This document shows positions 1 to 64,000 of a DNA stretch of 64,000 nucleotides, piece by piece. Position numbers and translations under genes: made by a program. The notes beneath the pieces were generated by a model that was not told the DNA's origin, did not search any database, and saw only the letters and a program-made list of their open reading frames with translations. Position 1 is the stretch's first letter, and each line of letters opens with the position of its first letter. Origin of the DNA: Epithemia pelagica (lineage: Eukaryota > Protista > Bacillariophyta); the NCBI GenBank assembly GCA_946965045.2, contig OX337230.1, positions 3,038,001 to 3,102,000 of the forward strand. The letters run 5' to 3'.

Positions 1-573
1 GGCGTAAGCCATAAAGGTGTTTGCGACACCGTTCAAGGCGTCAAGGAAAATCCCGACTTGGGAACTGCGCGTTTCTTCACTGAAACGGAATGGAAGGGCG
101 GTGCTCAAGTGGAAACAACGTTCTCCAAGTTTGAGCATCCTAAAGGGATTATTCAAGCTCGCGATGAACCTCTCGTGTTGGCTGGCGACGAGCCCACAGT
201 TCTGCTGGGGAAGGACATTGGTCCTGGTCCTACTGAGACGGTGTTGCATGGGGTTGGAAATTGTATTTCTGTTGGAGCTTCGTACTTTGCCGCTGCTCAG
301 AACATTAAGCTTCACGAGTTTTCGTTGGAATTTGATGGTGACGTGAACTTGCAAGGCTTTGCAGATGTCAATGACTTTGTCACTCCAGGATATTCGGCCA
401 TTCGTGCAAAACTCAGGGCCCGAGCCTCAGGATGTACGAAGGAAGAGCTCCTGGCTTTTATGCAGACGTTGCCGGACCGTAGTCCAATTTGTGATTCGGT
501 TGGCAAGCCCGTCCACACGACCTTTGGACTGACTCACAACGGAAAGGAGATTTCTGGCTTGGACGGGAACTAG
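1..573 (+). CDS. OsmC/Ohr-family protein, 5'-partial (frame open from base 1)
   Basis: Frame 1 is open from the window edge (GVSHKGVCDTVQGVKENPDLGTARF...). It carries the OsmC-type motifs DEP..L.G.D.GP.PTE...GVGNC and RSPICDSV with both conserved Cys. Stop TAG at 571-573. Confidence 0.8.
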   Translation, partial: GVSHKGVCDTVQGVKENPDLGTARFFTETEWKGGAQVETTFSKFEHPKGIIQARDEPLVLAGDEPTVLLGKDIGPGPTETVLHGVGNCISVGASYFAAAQNIKLHEFSLEFDGDVNLQGFADVNDFVTPGYSAIRAKLRARASGCTKEELLAFMQTLPDRSPICDSVGKPVHTTFGLTHNGKEISGLDGN

Positions 574-718
574 GGTTGACCAGCATTAATCCAACCAGGA
601 AGCCAGATGATGAAGAATGTACGCTGGGAACCAAAGCAGGCATATCAATGAAAAACTGCCAGTATAAAGACTAATGCCAAGATAATAATGAGTATCAACG
701 AGAAGATTTAACGTTACT

Positions 719-761
719 CCCCCCCACCCCCACCCCCACCCCACACACACACACACACACA
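719..761. repeat. Compound microsatellite, (CCCCA)n-like run followed by (CA)n
   Basis: Read directly: cccccccacccccacccccaccccacacacacacacacacaca. Confidence 0.9.
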
Positions 762-1067
762 GACTCTTACTACGAGTATTGTAGAAATATAGTAGTGTAC
801 TCGACATTCATTGCGGACGGCGGACGCTCCTTTTCTTAGGTAGCTTCCTTCGATCTACTGACAAGCCACCGACGGTAAGTTTTCCACGCAAAACTCTATA
901 TCTGACATCTGACTGACCGTTGTTGTGACGTTCAGTAACGAAAAAGCGACGGGCGTATCTCCACGACTCACGAGATGATGCAAAGGCGCTCGCGATTCGT
1001 TCGACTATCTTGAACGACAGAAGACGAAAGAAAGTTACCACTGAGGAACATCTTAAATTGATTCACC

Positions 1068-2211
1068 ATGTTAGGAGGCGGATTCAGCTCGACAAAGCTT
1101 AAGACCCGTAAGTGTGAATATGGACCATTATTGTCGTCCGTTTCGGAATCAATCCAAGGGTCTTGTCTTTTTCTCATCTCCGTTTCTCCATCGACTGCTC
1201 CCAATAATTTTAGAGCTGAAGATGGCCGTAAGTCGGATCCAGATTGCGTCAAATAAGAAAACAGCTCTGTTGAAGCAGAGCATGCGCGAGGTTGCTGTCT
1301 TGTTGGCAGAAGAGCCACCGAAGGAAGAAATGGCAGGCATCAAAGCCGAGGCGTTAATTCGTGACGACCATTTGCTGGAAGCGTTGGAAATTATACAGTT
1401 GGAATGTGAAATGTTGCACGAACGAATCAAACTTATCGACTTTACCAAAACATGCCCACCAGACTTGGTTTCAGTGGTCTCAACTGTCATCTGGGCGTCT
1501 CATCGCGTTGACATTCCTGAGTTGCAACTTGTTCGAAAGCAGTTTCGTGCCAAATATGGCAAAAAGTTTGAAGAGAATGCCCTTGCGAATAGAGACAACG
1601 TATTGAACGATCGCGTGGTTGCAAAACTGTCGGTTCAACCTCCTGCAGCATACTTGGTACAGTGCTACCTGGAACGCATATGTGATCAGTTTGAAGTCGA
1701 ATGGAAGCCCAAGGTCAGGTTGAGCGCCTCACAATTGGTCGAACCAATGGTGGCACCTTCTGGCTATTCGGTTGGTGCTGGACAAGGAACAGGTACGTGT
1801 GCATGGTAAGGCGAATCTTTAGAGGCGAAAGGCAACTTGCTTATCGGGTTTGTTGTCTCTCCAGGGCTCGGAGGTTCCAAGATTGTAGAGTCAGTTGAAA
1901 ACGAAGCCCCGGCGGCGAATGTCGCAAAACCGCTTGGTCCTCCGCCAACAGCGCCGCCCGTGGTAACAGCAAAGCCCTATGTTCCCACAGCTTCCTCGAA
2001 AGAAGATTATGAGGAGGTTGACATTTTTGTCCCTCCCACAGCTCCATCGTTCGATCCCAACCAACCCAACAACCTTACGGACGGAAAAGACAACAATGAT
2101 GACAATGCTCCATCTTCACGAGGAGGGGGGTCGTCCACCGGTCAGGGAAGTACGACATCGGCTTCCTACGAAGATCTGGCCGCGCGGTTTAACAACCTAA
2201 AGAACATTTAA
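1068..2211 (+). CDS. IST1: IST1 (ESCRT-III-associated regulator of Vps4), intact, 3 exons
   Basis: Exons 1068-1107, 1214-1792 and 1865-2211; introns 1108-1213 and 1793-1864 are GT..AG. The spliced protein reads MLGGGFSSTKLKTQLKMAVSRIQ...LIRDDHLLEALEII...VIWASHRVDIPEL...NDRVVAKLSVQPP and ends YEDLAARFNNLKNI, a MIM-like C-terminus matching the IST1 family. Confidence 0.92.
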
Positions 2212-2805
2212 GATTTTGTTGTTTCGGTGACTCGCGAGACCGGCACGTGAGCTTGGAAGTATGTTTGTTTCGTTTCCTCCTGGATACAGTGTGCGCGCAT
2301 TCCGCGAAAGAGAGGTGTTCTTTTCGGTCATCTTGTGCGGAGGTGGGGAAATATAGTTGGAGAGACGGCTCTCTTCTCGCGTCTTTTTCGTTCCTCTAGG
2401 CTCTCCTACGAGTATGGACGTATGGTCGATATATTGCAGGAGTATGTCTGTGTACCTGATGGCGATCTTTATTCCAAAGTATCAAAGCGATCGTTTTGTG
2501 GGCCATACCAATCCCAACACAAGTTACTACTCCTAGGAGCAGGAGGAGTAGTTAGAGAGCACTCGATTGAGATGTTGAGCACGTAGATAGACTCGTGACT
2601 AACGGGTCGTTGCCAGCCGCGAGAAGAAAGGTCTTGCGCGGTAGATGCCCATTCGTCCTATCGTGGACAAGACAAGGACGAAAGATTATGACGACAATGA
2701 TGATGCATTGAATTGAATGGGTGAGGCGTTTCAAGAGCAGGAGGGTAACAAGAAAACAACATCTGAGATTTGTGAGCTTGGTCCGCCGTATTGGATTTAG
2801 ATAGT
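1222..2805 (+). repeat. Copy A of a ~1.55-kb direct segmental duplication (IST1 body plus downstream intergenic DNA)
   Basis: Aligns by eye with 9012-10565. Identity begins at ATGGCCGTAAGTCGG and ends at GGATTTAGATAGTG. Confidence 0.93.
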
Positions 2806-2884
2806 GTCCAGTCATATCTTTTTCATTGGATCTCTTGTTGCTTCTTATTCCTCGGGAAGGCTCCTCGGCTCCTCGGCTGCCGTC

Positions 2885-4070
2885 ATGTCCCGTTTCTTTT
2901 CTACCAAAGATGGCGCACCGGGATATATTGGTCCGAAGCGACTGCTCTACGAACGAAAACCCGTTACGGATTTGTGGAACAAATTAACTTTGGTTGCGAG
3001 GCAGCAATGGAAATGGAAGAATGTAGGCAACAAACATGATGACGCATTCTTGCAAGCTAAAACAAGACTTTTGCAGGTCTATGGACCTCCTGGTTCCGGA
3101 AAGACTTGTGCGACGTTTGGTTGGGCACGATCGGTTTGTGAGAAGTGCAGTGGCACCCGAGCCCTGTGGATTTCCTGCGCCGCTGAGGCGGTGAAATGTT
3201 GGTCAATCGAGCGAGAACAAGGCACAGGCACGGTGGTGGTCCGGGAGCAACCCACCCCACAAAATGCCAACGAAGCTGGGGATGCCATGATTGTAGTATT
3301 CGATGGCGTTCGCCCGGAAACGCTCAATCGATGGAGAGGCTTGATGAACGAGATTGCAAGGTTGGGGATTGCAGTGATTGCTGTGTCTTCTGAGGGAGTT
3401 TTGTTCCATGAAGGGGACTCTCAGGACATATATAAACTGCAACATTTTGTACCTTCGTGGACACTGGAAGAGGCTTTGGCAGCTTCGAATTCGAATGTTT
3501 TCTGGCAGACATGCTACAGAAACTTCTCAAATGCAATGCCGAACGATGATGCGACGCAGAGAAATGCAAAGGTACAAGAAAAATTTCGGATTGCTGGAAA
3601 TTCGGCCCGCTTCTTGTTTGACAGTCCGGAAAGCCTTGTAGAGGAAGAAATAAAAGCGAAGGCAAGGTCGTTGAACGGCATTGATACCTTAGAACAAGCA
3701 GTCAGAAACTCTCGAAGCCGTGGAGCTGTCAACACATTGATTGCACGTTTGCAAGAAAACAAGAACGGGCTTACACCAGAACAAAGAGCCATTTTTCCTA
3801 GGGATGCTGATTGATTGGCAGTTGCAGAGGTTTTTGATGATCTCAATTTCCGCCAGGAAGAGAGAGACAAAGAGAATTCTGCACCCCAGCTCGTTAGCGA
3901 ATATGCATCCAGTGAAGTACTCAAGAGTATTCCATCAACCATCGCAAGGTGGCGATCGATTGCCCGAGCTCTTTCGAATAGAGTTATCGAAGGATACGCT
4001 TTTGAGGAACAACTGAAAAAAGCCTTAAGGAGGCCTTTCTCAGCTCTCAACACCATCTGGTTGTACTGGA
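2885..4070 (+). pseudogene. Crinkler/RHS-like (CR) P-loop NTPase, 5' part of a disrupted gene
   Basis: Walker A VYGPPGSGKT, Walker-B-like IVVFDG, and KFRIAGNSARFLF resembling the CRN AGGSAR motif. There is an in-frame TGA at 3812-3814 and a probable frameshift in the A-run at ~4016-4021, and the gene is cut by the LTR element at 4071. Confidence 0.7.
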
Positions 4071-4299
4071 TGTTGAGGATAGCAGAGCAACCGGTGAATA
4101 TAGAGGACCAAGGTGCGACTGGCCATTCGCAAGATATAGGCCATTCGCAAGATGCGGAATCATGGACATTGGTTTGTAGACGTGGCAAAAGCAACGAAAG
4201 AACGAACAAGGGAGCCAACGCTCATTCAATGGAGAATACGTAGTTCGATAAGCCTATAAAGAGTTGCTTTTACGGCACGGCTTGTTAGAAGTTTCAACA
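4071..4299 (+). repeat. 5' LTR (229 bp)
   Basis: TGTTGAGG...TTTCAACA. Differs from the 3' LTR by 2 transitions and contains an internal GGCCATTCGCAAGAT duplication. Confidence 0.96.
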
Positions 4300-4356
4300 T
4301 ATTCTCCATTGAAATCATTACACTAAGTACCTCCGTTGTTGACGTGAAGTACTCTT

Positions 4357-5055
4357 ATGAGTAAAGAGGGCACGAGTGACCGCGTACAATCTTTATTATC
4401 GGAACTGGCCCAACTCACTATCGAACAAGAGGATCTCTTACACGAAGCGGAACAGCGCTACCAACAACGCTTTCGCACCAAGGAGGCGCAGCATCGCGAG
4501 GCCATCGCTGCACTGGAGCGACAACGAGAAATCGAAAGAGACAACGATTACGAGGAAACGGAGATTCGGAAACAGCTGATCTTCGAGGAGATACAGGAAA
4601 AGCGACACACGTTGCTAGACAAAATCAAGCGGGCTGAGCGAGGCCCATCAACCTGCGCGACTACATACCCAGAGCACTCCGCTGAAGCGTATCTTGTGGA
4701 ACCGAACCAAGAAAACCCGAACCAAGAAAACAATTCGGAAGATAATCAAGAACGTCGCGCATCTACAGTCGCTCTCGTTGACCTGAGCCGAGAAACACCG
4801 GACGGTGAAATCGAAACAGAAACAATCATCCCCGCTATTCCACCACAAAGAGGCGTACTCCCACGGTGGATTCCAATTGGAACTCGCGTTTGGGTATTGA
4901 ATACTCTCAAGTTGAAGGAAACAGTGGGACGAACACATCTCCAAGGCACAGTGTCGCGCCACGGCACATTATATCACTTTATCAAGATTTGGAATCCCAT
5001 CACCAAAGATACAGAAGAACACCGCCGCCATCGTGACAGCATTGCGATTGTTTAA
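4357..5055 (+). CDS. Extra ORF upstream of gag: coiled-coil N-terminus plus a small predicted beta-rich (KOW/SH3-like) C-terminus
   Basis: A 232-aa ATG-initiated ORF inside the LTR-bounded unit, ending 5 bp before the gag ATG. The fold assignment is inference. Confidence 0.7.
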   Translation: MSKEGTSDRVQSLLSELAQLTIEQEDLLHEAEQRYQQRFRTKEAQHREAIAALERQREIERDNDYEETEIRKQLIFEEIQEKRHTLLDKIKRAERGPSTCATTYPEHSAEAYLVEPNQENPNQENNSEDNQERRASTVALVDLSRETPDGEIETETIIPAIPPQRGVLPRWIPIGTRVWVLNTLKLKETVGRTHLQGTVSRHGTLYHFIKIWNPITKDTEEHRRHRDSIAIV

Positions 5056-5060
5056 ACGAG

Positions 5061-8000
5061 ATGTCTCAACAAGACAACGCAAATCGTCCAGACACGGTTG
5101 AGTCTAGCTCCCGGTCGAGTGGACAACGTCAAGGCAGAGGTGGACGTGGAAGAGGACGAGGATGGCAGAATCAGGCTCAACAATCCAACTCGCCTAGATT
5201 TCAAGGCCAAGAACCATCGCTTAAAGAATGCATATTCGACTACAGTGAGGATCCGCAATCGAAGCGCTATCTACAAAACGTCGAGTTATTGATCGGCTAC
5301 GTCGGTAGTAATTTTGATCGACACAATCAAGAGTTCCAACAAGCACTCGAAGCATTGGAACTACCCGACCCAGAAGAAGCAACAAAACCAAAAGACCCCA
5401 CAGATATGATCCAAGTGGAAGAGTGGAAGATGGCGTACAAAGCACGCCAAGATCAAATGGTCCTTTACAAAAACTTTCGGGCAGCTCTATACAGCTTGAT
5501 TATGGGACAGTGTACTCCGCTACTCAAGGATAAGCTACAGGCCCACGAGACCTTTGGAGAGATCAAGAAGATGCGTGACGGTGTGGATCTCTTGAAACTT
5601 ATCAAGCAAATCACATTCACCTTTGATTCCGGACGCATATTCACTCTTGTCGCCCGAGATAAGCTCAAGGAAGATTTCTATAGTCTGAGGCGACGAAATA
5701 ATCAAAGCCTCCATTCCTATTACGAGGTATTCCGAGCCAAAGTCAAGGTCATGAATGAAGCCGGGATTGTCCTGTACGATAAGGACATGTTGGAACGAGT
5801 GGCGAAGGAAAAGAAACACACAACACCTTCTTCCGACGACCACGAGGACGCCCAAAATGGTTGTATTGCCATTCGATTCATCCGATCTTGTGGCAACAAG
5901 GAGTACGAAGCACATTTGCAAAATATGTTCTTGGATGGACAGAATGTATACCCCAAGACGCTTGCCAATGCTCGTGCGATCCTGGACAATCGAATGACAG
6001 GAAAACCAAAGAACAATCCTGGTCAGAGCAACGGTCAGCCCGACAACGCCACCGGTGTGGCGTATGTAACAAGTGGAGAGACGAGTTTGCCCGATTCCAC
6101 CATGACAGGCCACTCCAATGCGACAACTGCAACAGGAGCACATGCAAGTGGCTCCCAAGCCTCGACAACACAGAGTCGCTCAAATCGAACCAACTCACAA
6201 GCCGAGGGTAACAATGAATCCAATCGAGGTGTGCTAACCTCATCAAACAGGGGCTCAACCGTCAACTGCGACTCACCTAATTATGCTTTCTCTTCCTCTA
6301 CCATGCAGGCTAGCATTCCCCCTCAATGACTGTTACTGGACAATCAGTCCACCGTTGACATCATCAAAGATCCATCCTTATTAAAAAATATTCACTCGTC
6401 TGAGACTCCCATCGTCATTCAGAGTCATGCCGGACAGAGGACTCTTCAGTTGCGAGGACTCCTGCCTGGATATGGCATCGTATGGCATGATCCTGAGGGT
6501 CCAGCCAACATCATCTCCCTAAACAACGCACACACAAGATTTCACATCAAATATGACAGCGACCGTGGAAATTCATTTGCCTTACATGACCGAGCCACTG
6601 GTAGGCTAAAACACAAGTTCAATCCAAGCCCAGAAGGTTTATTCTACCTGGATACATCGACGTTACAGAGTAGCTTCGTAACAACTGTTAGCGAAAACGA
6701 AGATTCTTACTCCCCGGAAGAAATTCGTAGAGCCAAGCTGGCCAGATCACTCCTAGCGAAGATAGGACGGCCTTCTACTAAGGATTATCTTCATATCCTA
6801 AGGCACAACCTACTACCAAACGCTAACATTACTACTGACGATGTATACAGGGCCGAGAAGATCTACGGACCAGATTTGGGAACGCTCAAAGGCAAGACAA
6901 CGAGACGTAAGTCCCCATTTGTCGACACGTCCACGACAGTACCACCTCGTATTGCTGAGAAGCACAAGGATGTCACATTGACCATTGACGTCATGCACGT
7001 GAACAATGTACCATTCCTTGTCACCACGTCAAGGAAAATACATTTCGGGACGATAGACGCCATACAATCAACCACTGACACCAATATCATACAATCCCTG
7101 AAGAAGACTGTGGCAGTTTACCGACGTGGCGGGATTAGACCGAGAATTGTGTTGGCTGATGGTGCATTTACAAGTGATGATATGCAAGCCAGTCTTCAAC
7201 TGCTCGGCATCACCATCAATCCCACTGTCAGGGACGAGCATGTAGGTGATGTGGAACGTTACATCAGGACTGTGAAGGAGAGGATGCGCTGTGTTTATAA
7301 CACGCTTCCTTTCGATGCCCTACCGAAGGTCATGTTGATAGAACTGGCCAAATTTGCCACGTTTTGGTTTGATCCTGCGTCTAGAAGGTGACCCAATGAT
7401 GCATCTGTGGTGGTGGGTTGACGCATCTTATGCGACTCACCCCGATCTAAAAGGACACACTGGGGGTTTCATGACCATGGGAAAAGGAGCAGTGGTGACG
7501 GCTTCATCGAAACAAAAACTCGTGGCCCGTAGTTCAACTGAATGTGAACTCATTGGGGTACACGATGTACTCCCGTCTATCATCTGGACCAAGAATTTCA
7601 TACAGGCCCAAGGCCATGAGATCAAGGACGTAACCCTACATCAAGACAATCAGAGTAGTATTCTATTGGCGAAAAATGGACGGCTATCCAGTTCGAAGCG
7701 AACCAAACATATCAACCTTCGCTACTTTTATATCACGGACTGCATCAAGCGCAAAGAAATGGATATTGCATTCTGTCCGACTGAAGAGATGGTCGCCGAT
7801 TTTTTTACCAAGCCATTACAAGGTCGCATCTTCTACCAATTGCGTGATATCATCATGAATGTACCATCGGATAGTAAATATCATTCCTCGGCACAAAGGA
7901 GTGTGTTGAGGATAGCAGAGCAACCGGTGAATATAGAGGACCAAGGTGCGACTGGCCATTCGCAAGATATAGGCCATTCGCAAGATGCGGAATCATGGAC

Positions 8001-8076
8001 ATTGGTTTGTAGACGTGGCAAAAGCAACGAAAGAACGAGCAAGGAAGCCAACGCTCATTCAATGGAGAATACGTAG
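5061..8076 (+). pseudogene. Copia gag-pol: gag, TGA, protease, integrase core fused by deletion to RNase H
   Basis: Gag 5061-6326, TGA 6327-6329, then in-frame LLLDNQSTVDII (protease). Integrase DDE motifs TIDVMHVN / LADGAF / EHVGDVERYIR. Junction at ~7362-7370 switches frame to the RNase H motifs WVDASYA...SSTECELIG...QDNQS...RTKHI...MVADFFTKPL. No RT YVDD motif is present. Confidence 0.9.
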
Positions 8077-8132
8077 TTCGATAAGCCTATAAAGAGTTGC
8101 TTTTACGGCACGGCTTGTTAGAAGTTTCAACA
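7904..8132 (+). repeat. 3' LTR (229 bp)
   Basis: Near-identical to 4071-4299. The RNase H frame runs through it to TAG at 8074-8076. Confidence 0.96.
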
Positions 8133-8591
8133 CTGGAACACACAACCATTGGAAGCTCCACGGAACACCCTATTACCTATACTGTTGAGCATTTCATGCA
8201 ATGCAAAGCAAGCGAGTTGAAACACACCCTGCAGAACACCCGCTTGCCAAATACCTGGATTTTTGTTTCCGAGAATCAAGGAGCGTTCGATGCCGTGCAC
8301 GTACAATCGAGAACACACATACGCTTCGTTCAATGCACCGTCGGAAAGACGCACTCTTTCTATTTGTATGTCATTGACAGTATCCTCCAGGCGTTGGCCG
8401 AACAAGACATTCGTTGGACGCACATTGAATTCTTGGTTCTCCGACCTGATAGCGAACGTGGCAAGCCTTTTCGTTTAGACCCAGCTCGAGGTGCCTATGG
8501 GGACAACTATTTTCGGTTCGACGGTCAACCATGGGATCGTCGAGACTATCGCAACAACGTGAGGTATGCCCTTCTAGAATGGACCGAGTAA
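8133..8591 (+). pseudogene. 3' part of the CR-like gene: PD-(D/E)XK restriction-endonuclease-like domain
   Basis: After the TSD: LEHTTIG...ENQGAFDAVHVQ...IRFVQCTVGKTHS, the typical CRN C-terminal REase pattern (D...Q.T...H). It joins the upstream frame KSLKEAFLSSQHHLVV across CTGGA. Confidence 0.68.
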
Positions 8592-9011
8592 GCAGATAAA
8601 CATTCTGATCATTATCGGGTCTCAAAACGTTTCCCAATACTTGCCCCAACGCCGGTTTTATCAATTTTTGCGCTGTTGGGTTTCACAAACATGTACCTGT
8701 TTATGGCTATAACGGAACAATGCCGGTTGAAAGATATTTCCGCGATGGGTAATACGTCGACGTTGAACTGGAGAGAAAGGGGCCCTGTCTTAATCGCTGC
8801 GCAATCAACGAAGTCATCCGTGAAGAGCTGAGCCCTAGACGCACTCCGCTTTGTCTCGGAGAAGTAATTGGCATTGCGACGGCCCTGGCCATGCCCGGAT
8901 TCGGTTTGGTCAAGAATAACTGCCGCAGAAAGCCATTGGTCGCAATGAGCTAGACGAGTGCAACAACTCTCTCTCGATTTAGTGGTGTGCATCACCTAGT
9001 TGTCCAAAGAA

Positions 9012-9990
9012 ATGGCCGTAAGTCGGATCCAGGTTGCGTCAAATAAGAAAACAGCGTTGTTGAAACAGAGCATGCGCGAGGTTGCTGTCTTGTTGGCAGA
9101 AGAGCCACCGAAGGATGAAATGGCAGGCATCAAAGCCGAGGCGTTGATTCGTGACGACCATATCTTGTAAGTGTTGGAAATTATCCAGTTGAAATTTGAA
9201 ATGTTGCACGAACGAATCAAACTTATCAACTTTACCAAAACATGCCCACCAGACTTGGTTTCAGTGGTCTCAACTGTCATCTGGGCGTCTCATCGCGTTG
9301 ACATCCCTGAGTTGAAAGCAGTTTCGTGTCAAATATGGCAAAAAGTTTGAAGAGAATGCCCTTGCGAATAGAGACAACGTATTGAACGATCGCGTGGTTG
9401 CAAAACTGTCGGTTCAACCTCCTGCAGCATACTTGGTACAGTGCTACCTGGAACGCATATGTGATCAGTTTGAAGTCGAATGGAAGCCCAAGGTCAGGTT
9501 GAGCGCCTCACAATTGGTCGAACCAATGGTGGCACATTCTGGCTACTCGGTTGGTGCTGGACAAGGAACAGGTACGTGTGCATGGTAAGGCGAATCTTTA
9601 GAGGCGAAAGGCAACTTGCTTATCGGGTTGGTTGTCTCTCCAGGGCTCGGAGGTTCCAAGATTGTAGAGTCAGTTGAAAACGAAGCCCCGGCGGCGAATG
9701 TCGCAAAACCGCTTGGTCCTCCGCCAACAGCGCCGCCCGTGGTAACAGCAAAGCCCTATGTTCCCACATCTTCCTCGAAAGAAGATTATGAGGAGGTTGA
9801 CATTTTTGTCCCTCCCACAGCTCCATCGTTCGATCCCAACCAACCCAACAACCTTACGGACGGAAAAGACAACAATGATGACAATGCTCCATCTTCACGA
9901 GGAGGGGGGTCGTCCACCGGTCAAGGAAGTACCACATCGGCTTCCTACGAAGATCTGGCAGCGCGGTTTAACAACCTAAAGAACATTTAA
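9012..9990 (+). pseudogene. IST1: 5'-truncated IST1 pseudogene (keeps intron 2, so DNA-level duplication)
   Basis: Lacks exon 1, has TAA at ~9167-9169 and an 11-bp deletion near 9315. The 3' two-thirds is ~99% identical to the intact copy. Confidence 0.9.
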
Positions 9991-10565
9991 GATTTTGTTG
10001 ATTCGGTGACTCGCGAGACCGGCACGTGAGCTTGGAAGTATGTTTGTTTCGTTTCCGCCTGGATGCATTCCGCGAAAGAGAGGTGTCCTTTTCGGTCATC
10101 TTGTGCGGAGGTGGGGAAATATAGTTGGAAGAGACGGTTCTCTTCTCGTCTTTTTCGTTCCTCTAGACTCTCCTACGAGTATGGACGTATCCGTATGGTC
10201 TATATTGCAGGAGTATGTCTATATACCTGATGGCGATCTTTATTCCAAAGTATCAAAGCGATCGTTTTATGGGCCATCCCAATCCCAACAGTTAGAGACC
10301 ACTCGATTGAGATGTAGAATGTAGAGCATGTCGATAGACTCGTGACTAACGGGTCTTTGCCAGTCGTGAGAAGAAAGGTCTTGCGCGGTAGATTTCCGAG
10401 TACGCCCATTCGTCCTGTCGTCGGCAAGACAAGGACGAAAGATTACGGCGACAATGATGATGCACTGAATTGAATGGGTGAGGCGTTTCAAGAGCAGGAG
10501 GGCAAAACAAGAAACCAACATCTGAGATTTGTGAGCTTGGTCCGCCGTATTGGATTTAGATAGTG
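9012..10565 (+). repeat. Copy B of the ~1.55-kb direct segmental duplication
   Basis: Aligns with 1222-2805; several indels in the intergenic part. Confidence 0.93.
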
Positions 10566-10610
10566 CCAAGGCAGGCAGAATTCGAAGACACTGTCTTCCT
10601 TTCTTCCATC

Positions 10611-13600
10611 ATGTCACGCAATAAGCTCGCTCCTCCTCCTCGGGGTTACGTGCGACAAGAATCCGTCTCTCATGATGGAACAAACGACAGTATGGAACAG
10701 GATCATCCATCTGGTGGAGAGTTTCAGGCGACATCGGCAAAGACTGGGATTTCGGTGGACCACATGGCAGCGCCCATACAACAAGCAGCATCCGCCAACA
10801 ATTCTCATCCCTTTCGCAGCGTTCTTCGCAACCCGAACAAAGTGGATGATGAGCGCCATGTAATGGAAAATAATGCCAGCACGGATCCTTCCGTCTTCGC
10901 AACTTCTGTGAGAAAAGGTGGAGAGTCTGCAATGACATCCATTCCGGCAATTTACGCCGTTCCTACCTCCGATACATTTGACGATTCGACCGTTCTCGGT
11001 GGAGGATCCCTGGCCGCCGCAACTTCTATACCAAAGCATTCTCAATCACGCCTATTGTCTCAATCCACTACACCTATACCTTACCATTACGACAATCACA
11101 AACGTTCCTCACAACACGACAACAACAACACTGCAACCATGCACATATGCCGTCATTCCACTCACAAATCTTCCACGACGGTTTCATCTCAACAAGAACC
11201 ACCACGTCCACCAGGTCACAGTCACACTTCGCCCCGAACACCCATTTCATCGTCGAGAAAAGGAGCTTCGTCTGATTCATCACGATCTACAAAGCAACAA
11301 CCTTCCAAACGGAAAACACGTGCCAGATCCAATGCACCACCACCCAGAAAGCCATCCACGGGTCCTCGAGATTTTCAACATCATCATGATTGGCCTCGCG
11401 TATCAGTCAAATCTGTCAATGTGAACATTCGAAGTGCGTATGGATTGACACCTTGTCCAACTGTACAAGAATGGAACGACTTGGCGGCAACAGGAGGCGC
11501 GTCGACTGGGGCCGATGGTCGCAAAACAAAATTGCCACTGCCCTCTTCCGCACCCTCGGCACCATTGCAGTATCGACGCATGTCACCATCTTTGCAGCAT
11601 TTGGAAATGATTCAGCGATTGCAGCAACAAACCATTGTGCGTCAGCTTTTGTTCTCCCCAAGTTGTGGGTACGACGCCGATCCGTTTGTCGCGCAAAGTG
11701 CAGCCTTGGGAAAAGAATTTCAATCTCCCTTTCGAGACCAGCAAAAACGAGAACAAGCATCTACCGACAATACGACACGTCGTGAACCGACAAACAACGT
11801 GAAAAGTAAGAAAAATTCCACCACCAAACGTCCCAGTGATGGTCGATATCGTGCCGTGGATATTGTGCAAGCGTACATCAACTCTTTGCCAGAAGCGGCA
11901 CCCATTTTAAGTCACCGCAAAATGCGCTTGCCAACTCGTGCCGATGTAGGATTTCCGGGAGCCACAGAAGCTGAAATCATTGCCAAACAAGGGGAGATTG
12001 CCCATGAAACGGAATGGGAAGAAGCTACACCCCGATTGGTCGTTCTCGTGACGACCAGTGATTTGGGAACCACAGTCGAAGATGAAACCTACCATGTGTT
12101 GACCGAGCCTCATTTGCACTGGAATGGTGGTGGATGGGAAGGCATGCCTTTTTGTGGACCCGAGTTGTTACGTGCCATGGACCAAAATGCGGTTCAATGG
12201 GGACGGCGGCACCAACAACAGAAACATCAACAACGACAAACAAGACGAAAAAGGAAAGAACAAACACAATCTACACAAGAAGTGCTTCCCAGTCCTCAAG
12301 ATCGAATTTGGCAGCCCAATTCTTCTTCTGTTTTGGCTCCACCCCTCGATGCCACGTACAGTAAAAGTCAAGGAGGATGGAGACCTCGACTGTTTCATGA
12401 TCGCCCTCCTGGTTGGCATTACGTTGCTGTATGTCCCACTCATGTGCAGTTTACCTCAAACCTGGTCCAAACAAGCGAAGAACCACTCTTGTGCAGCTTG
12501 ACTTTATACAAAGTGGCTACTAGTGGCACCACGGGGCAACCGACTGAGAAGAATATCAAGGGAGGGCGTAAATCTCGTACTCACTATGGCTCCAAACGAA
12601 GCGAAGAGTTCTGGTTTCCTGCCGGGAATTGGCGTGGCAAGGCAAACTTGAACATTGCACAAAGGCCCGACGGAAACTACGATGCCTCTATTTTGGAAGC
12701 CTGGTATCAACGCCAACACAAGGCTATTTTTTCCTTTCCCAGCCATGGGAACAACAGGCACGAAGATGGACGAGGGGACCTTAGTAACAGTGACGACGAT
12801 GATGAGGGTGCGCTATTTGTGGTTGTCAAAGTAGTCAAGGTGGCATCTCCTCCGGCATCAGCAACAGGCACCGATACCGATGCATCCCTTGTAAAATCTC
12901 ATGGAGATGGCGTCTATCAGCAATTTGGAATGCAACTTTTGGCCCCCGTTGGGTTTGGAATTACAAAGTTGCAACAAGAACACGATAGTGTACCGTCGAG
13001 CAGAACCACGACATCCTCCTATTCGCCTCCTCAACAGGACGCGTCCCAGTGGCCTTTGGGTTTGTTCCAAACGGTAGATCTCGTCCCCTTTCCTGAACAT
13101 CCGGAATCTCATGAGGCCTTTGTCGAACGGTTAATTCATATGGTGTCCGAGAAGGAAGAATCATCCAAAACTAAGGCACAAACAGCAAATGGAACCCCGT
13201 CAGACCCGGCAAGCGGTGCCACGTGCAGAAAAAGTCGTATGGGTCGTATTTTTCGTTCCCCACTTAAGAATCGATCGCCAATGAGACATCGAGGTGCCGT
13301 GGCTACTTCTACGGCTCGGTCCACCACCTCGTCAGTGTCTTCTGCGTCTTCCTCAGCTGTGACGACGTCAGTAGCCTCGTCGCTTCTAGGAAGGTCAACT
13401 ACGGTTACGGACCAGACAAATGGTTCGCGCTACGGCAGCGTACAACTCTTCGTCTCGTGGTTGGGTGCGGACTTTTTGGAGTGCATGCTCTCTGAACCTC
13501 CCGAATTGTCGGCGACTTCATCGCCTGGGAACCCGACAACCCCCACCGAACTTCCTCGCGTTTTGGTCGATCCAACTGGAGATGCAGCCATTCTTTTGCG

Positions 13601-16600
13601 TGGTTCAGGGTCAACTTCCTTGTCATCGTCCTCCTCGCGAGAAGCGCAAATTCACTCAAATAATACCCACCACAAACGTTCACATTTGGTCCGTTTACCG
13701 CCTGTACCCATCCCAGCCGATTACGTACAAGCGGCCGAACTGAGAGAGGTCCTAGCCTTTCCCTCAAGACCCGAGAAGTCGTACGATTTGGATCCTCCCC
13801 TTCCAACGTACCGATCCTTGGTCAACTTTTTGTTTGTTTACCCACGCTCGATCAAGACATTGGTTGGGGGTGAAGCTACTGCGGGGGGTATTAACAACGG
13901 GTCGTCCTTTACTGTACGATTTCGTTTGGTCAAGGTGGAGCACCAAACAACTCTGGACAATAAGAGCACTATGAATGGACAACCTTTGTCGACCACTGCA
14001 TCCAATAAATCAATGCCGGTCGCGAATATCCATTCAAATGCGCCATGGGCAGGTAAAAGTTTGGTCGAATCAGCCTATACCACCATCCTTGGTACCAGTA
14101 ACGTGCCCTTGTCCAATCTCCAACAAGGTATCCCTTTCCTGTTCGATGAATTTAAGGTACGGTTGCCGCTTCTTTTGGACGGAACGTTCTATTTGGAATT
14201 TATCCTTTTTGCCGTTGAACCAGTGCCAAATCAAGGTGTGGCTCTCCGTCCACTAGCTGAACCGTCATTAGTACCTTTGAGCTCCAGTGGAACGCGGGAT
14301 GCAGGGTCGGGGAGTAAAGTTGCCACGGTTATACCCAATGGAAATCATCGAGTCAAACTGGGAGATTTCCAACTGACAGTGGAAACACGACTCGTTAGCT
14401 CTGTCCATATCAGTGGAGATACTGCCGTGGCAGTAGCATTGCGAGACTTTCCCTTGGCGAGACCACGACAACTCGAGCATCTCCCAAACGGAAACGGTGA
14501 CAGTGCTGTTGCGATGGAGAAGGGGGAGAACGGCACCGTTACGTCTGCTGAAAGTACCAAACAAACGGCCTTGGAAGGTTCCGTTGACATTCGAAGTGAC
14601 ATTGATAAGAGCGATGAATTCCCGTTGTTACTGTCAGCAGCGTTCCCAGCTTCGGTGGTGGCTCATTTCCCCGTTTTGCTTTACATGCACCTTTCAAACT
14701 TGGTTAACTTGCGAGACAAAGTCTATTCTCCGCACCATGGTGCCCCATCCAGAGCCCCTGGTACTCAATTTATGATGGGAACTATGTTAAGTTTGTTTCA
14801 ATTGCTGGAAAAAGCTAAAGCGAAGTTTCTAAACGGTGGTCGAAATGGCCCTGGCCGATTGGGGTTGTTCATTAAGGATTCCATTGATGTGTTTGACGAA
14901 GCGATCTTGTCGAAAGGATCATCACTGTCCGACCAGGCTGAGTCCGCTCAGGATCAAGAAGTTGTGGATGCCACGTCATCGAGACACAACGACACGGATT
15001 CTACGAACCAGCAAGATCTCGACGACGATCTTGTCGTTGTTGGGTCAGAGGGCGACCGAATTGATGAGGTTGCTGTGCGTCTCAAGAGCCGCATGATGAA
15101 AGCAAAAAATTTTGAATTGCGCGTTACTAAAATCAAGGCAGAGCTTGGGGCCGCTGGTGTCCCACTTGCTCGTTCTTCTTTTGGCGCCAGTAAGATTGAT
15201 CGCATGCTGGCGGAAGCGGAAATTTTGTCTGGTCCTGCCACTCTGGAACAATTTTTTGACGACGACGAGACAATTGCTACAATCTCAACCTTCCATCCAA
15301 GTAGCAACAGAGTCATGTCGGGGGCGGTGGAATCTGCGCGTGGAAGTCAGAAGATTGCAAGCAACAATGTCAATCCCAATGATGTAAGTCAACTCACAGA
15401 CAACATAATAATGGACGATGGCGACACAACAAGTAGTGTGGTTTCCACGAAACCTATGGATGAGAACGGTGGCTTTGGACAGGCGGGGACACACAGTGAA
15501 TTCGCCCGACGATTCAAGAGTGCTGCGCATGTGATGCTGGCACCTTGTGTTGGACACACCTTAGCCAACATTCTAGCCCCACGTCCTAGCCCTCGGTCGG
15601 GATTTCCCGAAGAGTCGCCCAAAGGCACTACCCTCAACAAAGACGATGTCAAAAAGTCGCAATCTATTATCTTGGAAGTACCAGTAAGTTTTCAAGACCT
15701 TCCTTTTATGTTTGTGTGTCCGTAAAATGCTGATTGAAAAATTCTTTCTCTCATTTTCTTGTAGTCGCTTCAAGAATCGGAAAGCATCGAAGTAACTCAG
15801 TCGGGAACCGACGACGAAGGTGAGGACGTTGACAACATAAGGAATCGAGGCTTCCGAGGACCACCGGATACCCCTGTGCTACTCTTCTCTGCCAGTAGGG
15901 GTTCTGAAAGCGATTTTTTTGTATCTTGTGGGAACTTTCTGTATGAAAGTATCATTGTGCTATGGCTTCGAGCTTGGTTGGATCATATCGAGGATGGCAT
16001 TACCAACTCTTCTGGTTCGATGGACAGCAAAATCACATCTTTCGTGCTTCCTTCTCCCAGCTTGACTCAGCCAGCTCATCAAAGTCCTATATTTTCATTT
16101 TTCGCAAACATGGACTTCTTGCTCCCGCTGTGTACAAAGTCCATTGCTTTGCGCTTCAACATTGAAGTTCTATCAAGATTTCCTCCTTGGACAAAGGCAC
16201 TTGTCGACGAGGGGCACTTGAGAGTGCTTGAACCTTTCATTGAAATGCTTGCTCGTGGTCTCATGGGCCAAGCTTTGTCGGGGTTGAAACATTCCGAGGA
16301 ATCCTTAGATATTGCTCTATTGCGAGCTCTGGAATCATCAGGGGTTGTCCATGATTTCATCACCGGTCTGACGGCTGTCCTTCATCCCGAGCACGTTCGT
16401 TCTCTCATTACACAGTATTTTCGAACACTGAGAGATTGCGAGACCGAGCACCTGGGAGATTTATCGTCTATTGACTTTCGGTGGACGGAAGAAAATCTTC
16501 ACAGAGTCAGAGCATCGCGACAACTGAGACTTCAAGCTATTGAACGTTTTGCCGTTTTCCCAGCTTTTCTCGCAATGAATTACCCTCGCAAGTTCACGTC

Positions 16601-19346
16601 TCCAAGCAGCTCTAGAAACCAGAGACGTACCCAGAAATCTGATTGGCTTCACCAATGCACTAATGCCTCCCACGAAGACGAGTTTGTTTCGAAGCCAAAA
16701 ATACAGGGGGCTTCTGAGAAACTTCCCCGAGCAGGGTGGTTAATGGACATGCTTACAAAGGAGTCGCTCTCAATTTGCTCTCTCTCCAGCGAATCCGTTG
16801 TTGCGGAGGCTATGGCGCACATTGAAGTCTCAAGACACGAGTCAGGCTCCTCCGGTGCACAACCCACGATTGCACCATCACTGAAAAAGAGACCAGGAGC
16901 TGCGTTGAAGCGATCAGATCTTCTCATGTTCCAGGCATTGTCAATACAGGCTATAACTTGTGTTTACGAGCTCATTATACGCAGGCACGCTATGGACAAG
17001 CGATTCCAGGGGGAAAGCGGACGTGGTCGAATCGCAGGAATGCTTGCCTCGGCTATACTAGACAAGTCAATCACAAGCGTTCGCTGGTTAGCAAGAATGG
17101 AAGCCAATCACCGCGTGAGATCCACGTGGCTGCTCTGTGTGATTTATGTTCTCCAAGAAGCACCAGAACACCTTATTACTCTTTTTGTTCGATCCTACTA
17201 TGACCCACAGGTAAGCCATGTCAAAACGCACTTCTCCAAAACGTTGTTATTGCGTCTCACTGAAACGTTGAGGCGACGCAGGATTTCAAAATCCATAGGT
17301 TTATTCGTCTTCTTCGGCTATGTACTTCATCGTTCCAGAATTTTATTGACCGTCCGTTGGATTCGAAGCTCTCTCCTGCGTTGGACAAAGGGCTTTCCGC
17401 TTGGTTATTGCAAGAAAGTTTCAACACTATTTGTGCTGCAACGAACACAGTTGTCGACGCTTGTGCAGGACTGACATCGCATTATCCTCAAGAGGAAAAG
17501 AAAATGCTTCATGGGTTGCTCGATCTGTTACTCCATATCTTGACGACACCACAGTCATCAGTTACTCATTTGAGGGCGGTAGGAGGCGCACTACAAGCAC
17601 TTGAACAGTTTGGGGTCCAGTCCTTCACTGAAATAGCGGGGACAAACTTTCAGTAAGTTCGCCATGATCTTTCGCACTTTAGTGGACTGTTTCCCATACA
17701 TTCTAACTTTCCACAGGCACTGGATCCGAGTTGTTTTGACGTTGATGAACAGCACCTCTCTTTCTGTGCGATCTATCGCCGTAGACTTTCTTGTCTCGTT
17801 GCTTGGAAGTACATTTGACAAGAACGGGAATATCGGTGAAGTCTCACTCATTATGGCTTCTGTCCTACCAGAAGTCGTTGCGAGAGAAATTGCTCTTTAC
17901 AGTGTCCGTGACCTTGTTAAAACATTTGATGACGTTTCCCGAGTCGTTTGGCCACTTCGTCGGTCTCTTGTCGATCTTGACGGTAACCCACTCGATGATG
18001 ATCGAATCGACCCCTATCTATCTCCCATCCTTACGACCTTGTGCAGAGCATGTCAGGCTGTGATTGATGGAGTTTTGATAGAGCTCCGTCTGAAAGGCAA
18101 TAAATTTCTGTTTCCGAGCAACGATTTTCGGGCAGCAGATGACACGCTTGTCTTCGACGCTGACGAGGAATCTTTATATGAAGCAGCAAGCTTCTTCTTA
18201 CCTGAAACTGGTCCTATGCAGCGTATTCGATGGCTCAAGACATTAGTTTCGGTCCATGAAAAGAAGGGACAATGGGCAGAGGCTGCTGAATCTCTTATAA
18301 TGTGTTCAAGGACAATCTTGGACTCAATTCGGCACTTGAAGTATGTTTGGCGGCCTTCGAAATTTCTTCTATGGTCCGATAGCAGGCGGTCGCACTGGCT
18401 AGAAGATGTTGGAGAAGAGTCAAGTCAGCCTGATCGTGGTAATTCAGCAGTTATTGATTTTGCTAATGAATTTCTTGAACCGTATGGGTTGCTATGGGAG
18501 GCGAAAAAAACTACAGCAGCCAGCAAACTTCAGCAACCCACAGCTTCAGCTCTTTGTGAGGTACTTTGTGATTTCGCGAAAGAAGCAGTTGCCTTCTATC
18601 TTCGTGAAGGAGGGATGGAAGAACAAGCATTCGCACAATTTCTCACCTTGCAAAGGACAGCGATGAACGTTCTGGAGGATGGACCCAGATTTGCTCTTCG
18701 TGGTGCGGCGGCCAGAAAGCGTTTCGAAGAGGACGCCTCGATACGGAGGGCACTGGTCAGTCTTGGTGTTGAAATAACGTCTCTGACTGAACGCATGTCT
18801 ATCGATGATTCGTTTTCTGCTGTACCGCCGCCAAGTGCTTCTCCACGGACGGTTCTCAAACATGAAGCTATGTACGTTTTTATACGAATATCGGGAAAGA
18901 AGCCACCTCGTTTCCACGAAAGTACTTCTCTTCCATGTTTCCTTGAATGGCGAGAGACTAGTATCTGTCGTATCCCGAGAAGCATTTTGGACGACCTAGA
19001 AATTTCATCAGTCGAAGAGATATGCTTTAGGTTTGCTGACCCACTGATTCGGTTTTTGCAACACGAACGCGGAAACGACAAGGTGGAGTTGATCTATAAA
19101 CCCAACGACGAACGTGAGGAAAGTGATGAAAATATGACGTATTTGGTTGTTTATCCTGCCAACTCTTCCTTCAACTCCGATGCGCGGTGGCTGGGAATAC
19201 AGCGCCGTCGCTTTTACATTGTTCCAAAGAACACCTCGCAGTCGACTGTGGAAATGACGGTTGCCCAGCCTTTCCCATGCCCGCTATCTCGTCAGCGTTC
19301 CGTTCTTACCGCGGTTACTTCCCCTCTTTCGGTTCCCATGAGCTAA
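10611..19346 (+). CDS. DOCK-family protein (DHR-1/C2 domain plus apparently incomplete DHR-2), 4 exons
   Basis: Exons 10611-15683, 15765-17210, 17282-17652 and 17717-19346 with phase-consistent GT-AG introns. C2-DOCK motifs NFLFVYPRSI, SAYTTI, FDEFKVRLPLLL...YLEF, TRLVSSVH. DHR-2 lobe-A-like RIRWLKTLVSVHEKKGQWAEAA and a terminal FPCPLSRQ. Confidence 0.8.
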
Positions 19347-19575
19347 CAGCCATGGTTCATGTTGAATACGCTTGTGGTGCAATTGGTGAAGTATGCCAAA
19401 AATAGCCAGATCGAGGAGGCTATATGCAGCTAGAAAATAGAGAATCTTCTAATATTCATAAAGAGTTTTGGAATTCATAAATGAAAGTCTGAAATGCAAG
19501 AGCCAAGATCCAAGATATCTATTCAATTCCCCCCATGGGCAATATGCTTCAGCCTCGTACACAAGAGGTACATAA

Positions 19576-22199
19576 CTAAGAGAAGATCATTGGTGATTGT
19601 TCAGTATATTCTGTTTTGGTGGGCTCCTCCTCACTGGATGAATCTTCAATGGTGGCCACACGTTCTTCGTCGTAGAGAGCACCAATTTGACCCATGAAAG
19701 CGCAGAACTCTGTGAAGTCAACAGAGCCATTGTGATCCAAGTCAATAGCTGCAAACATGGCCTCGAAATCGCGATCGCTCATTTTATTCTTCATGAATGT
19801 TTTCATTTCTTGTTTAGATAGGACCCCGTTTTGATCAGCATCCATTCGTTTGAATTCTTGTTGCAGAACGGCCGGAGAAAGCTTTTCGTGAGTTCCATCA
19901 AAATCAATGGTACTCGCAATGCGTCGAGCAAAATTATGCTTGTATCGTTCTGCTTGTTGACTCACGTAGCGCGTGTGCCAACCATATAGCATTCCGAGGG
20001 ACACGAGAGCCCCCCAAATGACGAAGTATGCAATCCAGCCACCTTTCATACGAGAGCCATCTTTGTAGGGCGTTTCGGTGTACAACGGGTCAAAACGTTG
20101 AAATTCATCTTCAGTGGGACAGTTATCAGAGTCAACACAGTAGCCCTTCGAAATAAGAGGCATCCTATCAGGACCTCTCACCACCTTTTCGGAGTACGCC
20201 TTTCGCAGCTTCTGGACAAAAGCAGCCTTGCTTACTTGCACCGCCTCGTAGATGTACGATTCTGCAAGGGGGTTCTCTGAGTACGGCGGAATGTCAGACT
20301 TTATAAAATATTGGCCAGATCCACTTATACGAGTCCTTTCATCATTACTGAAGCTTTCCGTCTCAGAATACTCAAAGTAGTTCGCTCCATCGTTTCCTCC
20401 GACAAAGCCGTAAAATGTGTCTCGGTCAACTGGAACTACCTTTCCTGTGTTCCCACCATGAAACCGTCCATTGGCGTAGAAGATCGAAGCCGTTCCATCC
20501 TTTTCATGTGTAGACGTTCCATACTTCTCACCAACTTGGACATATCCGTTAATTCCACATTTCCCACTTCCAATGACATTCGCAGATTCGTCGGGCACAG
20601 CAAAGGAACAGAATTCTTCTTCACTCGCCGGCTTGTAAACATAGTAAACGCTTTCGTAATAACGAGTTTCCATGATTGTACGGTTGATGAAAATGTCAAC
20701 ATTATCTCGGGGATAAGGAAGAGTGTGCTCGAACCGTTTCGAGGCAAACGATTCCATGAGCGGCTTGCCGCGATTATCAAAAACTTGCATGGTCCCCACC
20801 CAATACCCTTCATAGTCGAACCAGGATTCTGCATTTGCTTTGAGGTTGGGAGATGCCCCAGGGTTGTATCTTTTGTCTTCTGAACAGTTCTCGGTCAATG
20901 TTCCTTTGCATCGTGATGTCTTGGTATTGAGATTTTCATGTCCTCGATTCGGTTTCTGGAAGGTCTCGGTGGATACTGGCAACACTCCGACGTCCTGAAC
21001 CTCTACACCGTCTGGTCCTGATTCACAGCGATGTAGGACTCTGCGTCCCAGAAGCGGTTGAGGAGATCGTGACGTACTGCCGAGTTTGGAGGCAACGGTG
21101 CCATGTTCACACGAAGTCACCGTTGTACCATTATGGGCGTAGGTTCGTTGAACAAAACACAGAATAAGGCGCTCCAAACGGTTGATTTGGGCTTCTGATA
21201 CCTCCATGGGCTCATCCAACAAGTTCCAGTTCACGATCTCTGTACAAGGGGGAGTGGTGAGTCCTCCCTTGTAAGTAAACATTCCATATGTGTCAGCGGT
21301 GGGAAGATCGTACACATTCGGAGCTTGTCCAGAAGGGAAGTCTACGGTGGTGGGATGGTTGATGTATTCATGAACTGCAGGGCATGTTATCACATCCTGG
21401 AGCGTTTCCAAATCTCGATGAGCGAGATCGTTTGGGCACGATTGAGCCACTTGTGCTGCCACGGCTTCCCAACCCTTGAGAAACCATTCAAACAGCTCGT
21501 GTTCTTTGTCGCTCTTTGAGATAGAGATCATGGTCCCAAAGACGGCAAACGATTGTTCATTCACGTTTGATGCCACTGCTTCTTCTTGGTGCACCACATG
21601 GAGCTCAGCTGGGAAAAATCCTGAACCTCCTATACCCTTGCCAACTATTTCATGTTCAGAAAATGTATGAATATGAAACTGTAATACATTAAACTTGTTT
21701 GGGGAATGAGGAATATTCATTTGCCCGAAGCTGCATTTCTTCCCTGGTTTTGGTTCCACCTTAACACCTGAAGTTGACATCCAAACGAAAATTATGAGAA
21801 TAGTCTGATTGTGCGAAAAACCACGAATGAAAAAAAGAACGCGACAGGTTTCATGTGTCTTTGACAAGGCTTACCATTGTTGCTGATGGTAAACCAAAGA
21901 TCATTCCAGTCACATGTTCCAGGAATGAACTTGTAGGCGTCCATGTTTGTATCACATACAGCCTTCTGAATCTGGTCACTAATTGTTACGGGAGACTGCC
22001 CATAGCCACTTATACCACCCGTCCCCCCACACTGATTCTCTGTATCTCCATCGAGCTCCAAAAAGGCCCATCTTGACGGGCCCAACCCTCCAGCTTCGTA
22101 GTAGGTAAAAAAGTTCCCCATTCCAGAACCGTCCACAAAGTTTGTCACCACAACGCTCGACAGAACCCAACGCATCAACATGGTCGGAGGAAGCATCAT
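19576..22199 (-). CDS. Alpha-carbonic anhydrase fused to an unknown luminal domain, one TM helix and two EF-hands
   Basis: Signal-peptide-like N-terminus (start could be 22214 or 22199) and intron 21768-21874. QSPV, QFHIH, SEH, AELHVVH and GLTTPPCTE show intact Zn ligands. TM segment WIAYFVIWGALVSLGMLYGW; EF loops DADQNGVLSKQE and DLDHNGSVDFTE. Confidence 0.88.
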
Positions 22200-22649
22200 G
22201 TTATCTTTTGCCATAGACTTGCTGCACACTCCAGCCTAACCAAGATCTTGGGGGCATGTTCTTGCCCTTGTTGCCAATGGACCAATCTATCGTCCTTTTT
22301 TCTTCCAACTTCTGCAAAAGAGAAAGCAATTTGATGCGGGATGGATGGGAGCGATCGGAATTCTTGCGAAGAGATGATGATGGGATGTGTCTTTTGCGCA
22401 GCCGGCAATTTGCTATTGGATCATTCCGCAGTACGACATAGAAAAGTTCCGATGAACAAATAAAGGAGTTGAATGTCGTGTGTCACAGAAACGTCTCTGA
22501 GACTTTTGTTTATCCTGAGTACGTACTCCTTCAATTTGTCCCCGCGGGACTCAATGGGCACGCTGAGCAGGGGTAGACTATTATGGACTTCAAATCATAG
22601 GGCTTCAAGCTTGTCTGTTCATCAAAATCTGAAGCTTGTCGCATTCACC

Positions 22650-25400
22650 ATGGCGAGCAACGATGATGATGACGACTCTGTCGTTTTTCTTGGAACCAGG
22701 CCTGTCCGACCTGCTCAGAATAATCGCAACAAGTATTCGATCGATTGCGACTCCAGCGTTGGAAGCAATGAAGTAGCCATCATAGGTAGAAAGAGATCTC
22801 CCTTTGTAGCTGTACCAGGAGTAACGGATGATCCTGCACTCAGACGAAAGGAAAGGCAGGAGAAGAAGAAGAAGAGACAGAGGCTGAGAGAAGAAGAGGA
22901 GCGCAAGAAACAAGAGGCTGACGAAGAAAATCAACCTGTAGAGGAGGAGGAAGAAGCAAACCAAATTTCTTTCCAATTCACAAGGAAAACAGCTAACGAA
23001 GCATCTACATGTGCTGTTCAGGATTCCAGAGTAGAAGTTGTCGACCATGTTCCCCTGTATTGCCAAGAACACCGCCTCAGGGGTAGAGAACGACCATCTT
23101 CAGTCGTGCAAAGGCGTGAGACGTTAAAAGTTCCCAACCCTGGGAGGATTGATATGGGAGGAGTGCATGGACGAATGCATCAGACAACAATTGATCATTT
23201 TTTTGGTCCAGCAGGCAACAAGAATTGGAAAACAAACCCAATCATTGGTGCGACCACCGTTATTCAGGAGCAACCACCGACACAGGCTGTAACGGAACCG
23301 ATTCAATCTACGGACACTCATTCATCATTTGAGCACGAGGAAGCAGAAGACGCGGGTCCTGCGCAGAGAGAATCTCAACACCCTCAGCCATTGCAGAATA
23401 AAAACAAACTAGTACAACCCTCTGAAAATGGCCCACTCTATCAGGAGGAGCAACAACAGTCTGGTGGTAGACGGCAAAAAATGCATGAAATGCGCGTGAA
23501 TGAGACTAAACACTCTGTTGGACTAATTGTGAGTCGAAGAAACCAAGTTGAACCCCAATCACGACAGAAGGGCCCTGAACCCATGCGTCCTCGTGAGAAT
23601 GCACCATTGGATCCTGTGAATCTGAATCAACCAACTCAAGACGCACGGTCAACCACTAACCCGTGTTTTCCACCTCAGAATATAACGCTGCATCAAGATT
23701 CAAGTCATAGAAGATACCGTTCAGATGAGGATGTCGACCAATCGTCATCCATTGTATCATCAGGTTCAAGGACTGAAGGGTCGGCTTGGTCAAGAGCGGA
23801 CGAATCAAGCAGTCGAGCAAGTTCTGCAGAAGGCAGTTGCACATCTGTATTTGACAGCAGCGAGAAAAGTAAAGACAACGATCATGAAGAAGAAACGGAA
23901 ATGGCGAGCCACCAAAGTGGTGAAGAAGATGACAGTATTGAAACAACATATGATTCAGACTCGGATTATGAGGAAGCCTCAGCCCCGGTTAGAAAGAAGA
24001 AACGGCCATCCAGGCGAGCTTCAAAACGTCGCATCGACCCACCTCGAAAGCCAGGAGCGCGAACGTCGGATCAATGCAATTCGCTACAGGCTGTAAAGGC
24101 AGCGCAATATTCTCCAAGCTACACCTCAAAACCTCAAGGATCATCATTTCATGCAGATGCAGTAGAGACTGTCCCAAAGCCTGACTCTAAGCCTGCTGCG
24201 AGAGCAGATTCAAAAAGAGTAGAGTCTGTCAAAAACCCTCCTGCCAACATGCCAGAAGGAATGGCAAAAAAGGTTATACAAGTTATTGTCATTGACGATT
24301 CGGACGACGATTCGGACGATGCTGGGGCAATGAAAAGCTACAAACCACCACCCACAGCTCAATCAACTCTGGGCCTCAGCAGTACCGGTAGACATAGCCC
24401 TCCCACGGGTAGAGACAAAGTTGAGTCCTTCGGCTTCCCTCTTATAGGCCTGGAAGAATTTGTTGAAAAATGGGAGAAAGCTGCTTTCAACATTTCTGGG
24501 CTTGACTCGACTCAGAACATTGAGAGCCTACCTTCCATAACTCGAGCCAACAACCGCCTTGATCGTGGATGCACCAGTAACCAAAACAAGGCCCAGTATG
24601 GTCGCCTCTTACCAAAAGCAACTGCTACAATGCTCACAGAATTGCTTGAACTTGAAGCATCGGACATTTTTGTGGACTTGGGGCATGGGCTGGGGAACGC
24701 AGTGATGCAAGCAGCTTATACCCACGGCTGTACAAGTCGGGGTATCGAGCTTGTGAAAAGTCGTTTCGCTTTCTCTTGTGGGATTCAACGGGAATTGTCA
24801 GAAATGGTAGGATGTGCACCCGTGGAACTTAAAAATGGTGGCCTTGACGAGTCCAAGTATCGGGATTTTCTGACGGAGTCGGGAAAGCGCGTCATGAAAG
24901 TGTTCTGCAACAATTTCGGTGACGTGTTTGGAACGCGTTCCGCCACTGGTGCCCCTCCGTACCTGAACGATTTTGTTGCAGGGCTGTTTGCCTTCATGAA
25001 AGAAGGCTCTAAACTTGTCACATTCGATGCCTTGAGTTTCCAAGTCGGTCCACTGGACATGGTGAACAAGGAACGTGAAAAGTTTAAGATGGAGATGTCA
25101 CCATCTGCGTCCTTCTATACAATGGAGCAGAAAGAGCTGGGACTACAAAATAAATGTGTGTCATGGTCGGAAGGTGGAGGAAATCAGCTTAAAATGAAAA
25201 TGTATGTCTACACAAGAGTTGGCAAGGAATCTCGCTTCATGTGCAGTGCGCCGATGTGTCACATGAAGCAGAACAATACTCCGCAAGCGTCTTACGTTAT
25301 CAACAATAAGGAGCACTTACTGGTGAGGGTTTGCCCGTGTAACCACACGATGCGGCCACGTCGACTGGGAAACTCGAAAGCAAATCTGGAAGACAATTAA
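22650..25400 (+). CDS. DOT1: DOT1-like histone H3K79 methyltransferase with a long disordered N-terminus
   Basis: QYGRLLP...DIFVDLGHGLGNAVMQAA...SRGIEL...FCNNF matches the DOT1 SAM-binding core. Confidence 0.8.
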   Translation: MASNDDDDDSVVFLGTRPVRPAQNNRNKYSIDCDSSVGSNEVAIIGRKRSPFVAVPGVTDDPALRRKERQEKKKKRQRLREEEERKKQEADEENQPVEEEEEANQISFQFTRKTANEASTCAVQDSRVEVVDHVPLYCQEHRLRGRERPSSVVQRRETLKVPNPGRIDMGGVHGRMHQTTIDHFFGPAGNKNWKTNPIIGATTVIQEQPPTQAVTEPIQSTDTHSSFEHEEAEDAGPAQRESQHPQPLQNKNKLVQPSENGPLYQEEQQQSGGRRQKMHEMRVNETKHSVGLIVSRRNQVEPQSRQKGPEPMRPRENAPLDPVNLNQPTQDARSTTNPCFPPQNITLHQDSSHRRYRSDEDVDQSSSIVSSGSRTEGSAWSRADESSSRASSAEGSCTSVFDSSEKSKDNDHEEETEMASHQSGEEDDSIETTYDSDSDYEEASAPVRKKKRPSRRASKRRIDPPRKPGARTSDQCNSLQAVKAAQYSPSYTSKPQGSSFHADAVETVPKPDSKPAARADSKRVESVKNPPANMPEGMAKKVIQVIVIDDSDDDSDDAGAMKSYKPPPTAQSTLGLSSTGRHSPPTGRDKVESFGFPLIGLEEFVEKWEKAAFNISGLDSTQNIESLPSITRANNRLDRGCTSNQNKAQYGRLLPKATATMLTELLELEASDIFVDLGHGLGNAVMQAAYTHGCTSRGIELVKSRFAFSCGIQRELSEMVGCAPVELKNGGLDESKYRDFLTESGKRVMKVFCNNFGDVFGTRSATGAPPYLNDFVAGLFAFMKEGSKLVTFDALSFQVGPLDMVNKEREKFKMEMSPSASFYTMEQKELGLQNKCVSWSEGGGNQLKMKMYVYTRVGKESRFMCSAPMCHMKQNNTPQASYVINNKEHLLVRVCPCNHTMRPRRLGNSKANLEDN

Positions 25401-25487
25401 TTCTATAGAGATGATCATGTGTCATTTTCTTTTCTGCCTTATACGATTGCGTGCACTATAGGACCGGGCGGATTGGATCTACTTGTG

Positions 25488-27802
25488 TCATAAACTCACC
25501 CAGTTTGGGGATACCACACCTCGAAACATGCAATCAAACAGCTCCGTATTGTAGGATTTGTACAATTCATCATCGCGCTCGTAAGCATCGCAAATAGCTG
25601 ATAGAAAGAGAGAGGTATTGGTAGGTTAGCCTTCGATGACGAAAGAGAACTACTGCTCAGTATTTCTCCCTCAGTGTACGTACCATTGTTGGATGGACAG
25701 AAGGTCACTTCTGTTAATTTTGGTTCGATCAAGAAGGAAGCATTGTCTCCCGCTTGATCATTATTGTCGTGCTGTGGAATACGCTCAAACATGACATCAA
25801 TACCGTAGACGGCTCGACAACATGAGGTCTTGGAAGAATCGAGTTTGTCAGCATGAGCATGCCACATTCCTTCAAATAACTCTCGGACCAGCTGTTGAAT
25901 TTTGGGCCACTGAACCATTTGCCAATCAAATTCTCCCGGATAGATGGCTTCCAAATGGGCAATGGTTTTGTAGTCAACCGGCAAGGTTTCAATGTCGTTG
26001 GTCGTATCCTTGTTGTCACCACTTGACGACTTTTCTTCTTCTAGATGTTGTTGTTGTTGTGCCATGGCTTGGTCGGCCACCAAGTGACTCGCCGTAAAGA
26101 CAATGTGTGGATTGATCCAGTCTTGTGGTTCTTGGACCGAATGCCGTAAATGGGCAATACGGAAGTAGACGCGCTTGTGAAGGTAAAGTTGTGGAATCGT
26201 CCCTCCGATTCCTCCTTGCACCACAACTAGGCAGCGACAATCAATTTTGCGACCCGCTTGGTCTGTAAGGGCGTGATCCAAATATCGTTGTGCCACACGA
26301 CTACGAGCACCCGCCTGACACAATTGTACGATCTGAGCCACACTGGAGGTAATGACATGACCTCGAGATTGTGTTCCATGAGCCGGTTTGACAATCCACA
26401 AGGAAGGGTTGGTAGTGCTTGTGCTTGAGGATGATAAGGATTGCGACGACGCCAATGCGACAAAGTGGGCCAAATGAACGTCCAAATCAAAACTGGGCAA
26501 GGCCCAATCCCGCAAGGGCCATCCATGTTGTTCCAAGATACCTCGCGCTAAATGATCCTTTTGCACCCAGGCGCCTTCATAGGGAAACTGATTTATCAAA
26601 ACTTGTCGTTCTCCGTCGTTTGGTTCCTGTTCCTTTTCATCCTCCTTGCTGACAAGATTCGTTGGTCGGCTCAGATTTTGGGTGTGATTGTAAATGGGAC
26701 AATTGGGACGAAAGAGTGATTGAAAGACAAAGAAAATATCAGCTTGCAAAGGATCTTGGACCAGTTCGTAAATAGAGGTATCCAATCCACTTTCTGCATG
26801 AGCCAATCCCATTGGATCATTGACATGGTCCGTGTAGACCTTTAATTTTCGGGGACCACTGTATGGACTACTATTAGGATTGCCATCACGATCCGGTTCT
26901 TTTTGTTTTGGTTGTTCTTGTTGTCGTTCCAATTTGGCTTGTCGAACGGTATGAAGAGAATGGAGAAATTGCGATTGCACTTGTTGCAACACCGTGACAT
27001 GTTCCAACGAGGCCGCCGAAGCACCAAAAAATGCCACATTCCGTAGTGCTTGTACCACAGGAGTAGGACAGGTTTGCACTAAATCCACGGTAGACAAACT
27101 GTCGTCCTTGGGTTCTTGAGCAGAATGCGCCAACAAGGTGGGAATGATACGAACCGTTGTGTCCGTGTTGTTGTTGGAGGGTACTCGTTGCGTATAGAAG
27201 AAAGGAAAAGGTCCGGTCAAATCGGCCTCCTCCCCCGTTGTCTTCAAGTTGGAGACTGGAGCATAGGGTGGGGGTGGCAAGGCAGCCCGGACCACGACAC
27301 CACCACCACTCTCGCGTTGCTGCTGATACAAGACAATCCGAGGCCAGGTTTGTACATGGGAACAAATGGCATTTTGCAACCGCCAACGAATCGAGTCGTC
27401 GTCGTCTTCGTTGTTGTCACTGTTGGTGAGCAACGCGACCGTGTCCAACTTTGTTGTTGTGGTGTGGTCTGGATAAAAGGCTTGTCGTTCTTGGGCTTCC
27501 ACGAGACCTTGATAAACACGTCGCAAGGTTGCGACAGACACTTGAGTCGTCAGGGCTTGCCAGAGTCCATTTTGAGCTTGTTCTACGATATTCCATCGAC
27601 AAACAGGAGGAATCACCATCAAGGTTCCGGCCGGTGTCCATGTCAAAGGAAGTTGGGGCGACGGCGATGCATTCTGTTCATTGTCAGTATTATTGGACGT
27701 CGGATAGGTTGCTTCCAGTTGTTCCCACAATCCAGGATACAGCATCGGAGGAATGTGCAATGCTTGCAACTGAGCATCATGATCTCTACGGAATTGTTCC
27801 AT
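25488..27802 (-). CDS. Tubulin-tyrosine ligase-like protein, TTLL12-like, with a 3' intron
   Basis: INQFPYE...KDHLA, WIVKP, VAQRYL, KIDCR, RAVYGIDVMF, LTEVTFCP. An intron after NN-G gives the C-terminus ICDAYERDDELYKSYNTELFDCMF...WVSL*. Confidence 0.85.
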
Positions 27803-28133
27803 GGTTTCTATAGTATTTCTCCTCTCTTCTTGGATCTTTGATGCCTCGCCGCATTGACACCGAGATTCTGGAAAGAAAATGAGGAGAGATCAGATAGGCA
27901 ACATAGCATTATTCTTTTTGTAAGACCCATATGCGACCGCATTGATTTTACGCTTCAGTCGCGCAGGGATCTTTTCCAACCGCGTCTTGCACGTCGCGGA
28001 GTCATCATCAATCGTAGTTCTGCTTCATGGCTTGTCTTTGTGTAGATGATCCGACATTTTGTCTCGTTCAGTTGCTGGTAAAACTGGACGGAGGTAGAGA
28101 TTCTATTGTATTCAAACAGAAATCCCAACAAAC

Positions 28134-28922
28134 ATGGAGCCCGAAATGATGGATGCCTCAACCGCCGACAACAACAACAACGACGGAGCACAACAAGACC
28201 CACCACTGCCACCACCCAGTCACATGGTATACGAATCAACAGCCGAAGAAACGGCCTTGTCAGCCACGGTAGATCAAGAGTTGCGGGTACCCTTTTATTG
28301 CGAAGAAAATGTGTGGCGTTTGGCGTATCGACAAAGACATTTCTCCAGTCTACACGGCTCAGTATCCAACAGTTGGGTCGTCTTTATCAGCAATGCCATT
28401 AAAAGTGTCCCCATGTTTTACCAACGAGCCAGTCCGGATCCCAATCGATCCGTATGTTGGGATTATCATGTCATTTTAGTGGTATCCAATCCAGCAGCAC
28501 AAGCACCACAACATGCGTTTTTGGTGTACGATCTCGACAGTCGCTTGCCCTATCCTTGTCCGCTGACTGAGTACTTGCAATTCTCCTTTCCTTGTGATAC
28601 CTGGCCAGCACCATTGCATCCCTTTTTTCGCGTTGTGGAGGCGAATTTGTTTTTACAGTACTTTTCCAGTGATCGACGACACATGTACCAAGCCAGTACC
28701 GGAAAGTGGAATGCACCACCTCCTCGGTATGCTCCCATTCAAGACCAAATGACCCAACAAGAAGACAATAGTTTGACACGGTCCAATTTGGATCAGTATC
28801 TCAACTTTGTGGCTCATCGACCCGTCCAGGAAGAACCCGGCAGCGTGTTGCAAGTCTATGGTACCATTTCGTCCTTGAAGCGATTGCGTCAGGAGCCCCA
28901 CGAATCGTTTGTCGTCCCATGA
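28134..28922 (+). CDS. NTAQ1: Protein N-terminal glutamine amidohydrolase
   Basis: YCEENVW, WDYHVI and YDLDS motifs supply the Cys-His-Asp triad. Confidence 0.93.
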   Translation: MEPEMMDASTADNNNNDGAQQDPPLPPPSHMVYESTAEETALSATVDQELRVPFYCEENVWRLAYRQRHFSSLHGSVSNSWVVFISNAIKSVPMFYQRASPDPNRSVCWDYHVILVVSNPAAQAPQHAFLVYDLDSRLPYPCPLTEYLQFSFPCDTWPAPLHPFFRVVEANLFLQYFSSDRRHMYQASTGKWNAPPPRYAPIQDQMTQQEDNSLTRSNLDQYLNFVAHRPVQEEPGSVLQVYGTISSLKRLRQEPHESFVVP

Positions 28923-29490
28923 TGAAATCCATGAAACTATGTGATCCGTTTGGATCGACCGCTGAGGAACTGTACAGTCGGGCCTCGCGTTGGTGGACGG
29001 TTGCTTCTCGCTCTGCATGTATACAAGAGAGTCCGGCGACTACTATCCAATTTCCTGAACATGAACCAATAGATTGTTCCTATAAGCTGGAGTGAAAGAA
29101 AGGCTCTTGAATGTTGTGGGACCTTGCAGTTGTCTCCTTATGAGAAAGGTATGGTGCTGTAGGAGTAAATGGTGATGTAGGAGTAAGAATACTGCAACGA
29201 CTACTCCTAGGAGCACTCCGAAGCCGAAGGGCTACTTTTACTCCTACCTCTAGGAGAGCCAAGAGGGGGTAGCCCACGAATTTCCCGAGCGGTTGGTATC
29301 TCATGATCTTTTGAACCGTTTGGAAGATTCGTTAACATTCCAACGTTGAGGTGTAATATGGCGAATCTTTTCCGTCATGCGACATGCGACGCATACACTG
29401 ATATGTACTGATGTGTCAGGGTCATGGACGACGATGATCCCTGCAACCATATCATCACTCCGACCAATGAACTGCCTTCGAAACAGGAGA

Positions 29491-30456
29491 ATGCGATTCG
29501 TGTGGCTTGGTTTCGTGGTTTTGGTGGCATTCTGTTTATGGGATAATGGTGGTTGGCGAGACAATCATGTCGGTTACCTGATTGGAGCTGCACAGGGGTT
29601 GGCTGCGGTACCCGGTCCTGCCCGGATCCCAACAACATACCGCAAGCTATCATGCACTCGAACAAGAGTCGCCTATCGGTTTGATGCATCACGGCCTTCA
29701 TTGAGGCGATCGCCAGCATTGTTCCAACAACGAGAAAGCTCGGTGAATTCGGAGTACACTGAGAGATACAGCAAGACATTCTCGGAGGATCGAAGACAAT
29801 GGCTGAAACTACTTGTCACCCTTCCTTCCATTGCGCTGATTACCACCAGTCCTGGCGGTTTCCCATTTCAAATTGCCTGGGCCGCCACTACCACATCTCT
29901 TGTCGAATTGCGATCGGATATGGTGCAGGCGTTGGAGACGCTGCAAAAACTCTTGGACAATTGGGAACGGGCGGTTATTGATTGTACCTATGCCGATGTT
30001 CCCCGAGAGCTGTTGGAGCAGAAAAACAAGGAACTCTTGTTGGAAAAGGCATCAACCTTTGCCCTCTTTGACAAGTCCGTCTCGGTCATATCCTGCAAAA
30101 CTGTGGTGGGCACAGTTCGTGATTACTTGGGACGGACTGGCATTGGTCCAGTGGCCGGATTGGAAGCCAAATTAAAACAGGCGGTATCAATGGTAGTTCA
30201 AGATTCCAACGTCGACGATCTGGATGCTCTCGATGAATGGATTCAAACTGTGGAAGAAGTCCAGCGAGAACTCAATCGAGCCGATACCTTGGCCTACTCG
30301 GCACGACGAGACTTTACCAGTATGAACAATTTTGATCCACAAGACACGTCCAAAATCTTGGCAGATACGGAGAGCAACTTGGCTCTTTGTAAGGCGGCCA
30401 TTCAAACGGCCGTGGACAAACTACGCGTGGTGATTGCATTTTTGCCAGAATCGTAG
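29491..30456 (+). CDS. Probable plastid thylakoid-lumen protein of unknown function
   Basis: Hydrophobic signal peptide, Ser/Arg-rich transit region, then twin-Arg RRQWL, a hydrophobic stretch and an AWA cleavage-like site, followed by a helical mature domain. Confidence 0.6.
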   Translation: MRFVWLGFVVLVAFCLWDNGGWRDNHVGYLIGAAQGLAAVPGPARIPTTYRKLSCTRTRVAYRFDASRPSLRRSPALFQQRESSVNSEYTERYSKTFSEDRRQWLKLLVTLPSIALITTSPGGFPFQIAWAATTTSLVELRSDMVQALETLQKLLDNWERAVIDCTYADVPRELLEQKNKELLLEKASTFALFDKSVSVISCKTVVGTVRDYLGRTGIGPVAGLEAKLKQAVSMVVQDSNVDDLDALDEWIQTVEEVQRELNRADTLAYSARRDFTSMNNFDPQDTSKILADTESNLALCKAAIQTAVDKLRVVIAFLPES

Positions 30457-31384
30457 AGATGAATGAAATGACATGGACCATATACGTTGCTATGCTCAGA
30501 GGATGTGGACATTGTGAAAGTCTGGCTGCTAGCGCACTCACGACATACGCAAATGGACCTCTGTGCCATTTCTTTTCCACTGATAGACTGGATACTTTCC
30601 CCTAAATCATAGAGGGACTCCCAGAAACAATGCATGGGTGCCAAAAGAACACCCGCACTCCTAGATGATTAATGTATGAGTATGGGCAAACATCCTTTTA
30701 GAACCTCGAAGGCGCAACCTTTGCTGTGATCAAGCATTTCTCGAGGTCCATTCGGAATTATGGGAGAAGATGCGCTCGTTCAAAGAGTGTCGGCGATCTT
30801 TGACGGAGTTGATTTAGCATAGTTTCAAATCTCTTGATTCGAAATTTGTCATCAGCGGACGAACATTATAGTGAGCATTTGGGATCGTTGTCGACCGAGG
30901 ACGCCGAACAACACGAAGTTGATATTTTTTATTTTTTGATATTGTGGAGGCGGAGGAACAGGAAACAGCATCTCTGTGTCACGCCAGCGTGCGTTCTCGA
31001 GCATTAATGAATATTATTAAAGCCCATTCCTTATTATGCCTTTATGTAGTACTGATAGCGTCAATGTCACGCGGGACAACATGAAACAGGGAGCAATAGT
31101 CGAGATCAAGAAACGGTTATGGCTCTTGGCGGCATTCTCTGTACTTATTCTGCACGCCTGTCGAGCCTATGTATTCGAATCGCCACAATCTTCGATAAGC
31201 ACCTTTGGCGACGCAGTCCATGCGACGTTTCATGTGGCACCTTTGATTGATAGGCCGCTGTCCAAGAGACGGACGAGAAGCTGATTCGCGAGGATTAACA
31301 CATAACCAAAAAGCTCGTCCGAAACCATCGAGGGAAACATCAAATAGAGGGTCAACAAGTTTTCTCTTGGAGCAGGAACAAACC

Positions 31385-33607
31385 ATGGTCAGGTTACTCG
31401 GACGGACAACGCCAACATCGTCCGTCAGAAGTCTTCCGAAAGACAACGGATCGTCTCCCAGACATGATGCACCGAGCGTGAGTCTCTCAGAGCGAGGTCA
31501 TCCTTCCAGGGATGGAGAGTGCAAAAGTGCAAAAACGTCACGAGCAACCAACGAAAGATTAGATCCGAGTGAATTTGATAGAGACAGGTCGATTGAAACA
31601 TTGCCGAGAGTTCCTTTCACAACCGATTCTCCTAGCGTCGCTCATTTGGGAAAAGAACGATCTCTTAGAGAGTTTGTAAACGACGGCTTGATATCTTCCA
31701 ACAGAGCGGCCCTCTTGCTGGGAATGAATCCAAAGTTAACCCTGCAAACCACAATGACACCAAAAGAGCTACATGCACAAGTGGGAAAGCTCAAAGTCAA
31801 AAGCCAAGGTGATGAAAAATCACGTCCATACAAGGCTGAGATAGCTTCACCTACTGGAAAGAAACTTTATGTAAAGACATTTGCGGATAGAGGTCAACGC
31901 ACGACAAGCATGCAGTCTGACGCAGGAAGTCTTTGCACTGACCGCGCAGTCGTCCCGACGAACCAACTTGCTCATGGTCTTTATCACTACTCACCTCAAC
32001 GACGACGATCCGACAAGAATAAAACTCCTCGGAGTGAATATTCCCCACGCGGCGGTACATTCGGTAGTAAATGGGACGACACAATAAAGAGAAGGGTTGC
32101 GGGAGATGGACAATCGGTAGATGAAAGTGAAAGCGGCCCAGGACCTGTGGATGTCGTGCAGAGGAAAAAACTACAAGAAGTCAATCGACCTCGTCCAATT
32201 TCCGTTCATAGCCCGACTAGTGGGAATCAGTACTTACAAGCATCGCCGAAAGAAGAGGTCAACGATGGGCGTCTACTTCGGCCCTTGGTTCCCAAAAAAT
32301 CTGTACCTATCGCTTCTCCCACGGCCAAGCAGAAAACAAAGTCCTCACTTCCCCGTTCTCCCCGGGTCCAAGGCTCTCCCGCTGCTTCACAAATGCGGAA
32401 AACAAATGGTTCTAGTCAAAAGAAGGTGGAATCCGTAGAGACGAAGTCTCCGAAACCAGGGAACGTTGTCTCTGTGGATACAAGTGCCAAGCCACTCAAG
32501 CAACCGTTGCCAAAAGACAAAAGAGCAGAACCCTTGCCAAAAGACAAAAGAGCAGGATTTTGGTACCAAAGCAAGTCGCGGGAACGACCTGTTGACAATC
32601 GCGTCGATGTCTTGCTTCGAAGGAGTAGTACCTATGATCACGATGATGGCTCCGCAACTTCAGGAGAAGGAAGTCAAGAGGCCCCTTCGTTGGCAACCAT
32701 TCCCACTTCCATTCATGTGGACGGCGAAAATAACGAGGTAGTTCTTTCGTTTGCAAGTAGCGACCCGATAAGCAATCACCCGTCATCGTCCGTTCGTTCA
32801 GGACAGCAAAGAGAACCTTTGGCCGAACAAGACACATCCTTGAGAAGTATCAAGGAAAGGGAGGAACGCCCGAAACCCAAGGGGAGTGACAATAAGAAGA
32901 AGCTCACCCCTGTATCGGACGCGAAAGATCCCAAACAAAAGAACAAAGTGCATTCTCAAGGGACACAAAAAGCGAACCAAAAGAAGCGGTCGATGAACCT
33001 TCTACAGCAGAAATTGGAGGAAGAGACAACGATAATGCTCATGTCATTTTCAGATTCAACCGATGACAGTCTTTTCTCAATGGATTCTGAAGACAGTGGC
33101 AACGGTTCCAGATCCATTTCTACAGGTAGTTCTGGTAGTTCGAGCGAAGATAGTGGCGCCAGCAGCAGCTACAACCAATCCAGATACGAAGTCACTTCTG
33201 TGTCCAACCTGAGCGAGATGCTCCATGCTATGGATAAAGGAGCCCGCGTAGCCTCTAACGGAAACTTTGACACGGTGGAAGCAATGGAGACATCGGACAG
33301 TCACGACGGCGAAGACACGGTCGACAATTCCACGATTGCATCCTCGGTTATGCATCGACGAAACCGATGGAATGATAACAATACGCGCGATACTTTGAGC
33401 ATGCGCCCTACCATACTAGAAGGGGTGGTGGACATTCACACCGATTCCATAAGTCCGAAATCCACTTTTGCCAGTGATACTCGCGACATTGGTACAAGAG
33501 GAAGCAACGCCACCGACTCCCGGCAAAGGCCGTCCTACTATTACCAGAATACACAACAACCCTTCTCCCCCAAACGCCGAATCATGAAATTGTTGGGACG
33601 ATATTAA
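31385..33607 (+). CDS. Ser/Lys/Arg-rich, probably disordered protein of unknown function
   Basis: A ~740-aa uninterrupted ORF with an internal 27-bp duplication (PLPKDKRA x2, ~32505-32557). No family recognised. Confidence 0.6.
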   Translation: MVRLLGRTTPTSSVRSLPKDNGSSPRHDAPSVSLSERGHPSRDGECKSAKTSRATNERLDPSEFDRDRSIETLPRVPFTTDSPSVAHLGKERSLREFVNDGLISSNRAALLLGMNPKLTLQTTMTPKELHAQVGKLKVKSQGDEKSRPYKAEIASPTGKKLYVKTFADRGQRTTSMQSDAGSLCTDRAVVPTNQLAHGLYHYSPQRRRSDKNKTPRSEYSPRGGTFGSKWDDTIKRRVAGDGQSVDESESGPGPVDVVQRKKLQEVNRPRPISVHSPTSGNQYLQASPKEEVNDGRLLRPLVPKKSVPIASPTAKQKTKSSLPRSPRVQGSPAASQMRKTNGSSQKKVESVETKSPKPGNVVSVDTSAKPLKQPLPKDKRAEPLPKDKRAGFWYQSKSRERPVDNRVDVLLRRSSTYDHDDGSATSGEGSQEAPSLATIPTSIHVDGENNEVVLSFASSDPISNHPSSSVRSGQQREPLAEQDTSLRSIKEREERPKPKGSDNKKKLTPVSDAKDPKQKNKVHSQGTQKANQKKRSMNLLQQKLEEETTIMLMSFSDSTDDSLFSMDSEDSGNGSRSISTGSSGSSSEDSGASSSYNQSRYEVTSVSNLSEMLHAMDKGARVASNGNFDTVEAMETSDSHDGEDTVDNSTIASSVMHRRNRWNDNNTRDTLSMRPTILEGVVDIHTDSISPKSTFASDTRDIGTRGSNATDSRQRPSYYYQNTQQPFSPKRRIMKLLGRY

Positions 33608-34185
33608 GTCTGCAAATCGAAGGGTTCTTATGACGTTTCGCATTTTCTTCATGTCTCGTGTTCTTTGCGTATCACCTACGAGCTACTTGATACTGGGCAA
33701 TAACTGATACCAGGTCCATTTAGCTTAACTTCAACCTCCAACTCTCGGCTCGATTTCTGTGAATTCCCATCACTGAATTTTCAGGGACCAACTTATCCGA
33801 AGCTCTCTCGATCTAAGCTATTGTGAAAATCATCATCATGATTGCATCCTCCAAAGGATCACGCCACTGTGTATGGATATTGAATGAGATTTTCCACATA
33901 CTTGAGTCGCAGCCCTAGCGTAACTCGCCTTGTATCATAAACCTTACATAAGCTGTATCATCTCTTGTGCCTTTCGTTGTTGTAAAAAGGAAATCCAACC
34001 ACAAGCGAATAATAAACTTTGATTCTGGAACCAGCTTCAATCTGATCCCTAGACAGCTTGCAAAGTTCATCCAAAGTCCCTTTCTCCCCCAAGAAAACCG
34101 TGACTTGGTGCTGCAACTCTCCCCATTGTGTGATACTTTGCTGGACTCGCTAGCTTCTCTGCATTCTCTTCTTCATCTGACATGA

Positions 34186-35909
34186 CTAATATGACCGCAA
34201 CGATCCCGAAGACGGTTGTGCCATGGATTGCGGTGTTGGTGGATGAGGCCGTTGTTGCTGCTGAGCCGATGATCCAGTACTTGCCTGCGCCGCTGCCGAT
34301 GTGGAGGGACCCGTCGTGGCGCGATTGGAGGTGGTACCAGTGTTGTTGTTGTTGTTGTTATTATGGTTGGTTGTGGTGGAAGGTGAAAAGCCAAAATTGA
34401 CATAATCGGGTCGTTCGCAGGCCCGATATTCATCGACCAAATTTTGCACCGTTTCACGAGCATGATCAAATTCATCCAAGGATTCGGCAAACATGGGTTC
34501 GCGTCGGTAGGGATCCAAAAAGGCATTGCGTTTCTTGATTAAATCGTACTGTGTGAGTAAGCGGTCAAACAACTCGGCCATACTGGTATGATTGGCCAAC
34601 AAGAACCCAGATACCTTGTGTCGTGTTTCGACAAAGGGCGATTTGCGTGCCAAGGCTACTTGCACCGATGCCGGTCCCCAGGGAATAAAGTTGAGGGACG
34701 ATTTGTCGCGAATACGTTGCAAGGCCTTGTGAATGTCGGTAGGATCAATCGATCCTCGTCCACCGCCTCCACCTTCTTGAATGATATTGAGCATGGAAAT
34801 ATAGCACCCCGAATTTTTGGTATTGGCTGAGACCATGACATTTTTGGGTTGGGTCAAACGTCGCATGACATCCAAGACGGTAGTTTTGCGAATGCCTACC
34901 GACAAGAGTTCTCCACCCGATTCTTCGTCTGCTGCCAATTCAATGGGCGTATACCCGGTCATGAGGAAATGACATCGCGGAGTGGGAATCAAGGTGGCCA
35001 ACAAACCAATCAAATCATTGTTCATATAAGAGGGATATCGCAAGGTGGTTGTACTCGCGGCCATAATGGTGGCCACCAAGGAATTCAAGTGATCGACCGT
35101 TGGATTGGCAATGCGCAAACGTTCGACCGCAATGCGATTGAGGGCCATATTATCCAGAACAACAACTGCATCAGCATTCAAGGTCAAACGTTTCAAGGTT
35201 AGTAAGGAATTGTAGGGCTGCACCACCACATCCGATTGTTGATCTTGCCAAGAGGGAAATACACTGTAAGTTTGGACCAGTTTTTTGGGAAAATGGTCAT
35301 TGAGGCGTTCTAAAAGATAGGAACCCATTCCGCTTCCTGTTCCGCCAGCAATGGAATGGCACAAGACAAATCCCTCGAGTGAATCGGAATTGTCAGCTTC
35401 CCGATCCATCATATCAAAGACTTGTTCGTGAAATTCTTGTCCCTGTCGATATCCACTCGCCCAATTGTTACCCGCTCCACCACCATCGTGCGAACAAAAG
35501 ACATTTTCTGGATTGAATAGTTTTTGATTGGAATGCGCCAATTTGTGCAAGACGACTCGTGGTTCCAAATCCATCAACAAGGCTCGAGGAGTATACCGAT
35601 CGTCGTCCGATTGATAGAAAAAGACATCTTTGCGATCGTCAATCATGGAAGAGGCGGCATTCGTGGCTGTCACACCACTTCCAAAGGGAGAAGTGGTGGC
35701 GTTGGATGGCAATTCCTTGAGTGTTCCATCTCCTGGATTAATTCCGTGTTCCAAGCATAATTGCTTCCAGAATTCTCCTCCAATTTGGTTGCCACACTGA
35801 CCCACTTGAAGCTACAAAGTAGTAAGGCAAACATGTTGAGGGCCATTTATTTCCAATATGGTAACATGAACTAAGAACCCCTACTTACAGTAATGATCTC
35901 ACGAGGCAT
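34186..35909 (-). CDS. TUBG1: Gamma-tubulin, 2 exons
   Basis: MPREIIT | intron 35812-35888 | [11 protein letters not shown]. Motifs [48 protein letters not shown]. Low-complexity Asn/Ser/Gln tail. Confidence 0.97.
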
Positions 35910-36567
35910 GGTTTCCAACTTGTCGGAACAGAGTGAGCGACAAATGCAAGCTGAGGCGTGTCGAGAAAGATTGCGAGGCAAAAAAATGAGGGCGAAAAAG
36001 CAATGACGACCCTTGTTTGAACGACATGCACCCCCTCATTTCAGTAAGAGGGGGCGTAAAAGGGTGGGACGGACGGATCATTGGGGGGCAGCGCGACTGT
36101 TTGCCACCTTTTCGGAACCGGTGCATCATCGTCACCACCGGGGGTGTCATTCGCTCCAGCTTGACTGTAGAGTATTGTGTACCAACCAAAACTTTTTTTG
36201 AAGTGGTATTGATCTACCCCCAAGCAGGGGTGAGTGAGTCCCGCGTGATCGAATACGCTGCGCTTGTATTCCTCAGACAAATCGTGTATTCTATCGCTAG
36301 TCCTCATTACTCACCCACGCTGGGGAGTAGGTATTGATCGCACCGTCGATATCCCGGAAACACCCAGACTCGCAAAACGTGGCGAAAAAAGCGAAGATAA
36401 AATTCATATAACGGCGGCATTTATATTGTCGGCATCCTCTTCTTCTTGCTTCTTGCTTCCGGTGTTGTTGCTGTCGTTGGGTTTGTTGGAACGATATACG
36501 ACAACCAAGACTACAACGTTACTTTGCCCAACGCTCTCGTCCCTTGGTCCCCTGTGCTAATTGAACC

Positions 36568-37882
36568 ATGGCCCCTCGACAATTGTCCTCTCAATCCTCC
36601 ATGGACGAGTTGTCTGCTGGAAGTAGTAGCAGCTCCATGGTGGGCGACGACGGTGGTACGAGGCCGTTGATTTTTCACGATCATGGGGGTCCCACCGAAT
36701 CGTCTCTGCTCAAGGGAGCTCCGGCAGCCCAATTGTCGTCCATTTCTAATACAACAACCACTTCCACAGTGTCATCGGAAGCATCGGAAGGTCCTACGCC
36801 AGCTCAAATAGAAGTCGCTCGCTTCCATCATGATTGCTTCAACCTTGTTGCATTGGTACGTAGCCCTGCTTTCTCCTGTCCACCTGTGTGACCTTGCAGC
36901 TGGTGGGAAAGCCTTTCTGATGTTCTTGAATTGTTGCATTCTGTCACTCTACTCGTTCTACCACCGATCCCCCCTTTTGGTCATTGGTATGGACTTGATT
37001 TCGATGCATTGCGTCTGTCGCATCTGCTTTTCAATGTGGGACATCTATACTACTGCGTATATGTATATAGCTTGTCGTGATTGCTTCGGCAGTCATTGAT
37101 TGGGATTTTCCATTGCTGTTTCAAGGAGTTGGTAGTCTTGCCTACAAGGACAAGTACTTTTGGGTGACATGGACAGTAAGTGGTCAAGATGTAGTGATGT
37201 TACCGTCGCGATGGTCCAGGCAGTGACATATCCTCACGTCTTATCCGTGCCACAGACCATTTTGGGTTACTTTCTGATAGACTTGCTATGGGTCACCAGA
37301 ATTCCGCATTGTGTCAAGAGTCCGAAAACCATTGTCCAGGTGAGTGACACGTCCTGTTTCCATTGTTGCCATGTTTGGGGGGCACAGAGAAGACTGTTGC
37401 TTACCATGGTTCCTTGTTGCCGGATGGACCTGCCAATGTTCCATTATGTTCAGCATCACTTTGTGGTCCTCTTTTACCTTCTCGGCCCTGTTCTTTGGCC
37501 GACGTATCGCTGGTTTGTCGGCCCTGTGTTGTCGGTCGAAATCAATACCTGGTTTCTTATTTTACGACGAGTGGTGTACAAGAAAAACATTGTCATGCTG
37601 TCGGATGCCGTATCCTTTTCCTTTTACTTGTCATGGATCATTATTCGATGTGGTGTGCATCCATTAATCCTGTTTGAATACTTGTGTCTGGCCAAGGAAA
37701 AGATTCAAGAGACGGGTCAACTGTGGCATTGGCCAATGATTATGATCTTTTTGCAATTTGTCTTGTGTTGTCTCAATCTGAAATGGTCGTACGATCTTTT
37801 TTGTCCCATTGTCAAGTCATGGTTTGTACGAGAAGAGGGTGCAAGAAGGCGGACTCCTTCAGTTGTATCAAATGGATTATAG
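36568..37882 (+). CDS. TLC (TRAM-LAG1-CLN8) domain membrane protein, spliced
   Basis: HDCFNL, YFLIDLLW, ..QHH, VEINTWFLILRR and several hydrophobic helices. Internal exon boundaries are only partly resolved. Confidence 0.7.
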
Positions 37883-38955
37883 TTACGAAATCCATGCTTT
37901 GTTGTGTCTGTTCTTTCCTTGGGAGCTCAACTCGAGAGGGACGAGTATGTTGGAACAACTTGAAGCCATGCGGAAATGGGGAGACAGGCTTTATTCTGTT
38001 GTCCATCAAGTCACTGGTCATCATGGCGCTGGCATTGTCACTTTGGATGTTATTGATGTTACCCCCGTCAGAAAAAAAGTTCCAACTTGCGCTGTCACGT
38101 TCCTACGATAGATCGGCGTTGGCCACGTCCATTTTCAATGTTGTTGTTTGTTTTGTGTTTGGTATCTTCCCTTTGAGCGAGGGAAGCAAGTTGCAACATG
38201 ATCGAATCACCTACTGTACATTATAATCACAGCCTAACAGTCTGATTAAAGAACGAGGTTTCCGTTTCCACTCAACCCTAACACCGTCATTGCGATGATG
38301 ATCTGTCCTAACAATCCATTGATTTTGTCCCGCCAATCCTCGTGGACTGTCACTTCTTTGGTAACCTGTGTGCTTTATGCCTACCCACAGGAGAAGCCCA
38401 GTATCATCGTTGCTATTTCCTCTGGTGTCATTATTGCTGTTGTTCTGGCTACTTTGGTAATGGTTCCTGGAAGAAATACACTCCAATCCAACAATGGGCT
38501 CTCGAGTATGGCAGAGGTTTGCAAAAGTTCATGTCGGCGGAAATCTTCATCGAGCTGCAACCAAACCCTGGACCACAAAAGTCAAAGATATTTGTCACCA
38601 AACAATGAAGGGACGACAAAGTAAACATGGCTGAAGTCCGTTCAGAAAGTGCTTGTGGATGGAGCATTATCTTGCCCGGCCCAGATACTCGTGAGCAGTG
38701 TTATCGAAACGAGAGTTAGATTTTGTTGACGGTGTAGGAGTGGTTACCTGTAGAGGTTAGTCCTACATGGGACTGTCACCGATTCGACTTAATAGCTGTC
38801 ACCAATACCAGATTATTATCAGTGTATTCTCTAAATCCTTTAATAATGGTCGTAATTAAAAGAGCTGTTTGCCTCTGTTGGTAGTACGACCAATAAAAAA
38901 GAAAGACGATTCGTACCAAAATCGCATCCCAGTGTATGATATGCCGCGGTGCGTC

Positions 38956-41900
38956 TCAGTACGAACTCAGAACTTCTACAGTGACAATCCAAAACTTGGT
39001 ACCAGCGGGAAGTCCATAAGGATTGCTGTTCGTCCCAACTTCTCCAGCAGCCACAAGTTCTTTCTGCCCGACAATGCGACCCACCACAAAGTTTGGCTCA
39101 CCAGTCACACAATCTTTCGACAGATATCGATGAGGACAGTTGGTATGGAAGGCGAGATAGGTTCGTGGCTTGCCATCCTTGCTACCTCGACTCGCCAGCA
39201 TAAACAGGCCAACATCTCCAATATCAAAGCTGCGGTGACTTATTTTGTCCCCAGCGGCTAACTTGCTGTAGTTTGACTCAGCTTGTTTCAGAGACTCAGC
39301 CAGTGATGTCGCTTTTGCATTCGCTTCTGCCAGCTCTTTGCGAAGGGCAGCAATTTCGACTGCAGCTGATGATGTTCCTTCTTCCTGTGGACTGATACTA
39401 CCTTGATTTGCTTTCTGGTTTGCTGCTGCTTCCTCAAGGTACGCACGGGGTGGTTTTCCACCTAAGCGCTCAATCGTTTGTCGAAGAACAGCATTCTCAT
39501 AGGCCAAAGTCTTGGCTTCCGCTTCTACCGCAGCTCCTTCTGCCGGATCGAATATAATACCGTCACCACTATGCTCATCTGCACTGACAATCAATTGATC
39601 TTGTTGCTGTTGTTGTGGATCTTGTGACTCCGGCTGTGCAGGACCCTGTTGTCCTTGAATCATTGTGTCTTCTTCAGGAATTTGTTGTTGCGGACGTGCG
39701 GCGTTGCCCCGAACCACTGTACTCACAACCATTGGATCGCCACCCGCCGAACCTTGCTGCGATGACGACTGATTTGGTCCAGCCACAACAGGGTGACTTT
39801 CTGCTGTCAACGAAGATGCACTGCTCACTCCACCCGTCTCAGCTGGGATTGGATGCATTTCAGTATCGGCAAGATGTGTTCCACCTGGTACGGTTGCAAC
39901 GCCCACTGGACTGTCATCCGCTTCTCCAATAGTTGGGAGGGAGTCCAGTTCAATCACAGAAGGCATTTGAGGCGTGAATAATGGAGGTGGCGTAGCTAGA
40001 GTTGGTGCAAACAAATCGAAAAATGGTGGCATCAAGTGGCGACCTGGTCCGCGCAAGAACTTTTCTCGTGCCTTGACTTCATCCGTTCGCATGGCCGCAA
40101 GTCGTTCTACCATGGCGCGAGACAGCGAATTGACAGCTTGTCCATACGCTCGTCTTCGTCGAATCTCCGATAAGAAGGCCCGATACGACTCGGGGAGTTC
40201 TGACAAGTGCTCTAGATGTGTCATGTTTTCGGTTTGCTGTGTCATGGCATCGCGGACGACCACAACATTGCTCAAAACCCTTTGAATATTCGATTGTGTG
40301 CGACTAATTTCTTTCAGCCGCATCTTCATCCTTTGCATCGCTCGTGTCTTGGATTCTTCGACACGTCCCATGATCTCTTTCATTGTAGCATCGTCCTTGA
40401 TCATGGCAGGGATAACATCTTTCGATGACTTAGATTTTTCTCCAAGGGGCCCAAAGGCGGCTTGGGTGTCATCGTCTCGATTTTCCGATTCCAAAGCTTT
40501 CATAATGGTATTGACGACATACGAATGGTCTGCTGTCAGACGATCGAGGCGTTCGGACTGAGCATCACGGCATTGTTTCATCTCCCCTTCCACAAGATTC
40601 CACAATGTCTGCACTTCCTCTTCGGCCTGACGATCTTTGGCAGCTTCCTCTTCGCGTGACGCCGTGGTTCCAAGATCACCAAATGCCGTTTCCAACTCGG
40701 CAAACAATGCTGCTAAACGCTCGTGACCTAATGCACACTGTTGCGACCAACTCCGTTCCTTCTCCACAGGCACTGTATCCAGCAAGGTTTCCAAGACTCG
40801 TCCCGAAGAGCGCGCCATGCTGACCAAGGAGGAATGCAAGTCTATGGTCGCAAGTTGCGATAAAATCGATTCAAAGCTTTGCAACAAGTTGGAGTGTGCT
40901 GCGAGTTTAGACTGAAAGGAGGCGGTGAACTCGGCACGGGTCCGTGTGGCCGTGTGGTAGTGATCGGCCAAATTGGACACGGCCGCTCGCAAGGCTCGGG
41001 CAATCACCGCTTGCTCTTGGACACAGGTACGACAGGCAGCCAACCTCAAGTCAGCTCCATCGGCAAAGGCTCGACCCTGAGCCAAGTACAGCATGAATTG
41101 GCGCTCATAGGCCGTTAAGGCCTGATGAAGTGGGGGCAATGTGGCGGTGGAGGATGCCACATCAATGTTGAGTGGACTGGGACCAGGAGCTTCGGTAGGT
41201 AATTTGACATCTTTGGGTTGCAACAAGCAAATAGGACTTTCTGCAGTCGACGATTCGGAGAGAGATCGTTTCGAGAAAAGGAATAACCGGCGGGCCCCCG
41301 TTCGTTCAGAGCCGGCTAAGATCTTACTGTCTACAGAAGATTGAGACTTTAAAACAGGAGGAGGAGTTGTTGTCGTGTCTTCCTGTTGATATTGGTGTTG
41401 CGGTGGTTGTGAAGGAGCGTCTCTGGATTTGTCGTCGGGAATCAAGTCGTCTTCTACATCACCTAACCGCAGTGCATTCAATACTTCCTCGGACTGGAGG
41501 GTAGCATCTTTGGGAACCTTATACGGTGGACCCAGAAGCAATATTTGATCCGATGGTGGAATCGCAGCTGCCAAGTGGGCTCTCAAATTGGCCACGCTGT
41601 ATCCATAGACATCAACAATAGTGATTATACATCGAGGGGACAAACGAACACGCTGTCAGAAACTTTGAAGAGAACTCATGACTCATGATCCAAGGGTTCC
41701 TCAATGACACCAAAAAGCACATAGCCAATGCGACAATTCAAGTCCTTTGAAGCTGAGTCGAACGCATTGTCCACGGTAGCCAGACGACGACCTTCGATAC
41801 TCGTCCTCCAAACCCACACGAGTCGTGTGTCCATCACTTCGCTCGCACAACAACAAAAAGACGCTTGACAGAAAACTTACGTCAATTCCGATGGAAGCAA

Positions 41901-41990
41901 GGTAATTCGAAAGGTCACCCCGGTTTCAGCCACAAGTACTCGAAGTGTAACACCTTTGGCTGAAGGATAGGTGGCAATGGTCGGAACCAT
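38956..41990 (-). CDS. ATG11: Autophagy-related protein 11 / FIP200-like, 2 exons
   Basis: Exon 1 (41990-41881) has ubiquitin-like LRVLVAETGVTFRI; intron 41597-41880; long coiled coil; C-terminal Claw motif ISHRSFDIGDVGLF...YLAF...GRIV...NPYGLP.G.KFWIV. Confidence 0.88.
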
Positions 41991-42477
41991 GGTGCTCCTC
42001 GTCTACAAGATGGCTTTTAGGAGTTCATTGATGGAGATCTAAAGTGTGTTGTGTTCTGCAAAGTGTCTCGCTTCTGCAAAAATTTCAGTCCATAATCAGC
42101 ATTTTTCTTTGTGCGGCTTTTGTGCTTTTTTCCTATCGACTGTGTCATTTCTCCTATTTCTTAAGGACTACCCAGATCTACTGTTCAAAATTTGTTAGAG
42201 AATTATAACAATAAATGTTTCGACCGCTGGAAATTAAAAGAAATTTCGAAAGAGTCCGTCAGTTTTGTTGGTTGTTCGTGGGGAAGAATTCCCCGTTGAC
42301 GTAGACGCGAATCACAATGACCATGAGCGACTGGTCAATCTACCGAAGCTATGTCCCTCGTTTGGGGAGGTCATTGAATTCACTATCTCTAGTCTCTAGA
42401 CAACACAAACAGAATGAAAACCAATGAATGGTCCAAATAATGTCTATAATTATCTTGTGGTATTTTCAGAGTAGCAG

Positions 42478-44616
42478 CTATGATGATTCTGGCGCCGGAA
42501 CAGGTCCTGTTGATGACAACGAAGACTTAGAGGAAGACCCATCCGGTTGCGGATTATTGTCTGCTCCTCTCCGTTGGAATAGTCGATTGAATAGAAAGGG
42601 TCCCCACCAGATTCGACCGGTGAAGCACAAGGCCCTAAATATTTGAAAAATACCAAACAAGAGCCACACTTGACCCACCGACCCTTTGCGCATTTTAATC
42701 ACCAGCAAGGCGGGAGGGAGCATGGCCGTACTCAACAGGTACACCACAGCCAAGAATCCCAACTGTCGTCGCGCCAACAAGACACCTTCTCCCACCGCCA
42801 CAGGAGCCCAGGCAAAGGCACCCAACCATAAATACTTGGCCAATGGCTTGACAGCGTTTTGAACCGTGGTGTCGCTGGTCAAAATACCACCAAAGTACGC
42901 TGGAATCAACGAGACAAGACTCGCAATCCCGGCGGCCGACAAGAAACCCAGTCCCAACAAAGTCGTCGATACCCGTTGGGCTGCATGTTCCCATGGTTTC
43001 ACTTCCGAAAACTGTTTCGTCTTGTCTTTCTGCTGTTCCATAAAGTTTTGAATGGGTGCCAAGAACGGCGGCAAGAAGGTTTGCGCTGTTTGACTAATCA
43101 CTTCCAAAAAGGGACTGCAAAAGAAGAGTAAACTCAGAATAATTTGATGCGCAGCCAATGGTGTTGGTTGTCCCGGAACACCTGCTGCCGCGTTGGTCAT
43201 GAAACCAAAAGCGGCCAGTTTGCCCAAAATCAATGTCAAGACGGGAGCGGCAAAACTCAAAAAAGATTTGGAAGTGACCATCGTTTGGTTGTTTTTCTTT
43301 TTTGCTTGTTCTTCCATTTGTGTCGTTTTGCGAGTGCCAACGATTCCCAAGTGGTGGTCATGAACTAGTTTTCGTCGTGCGGGGACCAACAGTGCCGCAG
43401 TGGCGGCCCATTGTGCGACCGTTGTGGCAATGGCAGCTCCGGTCAACCCCAAATTGAGACGGTTCACCAAGAGATAATCTCCCGAAACATTAATCACGGT
43501 CGAATACACAATTGCAATCAAGGGTGTCACAGAATCTTTGGCACCCAACAAGGCCGCCTGCAAAACACCCAATAGCAAACTGGTGGGCATGTGCAAGGCT
43601 CGGACGCGGACGTAGTATGTGGCCGACTCCAACAGCTCCGGTGTCGTTTCTACGGCATCGGCCCCAATGTACAAACGCAAGAGTGGTCTACAGACGGTCA
43701 ACAAGAGAATCATGATGGCAAATCCACATTGCAACGACACACGTGCCGCAGTGCGTACCACCGACTCAGCCTGGATGTTAAATGTTTCCTGACTATCATC
43801 CTTTGATTGATCGACCGAGGAAGAAGCACGGGCCGACGAGTACAAATTTGTCGTTGCCACATTCAGAAAGGCAAACAGGTACGTGGCTCCGTCCATAAAA
43901 GTTGTGGCAGGCCCCAAAGCTTCAGAAAGAAATTGTAGAATCAGCAATGTGAGACGATATAAATATGAAAAAGCATGACTGACGAAAAGGGTTCATTGGT
44001 GCCAACCCACCTGCCAATCTTTTTGCGGACATATCCGGGGAGCCCGAAAGACCAACAAACGAAGTATCAACCAAAGACAGCAATGGGCCTGCAATCCACA
44101 ATCCCAAACAGGGCAAAGCAAATTTCGTATATTGCAAAAGGGTTGGCATTTCTGGTAGTTTTCCAAGGGCGACATTGTTGTTCTTGCTGGACTGTGAGTT
44201 TGTTGATGCCGTTGACGACGGCGTCGTCGACGCGTTTTCCTCCAACTCTTCCTGTGCTCCACCCCGAATTGCTTCTACCGTAGTACCATCAGGAAGTCGA
44301 GAGTTATCTGTTCTCTCGAGGGGAATGGCATCATCGGATGTGATTGAGGCTTCTTGGCTTTCTTCATCGACATTCGTGTTGGTTGTGGCCGAAAGAACAG
44401 TGGCTGTTTGAAGTCTTCGAGATCTAGGAAAGATCAATGGCTCGCATGCCGATGATGCCGATGGAAGGGATGACGAGAGTCGCCTACATCGTGAGGCAGC
44501 GGTTGTCTTTCTCGCAAACTCCGCTAGAGGTGGAGTTGAGGTGGAGTTGCCAAAGCTCTTCCTTGACTCGCTTGCAGAACTGCCAGCCAAAGAATAAAAA
44601 CAATCCTCTCCATCAT
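42478..44616 (-). CDS. MATE-family transporter (plastid-type); N-terminus has a frame discrepancy
   Basis: LWIAGPLLSLVDTSFVG, ALGPAT, YVRVRAL..P, LAAHQI and TAQ motifs with intron 43920-44010. The 5' start is uncertain (see findings). Confidence 0.85.
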
Positions 44617-46781
44617 CCTCCGTCTATTCGTTCGATCCATTCGAACAGAACTGGACAAGGACAAAGACACGACAAGGCGTCGAGAATCTTCGAATGGCAT
44701 TTGGCCATTCATGCCGATCGCCCACCGCCATCAAAACCTCCAAGATCCTGCGACTGCGACGTACGTACTCGGACAGGAGTCGATATGACGTCACCATATC
44801 CCTCAAAAGCGACCCGACACCAGACCCGAATCCAATGGACCGACTGACATGGCTCCATCGATCCCAACGAGAATTCTGGTAGATTCAAGACTCCAAACCC
44901 GAACACTCCGAAGAGCAGGTCTTGTTGATGTCAAGGAATGTCGCGATTCATAGGCCTGCATACAATTCTCGGAGTCGCACCGAGTACCGCTTCGTTCTTG
45001 ATCTGTCCGAGTCACCGTTCTGAACCCTCGGTATCAGTGTCCACTGCTTAGCTGTTTTTTGTCTGTGCCACCTTCATAGGTTCCCAGGTGGACACAGACA
45101 GAAAATTTCACTTTTCGTCTGTCCTTTTCACCAATATGGTTCCTCGTGCTGGTGGAAATGCCGGCGTGCAAGTGACAGTTGGCGATTAGCATCTTCCTGT
45201 GACCGTGACCACGATTCAAATTTGGAATCCTTTCACACGACTCTCGTCTCGTCACAAAAATCTCACACGCGGTGTCAAAAACATCGACATTGACCATGAA
45301 ACGAGCTCTTTCCGAATCCTTGCGACCTGAAGCAGTATTTTGGTTTTTCTCTCTTGTTGCTTGTTGTTTGTCTCTTAGCTTCTTTCATGTCCTGTATAGT
45401 TTTCTCACACGTTATCTCATTAATCTTTGTCCCTGTTAATGTTGATGCTTGGTGCTCCTTTTATTTTGTCGCAATGAAATGGAGGACAAGTCATTGTCGG
45501 CCGTTTGCCACAACTTCTCCTTGCTTTAATCGTAGTGCTGTTTGATTGTTGGCTGGTTGTGTTCTTATTTTTGTAGCATGTTTTTTTACTGTCATCATTG
45601 TGCTTCGCCCATCTCCATGTCGACCACAGATCAAGAACCTTTCGTTGTGTGTCGGATACTCAAGTACCTAAACCTAGAGATGACGACAAACTGAGGCAGC
45701 TTGTTGCCACTAGGCCTACTCAAACTAGTCTTCATAGATCACAGAGTCGATCAGATATGCTTCAAGATGGCCTCAAAGCTACACCAGAGTGTCATGGTTG
45801 TTGAAAGCACGGCAATAAAACGCACGATCTTACAAAATCTATGAAAGATTAGAACTAAACTTCTGATAGAAACTCCTAAAATACTCCTACAAAGAAATGA
45901 ATCTCTATGTGGTCTTTAATTTTAAGCCGAGGCTCGAATGGAGAATTGGCATTCCATAGGCACAAACATTCACTCTCAATGAAGTGGACAGAGAGAGAGA
46001 CAGTTGTCGAATGTCGAATATCAGAAGAGAAAAACGAATACAAGTGTGAGGGAGAAGTTAGAATGACAGTACAAGAACTGTTGTTGTCATGGAAACATTT
46101 TTGTACGTTCAAACTTACCTCAATTGCATGAAAGGCGACAATTCATGCCATGCCATTGTGGGTGATGGCCTCTGTATGATTTTATGGGGGATTCGGATGG
46201 CGCATTCTGCAAAGACCAACCAACCGTCATCCACGCAGGGCCGCTTGCTGGGCATGCGTCTGATTCATGAACTGCGAAAACTCCAGCTGTGTATGCGTGC
46301 CAATTTGCAATTTAGTCATTTCCATTTGCGTCAAAAAGGAAATTTTCTGTCTGTGTCCACTCGGGAACCTATGAAGGTGGCACAGACAAAAAACAGCTAA
46401 GCAGTGGACACTGATACCGAGGGACTCATTCCGCATGGAACAAGATTCAATCACCCATGTCTGGCCAAAATCTGAATGTTCCGTGTTCCATTGACGCTGC
46501 CGTGCCAAGATGAGTACAAGAATCTTCGCATAGGTAGATTCCGAAATGACCAGTGGCAAAACCACAGATTCCGTCTTGTTTCAGGCGCGACTGTGTGGCT
46601 CTTGATTCTCTACCACACACAACACGTCAAATCTCTCGAATCGTCCACGTACACCCGACGTGGAAAAAAATTAAAACACAAAGTTGCTCCTCCACCATCG
46701 GAAAACACAAAATCAAAGACTGCAACAAGTCAAACACCCGAATCAACACCTTTTCAACGTTTTCCTCTTATCGTCAACACA

Positions 46782-47213
46782 ATGAACCGAAGAATGATGA
46801 ATGAAGCCGAATCATCACAAGTGTGGTTGACCTCAAGACCACGATCCAGAAGACCTCGCAGTGAGGCCATTCCCATCAAGAGCAAGTCGCTGTCCATCAA
46901 GATGTCATTATCAGAACCAGTTTCCTCCAACGACAGTGTCGCCTCGACCGACTCAGACTCCAGCGCCGACCGGAGGTACGAGTTTGCCACGTGGCAAATG
47001 TACAATCGCATCATTGACTATCGGCAGAGGAATCCCCACACTTGCCGATATCAGAATCAGTCGGAAGAGGAGGATGGCTTCTCTTCCTATGAAGACTCAA
47101 ACTTGGTGGGACGAGAGAGCACGTCGCGAGTTGCCGCATCAAGTCATCAACGAATGATGATGGAGAATCTTGACACTTCGGTCGAGGACGAGATATTTGA
47201 TTTGGAACTGTAA
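46782..47213 (+). CDS. Small Ser-rich protein of unknown function with YEFATWQMYNRI and terminal EIFDLEL motifs
   Basis: 143-aa ATG ORF with locally well-structured motifs. No named family recognised. Confidence 0.6.
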   Translation: MNRRMMNEAESSQVWLTSRPRSRRPRSEAIPIKSKSLSIKMSLSEPVSSNDSVASTDSDSSADRRYEFATWQMYNRIIDYRQRNPHTCRYQNQSEEEDGFSSYEDSNLVGRESTSRVAASSHQRMMMENLDTSVEDEIFDLEL

Positions 47214-47822
47214 CCCCGTGTACATACGTTTTTGTTCCATTCACAACTATCATAAACATAGAAATAAAATTTTCTCTACGTCTTTGCTCCAATATACTTC
47301 TTATTGATTGAATCAATTGATGGTCGAAACGAATCTTCCCCTTCCAGGACCATTGCAAAACTTCCCCCATTGACACGTCCGCCTTGGTATGGAAAACTAC
47401 AACTATCGTAAACCGAAGTGTTTCTTGTGTCACCTAGGTGCATCTACTACTCCTAGCCTCTCATGGACAAACCAAAAGTTAAAGGCACAAGTACAAAAAA
47501 GTTTCCGATAGCCAGCAAAATGATAATGCAGGCCATTTCAACGTTCTTTTGCATCTTAGCGCCTATGTGCAAGAAAACCGCCCGATGGGATGGCGGCGTA
47601 GATTGCTTGTTGGTTTCGTTTCGCTCCCGGGACACTGGAACGAAGGTCGGGAAATGTACAAGGACGATCCAGGGTCGATTCACTACATTGATCAAAAAAT
47701 GACGTCGGAAACCATTTGTTGACCAGACCAGAGCTATTTTTGCCAGACCAACAGGAAAGGAGTAGATTGTGATACAGGTAGTTTTTTCATCTCTACAACG
47801 CGCCACCGATACTGTAGGGTGC

Positions 47823-49054
47823 CTAAAACTTGAATTTGACACGAGGATCACGGTCTGCAACGACAAAGCAAGAGCAGCATTGACGAGAGTGTTGACCGCA
47901 ACATGGACATCGCGCAAACGAGAAAACGTGAAAACAAGATAGCTTGTCAGTCAAACTCAGACGTATCAAGAAACAAAGAGCACACATTTCAGAATCGCAA
48001 ATGCATCGAAAACGACAATGCCAACACGGAAAGAGCCATGGTCCGACGACGTCCCACGTGTCCTCGTTTGGTGACGACTTTTTTCCACAACGTCAGCGAA
48101 TCCAAACATCACAACAAATCACGTACCAACATTCTCGTAGAGTTGATAGAGCATTTCTGCCGACTGGACAGGTGCTTGAACCGTGACAGACAACCATTTG
48201 CCCAAAGCCCGGTGTGTAAAGGGAACTTTTTCGATGGAAACTTGACAAGATTCGGCCACAATGGCCACCATTTCCTCAATGAAATTCCCTTCATTGGCAC
48301 CCACAATTTTGAGGGTAAAGTCGCAGGGATACTCCACCAAGGCTTCAAAGACTCGAGATTTTTCACCCGTTTCTTCATTGGCGTACAAAGTATAGCCCTG
48401 ATCGTCGTATTCGGGTTTGCGGGGATCGTTCAAACTCTTGGGACCAATCGCCACATAGGGCTTTTCGCTACCTTTCTTTGAGGGCTTCCCAAACCCTTGT
48501 CCTGCGGTTGGTACTCCATTAATGGTGGAAGGTTGGGACGCCAGACTGGGACCTTTGCGTTCTCGCAGCAGCTTGATAATGTTCGATTCGAAGGGATCCA
48601 CCGAGTCGGATGTGTCTTTTGCTTCCTCTGCGGTTGGCTTTTCTGGTTCCTTATCATCACTACTATCGTTTTCATCATTTTTATCATCTTGCGGAACTGG
48701 ATTGAAAAAGGATCCAGCTTGTTGGGCCCAAAGACGAACCGACCGAGAGGACGACGTCCCCCCAGTCAGTGGTGGAGTAGATGACAAGGACATGAAATCT
48801 AGGGTGGACTGCTCGCAATCGCAGTGTCTGGCTCCCCGACGTCGCCCTGTTGAACCAATTGCCGAATGTCTCGTGGTAGTGGAGATAAAGCTTGTGCTTC
48901 TTGTCCTTTCCTTACTAAAGTAACTCGGATGATAGTAGAGGTCATTGGCATTGGCATGTGCCACCGGCGAGGAGAGGGCGAGGACGGCTATTGACAAACA
49001 GAGAGCCACAATGACCCAACCCCTCGACAAGCAATCGCATTGACCGATCAACAT
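47823..49054 (-). CDS. YbeD/DUF493 (ACT-like) domain protein with a signal peptide, 2 exons
   Basis: EYPCDFTLKIVG...GKWLSVTVQAPV.SAEMLYQLYENV, then an intron (~47857-48125), then DRDPRVKFKF*. The N-terminus is hydrophobic, VIVALCLSIAVLALSS. Confidence 0.75.
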
Positions 49055-49416
49055 TTGAGTTCTCTCGGTATTATTACGTCGTCTAAACCACACCAAGAAC
49101 CGCAACAAGAACACGACAATGGATCTATGATCTTTTTGTTTGGACACTTCTAGTCGAAAATGTGGGCGGAACGCGGAACCATTTTGTGGTTGCGTGTTCA
49201 ACCCGACGACGGTCGGTCGGTGACCAATGGCCGCAATACATAGCTCATCGAAAAGCAGTCCGAGACATAACGACAAACTGTCGGGTCGGGAAGACAATTC
49301 TGAGGTCAAGCAAATCGAAAAGCTCTCGACACTGCAGCGTTGTCCCCCAAAAATTTGGAAATTTAGTAGAAACAGTACCAAGTTCTACGTGGATCTTTTG
49401 AAGAAAGATACCGACC

Positions 49417-51222
49417 ATGGCCGAAGAGGTGCCCAAGTCCACTCTCGCCATGGACGACGCAAGTACCGACACAGCATCGGCACATAATCACTATACCAAG
49501 AAGTATGTCGGAGAAGAGAAAGNNNNNNNNNNNNNNNNNNNNNNNNNNNNNNNNNNNNNNNNNNNNNNNNNNNNNNNNNNNNNNNNNNNNNNNNNNNNNN
49601 NNNNNNNNNNNNNNNNNNNNNNNNNNNNNNNNNNNNNNNNNNNNNNNNNNNNNNNNNNNNNNNNNNNNNNNNNNNNNNNNNNNNNNNNNNNNNNNNNNNN
49701 NNNNNNNNNNNNNNNNNNNNNNAACGCAAGAATGCTGGTTCATCACTGGCAGGAAAATGAAACAAGAATTTCTAATCTCGGCTTCTTTGTTGAAATAGAT
49801 CCGAGCAATGTTACTTCAGAAGAGGCTGTCGACCGCGTACAAAAAGAGATGATTAAGCAGAATACTGGATTATCAGTCAAGAAGATTCCCAAGTTCAAGA
49901 TGGTCTTTACTTCCCCGTTTATCTATGACGACTTCAATGAGAAGTGTAACTCCAAAGCATACGGGTTACAGTGTTGCCAAGATGATGCAAAAACTCTCAT
50001 CAAGATACTCAAAGAAACGTACAAAAAGAATCCAGTCTTTTTGTTCCATCGACTTCGTCACCAAGATGAAGCGAGCAAAGAGATTTATAGAAGCGCTCTG
50101 ATTCATCAGAACGCTTACCTCAAAGAGCATCAAGTGGTCCCAGTTGTTGGTCTCACCGATGATATCATGTTCTATCTACGCGAGAAAATCATGGCAATAG
50201 TTGGAGTGACAGACGTATCCAAGCATAGAGACACTGCGAAGACAGGACGTTTCAATGTGCACACCACCCGTAATCATATGAATAGCGTCACCAAGGCACT
50301 CAGAGGATCAATCGGAGAAATGGTCCAAACTGCTTTGACCGAGTACAGCGACTTGCGCTTGCCAAGCAAGTTTCCTTAACCTGGCCTAGCCTTTAAGAAA
50401 GGAGCCTATGAAGATGAAGACGACAACAAGAACAACTCAATGGAAACATACATCTCGTCCTGCGCCTCCATGTTCTCCAGTACGTCCAATCAAGATTATT
50501 ACAAAGAAGAGATTGATCCGGGTATGTATCACCCACCCAGTGGATCGAGTCCAGTTACACAAGCATGGAAATGTCCCGTGAAGATTCCAGCGGTTGTTGC
50601 TGTTGAAACTAGAACGGACCAAACGCCGAGTGTGATGACTACAAGCGACGAACGAGAAAAGCGACTGATGGCTGAAAATGCAAAGCAGCAGAAAGAGATC
50701 GATGATCTGAAAGCAATGGTACGAAAACTGCAAGAAGCACAAGGACACAAAACAGAAACTAGCGTCGTTGCTGCGAAGGAACTAGAATCAAGAACGGTCG
50801 AAAATCCTCCACAAGCAACATACTCAGAAACAAGCACCGTCACTACCCCCAGAGCTCCTCCTGCACCGGATTCCACTAGCATTCTTCAACCCGAAGTTAT
50901 TCAGCAGATAGCTTCTCTGGTCTTGAATGCAGTCGAAAGCAAATTGCAACTACCAAGCTCTCAACCTTCAACCACAGCGAGTTACGAACAACAGGAACCA
51001 ACGATTGGGGCCAAACGACAAAAACCAACTGACTCAATTGACTCAACACAGAACCAGCCCACTGTCGCAGCCAGAGAGAGCAAGGCGATCAGTAATGAGG
51101 CGACTCCTAATCATGAAGTTGGAAAAATTACAGATTCCAGCATGACACTCAACCAGTCATCGGCCAGCTTGGAGATGGACGTGAGTGCAATCGAAAAGAG
51201 TGTAAATCATGACGACAATTAG
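49417..51222 (+). pseudogene. LINE ORF1 (one in-frame TAA; interrupted by an assembly gap)
   Basis: The frame continues across TAA 50377-50379 into the 50440-51222 ORF and overlaps the ORF2 ATG by 14 nt. Confidence 0.72.
49523..49722. other. Scaffold gap (200 N)
   Basis: Run of n. The matching TSDs on either side of the element support the join. Confidence 0.99.
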
Positions 51223-54200
51223 TGCAGATTTACCCAACAACAACTACTTAGATCAATCCGATCATCTCTATGTACCGACCATTGAAATAGACACTGTCTC
51301 AGACAGTGATTCAGAATATGATGAAAATCAAGAGCGAGAAGGAACCGAACAACCACAAGAAATTGAAGAAATTGAACAAGATAGCTATGCAAACAACGGG
51401 TATATTGAAGAAGAAATCAAAGAGAAACCGGACGGCTGTTTTCGAGTCTTTGGTAAGAATCCAGATGGGATCACCCTAGGGCACGACGGTGGCGAGTTTG
51501 CAGATTGGTGTACTGAAATGGCGATGCTCCAGGTTGATTCATGGGGCATTTATGAACTTAACCTCGACACTCAAAGGCCTGCAGTCAAGGATATACTATT
51601 CAACACAGTACGGCGAGATCAAGAACACAATCGACTGGTATTTGGCAGCAGTACAATACCCTCGAGAAAGAGTAATTACAAACCTGGAGGAGTACTACTA
51701 GCAACCACTGGTAGAATGACGGGACGAGTTGTACGTCAAGGAACAGACAGAATGGGACGATGGGCTTTCCAAATCTTTGCCGGAACAGGTGGCAAATTGC
51801 TTACACTGATAACTGCTTATCAAGTATGCCAACAAGCGGTCGTGGAAGACGACGAAATAAAGAGTTTTACTTGCAGTGCTCAGCAAGTTAGTATGTTACG
51901 TCAGGAGGGTCGGTATGAATCGCCTCGCGATGCATTCATTCAAGACATGATTTGCTTCATTCGAGAACAACAAAACAGGGGCTCGGACATTCTTTTGTTC
52001 GGCAATTTTAATGAACCTTTACAGTCAAGCAATAGTGGTATGGGACGTGTCGCTTTGGAATGCAATTTATATGATATAATGGAACAGGCCGTTGGACAGA
52101 CTGACTTCGGGACGTATGCAAGAGGGAGCAACCGAATTGATGACGCTTTAGGAACCGCTAATGTTCTCGAGCATTACTTCAAGCATGTTATGAGCCTTTC
52201 AATTCAAGGGGTAAGGGCGATCACCGAAACTTGGTAATGGACTTTGATATCAAGCAATTATTCGGGAACGAAACACAGGCATTGGGACCAATTTGCAGCA
52301 GAGAGTTCACATCGAAAGATCTTGCTTCCAACAGAGAGTACATACAACAGAAGCATAAGTACCTCCAAGATCACAACTTTGCAACGAGAATTGAAAACGC
52401 TAAGAATGATTGGAATCTAACAACAATGGAACGATTAGACGCTGACTTTCAACGTGCCGGAACAATCGCGGCAAACCGATGTGCGAGGAAACCGAGAAAT
52501 ATCCCGTTTGCGTCTGAGATTGCCCAATTACGGCAATACAAAAGCTTATTGCAGAAAGTCATTTCACAGCACCGACTTCAAATGCATTGTGATGAAGGGA
52601 TTCAGCGATTGGCTCAACGTCATCCACACCTCCATATTCCGGCAAGCTTTGAAGAATGTATGGAGATTCTCAAAGGAGTACAACGGCAGATAAGAGAAAT
52701 GACAAAAACTGCTACACATCGGCGACAGAACGAACAACAGTCTTTACTGAAAGCTGCATTGGACCGGGGTGATAAGAAAGAGGCAAAGTCCATTAGAAGA
52801 AGAATGGCTGCCGAAAGGACCAAAGCAATGTACAAGAAATTGCGGCAATGTCGCGGAGAAACTCGTGCTGGCATTACCAGGCTGGATGTGCCAGCAGACC
52901 GCACTGATACAGATTACTCAAATTGTTGCCAATGGATCACGATCAAAACGCCTGCAGAAATAGAGGAAAGCCTCTTAAAACGCAATCAACTACACTTCGG
53001 ACAAGCGCATGGGACCTTTCCAACTGTGCCCCCATTTTCAGAATGGATTGATTGGGCGGCTTCTACCTATACATCGGAACTCATCTTAGAAGGACAATGG
53101 AACCAACCGGATCTTGACGAACTCTCTCAGAACCTCATTGATCATATGAAAGCTCGCACTTCGCTTGATGCAATCAAAGGTCCTATTTCAGTTGAAGAAT
53201 GGACTGATAAGATATGAAAGTGGCCCGAGGCGACAACCACGTCACCGTCAGGATTTCATCTCACTCATAGTAAGGCTCTGGTTGCAGAGCACGACCTTGA
53301 TCCCAATACCAAAGAAGGACAACAATTAAACCAACAGCGGCAAGATTTGATTCAGTGGCAAGTGGATATTATTAACCTTGCAATCAAGAATTCCTACTCT
53401 CTCGAGCGTTGGAAGCATATCGTGAATGTCATGATTCCCAAGGAATCTGGGAACCGAAAGATTCATCGATTACAAGTCATACACATATATGAGCAAGATT
53501 ACAATTTGATCTTGGCTCTTAAGTGGCGGTCTCTCATTCAAACAGGAGTGAAACAACAATTAATCAACGACTCTCAGTTCGGAGCTGTTCCGGGAAAAGA
53601 CGCTATCATTCCAACCATGATAGAAGAGTATCAATACGAGATTAGCAGAGCAAGCAAAAGACCATTGGTGCATCTCGACTACGATGCTACCGCCTGTTAT
53701 GATAGGATCATAATGAATTTCGGCAGTTTGGTCTCTCGGAGCTTTGGCCAACACCGGTCGATAGTGTTTATAAACGCAAAAACACTGGAAGAGGCAAAGT
53801 ACAATTTAAAAACCCAACTTGGAGTCTCGGAGCCGTGGTACAAGCATTGTACAATCCACCCGGTCTACGGTTCCGGCCAAGGCGCCGGGAAATTGCCAGC
53901 CATCTGGTGTATTATTAGTTCAGTTCTCTTTGACACCTACGAGTCACGAGCATATGGCGCATCCTTTCAGTCACCTGATGGGCAAGTCAAAGTGAGGATT
54001 TTTATGATTGGCTTTGTTGATGATACGAGTGGAAGCATCAACAATTTCCTGCTCCCAGAGCCCGCCTCCTGAACACTATATTCAACGGGCCACATGCGAT
54101 GCACAACGTTGGAGCAATGTCCTTTCTCTCTCTGGAGGAGGACAACAAAAGACATGCTCTTATCATTTCCTGTATTACAAGTTTACCATTGATGCTTTAG

Positions 54201-57004
54201 CAGTGTTGCAAGACGGAGAATTTGGGCCCAAGATTGAGATCGAGTTCGAATCAGGAGAATCACCACGGCCACTCAAACAACTCTCTGCGTATTCAAGTCA
54301 CAAAACATAAGGAGTCCAAAAGGCTCCAAGTTCTACTAACAAAGGACTGTTTGAGTCTCTCCGAAAGAAAAACAAGAAACACACTGAAGTCATGGCTCGT
54401 AGCCCATTTACCCCGACCGACGCATGGGCTTACTACCATTCGATTTACTTACCCAGCATATGCTACCCCTTTCCGTCTTCATTGCTATCCAAAGAGCATT
54501 GCTTGAAACTACAGAGGGAATTCAAAGTCGCTTTCCTTCCCAAATTTGGTGTCAACCGCTGCACTCCAAATGCAGTCGTGTATGGCGCGGCTGATTATGG
54601 AGGTTTGTCCCTTCGCGATCTATCGGTAGAACACGGGTTCTCTCAAGTTTATATGTTTCTTGCTACGATTCGCCCATGCGGCGTTGCTTCCGATTTGGCC
54701 TCAATCATGCTCTCTTGGGGGCAATATCTCGCTGGCACGAGTGCACCGATCTTGATGGATATCCACCGACGTCTTCCCCACATGGACCCAATGCAATGGT
54801 TACCTTCTATGCGACAATTTCTACATTCCGTAGACTGTCAGATTGAAGTAGGCTTGGACTTTGTGCCTAATCTTCAACGGGATCATGATCTGTTCTTGAT
54901 GGACTATGCCACAGAAGCAAACTACACTGATGGTGAATTGAAGTTGGTGAATGCTTGTCGTCTTTATCTTGGAGTGGTGTTGCTCAGTGATATTGTCACT
55001 CCTGATGGGACAGTCCTTACTCAAGAGTGTATTCAAGGAAAGCGCTCGTCTCATTCTACCCCGAAAGGTTTGCTTCCATACCAACAACGACCAGGTCCTC
55101 GTGCTTGGCAACTCTGGCGCAAGTTCTTACGACTGTTCACAATTTCGACTTCGAAGAATCGTCTTTTGCACCCTCTCGGCCCTTGGATCGTGACAGGCAA
55201 CAATACACTCCGACAATGGCACTGTTATTTTTCTATCCCAACTGTTCAACTCTTTGTCTTTCATGATGACAAAAATGATGTGTATGCTGCGCTAATGCTT
55301 GGCCGTTTTGTCAATACTGGAATCACTGTTACCAGTCTCCCCGCTACGTCTGTACCAGCTGTCACGCGTTCTGAATCCTTTGGGATCCTTGGTCTCTTTT
55401 CCGTGTCTCCGGCAAACCTGCCTCCTCCACCACCTGTTCCCACCACTTTACTACAACATATAACAAGATTACCGCCGTGGGAACGAGATCTGCTTCGTGG
55501 CGTTCAACTCATCGCAACAATTGAAACGATTGCTCAATTTTTCCAATCTACCAGTTCTGATGCTACACCGATTCATCTTTGCAGCGACGGGTCTGCCCCG
55601 TTGTTTCATGGTTCGTTTGGTTGTGTCTGTAGTACCGATAATGGGATGGAACTGTTTACTCTTCTTGGACCGGCACCAGGTTTCCGCACTTCCTCCTTTC
55701 GGGCCGAAAGTTACGGTCTGCTCTCTGTGCTGCAATTCGTATTTCGCTTCTGTGAGTATCAGGGCGTATCTCTTCCGAGTCACCTCAGGTTGTATACCGA
55801 TTCAAAGAGTGCAATTCAGACAATGACTACGCGCTTGGAATGGAACTCTGATTTTCCTTATACCACCATGTCACCGGAGTGGGATCTACATCAGGCCATC
55901 ACTACCGCCATTCGACGTTTTCCTAATCCACCACTATGTCAACATGTCAAAGGACACCAAGATAGACGAGTCCCGTTAGACACTTTGTCTCTCCCCGCTC
56001 AACTGAATGTTAAGGCTGATCTTCTCGCGTCGCAATTCACTTATCCGTCCGAGATGTCCTCGACTCATGCTCCTCTGATTACCGGGGCAACGGCAATTTT
56101 GCATGGCCCGAACGGTACTATCAACTCCAATTACCGTCAAGTACTGCGACGTCTCGCGTCTGACCCTGCAATGATTCATCATCTTTGCAGTCGTAACGAA
56201 TGGAGCACAGCGACCTTTCATACTATTTTGTGGAATTCACATGGAACTGCTCTCCGCAGTCAGTTTTCCCGACGGCAGTTCTTCATGAAATATCTTCATG
56301 ACTGGCTTCCGCTGGGCGACAAACGGTCACTCTATGCAGATCATTATCCATCAACATGTCCTAAGTGCGATCCACAGGTGCTAGAGACACGCGAACATTT
56401 TCTCCGGTGCCCTCATCGCAAGTGGGTTGGTTCTCTCCTGGAGGATTTGACTACCTATTGGAAGACTCATTTTATTGATCCTACTCTACAATCCATCTTG
56501 AAGGAGCTTATACTTTCCTGGATAGCGGCTACTCCTCCGCAACTTGACCACTTGTCTTCTTCTTATGCGGTTCTTCTGGCACGTCAATCAACTGTGGGTG
56601 TCGTCCATCTCTTCTTTGGCCGATTTGTTACCGACTGGGCTACGTTGCAAGATCATTTTTTGACTCGATCACCACCGTCTGAATCTGGTCAGTTTAATGG
56701 GACTCTATTTGTCACATCGACGATTAAAATCATTTGGGAACACGTCTATCGATTATGGCTATCCCGAAACCAAGATTTACATGGACACAATACCACGACA
56801 AGCGAAGATGCTGCGTTGGCTCAGGCTCAACGCGAGATTCGATGCCTTTATCGTTTCGGGACTTCCGTTGATCCTCGGGATCAGATTTTGTTTTACCCAA
56901 CACCTGACATTCACTTCACCACACACACGACCTCTGCTAGCTTGAGATCATGGCTTGACACTTGGCAACCTGTGATCCTCAAGTCCGTTAGTTCCTCTCG
57001 CTAG
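51209..57004 (+). pseudogene. LINE ORF2 (APE, RT, RNase H, Zn finger), disrupted
   Basis: Fragments 51209-52237, 52231-53217, 53218-54072, ~54060-54310 and 54311-57004. Premature stops at 53215 and 54308 plus at least two frameshifts. Confidence 0.9.
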
Positions 57005-57813
57005 CGACCTAGTGTCGCTAGCTTTCACCTTTGTTAGTCCTCGCGTATGTTCTTACATATGCCCGGCGCGTCGGTCGGCGTTTCCCCTGAGTGGGTACGT
57101 GCGGCAGCGTTATAATAGATTCAATTTTTTTTTTTTTGTCGGGTCGGGAAGAACCGACACGTGGGTACAACGAACGTCGTGGGACTGAATCATCGACTCC
57201 TCAGCTTCTGGGACTGATATAGAGTGTGGCGTACTGTGCAACTTCCCGAGAAGATTCGTTCAAGAAGGAAGTACACTTTGAGCCCACCATCTGCAAACAA
57301 CTGCACCACACCCTGCCCGGGAAAGCAGAGAGCCTTTCGTTTGATGTTCAACACCGCCTACGAACGACTGTTTTTTTTTCCTTCTCCTCGATCAATCGAT
57401 CGTCATTAGAGATTTGGTCTCTACGGTAGAAGCACTGTACAAAAAATCAAAGAAACATCGTTCATTCATCTACCTCCGACAACACTCAAAGGTTGCTTCT
57501 GCTCTAGAGGAAGAGTGACACACGAGTGCCACTCCAGATGCAACAAAAGGTCGCTTGGTAGTCAATCTTCTTTCGATGAATTGCTCTGCTTCCAAACAAT
57601 CTCAGTACTTTATTTGCATCGCTTCCAACTCCATCCGGAATAGTATAACCTACACATCAACGCAATTTCATCAGGACAATGATACAGCAGTTGTCGTCAT
57701 CATCCCCCTACCCTTCTGAATCTCTTTCGAAAACAACCAACAGACTCGAGGAGGGCGTTAACAATCGCATCGTTTCGCCTCTAGACCACAGCTCCGTCTC
57801 TCGGAGAATCTCT

Positions 57814-60723
57814 ATGACAAGCCGAAAAATTTGTGTAAACTGGGCTCTGCTTGGATTTGTTGTGACATCAATGATCATGAGCTGGGGACGAGGAGGAGTG
57901 GTGTCGGCCTTTACCAATGTGGCTTATCCTTCTGCGAAATGGATTCTACAACGAACTGTATCGGGAACCTCCTCTTGTGGGAAATACGGTCCCTCCCCAG
58001 TCATTCGCATCACACCTGGGGTCAGTCCATTGTGTACAACTCATGCAAGTAGAGGTATGAGCACTGTTCTCCAAATGGCAACCTGCTCTCGAGAACTCCG
58101 ATTTCTTGGCGGTCGAGGTGCCTGTACTACCGCTGCAGCTGCAGTGGTTACTTCCACATCCTGGAAGACGACGACCAAGGTTACCGATGGGCAAGCCTCA
58201 ACAACATCTCATCCACAGGCAGTTTCCGCTTCCTCTTCGGCCTTTCATCAACAAGAAACCTCATCGTGGTTCTTGTCACAAACTTCGTTGCATCACGGCG
58301 ATGAGACCCCGTTGTCCGTCGATCATGCGGTGGCAGTGCAAAGTCCTCCCAGTAGCGGTATGTCCATTTTGACAGCAGCAGCAACCGCAACGAAAACAAC
58401 GTCGGTGATGAGTGGAGACGGTGACAGCGCTGCCTTGGCCTCACAGACTATTGGAACGGCCACGGCTACCATCACTGCCACCTCGATGCGAGTCGGACCC
58501 TGCATGGCCACAACCAATGCCATTTTTCGAAGTTTTTCGTCCTCTTCGCATGACGGACAAGGCTCTTCCGAAACGTCACTGAATGAAAGTGGCCAAAGCT
58601 CGCCAGTGACGGAATCCAACCAGCAAGCCATGATGACCCATGAGTCCTTGTCCATGTCTACTCGCAGTCGGCCCGTGTCAGAAGGATACGGTTCGAGTCT
58701 CGAATTGACCGAGGAGGAGCGTCAACTTTTTGCCTTGTTGCGTCGTGTTCGCAAGGAAACTAATCTATCGACAACCTTGCGTGTTGCTGGTGGATGGGTC
58801 CGAGACAAACTCTTGGCTACACCAGAATTTCGTCCTCAAGTCTATGGTCCTTCCAATGATGACGACAACCGCGCGACCACGGCCAAACCACAACGACTTA
58901 CTTCCAAATTCTTGCGTCGAAGGGCCAGTGCCGTATCATCCTCGGCAACGTCCTCATCGGCTGCCAACACGCTCATGGCCAATTCACCAAGCCAAAAACC
59001 TGTTGATATTGACATTGCCTTGGATGATATGTTGGGTCAAGAGTTTGCAGAACATTTGAATGATTACCTGTCCTCTCAAGGCGAGGAGACACATTCCGTC
59101 GGTGTGGTTCTCAAGAATCCAGAGAAATCCAAGCACTTGGAAACAGCCACCATGAAAGTTGAAGGCTTTTGGATTGATTTTGTCAATTTACGAGCCGAAG
59201 AATACACTCAAGAAAATTCCCGAATCCCCGACATGATGCGGATTGGAACCGCCTCAGAAGATGCCTATCGACGCGATTTGACCATTAACTCCTTGTTTTA
59301 CAATGTGAATACGGGACAAGTGGAAGATTGGACTGGACAAGGGTTTGAAGATTTGCGCAAGGGTGTAGTTGCGACTCCTCTGCCACCATTGACCACCTTA
59401 TTGGACGATCCCTTGCGTGTGTTGCGGAGTGTCCGGTTTGCCGCGCGATTGCGCTTCACCATGGCGGGCAATTTGGTAGAAGCGGCAAAAGATGTACGTG
59501 TACGAACCGCCTTGGCCAACAAGGTGTCACGAGAACGTGTAGGGAGTGAAGTTGAGCTCATGTTCCGATCGCGCGATCCAGTGGGAGCTATGCGATTGCT
59601 GTGGCAATTGCAATTGATGGATACCGTCTTTCCACAAATGCCAACGGGGGAACAAGGTTTGGCCCTGTTGTCAACGGCACATGATCATTTGGCCGATTGC
59701 AAATTCTCTCCACCCCAATGGTGCAGTGTACTAAAACCCAGCAACGACCAAACGGAGGCTTCTGCTTCCGCAGTCGCTGCGCTTGCTGTTGCCAGTGGTT
59801 TACCTTTGCTAGAAGATGATGAAGGTCGTCGATTGCTCTGGTACAGTGCGTTTTTGAAACCACTGTGGAATTTCCAAAAGCAACAAAGTAGTGGTGAAGA
59901 GGGAAAAACGGGCGCAAGACAATCCAAAAAGAAGCGAAAGCACCAGTCGGCGGTTCATCGATTGCTTCTGGATGAGCTGAAGCGTCCAGCTCGTGATGCC
60001 GATGCCATTGCCAAAATCCTTGCTGCTGCGGATGAAATCACGGAAATGATGCAAAATGGAAGCGTGGTTTCGGCCACAATGATTCTGTTGAGCGATCTCA
60101 ATATTCGACAAGAATTGGAGATTCCCACCGACCATAAGAACGAAAATAATGGTGAACCTCCTCAGTCTACCGTGGCTTTGTATCCCATTTTGAATGGACG
60201 ACGAGTGGATCCTACCGTGGAAGAAGACCCCGTCTGGATTCATGCCATGGAATTCCGATTGACGTGTTTCAAAATGCTGCAGAAGATTGGCCCCCTATGG
60301 AGAGCTGCGTTAATATTGTCGCTTTCGGAGGAGCTGAACAATGCTACAACTCAATGGCAGTCTTCCTCATCCCAATATGGCGACTCTGCTTCTTCGTTGG
60401 ATTATGCCATTGAAGGCGATGTGGTCGATGAAACGCAGGAAGAATTACGGCGTGGGATCATTGAACGGTACGACATTTTTGCTGCTACCCTGCTTCGGTT
60501 GGGTTTGATTGGAAGTTGGGAAACCACGAAGCCATTGCTGGATGGTGGTGCTGTGAAAAAGATTTTGACCAACATTCCCAAAGGTCCGGCCTTTCGGCAA
60601 GTAGTTGAGGAACAAATGGATTGGATCGTGACACATCCCGGTGTTGTGGATGAGGAGGCATTGGCCATTCATTTGAAACTTGTCTTTCCTGACTATTGTA
60701 GTCCCGACAAGGAAGATCCTTGA
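57814..60723 (+). CDS. CCA1: CCA-adding tRNA nucleotidyltransferase (class II) with a long targeting N-terminus
   Basis: LRVAGGWVRDKLL, DIDIAL, IDFVNLRAEEY, DAYRRDLTINSLFYN, DDPLRVLRSVRF and KVSRERVG. The start is chosen at MTSRK..., ahead of the signal peptide. Confidence 0.93.
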   Translation: MTSRKICVNWALLGFVVTSMIMSWGRGGVVSAFTNVAYPSAKWILQRTVSGTSSCGKYGPSPVIRITPGVSPLCTTHASRGMSTVLQMATCSRELRFLGGRGACTTAAAAVVTSTSWKTTTKVTDGQASTTSHPQAVSASSSAFHQQETSSWFLSQTSLHHGDETPLSVDHAVAVQSPPSSGMSILTAAATATKTTSVMSGDGDSAALASQTIGTATATITATSMRVGPCMATTNAIFRSFSSSSHDGQGSSETSLNESGQSSPVTESNQQAMMTHESLSMSTRSRPVSEGYGSSLELTEEERQLFALLRRVRKETNLSTTLRVAGGWVRDKLLATPEFRPQVYGPSNDDDNRATTAKPQRLTSKFLRRRASAVSSSATSSSAANTLMANSPSQKPVDIDIALDDMLGQEFAEHLNDYLSSQGEETHSVGVVLKNPEKSKHLETATMKVEGFWIDFVNLRAEEYTQENSRIPDMMRIGTASEDAYRRDLTINSLFYNVNTGQVEDWTGQGFEDLRKGVVATPLPPLTTLLDDPLRVLRSVRFAARLRFTMAGNLVEAAKDVRVRTALANKVSRERVGSEVELMFRSRDPVGAMRLLWQLQLMDTVFPQMPTGEQGLALLSTAHDHLADCKFSPPQWCSVLKPSNDQTEASASAVAALAVASGLPLLEDDEGRRLLWYSAFLKPLWNFQKQQSSGEEGKTGARQSKKKRKHQSAVHRLLLDELKRPARDADAIAKILAAADEITEMMQNGSVVSATMILLSDLNIRQELEIPTDHKNENNGEPPQSTVALYPILNGRRVDPTVEEDPVWIHAMEFRLTCFKMLQKIGPLWRAALILSLSEELNNATTQWQSSSSQYGDSASSLDYAIEGDVVDETQEELRRGIIERYDIFAATLLRLGLIGSWETTKPLLDGGAVKKILTNIPKGPAFRQVVEEQMDWIVTHPGVVDEEALAIHLKLVFPDYCSPDKEDP

Positions 60724-61044
60724 GGTCCTCAAACATGACACGAGGCAATTCTTCGTCTCAAACGGTTTCGTACCTTGCTTTTTCATCCCCAGAGACACAG
60801 GGTCGGCTCTTTCCAGTTTTCTTTGCCTTTCTCGACGTGACGAATGTCCACGCTTTGCGATTCCGGCGTTGAAGAAAGAGTCCAATGCATTATGATGCTA
60901 CTTTCATCTCAAATTTACTGCTGAACCGAAGTGCGAAAAGCGCAACTCCCATCACCCGAACGACATTCCGCTCGATGTCACGATGGGGCAATTTCCAACC
61001 ATTTAGTTTCTAGCGTCGACTCTGAGCCCTTGCTACGGTTATGT

Positions 61045-61139
61045 AAAATACATTCATGCTTTCTCTCCATTCGATGCTAAGAATAGAACAAAAAATACAT
61101 TCATGCTATCTCTCCATTCGATGCTAAGAATAGAACAAA
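61045..61139. repeat. 47-bp tandem duplication, 1 mismatch
   Basis: AAAATACATTCATGCT(T/A)TCTCTCCATTCGATGCTAAGAATAGAACA x2. Confidence 0.92.
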
Positions 61140-61547
61140 TTATAACGAAACTTATCCACCCTCTACCACTGCATGCAAAATTGCAAGACTATACTATGGG
61201 TGCAACTTCTCCGAAAAGTAAATGAATCATAGGAACCATGTCGTTGCATGCGTATGGTTTACAATTAGCTGAATTTTTCTACTTCTCCCCGGTCATTGTC
61301 ATCCCGTCCTATAAATGACATTACACCTCAAACATTTGTGGTTGGGCGCCATTGCTTCGTCTGGATGGCCAAAAGGTGATCCGTACTGCCAGTCGTATCA
61401 CTTCCGAGCAAGCAATCAGGCATAAGAGAACCCATGCTAAGGTAGTGGCCACGGCATCACGAAAAAGATCTTGCATCCTTTCTCAACCGGGTCTGTCACT
61501 TTCGTTTGCGTAATTCCGACCAGTGATATCCACAATACTCAAGTGGA

Positions 61548-62046
61548 TTAAGGAGCACCGGCTGTTCCGGCGGAGTTGCTGCTCGAAGTACCTTGTTGTT
61601 TTGCAGAAGTGGGACCGGAAGAAGATGCAGCAGCTGCAGCCGAGGCTGGAGCATTCTCTTGTCGGGTGGCGTCTTGCAACAATTGCGTATCCACGTGTTC
61701 AGGTGGAATTTGAATGTACCGAACGACACTCCCACGGATAAAACACGTCTTGAGTGCAGTTAACTGGGGATACTTTTGGGGCTCGACTACACGGACTTCA
61801 ATTAACTTGACGTTCAAATATTGATCAACGGAATGCAAAATACCCGTCAACACGATATCATTTTTGAGCTCGACGGCAATCTCTTTTCCCACCAACGTTT
61901 TGAAGAAGGAAAGGAAAATCTGAGATTGACAAACAAATCAGAACAGAATGTAAAAGAATGCAGACTATGGTTAGATTTCGATCGATCACATCCTACATCA
62001 AATGGCGAAAGTGACAAAACAAGAAAGAAGACCACAAACCTACCAT
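61548..62046 (-). CDS. LSM2: U6 snRNA-associated Sm-like protein LSm2
   Basis: ATG-only first coding exon (62046-62044), intron 61920-62043, then IFLSFFKTLVGKEIAVELKND...LHSVDQYLNVKL...CFIRGSVVRY...VDTQLLQDATR. Confidence 0.96.
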
Positions 62047-62125
62047 GGTCGATGCTGCTTCCAATAGAGGATAAAAGACGATTCAACGTGAGGTCCAGAG
62101 TGAACGATACGTATCCCACTGGTTT

Positions 62126-62130
62126 TATAA
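62126..62130 (+). promoter_or_regulatory. TATA-like element upstream of the permuted tRNA
   Basis: TTTTATAAC lies about 35-40 nt upstream of the 3' half. Function is inferred. Confidence 0.5.
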
Positions 62131-62165
62131 CTAAAATTCGGCGAAAAGGATGACGTTCGAAAGTG

Positions 62166-62247
62166 AGCCGCTGGTCGCGAGTTCAAACCTCGCCTGGAGC
62201 AACGTCGTGAGCTCTTGTAACTCAGTGGTCAGAGTGGCGGTCTTATG
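62166..62247 (+). tRNA. Circularly permuted tRNA-Ile(UAU): 3' half 62166-62201, 9-nt linker, 5' half 62211-62247
   Basis: Joining the 5' half GCTCTTG-TA-ACTC-AGTGGTCA-GAGT-G-GCGGT-CT-TAT-G to the 3' half A-GCCGC-TGGTC-GCGAG-TTCAAAC-CTCGC-CTGGAGC-A gives a 73-nt cloverleaf. D and T stems are perfect, the anticodon stem has one G-U, and the acceptor stem has one G-U and one U-U. Confidence 0.88.
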
Positions 62248-62458
62248 GACTACGTCGACCACACCTTTTTTGCTTTTCCCCGTTCCATAGATATGCCTCT
62301 AGCTACTCTAGCTACGGAGGAACAAGATACTTCGTGAGCTCTTGTAACTCAGTGGTCAGAGTGGCGGTCTTATGGACTACGTCGACCACACCTTTTTTGC
62401 TTTTCCCCGTTCCATAGATATGCCTCTAGCTACTCTAGCTACGGAGGAACAAGATACT
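62205..62458 (+). repeat. Exact 127-bp tandem duplication carrying the tRNA 5' half and terminator
   Basis: 62205-62331 equals 62332-62458. The orphan 5' half lies at 62338-62374. Confidence 0.93.
62266..62271 (+). terminator. RNA polymerase III oligo-T terminator
   Basis: T6 run 18 nt after the 5' half, followed by a further T4. Confidence 0.8.
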
Positions 62459-62963
62459 CCTATCTTTGATTTACTTGCAATTTGCAATCAATCGAAAAAG
62501 CCATTTTCCGATCATATAGTTGGATGGAATAGAACTCTGGAGGTGGAGGGTGAAATGATGGGAGATGGGAGGGACGAATGATGTGAAAAATCAATTCTCC
62601 TTTCATCTTTTTGTCTTGTGTCTTGTACTCACAAGTAAAGCGGAGCGGGTTTGGCTACTCGTGACTGGATTTGATTTCGTCCAAGTGTTCTGTATTGAGT
62701 TACACCAGCCGAGAGTTAACTATGGGCTTACCGCTCGCGCTGGGGCGTTTCCATGGAGTGAAGTGACAACCTCCATCAAGGACGCGCCGCCGCCGCACCC
62801 CAACCAAACATGGCGAAATTCGGAAGCAGGTCATTTCGACGCGTCGTCGAAAGTTCGGATCCATCGTGCGTCCAGACCAATTTGCATTCCATTGGTTTGG
62901 ACCAACCCGTCGTCGTCCCTATCAATCACCGCTACTTGTTTCCTAACAAAGACTCCATATATC

Positions 62964-64000
62964 ATGTCTCTGTTGTCGAAAACGACCCTATCCTATGGTT
63001 CCTTGAGAGGAAGTGCTGCGGCGTCCTGCTTCGGCCGCTCCGTGTGGCAGGTGGGAGCCGCTACACGCCCTCCACAACTTCCACGGAGCAATGGTTGTCG
63101 TCGAAGTGTCACGACGCATGCCCAACTCCCCGAAGAACATCGCATGGTCTACGAAATGTGTCGCAAATTCGCCGATGAAGTCTTGGCACCTCAGGCCGGT
63201 ACCTGGGATCAAAAACATGAATTTCCCAAGGATGCCGTCCAACAATTGGTAGGTTTCAGCCGACGACGACAACCAGGATGATGACCGATGTCGACGAGTC
63301 ACAGTCCCTTTGGGTGTCCCATTCTGGTTTCGTGAACTCTCAACAAACAATTATGATCTCTTTGTGTCTCTCTGTTTTTGGATGGGTCTGCAGGCCGAAC
63401 TGGGTCTCATGGGCATTAATACTTCGGCGGATCAAGGTGGATCGGAATTGGATGCCTTATCCTATGCGATTGCCATGGAAGAAATCTCACGAGGTTGTGC
63501 CAGTGTGGGTGTGATTATGAGTGCACACAATTCCCTCTATTTGTTTCCGATTCAAAAATTTGGCACGGACGCCCAAAAGGAACAATTTGTCACACCCTAC
63601 GTTTCCGAAAAGATTGGTTGCTTTGGTTTGAGTGAACCGGGCAATGGAAGTGATGCTGGTGCTGCCTCAACGACGGCCACCTTGGAAGGAGACGAATGGG
63701 TCATCAATGGGACCAAGGCATGGATTACCAATGCCTATGAGGCGTCGGCAGCCATTGTGTTTGCCACCACGGATAAATCACTCAAGTACGATTTCCAATG
63801 ACCGTGACATGGCATTGTATGGGTTCGTTGCTGACCCCTTGTATTTGGTTCTTTTTCATTTTTTATATTTTGATCTTAAACCCCAAAGACACAAGGGAAT
63901 TTCGGCCTTTATTGTTCCAACGGATAGTCCTGGTTTCTCTTTGGGAGCCAAGGAAGACAAATTGGGGATCCGTGCGTCGTCGACGGCAAACTTGATTGTG
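62964..64000 (+). CDS. ACADS: Mitochondrial short-chain acyl-CoA dehydrogenase, 3'-partial
   Basis: Mitochondrial-type presequence, introns 63249-63393 and 63786-63888. Motifs [59 protein letters not shown]. Confidence 0.9.

Follow-up and report, generated by a model that had tools for sequence, protein, structure and literature searches.

To our knowledge, reports of permuted tRNA genes have so far come from a single red alga, a handful of green algae, a nucleomorph of green-algal origin and one archaeon, and these lineages have no orthologous permuted gene in common. The 34 permuted genes tabulated in a 2014 review include no tRNA-Ile(UAU) and none from a diatom or other stramenopile (PMC3978253), and both a 2025 Auxenochlorella preprint and a 2026 review covering the tRNA genes of photosynthetic eukaryotes name permuted tRNAs only in red and green algae, the nucleomorph of chlorarachniophytes and archaea. 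The first-pass annotation of the locus described here was aware of no diatom example and left the point to a literature check; full-text literature searches, in which Maruyama et al. 2010 was covered through the table of the 2014 review (PMC3978253), found no published case. Known permuted genes have an upstream TATA-like element, a T-stretch, an intervening sequence of 1-74 nt and a bulge-helix-bulge (BHB) at the junction (PMC3978253). In C. merolae, 6 of the 11 permuted genes are type II, and a circular intermediate has been shown experimentally (PMC3978253); the tRNA-Ile(UAU) gene of this alga is not permuted and contains three introns (PMC9602550).

The window analyzed here is a stretch of 64,000 nt (64 kb) of Epithemia pelagica DNA (GCA_946965045.2, contig OX337230.1, positions 3,038,001 to 3,102,000), near the end of which positions 38-73 of a tRNA lie 9 nt upstream of positions 1-37 on the + strand. 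From the sequence comparisons given below, this locus is very likely a functional, circularly permuted nuclear tRNA-Ile(UAU) gene of type II (37/38). It had been described at first pass as a 3' half placed before a 5' half with an intervening sequence between them, and every sequence statement of that description holds. The features of the locus, numbered from the first letter of the window, are:

61548-61895, - strand: main exon of LSM2 (PF01423 LSM; ORF at 61551-61895), head-to-head neighbour of the permuted gene
62123-62130, + strand: TATA-like upstream element TTTTATAA, with TATAA at 62126-62130, 40 nt ahead of the first coded tRNA base
62152-62165, + strand: leader GACGTTCGAAAGTG; GACGT (62152-62156) complements the trailer, and AAG (62161-62163) can pair with U34-U33-C32
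62166-62201, + strand: tRNA 3' half, positions 38-73 (anticodon-stem 3' strand, variable loop, T arm, acceptor 3' strand, discriminator A)
62202-62210, + strand: intervening sequence ACGTCGTGA of 9 nt between A73 and G1
62211-62247, + strand: tRNA 5' half, positions 1-37 (acceptor 5' strand, D arm, anticodon-stem 5' strand, CTTATG)
62248-62265, + strand: trailer GACTACGTCGACCACACC; ACGTC (62252-62256) pairs with leader GACGT
62266-62271, + strand: T6 run starting 19 nt past G37, a likely RNA polymerase III terminator
62329-62455, + strand: second copy of a 127-nt tandem duplication (first copy 62202-62328), with a spacer-like 9 nt, an orphan 5' half, the trailer, a T-run and 57 nt

The T arm of the 3' half contains GTTCAAACC (62181-62189), the D arm of the 5' half contains TAACTCAGTGG (62218-62228), and the anticodon TAT is at 62244-62246. 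No promoter-like or terminator-like signal is present in the 9-nt spacer between the halves. Further particulars of the first description were confirmed by reading the sequence: TG flanks the junction on both sides, leader AAG, leader GACGT and trailer ACGTC are all where they had been placed, and TATAA and the T6 run frame the unit. With AAG paired to U34-U33-C32, the leader U and G together with A38 form a 3-nt bulge at the 3' cut.

In layout, the diatom gene resembles the type II genes of prasinophytes (Ostreococcus, Micromonas) and of the Bigelowiella natans nucleomorph, which, as Maruyama et al. 2010 is summarized in the 2014 review (PMC3978253), also place the 3' half first, on one strand, with the junction at 37/38. 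The intervening sequence is short in both groups (5-64 nt in the prasinophyte and Bigelowiella type II genes of that summary vs. 7-9 nt in diatoms), and the leader and trailer of both can form a BHB-like motif (PMC3978253). Even the extra 5' half downstream, as in the window, has a counterpart in the permuted Cys(GCA) gene of O. lucimarinus (PMC3978253). The diatom gene is unlike the prasinophyte and Bigelowiella genes in its stramenopile host and its isoacceptor, Ile(UAU), and in being one orthologous gene kept beside LSM2 across two raphid pennate orders. With the permuted genes of C. merolae it shares a TATA-like promoter within 50 bp upstream, a T-stretch terminator, a signal-free intervening sequence and a BHB at the junction (PMC3978253). 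However, C. merolae also has D- and T-loop junctions and extra introns.

Two kinds of tRNA gene that are not permuted also invite comparison. Canonical intron-containing tRNA-Ile(UAU) genes, such as that of yeast, encode the same isoacceptor and are broken at the same place (37/38), and the diatom leader and trailer can mimic the intron, including the C32 pair and the 3-nt bulge at the 3' splice site. In contrast to the canonical gene, the exon order of the diatom gene is inverted and its A and B boxes are reversed; given this inversion, splicing has to ligate the two ends of the transcript to each other instead of excising an internal piece. The split tRNAs of Nanoarchaeum equitans and Caldivirga are likewise assembled from halves via a BHB-type helix and splicing endonuclease. 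Split halves, however, are separate genes with their own promoters, whereas the diatom halves are 9 nt apart with a signal-free sequence between them and do not form a split gene. Because they are so close and lack intervening signals, the diatom halves are taken to lie on a single transcript.

ARAGORN found zero tRNAs in the native 64-kb window, in keeping with the claim that standard tRNA scans would miss the gene. With the halves joined at 37/38, it returned the 73-nt cloverleaf that had been proposed, a tRNA-Ile(tat) with a single U6.U67 mismatch, in which U8, the D-loop GG, U33 and the T-loop GTTCAAA can be read directly. Every 170-nt segment of the window was also concatenated to itself and scanned with ARAGORN allowing introns; this duplicate-and-scan procedure gave a junction-spanning call at the permuted locus only. 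Since no other locus in the window was called, a chance origin of the permuted tRNA call is excluded. A search of the whole window allowing up to five substitutions recovered one 3' half and two 5' halves and no others; as had been asserted, no 5' half lies upstream and no 3' half follows either 5' half. A conventional Ile-TAT gene was found neither in the 64-kb window nor in the fetched loci described below (≤20 kb each). A 14-nt inverted match at 62696-62709 was considered as the start of a minus-strand tRNA and rejected, as it has no D arm or further tRNA features.

Misassembly had been named at the outset as a possible source of the unusual order. Unitigs built from three DNA runs of the same organism bridge the 3'-to-5' junction for both alleles. 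One of 191 nt spans 62041-62234 (from the leader through the 3' half and spacer into the 5' half) and represents the other allele, with its eight differences from the window all upstream of 62146. Reads from a second organism gave a contig matching 62152-62247, in which the listed differences are confined to the spacer and divergence begins exactly after G37. The same permuted layout occurs in four independent assemblies, those of E. clementina, two close relatives and Mayamaea pseudoterrestris. The permuted order is not an assembly artefact; the unitigs and these four further assemblies exclude it.

The closest named relative of the window's LSM2 is that of Epithemia clementina (96% identity), followed by those of Entomoneis and Mayamaea, which places the window in a raphid pennate near Epithemia. 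DNA was fetched around the closest LSM2 genes, giving loci from E. clementina (L001, GCA_051400955.1), an ENA assembly (L002, whose trailer matches that of the second organism's read contig) and two haplotigs of a third assembly (L003 and L004). All four have an acyl-CoA dehydrogenase, the permuted tRNA, LSM2 and a PolyA_pol-family enzyme in this order, and all four have both halves 100% identical to those of the window, arranged as 3' half, 9 nt and 5' half. The unit at 62152-62247 is identical to the window at 94/96 and 92/96 positions in L001 and L002, respectively; the upstream, trailer and downstream flanks are 23-47% identical between the window and these two loci. The leader is near-invariant across three Epithemia-group species, with two of them showing one change each at the same leader position.

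The PolyA_pol-family gene of the window is a 1014-aa ORF at 57679-60723 (+ strand), ~1.5 kb from the permuted tRNA, with a PF01743 tRNA nucleotidyltransferase / poly(A) polymerase domain; judging from this domain, it possibly encodes a CCA-adding-type enzyme. The Epithemia-group loci keep this gene linked to LSM2 and the permuted tRNA, and the environmental locus L023 has the three linked in another order.

The tandem duplication places an orphan 5' half at 62338-62374, and the duplicated copy lacks both a 3' half and a TATA element. Haplotig L003 has the duplication; haplotig L004, E. clementina (L001) and L002 do not. The unitig at the duplication junction has approximately haploid depth and the 5'-half unitig ~3x haploid depth, which fits a heterozygous duplication on one haplotype only. 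Being heterozygous and species-specific, the duplication is recent, and it and its orphan 5' half are probably inert. The duplication was also considered as a relic of the gene's origin; its restriction to one haplotype of one species led us to reject this.

Could the whole locus be a decaying relic (pseudogene) of a rearranged or tandemly duplicated intron-containing tRNA-Ile gene, or else an artefact of assembly? The duplication, with its orphan 5' half directly adjacent to the permuted gene, would suit such an origin, as would an environmental variant (L009/L012, below) with a defective anticodon stem and no TATA box. The explanation is nevertheless scarcely credible: the halves are 100% identical across three species vs. 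23-47% identity in the flanks, compensatory substitutions occur across 13 sequences (below), the order is the same in independent assemblies and in unitigs of both alleles, and the duplication does not extend beyond the one haplotype of one species.

Relatives of the permuted gene were also sought among metagenome contigs. An exact-sequence scan of these contigs for the junction gave zero matches. A relaxed pattern (T loop to GAGCA, 1-30 nt, then GCTC...CTTAT) matched 15 metagenome loci, 11 of which are permuted with 7-9-nt spacers (L005, L007-L012, L014-L016, L018); the other four (L006/L017, L013, L019) are ordinary contiguous tRNA clusters that were set aside as not permuted and used as controls. 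The relaxed pattern also matches the locus of Mayamaea pseudoterrestris (L020, GCA_027923505.1), which was fetched via its LSM2 gene. The spacer is 7-9 nt in every member of the family and variable in sequence. Altogether, the permuted layout is found in at least 10 distinct environmental contig lineages, mostly head-to-head with LSM2.

Synteny beside LSM2, which the first-pass annotation had put forward as a check, is kept in Epithemia, Mayamaea and environmental contigs. LSM2 adjoins the permuted gene in L001-L004, L008, L010, L011, L015, L016, L020 and L023/L024 (by tblastn for L008, L010, L011, L015, L016 and L020). Among LSM2 loci, those of Skeletonema potamos, S. marinoi, Mediolabrus comicus and the environmental contig L025/L026 have no permuted gene near LSM2. 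On a short LSM2 tree, the sole well-supported split (100/99) sets the three Thalassiosirales (the two Skeletonema species and Mediolabrus) apart from all LSM2-linked permuted loci, which group with Epithemia, Entomoneis and Mayamaea; the environmental contigs were placed taxonomically by LSM2 similarity alone. NCBI taxonomy assigns Epithemia to the Surirellales and Mayamaea to the Sellaphorales, which are distinct orders of the Bacillariophycidae.

Some environmental loci depart from the common arrangement. The pennate-like contig L025/L026 (~5001-5525) has LSM2 linked to ATG11, as in Mayamaea, and a lipase gene upstream of LSM2 in place of the permuted tRNA; this gene arrangement points to loss or relocation of the permuted gene in some lineages. 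L009 (3978-4058) and L012 (5316-5396), from microbial-mat and other metagenomes, contain a permuted Ile(UAU)-like unit without a TATA box, leader-trailer helix or nearby LSM2. Its anticodon stem is defective (strand 39-43 matches 27-31 only if a 7-nt variable loop is assumed), and the unit is possibly a pseudogene or a divergent lineage. L005 (1415-1494) and L014 (950-1029), both from one metagenome assembly, have identical halves and trailer but differ in leader and spacer; neither the AAGU motif nor a TATA box is present in L005, and the two may be paralogues or include a recombinant copy.

For covariation, 13 distinct units were aligned in genomic (permuted) order and their pairs counted. 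Standard pairs fill 91.7% of cells; shifting the partners by 1-3 columns lowers this to 31-54%. The anticodon stem, whose two strands sit at opposite ends of the unit, one per half, pairs in 100% of cells and shows compensatory substitutions at 27:43 and 28:42. Three pairs covary in the T stem; in the acceptor stem, pair 5:68 is G.U in some units and C:G in others. None of the 13 units departs from the CUUAUGA loop, and each retains the four cloverleaf arms. The acceptor mismatch U6.U67 is also invariant (13/13; alignment columns 59 and 38); it counts against a functional reading of the gene, and it may have a role in the identity or processing of this tRNA.

This covariation bears on another interpretation, in which the locus is a conserved non-coding tRNA-like element and makes no translating tRNA, either a permuted RNA of the Y-RNA/YrlA type or a boundary or promoter element for LSM2 bound by Pol III/TFIIIC. 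The sole Rfam match at E up to 10 is indeed to the bacterial Y RNA-like family YrlA (RF02553, 28.1 bits, E = 0.003, 62150-62261), with no tRNA half reported at that threshold, and the tight head-to-head linkage to LSM2 is conserved. But 28.1 bits is far under the family's gathering score of 69, and the match is explained by the order of T arm, acceptor and D arm that the permuted tRNA has in common with the tRNA-like module of YrlA. A boundary element, moreover, would have no need of a covarying anticodon stem, an invariant CUUAUGA loop and four cloverleaf arms, nor of a matched leader-trailer helix with a bulge at the splice site. We consider a non-coding element of either kind very improbable. 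Sub-threshold YrlA matches in eukaryotes might serve as a cheap flag for permuted tRNA genes.

The leader ends in a conserved A-A-G-U-N. Pairing to C32 is possible for G-3 in 12/13 sequences, to U33 for A-4 in 13/13 and to U34 for position -5 in 11/13; U-2, N-1 and A38 then bulge out at the 3' cut (3 nt), in the same geometry as the eukaryotic anticodon-intron pair. The C32:G pair and 3-nt bulge originally noted in the window alone are kept across the family (G-3, 12/13; A-4, 13/13). Outward of this motif, each locus has a leader-trailer helix of 4-9 bp with its own sequence (e.g., ACCATCG/CGATGGT in L008 and ACTCCGG/CCGGAGT in L010); the trailer diverges between species yet stays complementary to its own leader. 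Cognate leader-trailer duplexes average -6.9 kcal/mol vs. -3.9 kcal/mol for non-cognate ones (permutation test on cognate pairing, p ~5e-5 for 13 loci and p = 9.5e-4 for nine unrelated representatives).

The BHB of permuted tRNA genes is present in relaxed form. In the window it is relaxed rather than strict, with a 3-bp central helix, an internal loop and a 5-bp outer helix; by manual reading, the geometry is nearer to a strict hBHBh' in L002, L011, L015 and L018. The relaxed geometry in the window counts against the functional reading, as do two results of folding. The unconstrained precursor fold is no more stable than those of shuffled sequences (z = 0.33), and when the cloverleaf alone is constrained, the energy minimum often favours an extended anticodon stem (A38:U33, U-2:A35) over C32:G-3. 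The variability of position -1 (including C) and the conservation of A-4 and position -5 favour the bulged model.

Signals for transcription flank the family members as well. In 12 of 17 permuted loci, A38 is preceded at 39-53 nt (mostly 40-47 nt) by a TATA-like motif, which among the Epithemia-group loci is conserved as GGTTATATA; all 17 loci have a run of T4-7 that begins 9-19 nt past G37. The conserved leader block of the Epithemia group starts ~27 nt past the TATA box, a distance that fits a transcription start at the beginning of this block. The tRNA genes of P. tricornutum are reported to have an AT-rich box at -30 to -40 (PMC3531208). The promoter and terminator features expected of a permuted tRNA gene are all present: the upstream TATA-like box, the T-stretch after the 5' half and the signal-free spacer. 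One metatranscriptome that was searched contained no sequence matching the stretch.

Gene order in reads and assemblies, conservation of the unit, linkage to LSM2, compensatory changes and leader-trailer helices all argue for the functional 37/38 permuted gene proposed at first pass, which would probably be matured by splicing endonuclease and ligase through a circle. We infer transcription, the enzymes, the order of steps and the circle as follows. RNA polymerase III would start ~25-30 nt downstream of the TATA-like box, near 62152, and make a single RNA of leader, 3' half, 9-nt spacer, 5' half and trailer, stopping at the T6 run. This RNA would fold into the cloverleaf, with the acceptor stem closed by the spacer loop and the anticodon stem formed where the first bases of the 3' half meet the last bases of the 5' half; the leader would pair with the trailer and with C32-U34 to give a relaxed, intron-like bulge-helix-bulge. 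The tRNA splicing endonuclease would cut after G37 and before A38, and tRNA ligase would join G37 to A38, with the predicted junction reading ...GGUCUUAUG followed directly by AGCCGCUGG... The ligation product would most likely be an 82-nt circle, by analogy with C. merolae, from which RNase P and tRNase Z would remove the spacer before CCA addition. Homologues of Trl1-type ligases have been reported in diatoms (PMC4090602).

The same gene and product would result if maturation proceeded without a circle, with RNase P and tRNase Z excising the 7-9-nt spacer first to leave two paired halves, after which the endonuclease would trim the leader and trailer and the ligase would join G37 to A38. The sequence does not fix the order of steps, and both sets of sites are available together in the folded precursor. 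A 7-9-nt loop between A73 and G1 would, on the other hand, be a poor substrate mimic for enzymes that normally meet free leader and trailer strands. Archaeal split tRNAs are joined in this circle-free manner, but circular intermediates were detected in C. merolae, the only system examined experimentally (PMC3978253). For the diatom gene we consider the circle-free route unlikely and prefer maturation through a circle.

In yeast, Pus1 makes Psi34 and Psi36 of tRNA-Ile(UAU) on the intron-containing precursor only, according to work cited in PMC9602550. Since yeast Pus1 needs that precursor, the leader-trailer pseudo-intron may serve these modifications in diatoms, and we speculate, by analogy, that it could preserve intron-dependent Psi34/Psi36. 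A wider proposal, which we advance tentatively and think somewhat more apt to be wrong than right, is that the permuted gene is the sole source of tRNA-Ile(UAU) in raphid pennates, became fixed a single time, head-to-head with LSM2, in the ancestor they share and has persisted since, with leader and trailer standing in for the universal Ile(UAU) intron so that Psi34/Psi36 are still made.

As a kind of gene, the permuted tRNA was already known from red and green algae; what is new is the diatom, and stramenopile, lineage. The retention of one permuted gene across the Surirellales, the Sellaphorales and many environmental relatives indicates that this layout can be stable over long evolutionary time. 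Standard tRNA finders miss the gene, which makes diatom tRNA sets look incomplete and affects analyses of AUA codons and their tRNA. tRNA-Ile(UAU) is the classic case of intron-dependent anticodon pseudouridines, and the diatom gene provides a natural test of whether a leader-trailer pseudo-intron supports anticodon pseudouridylation. If the wider proposal above held, diatoms would be a third lineage among the eukaryotic supergroups in which a permuted-tRNA pathway operates, and tRNA genes reported missing from diatom annotations would be explained.
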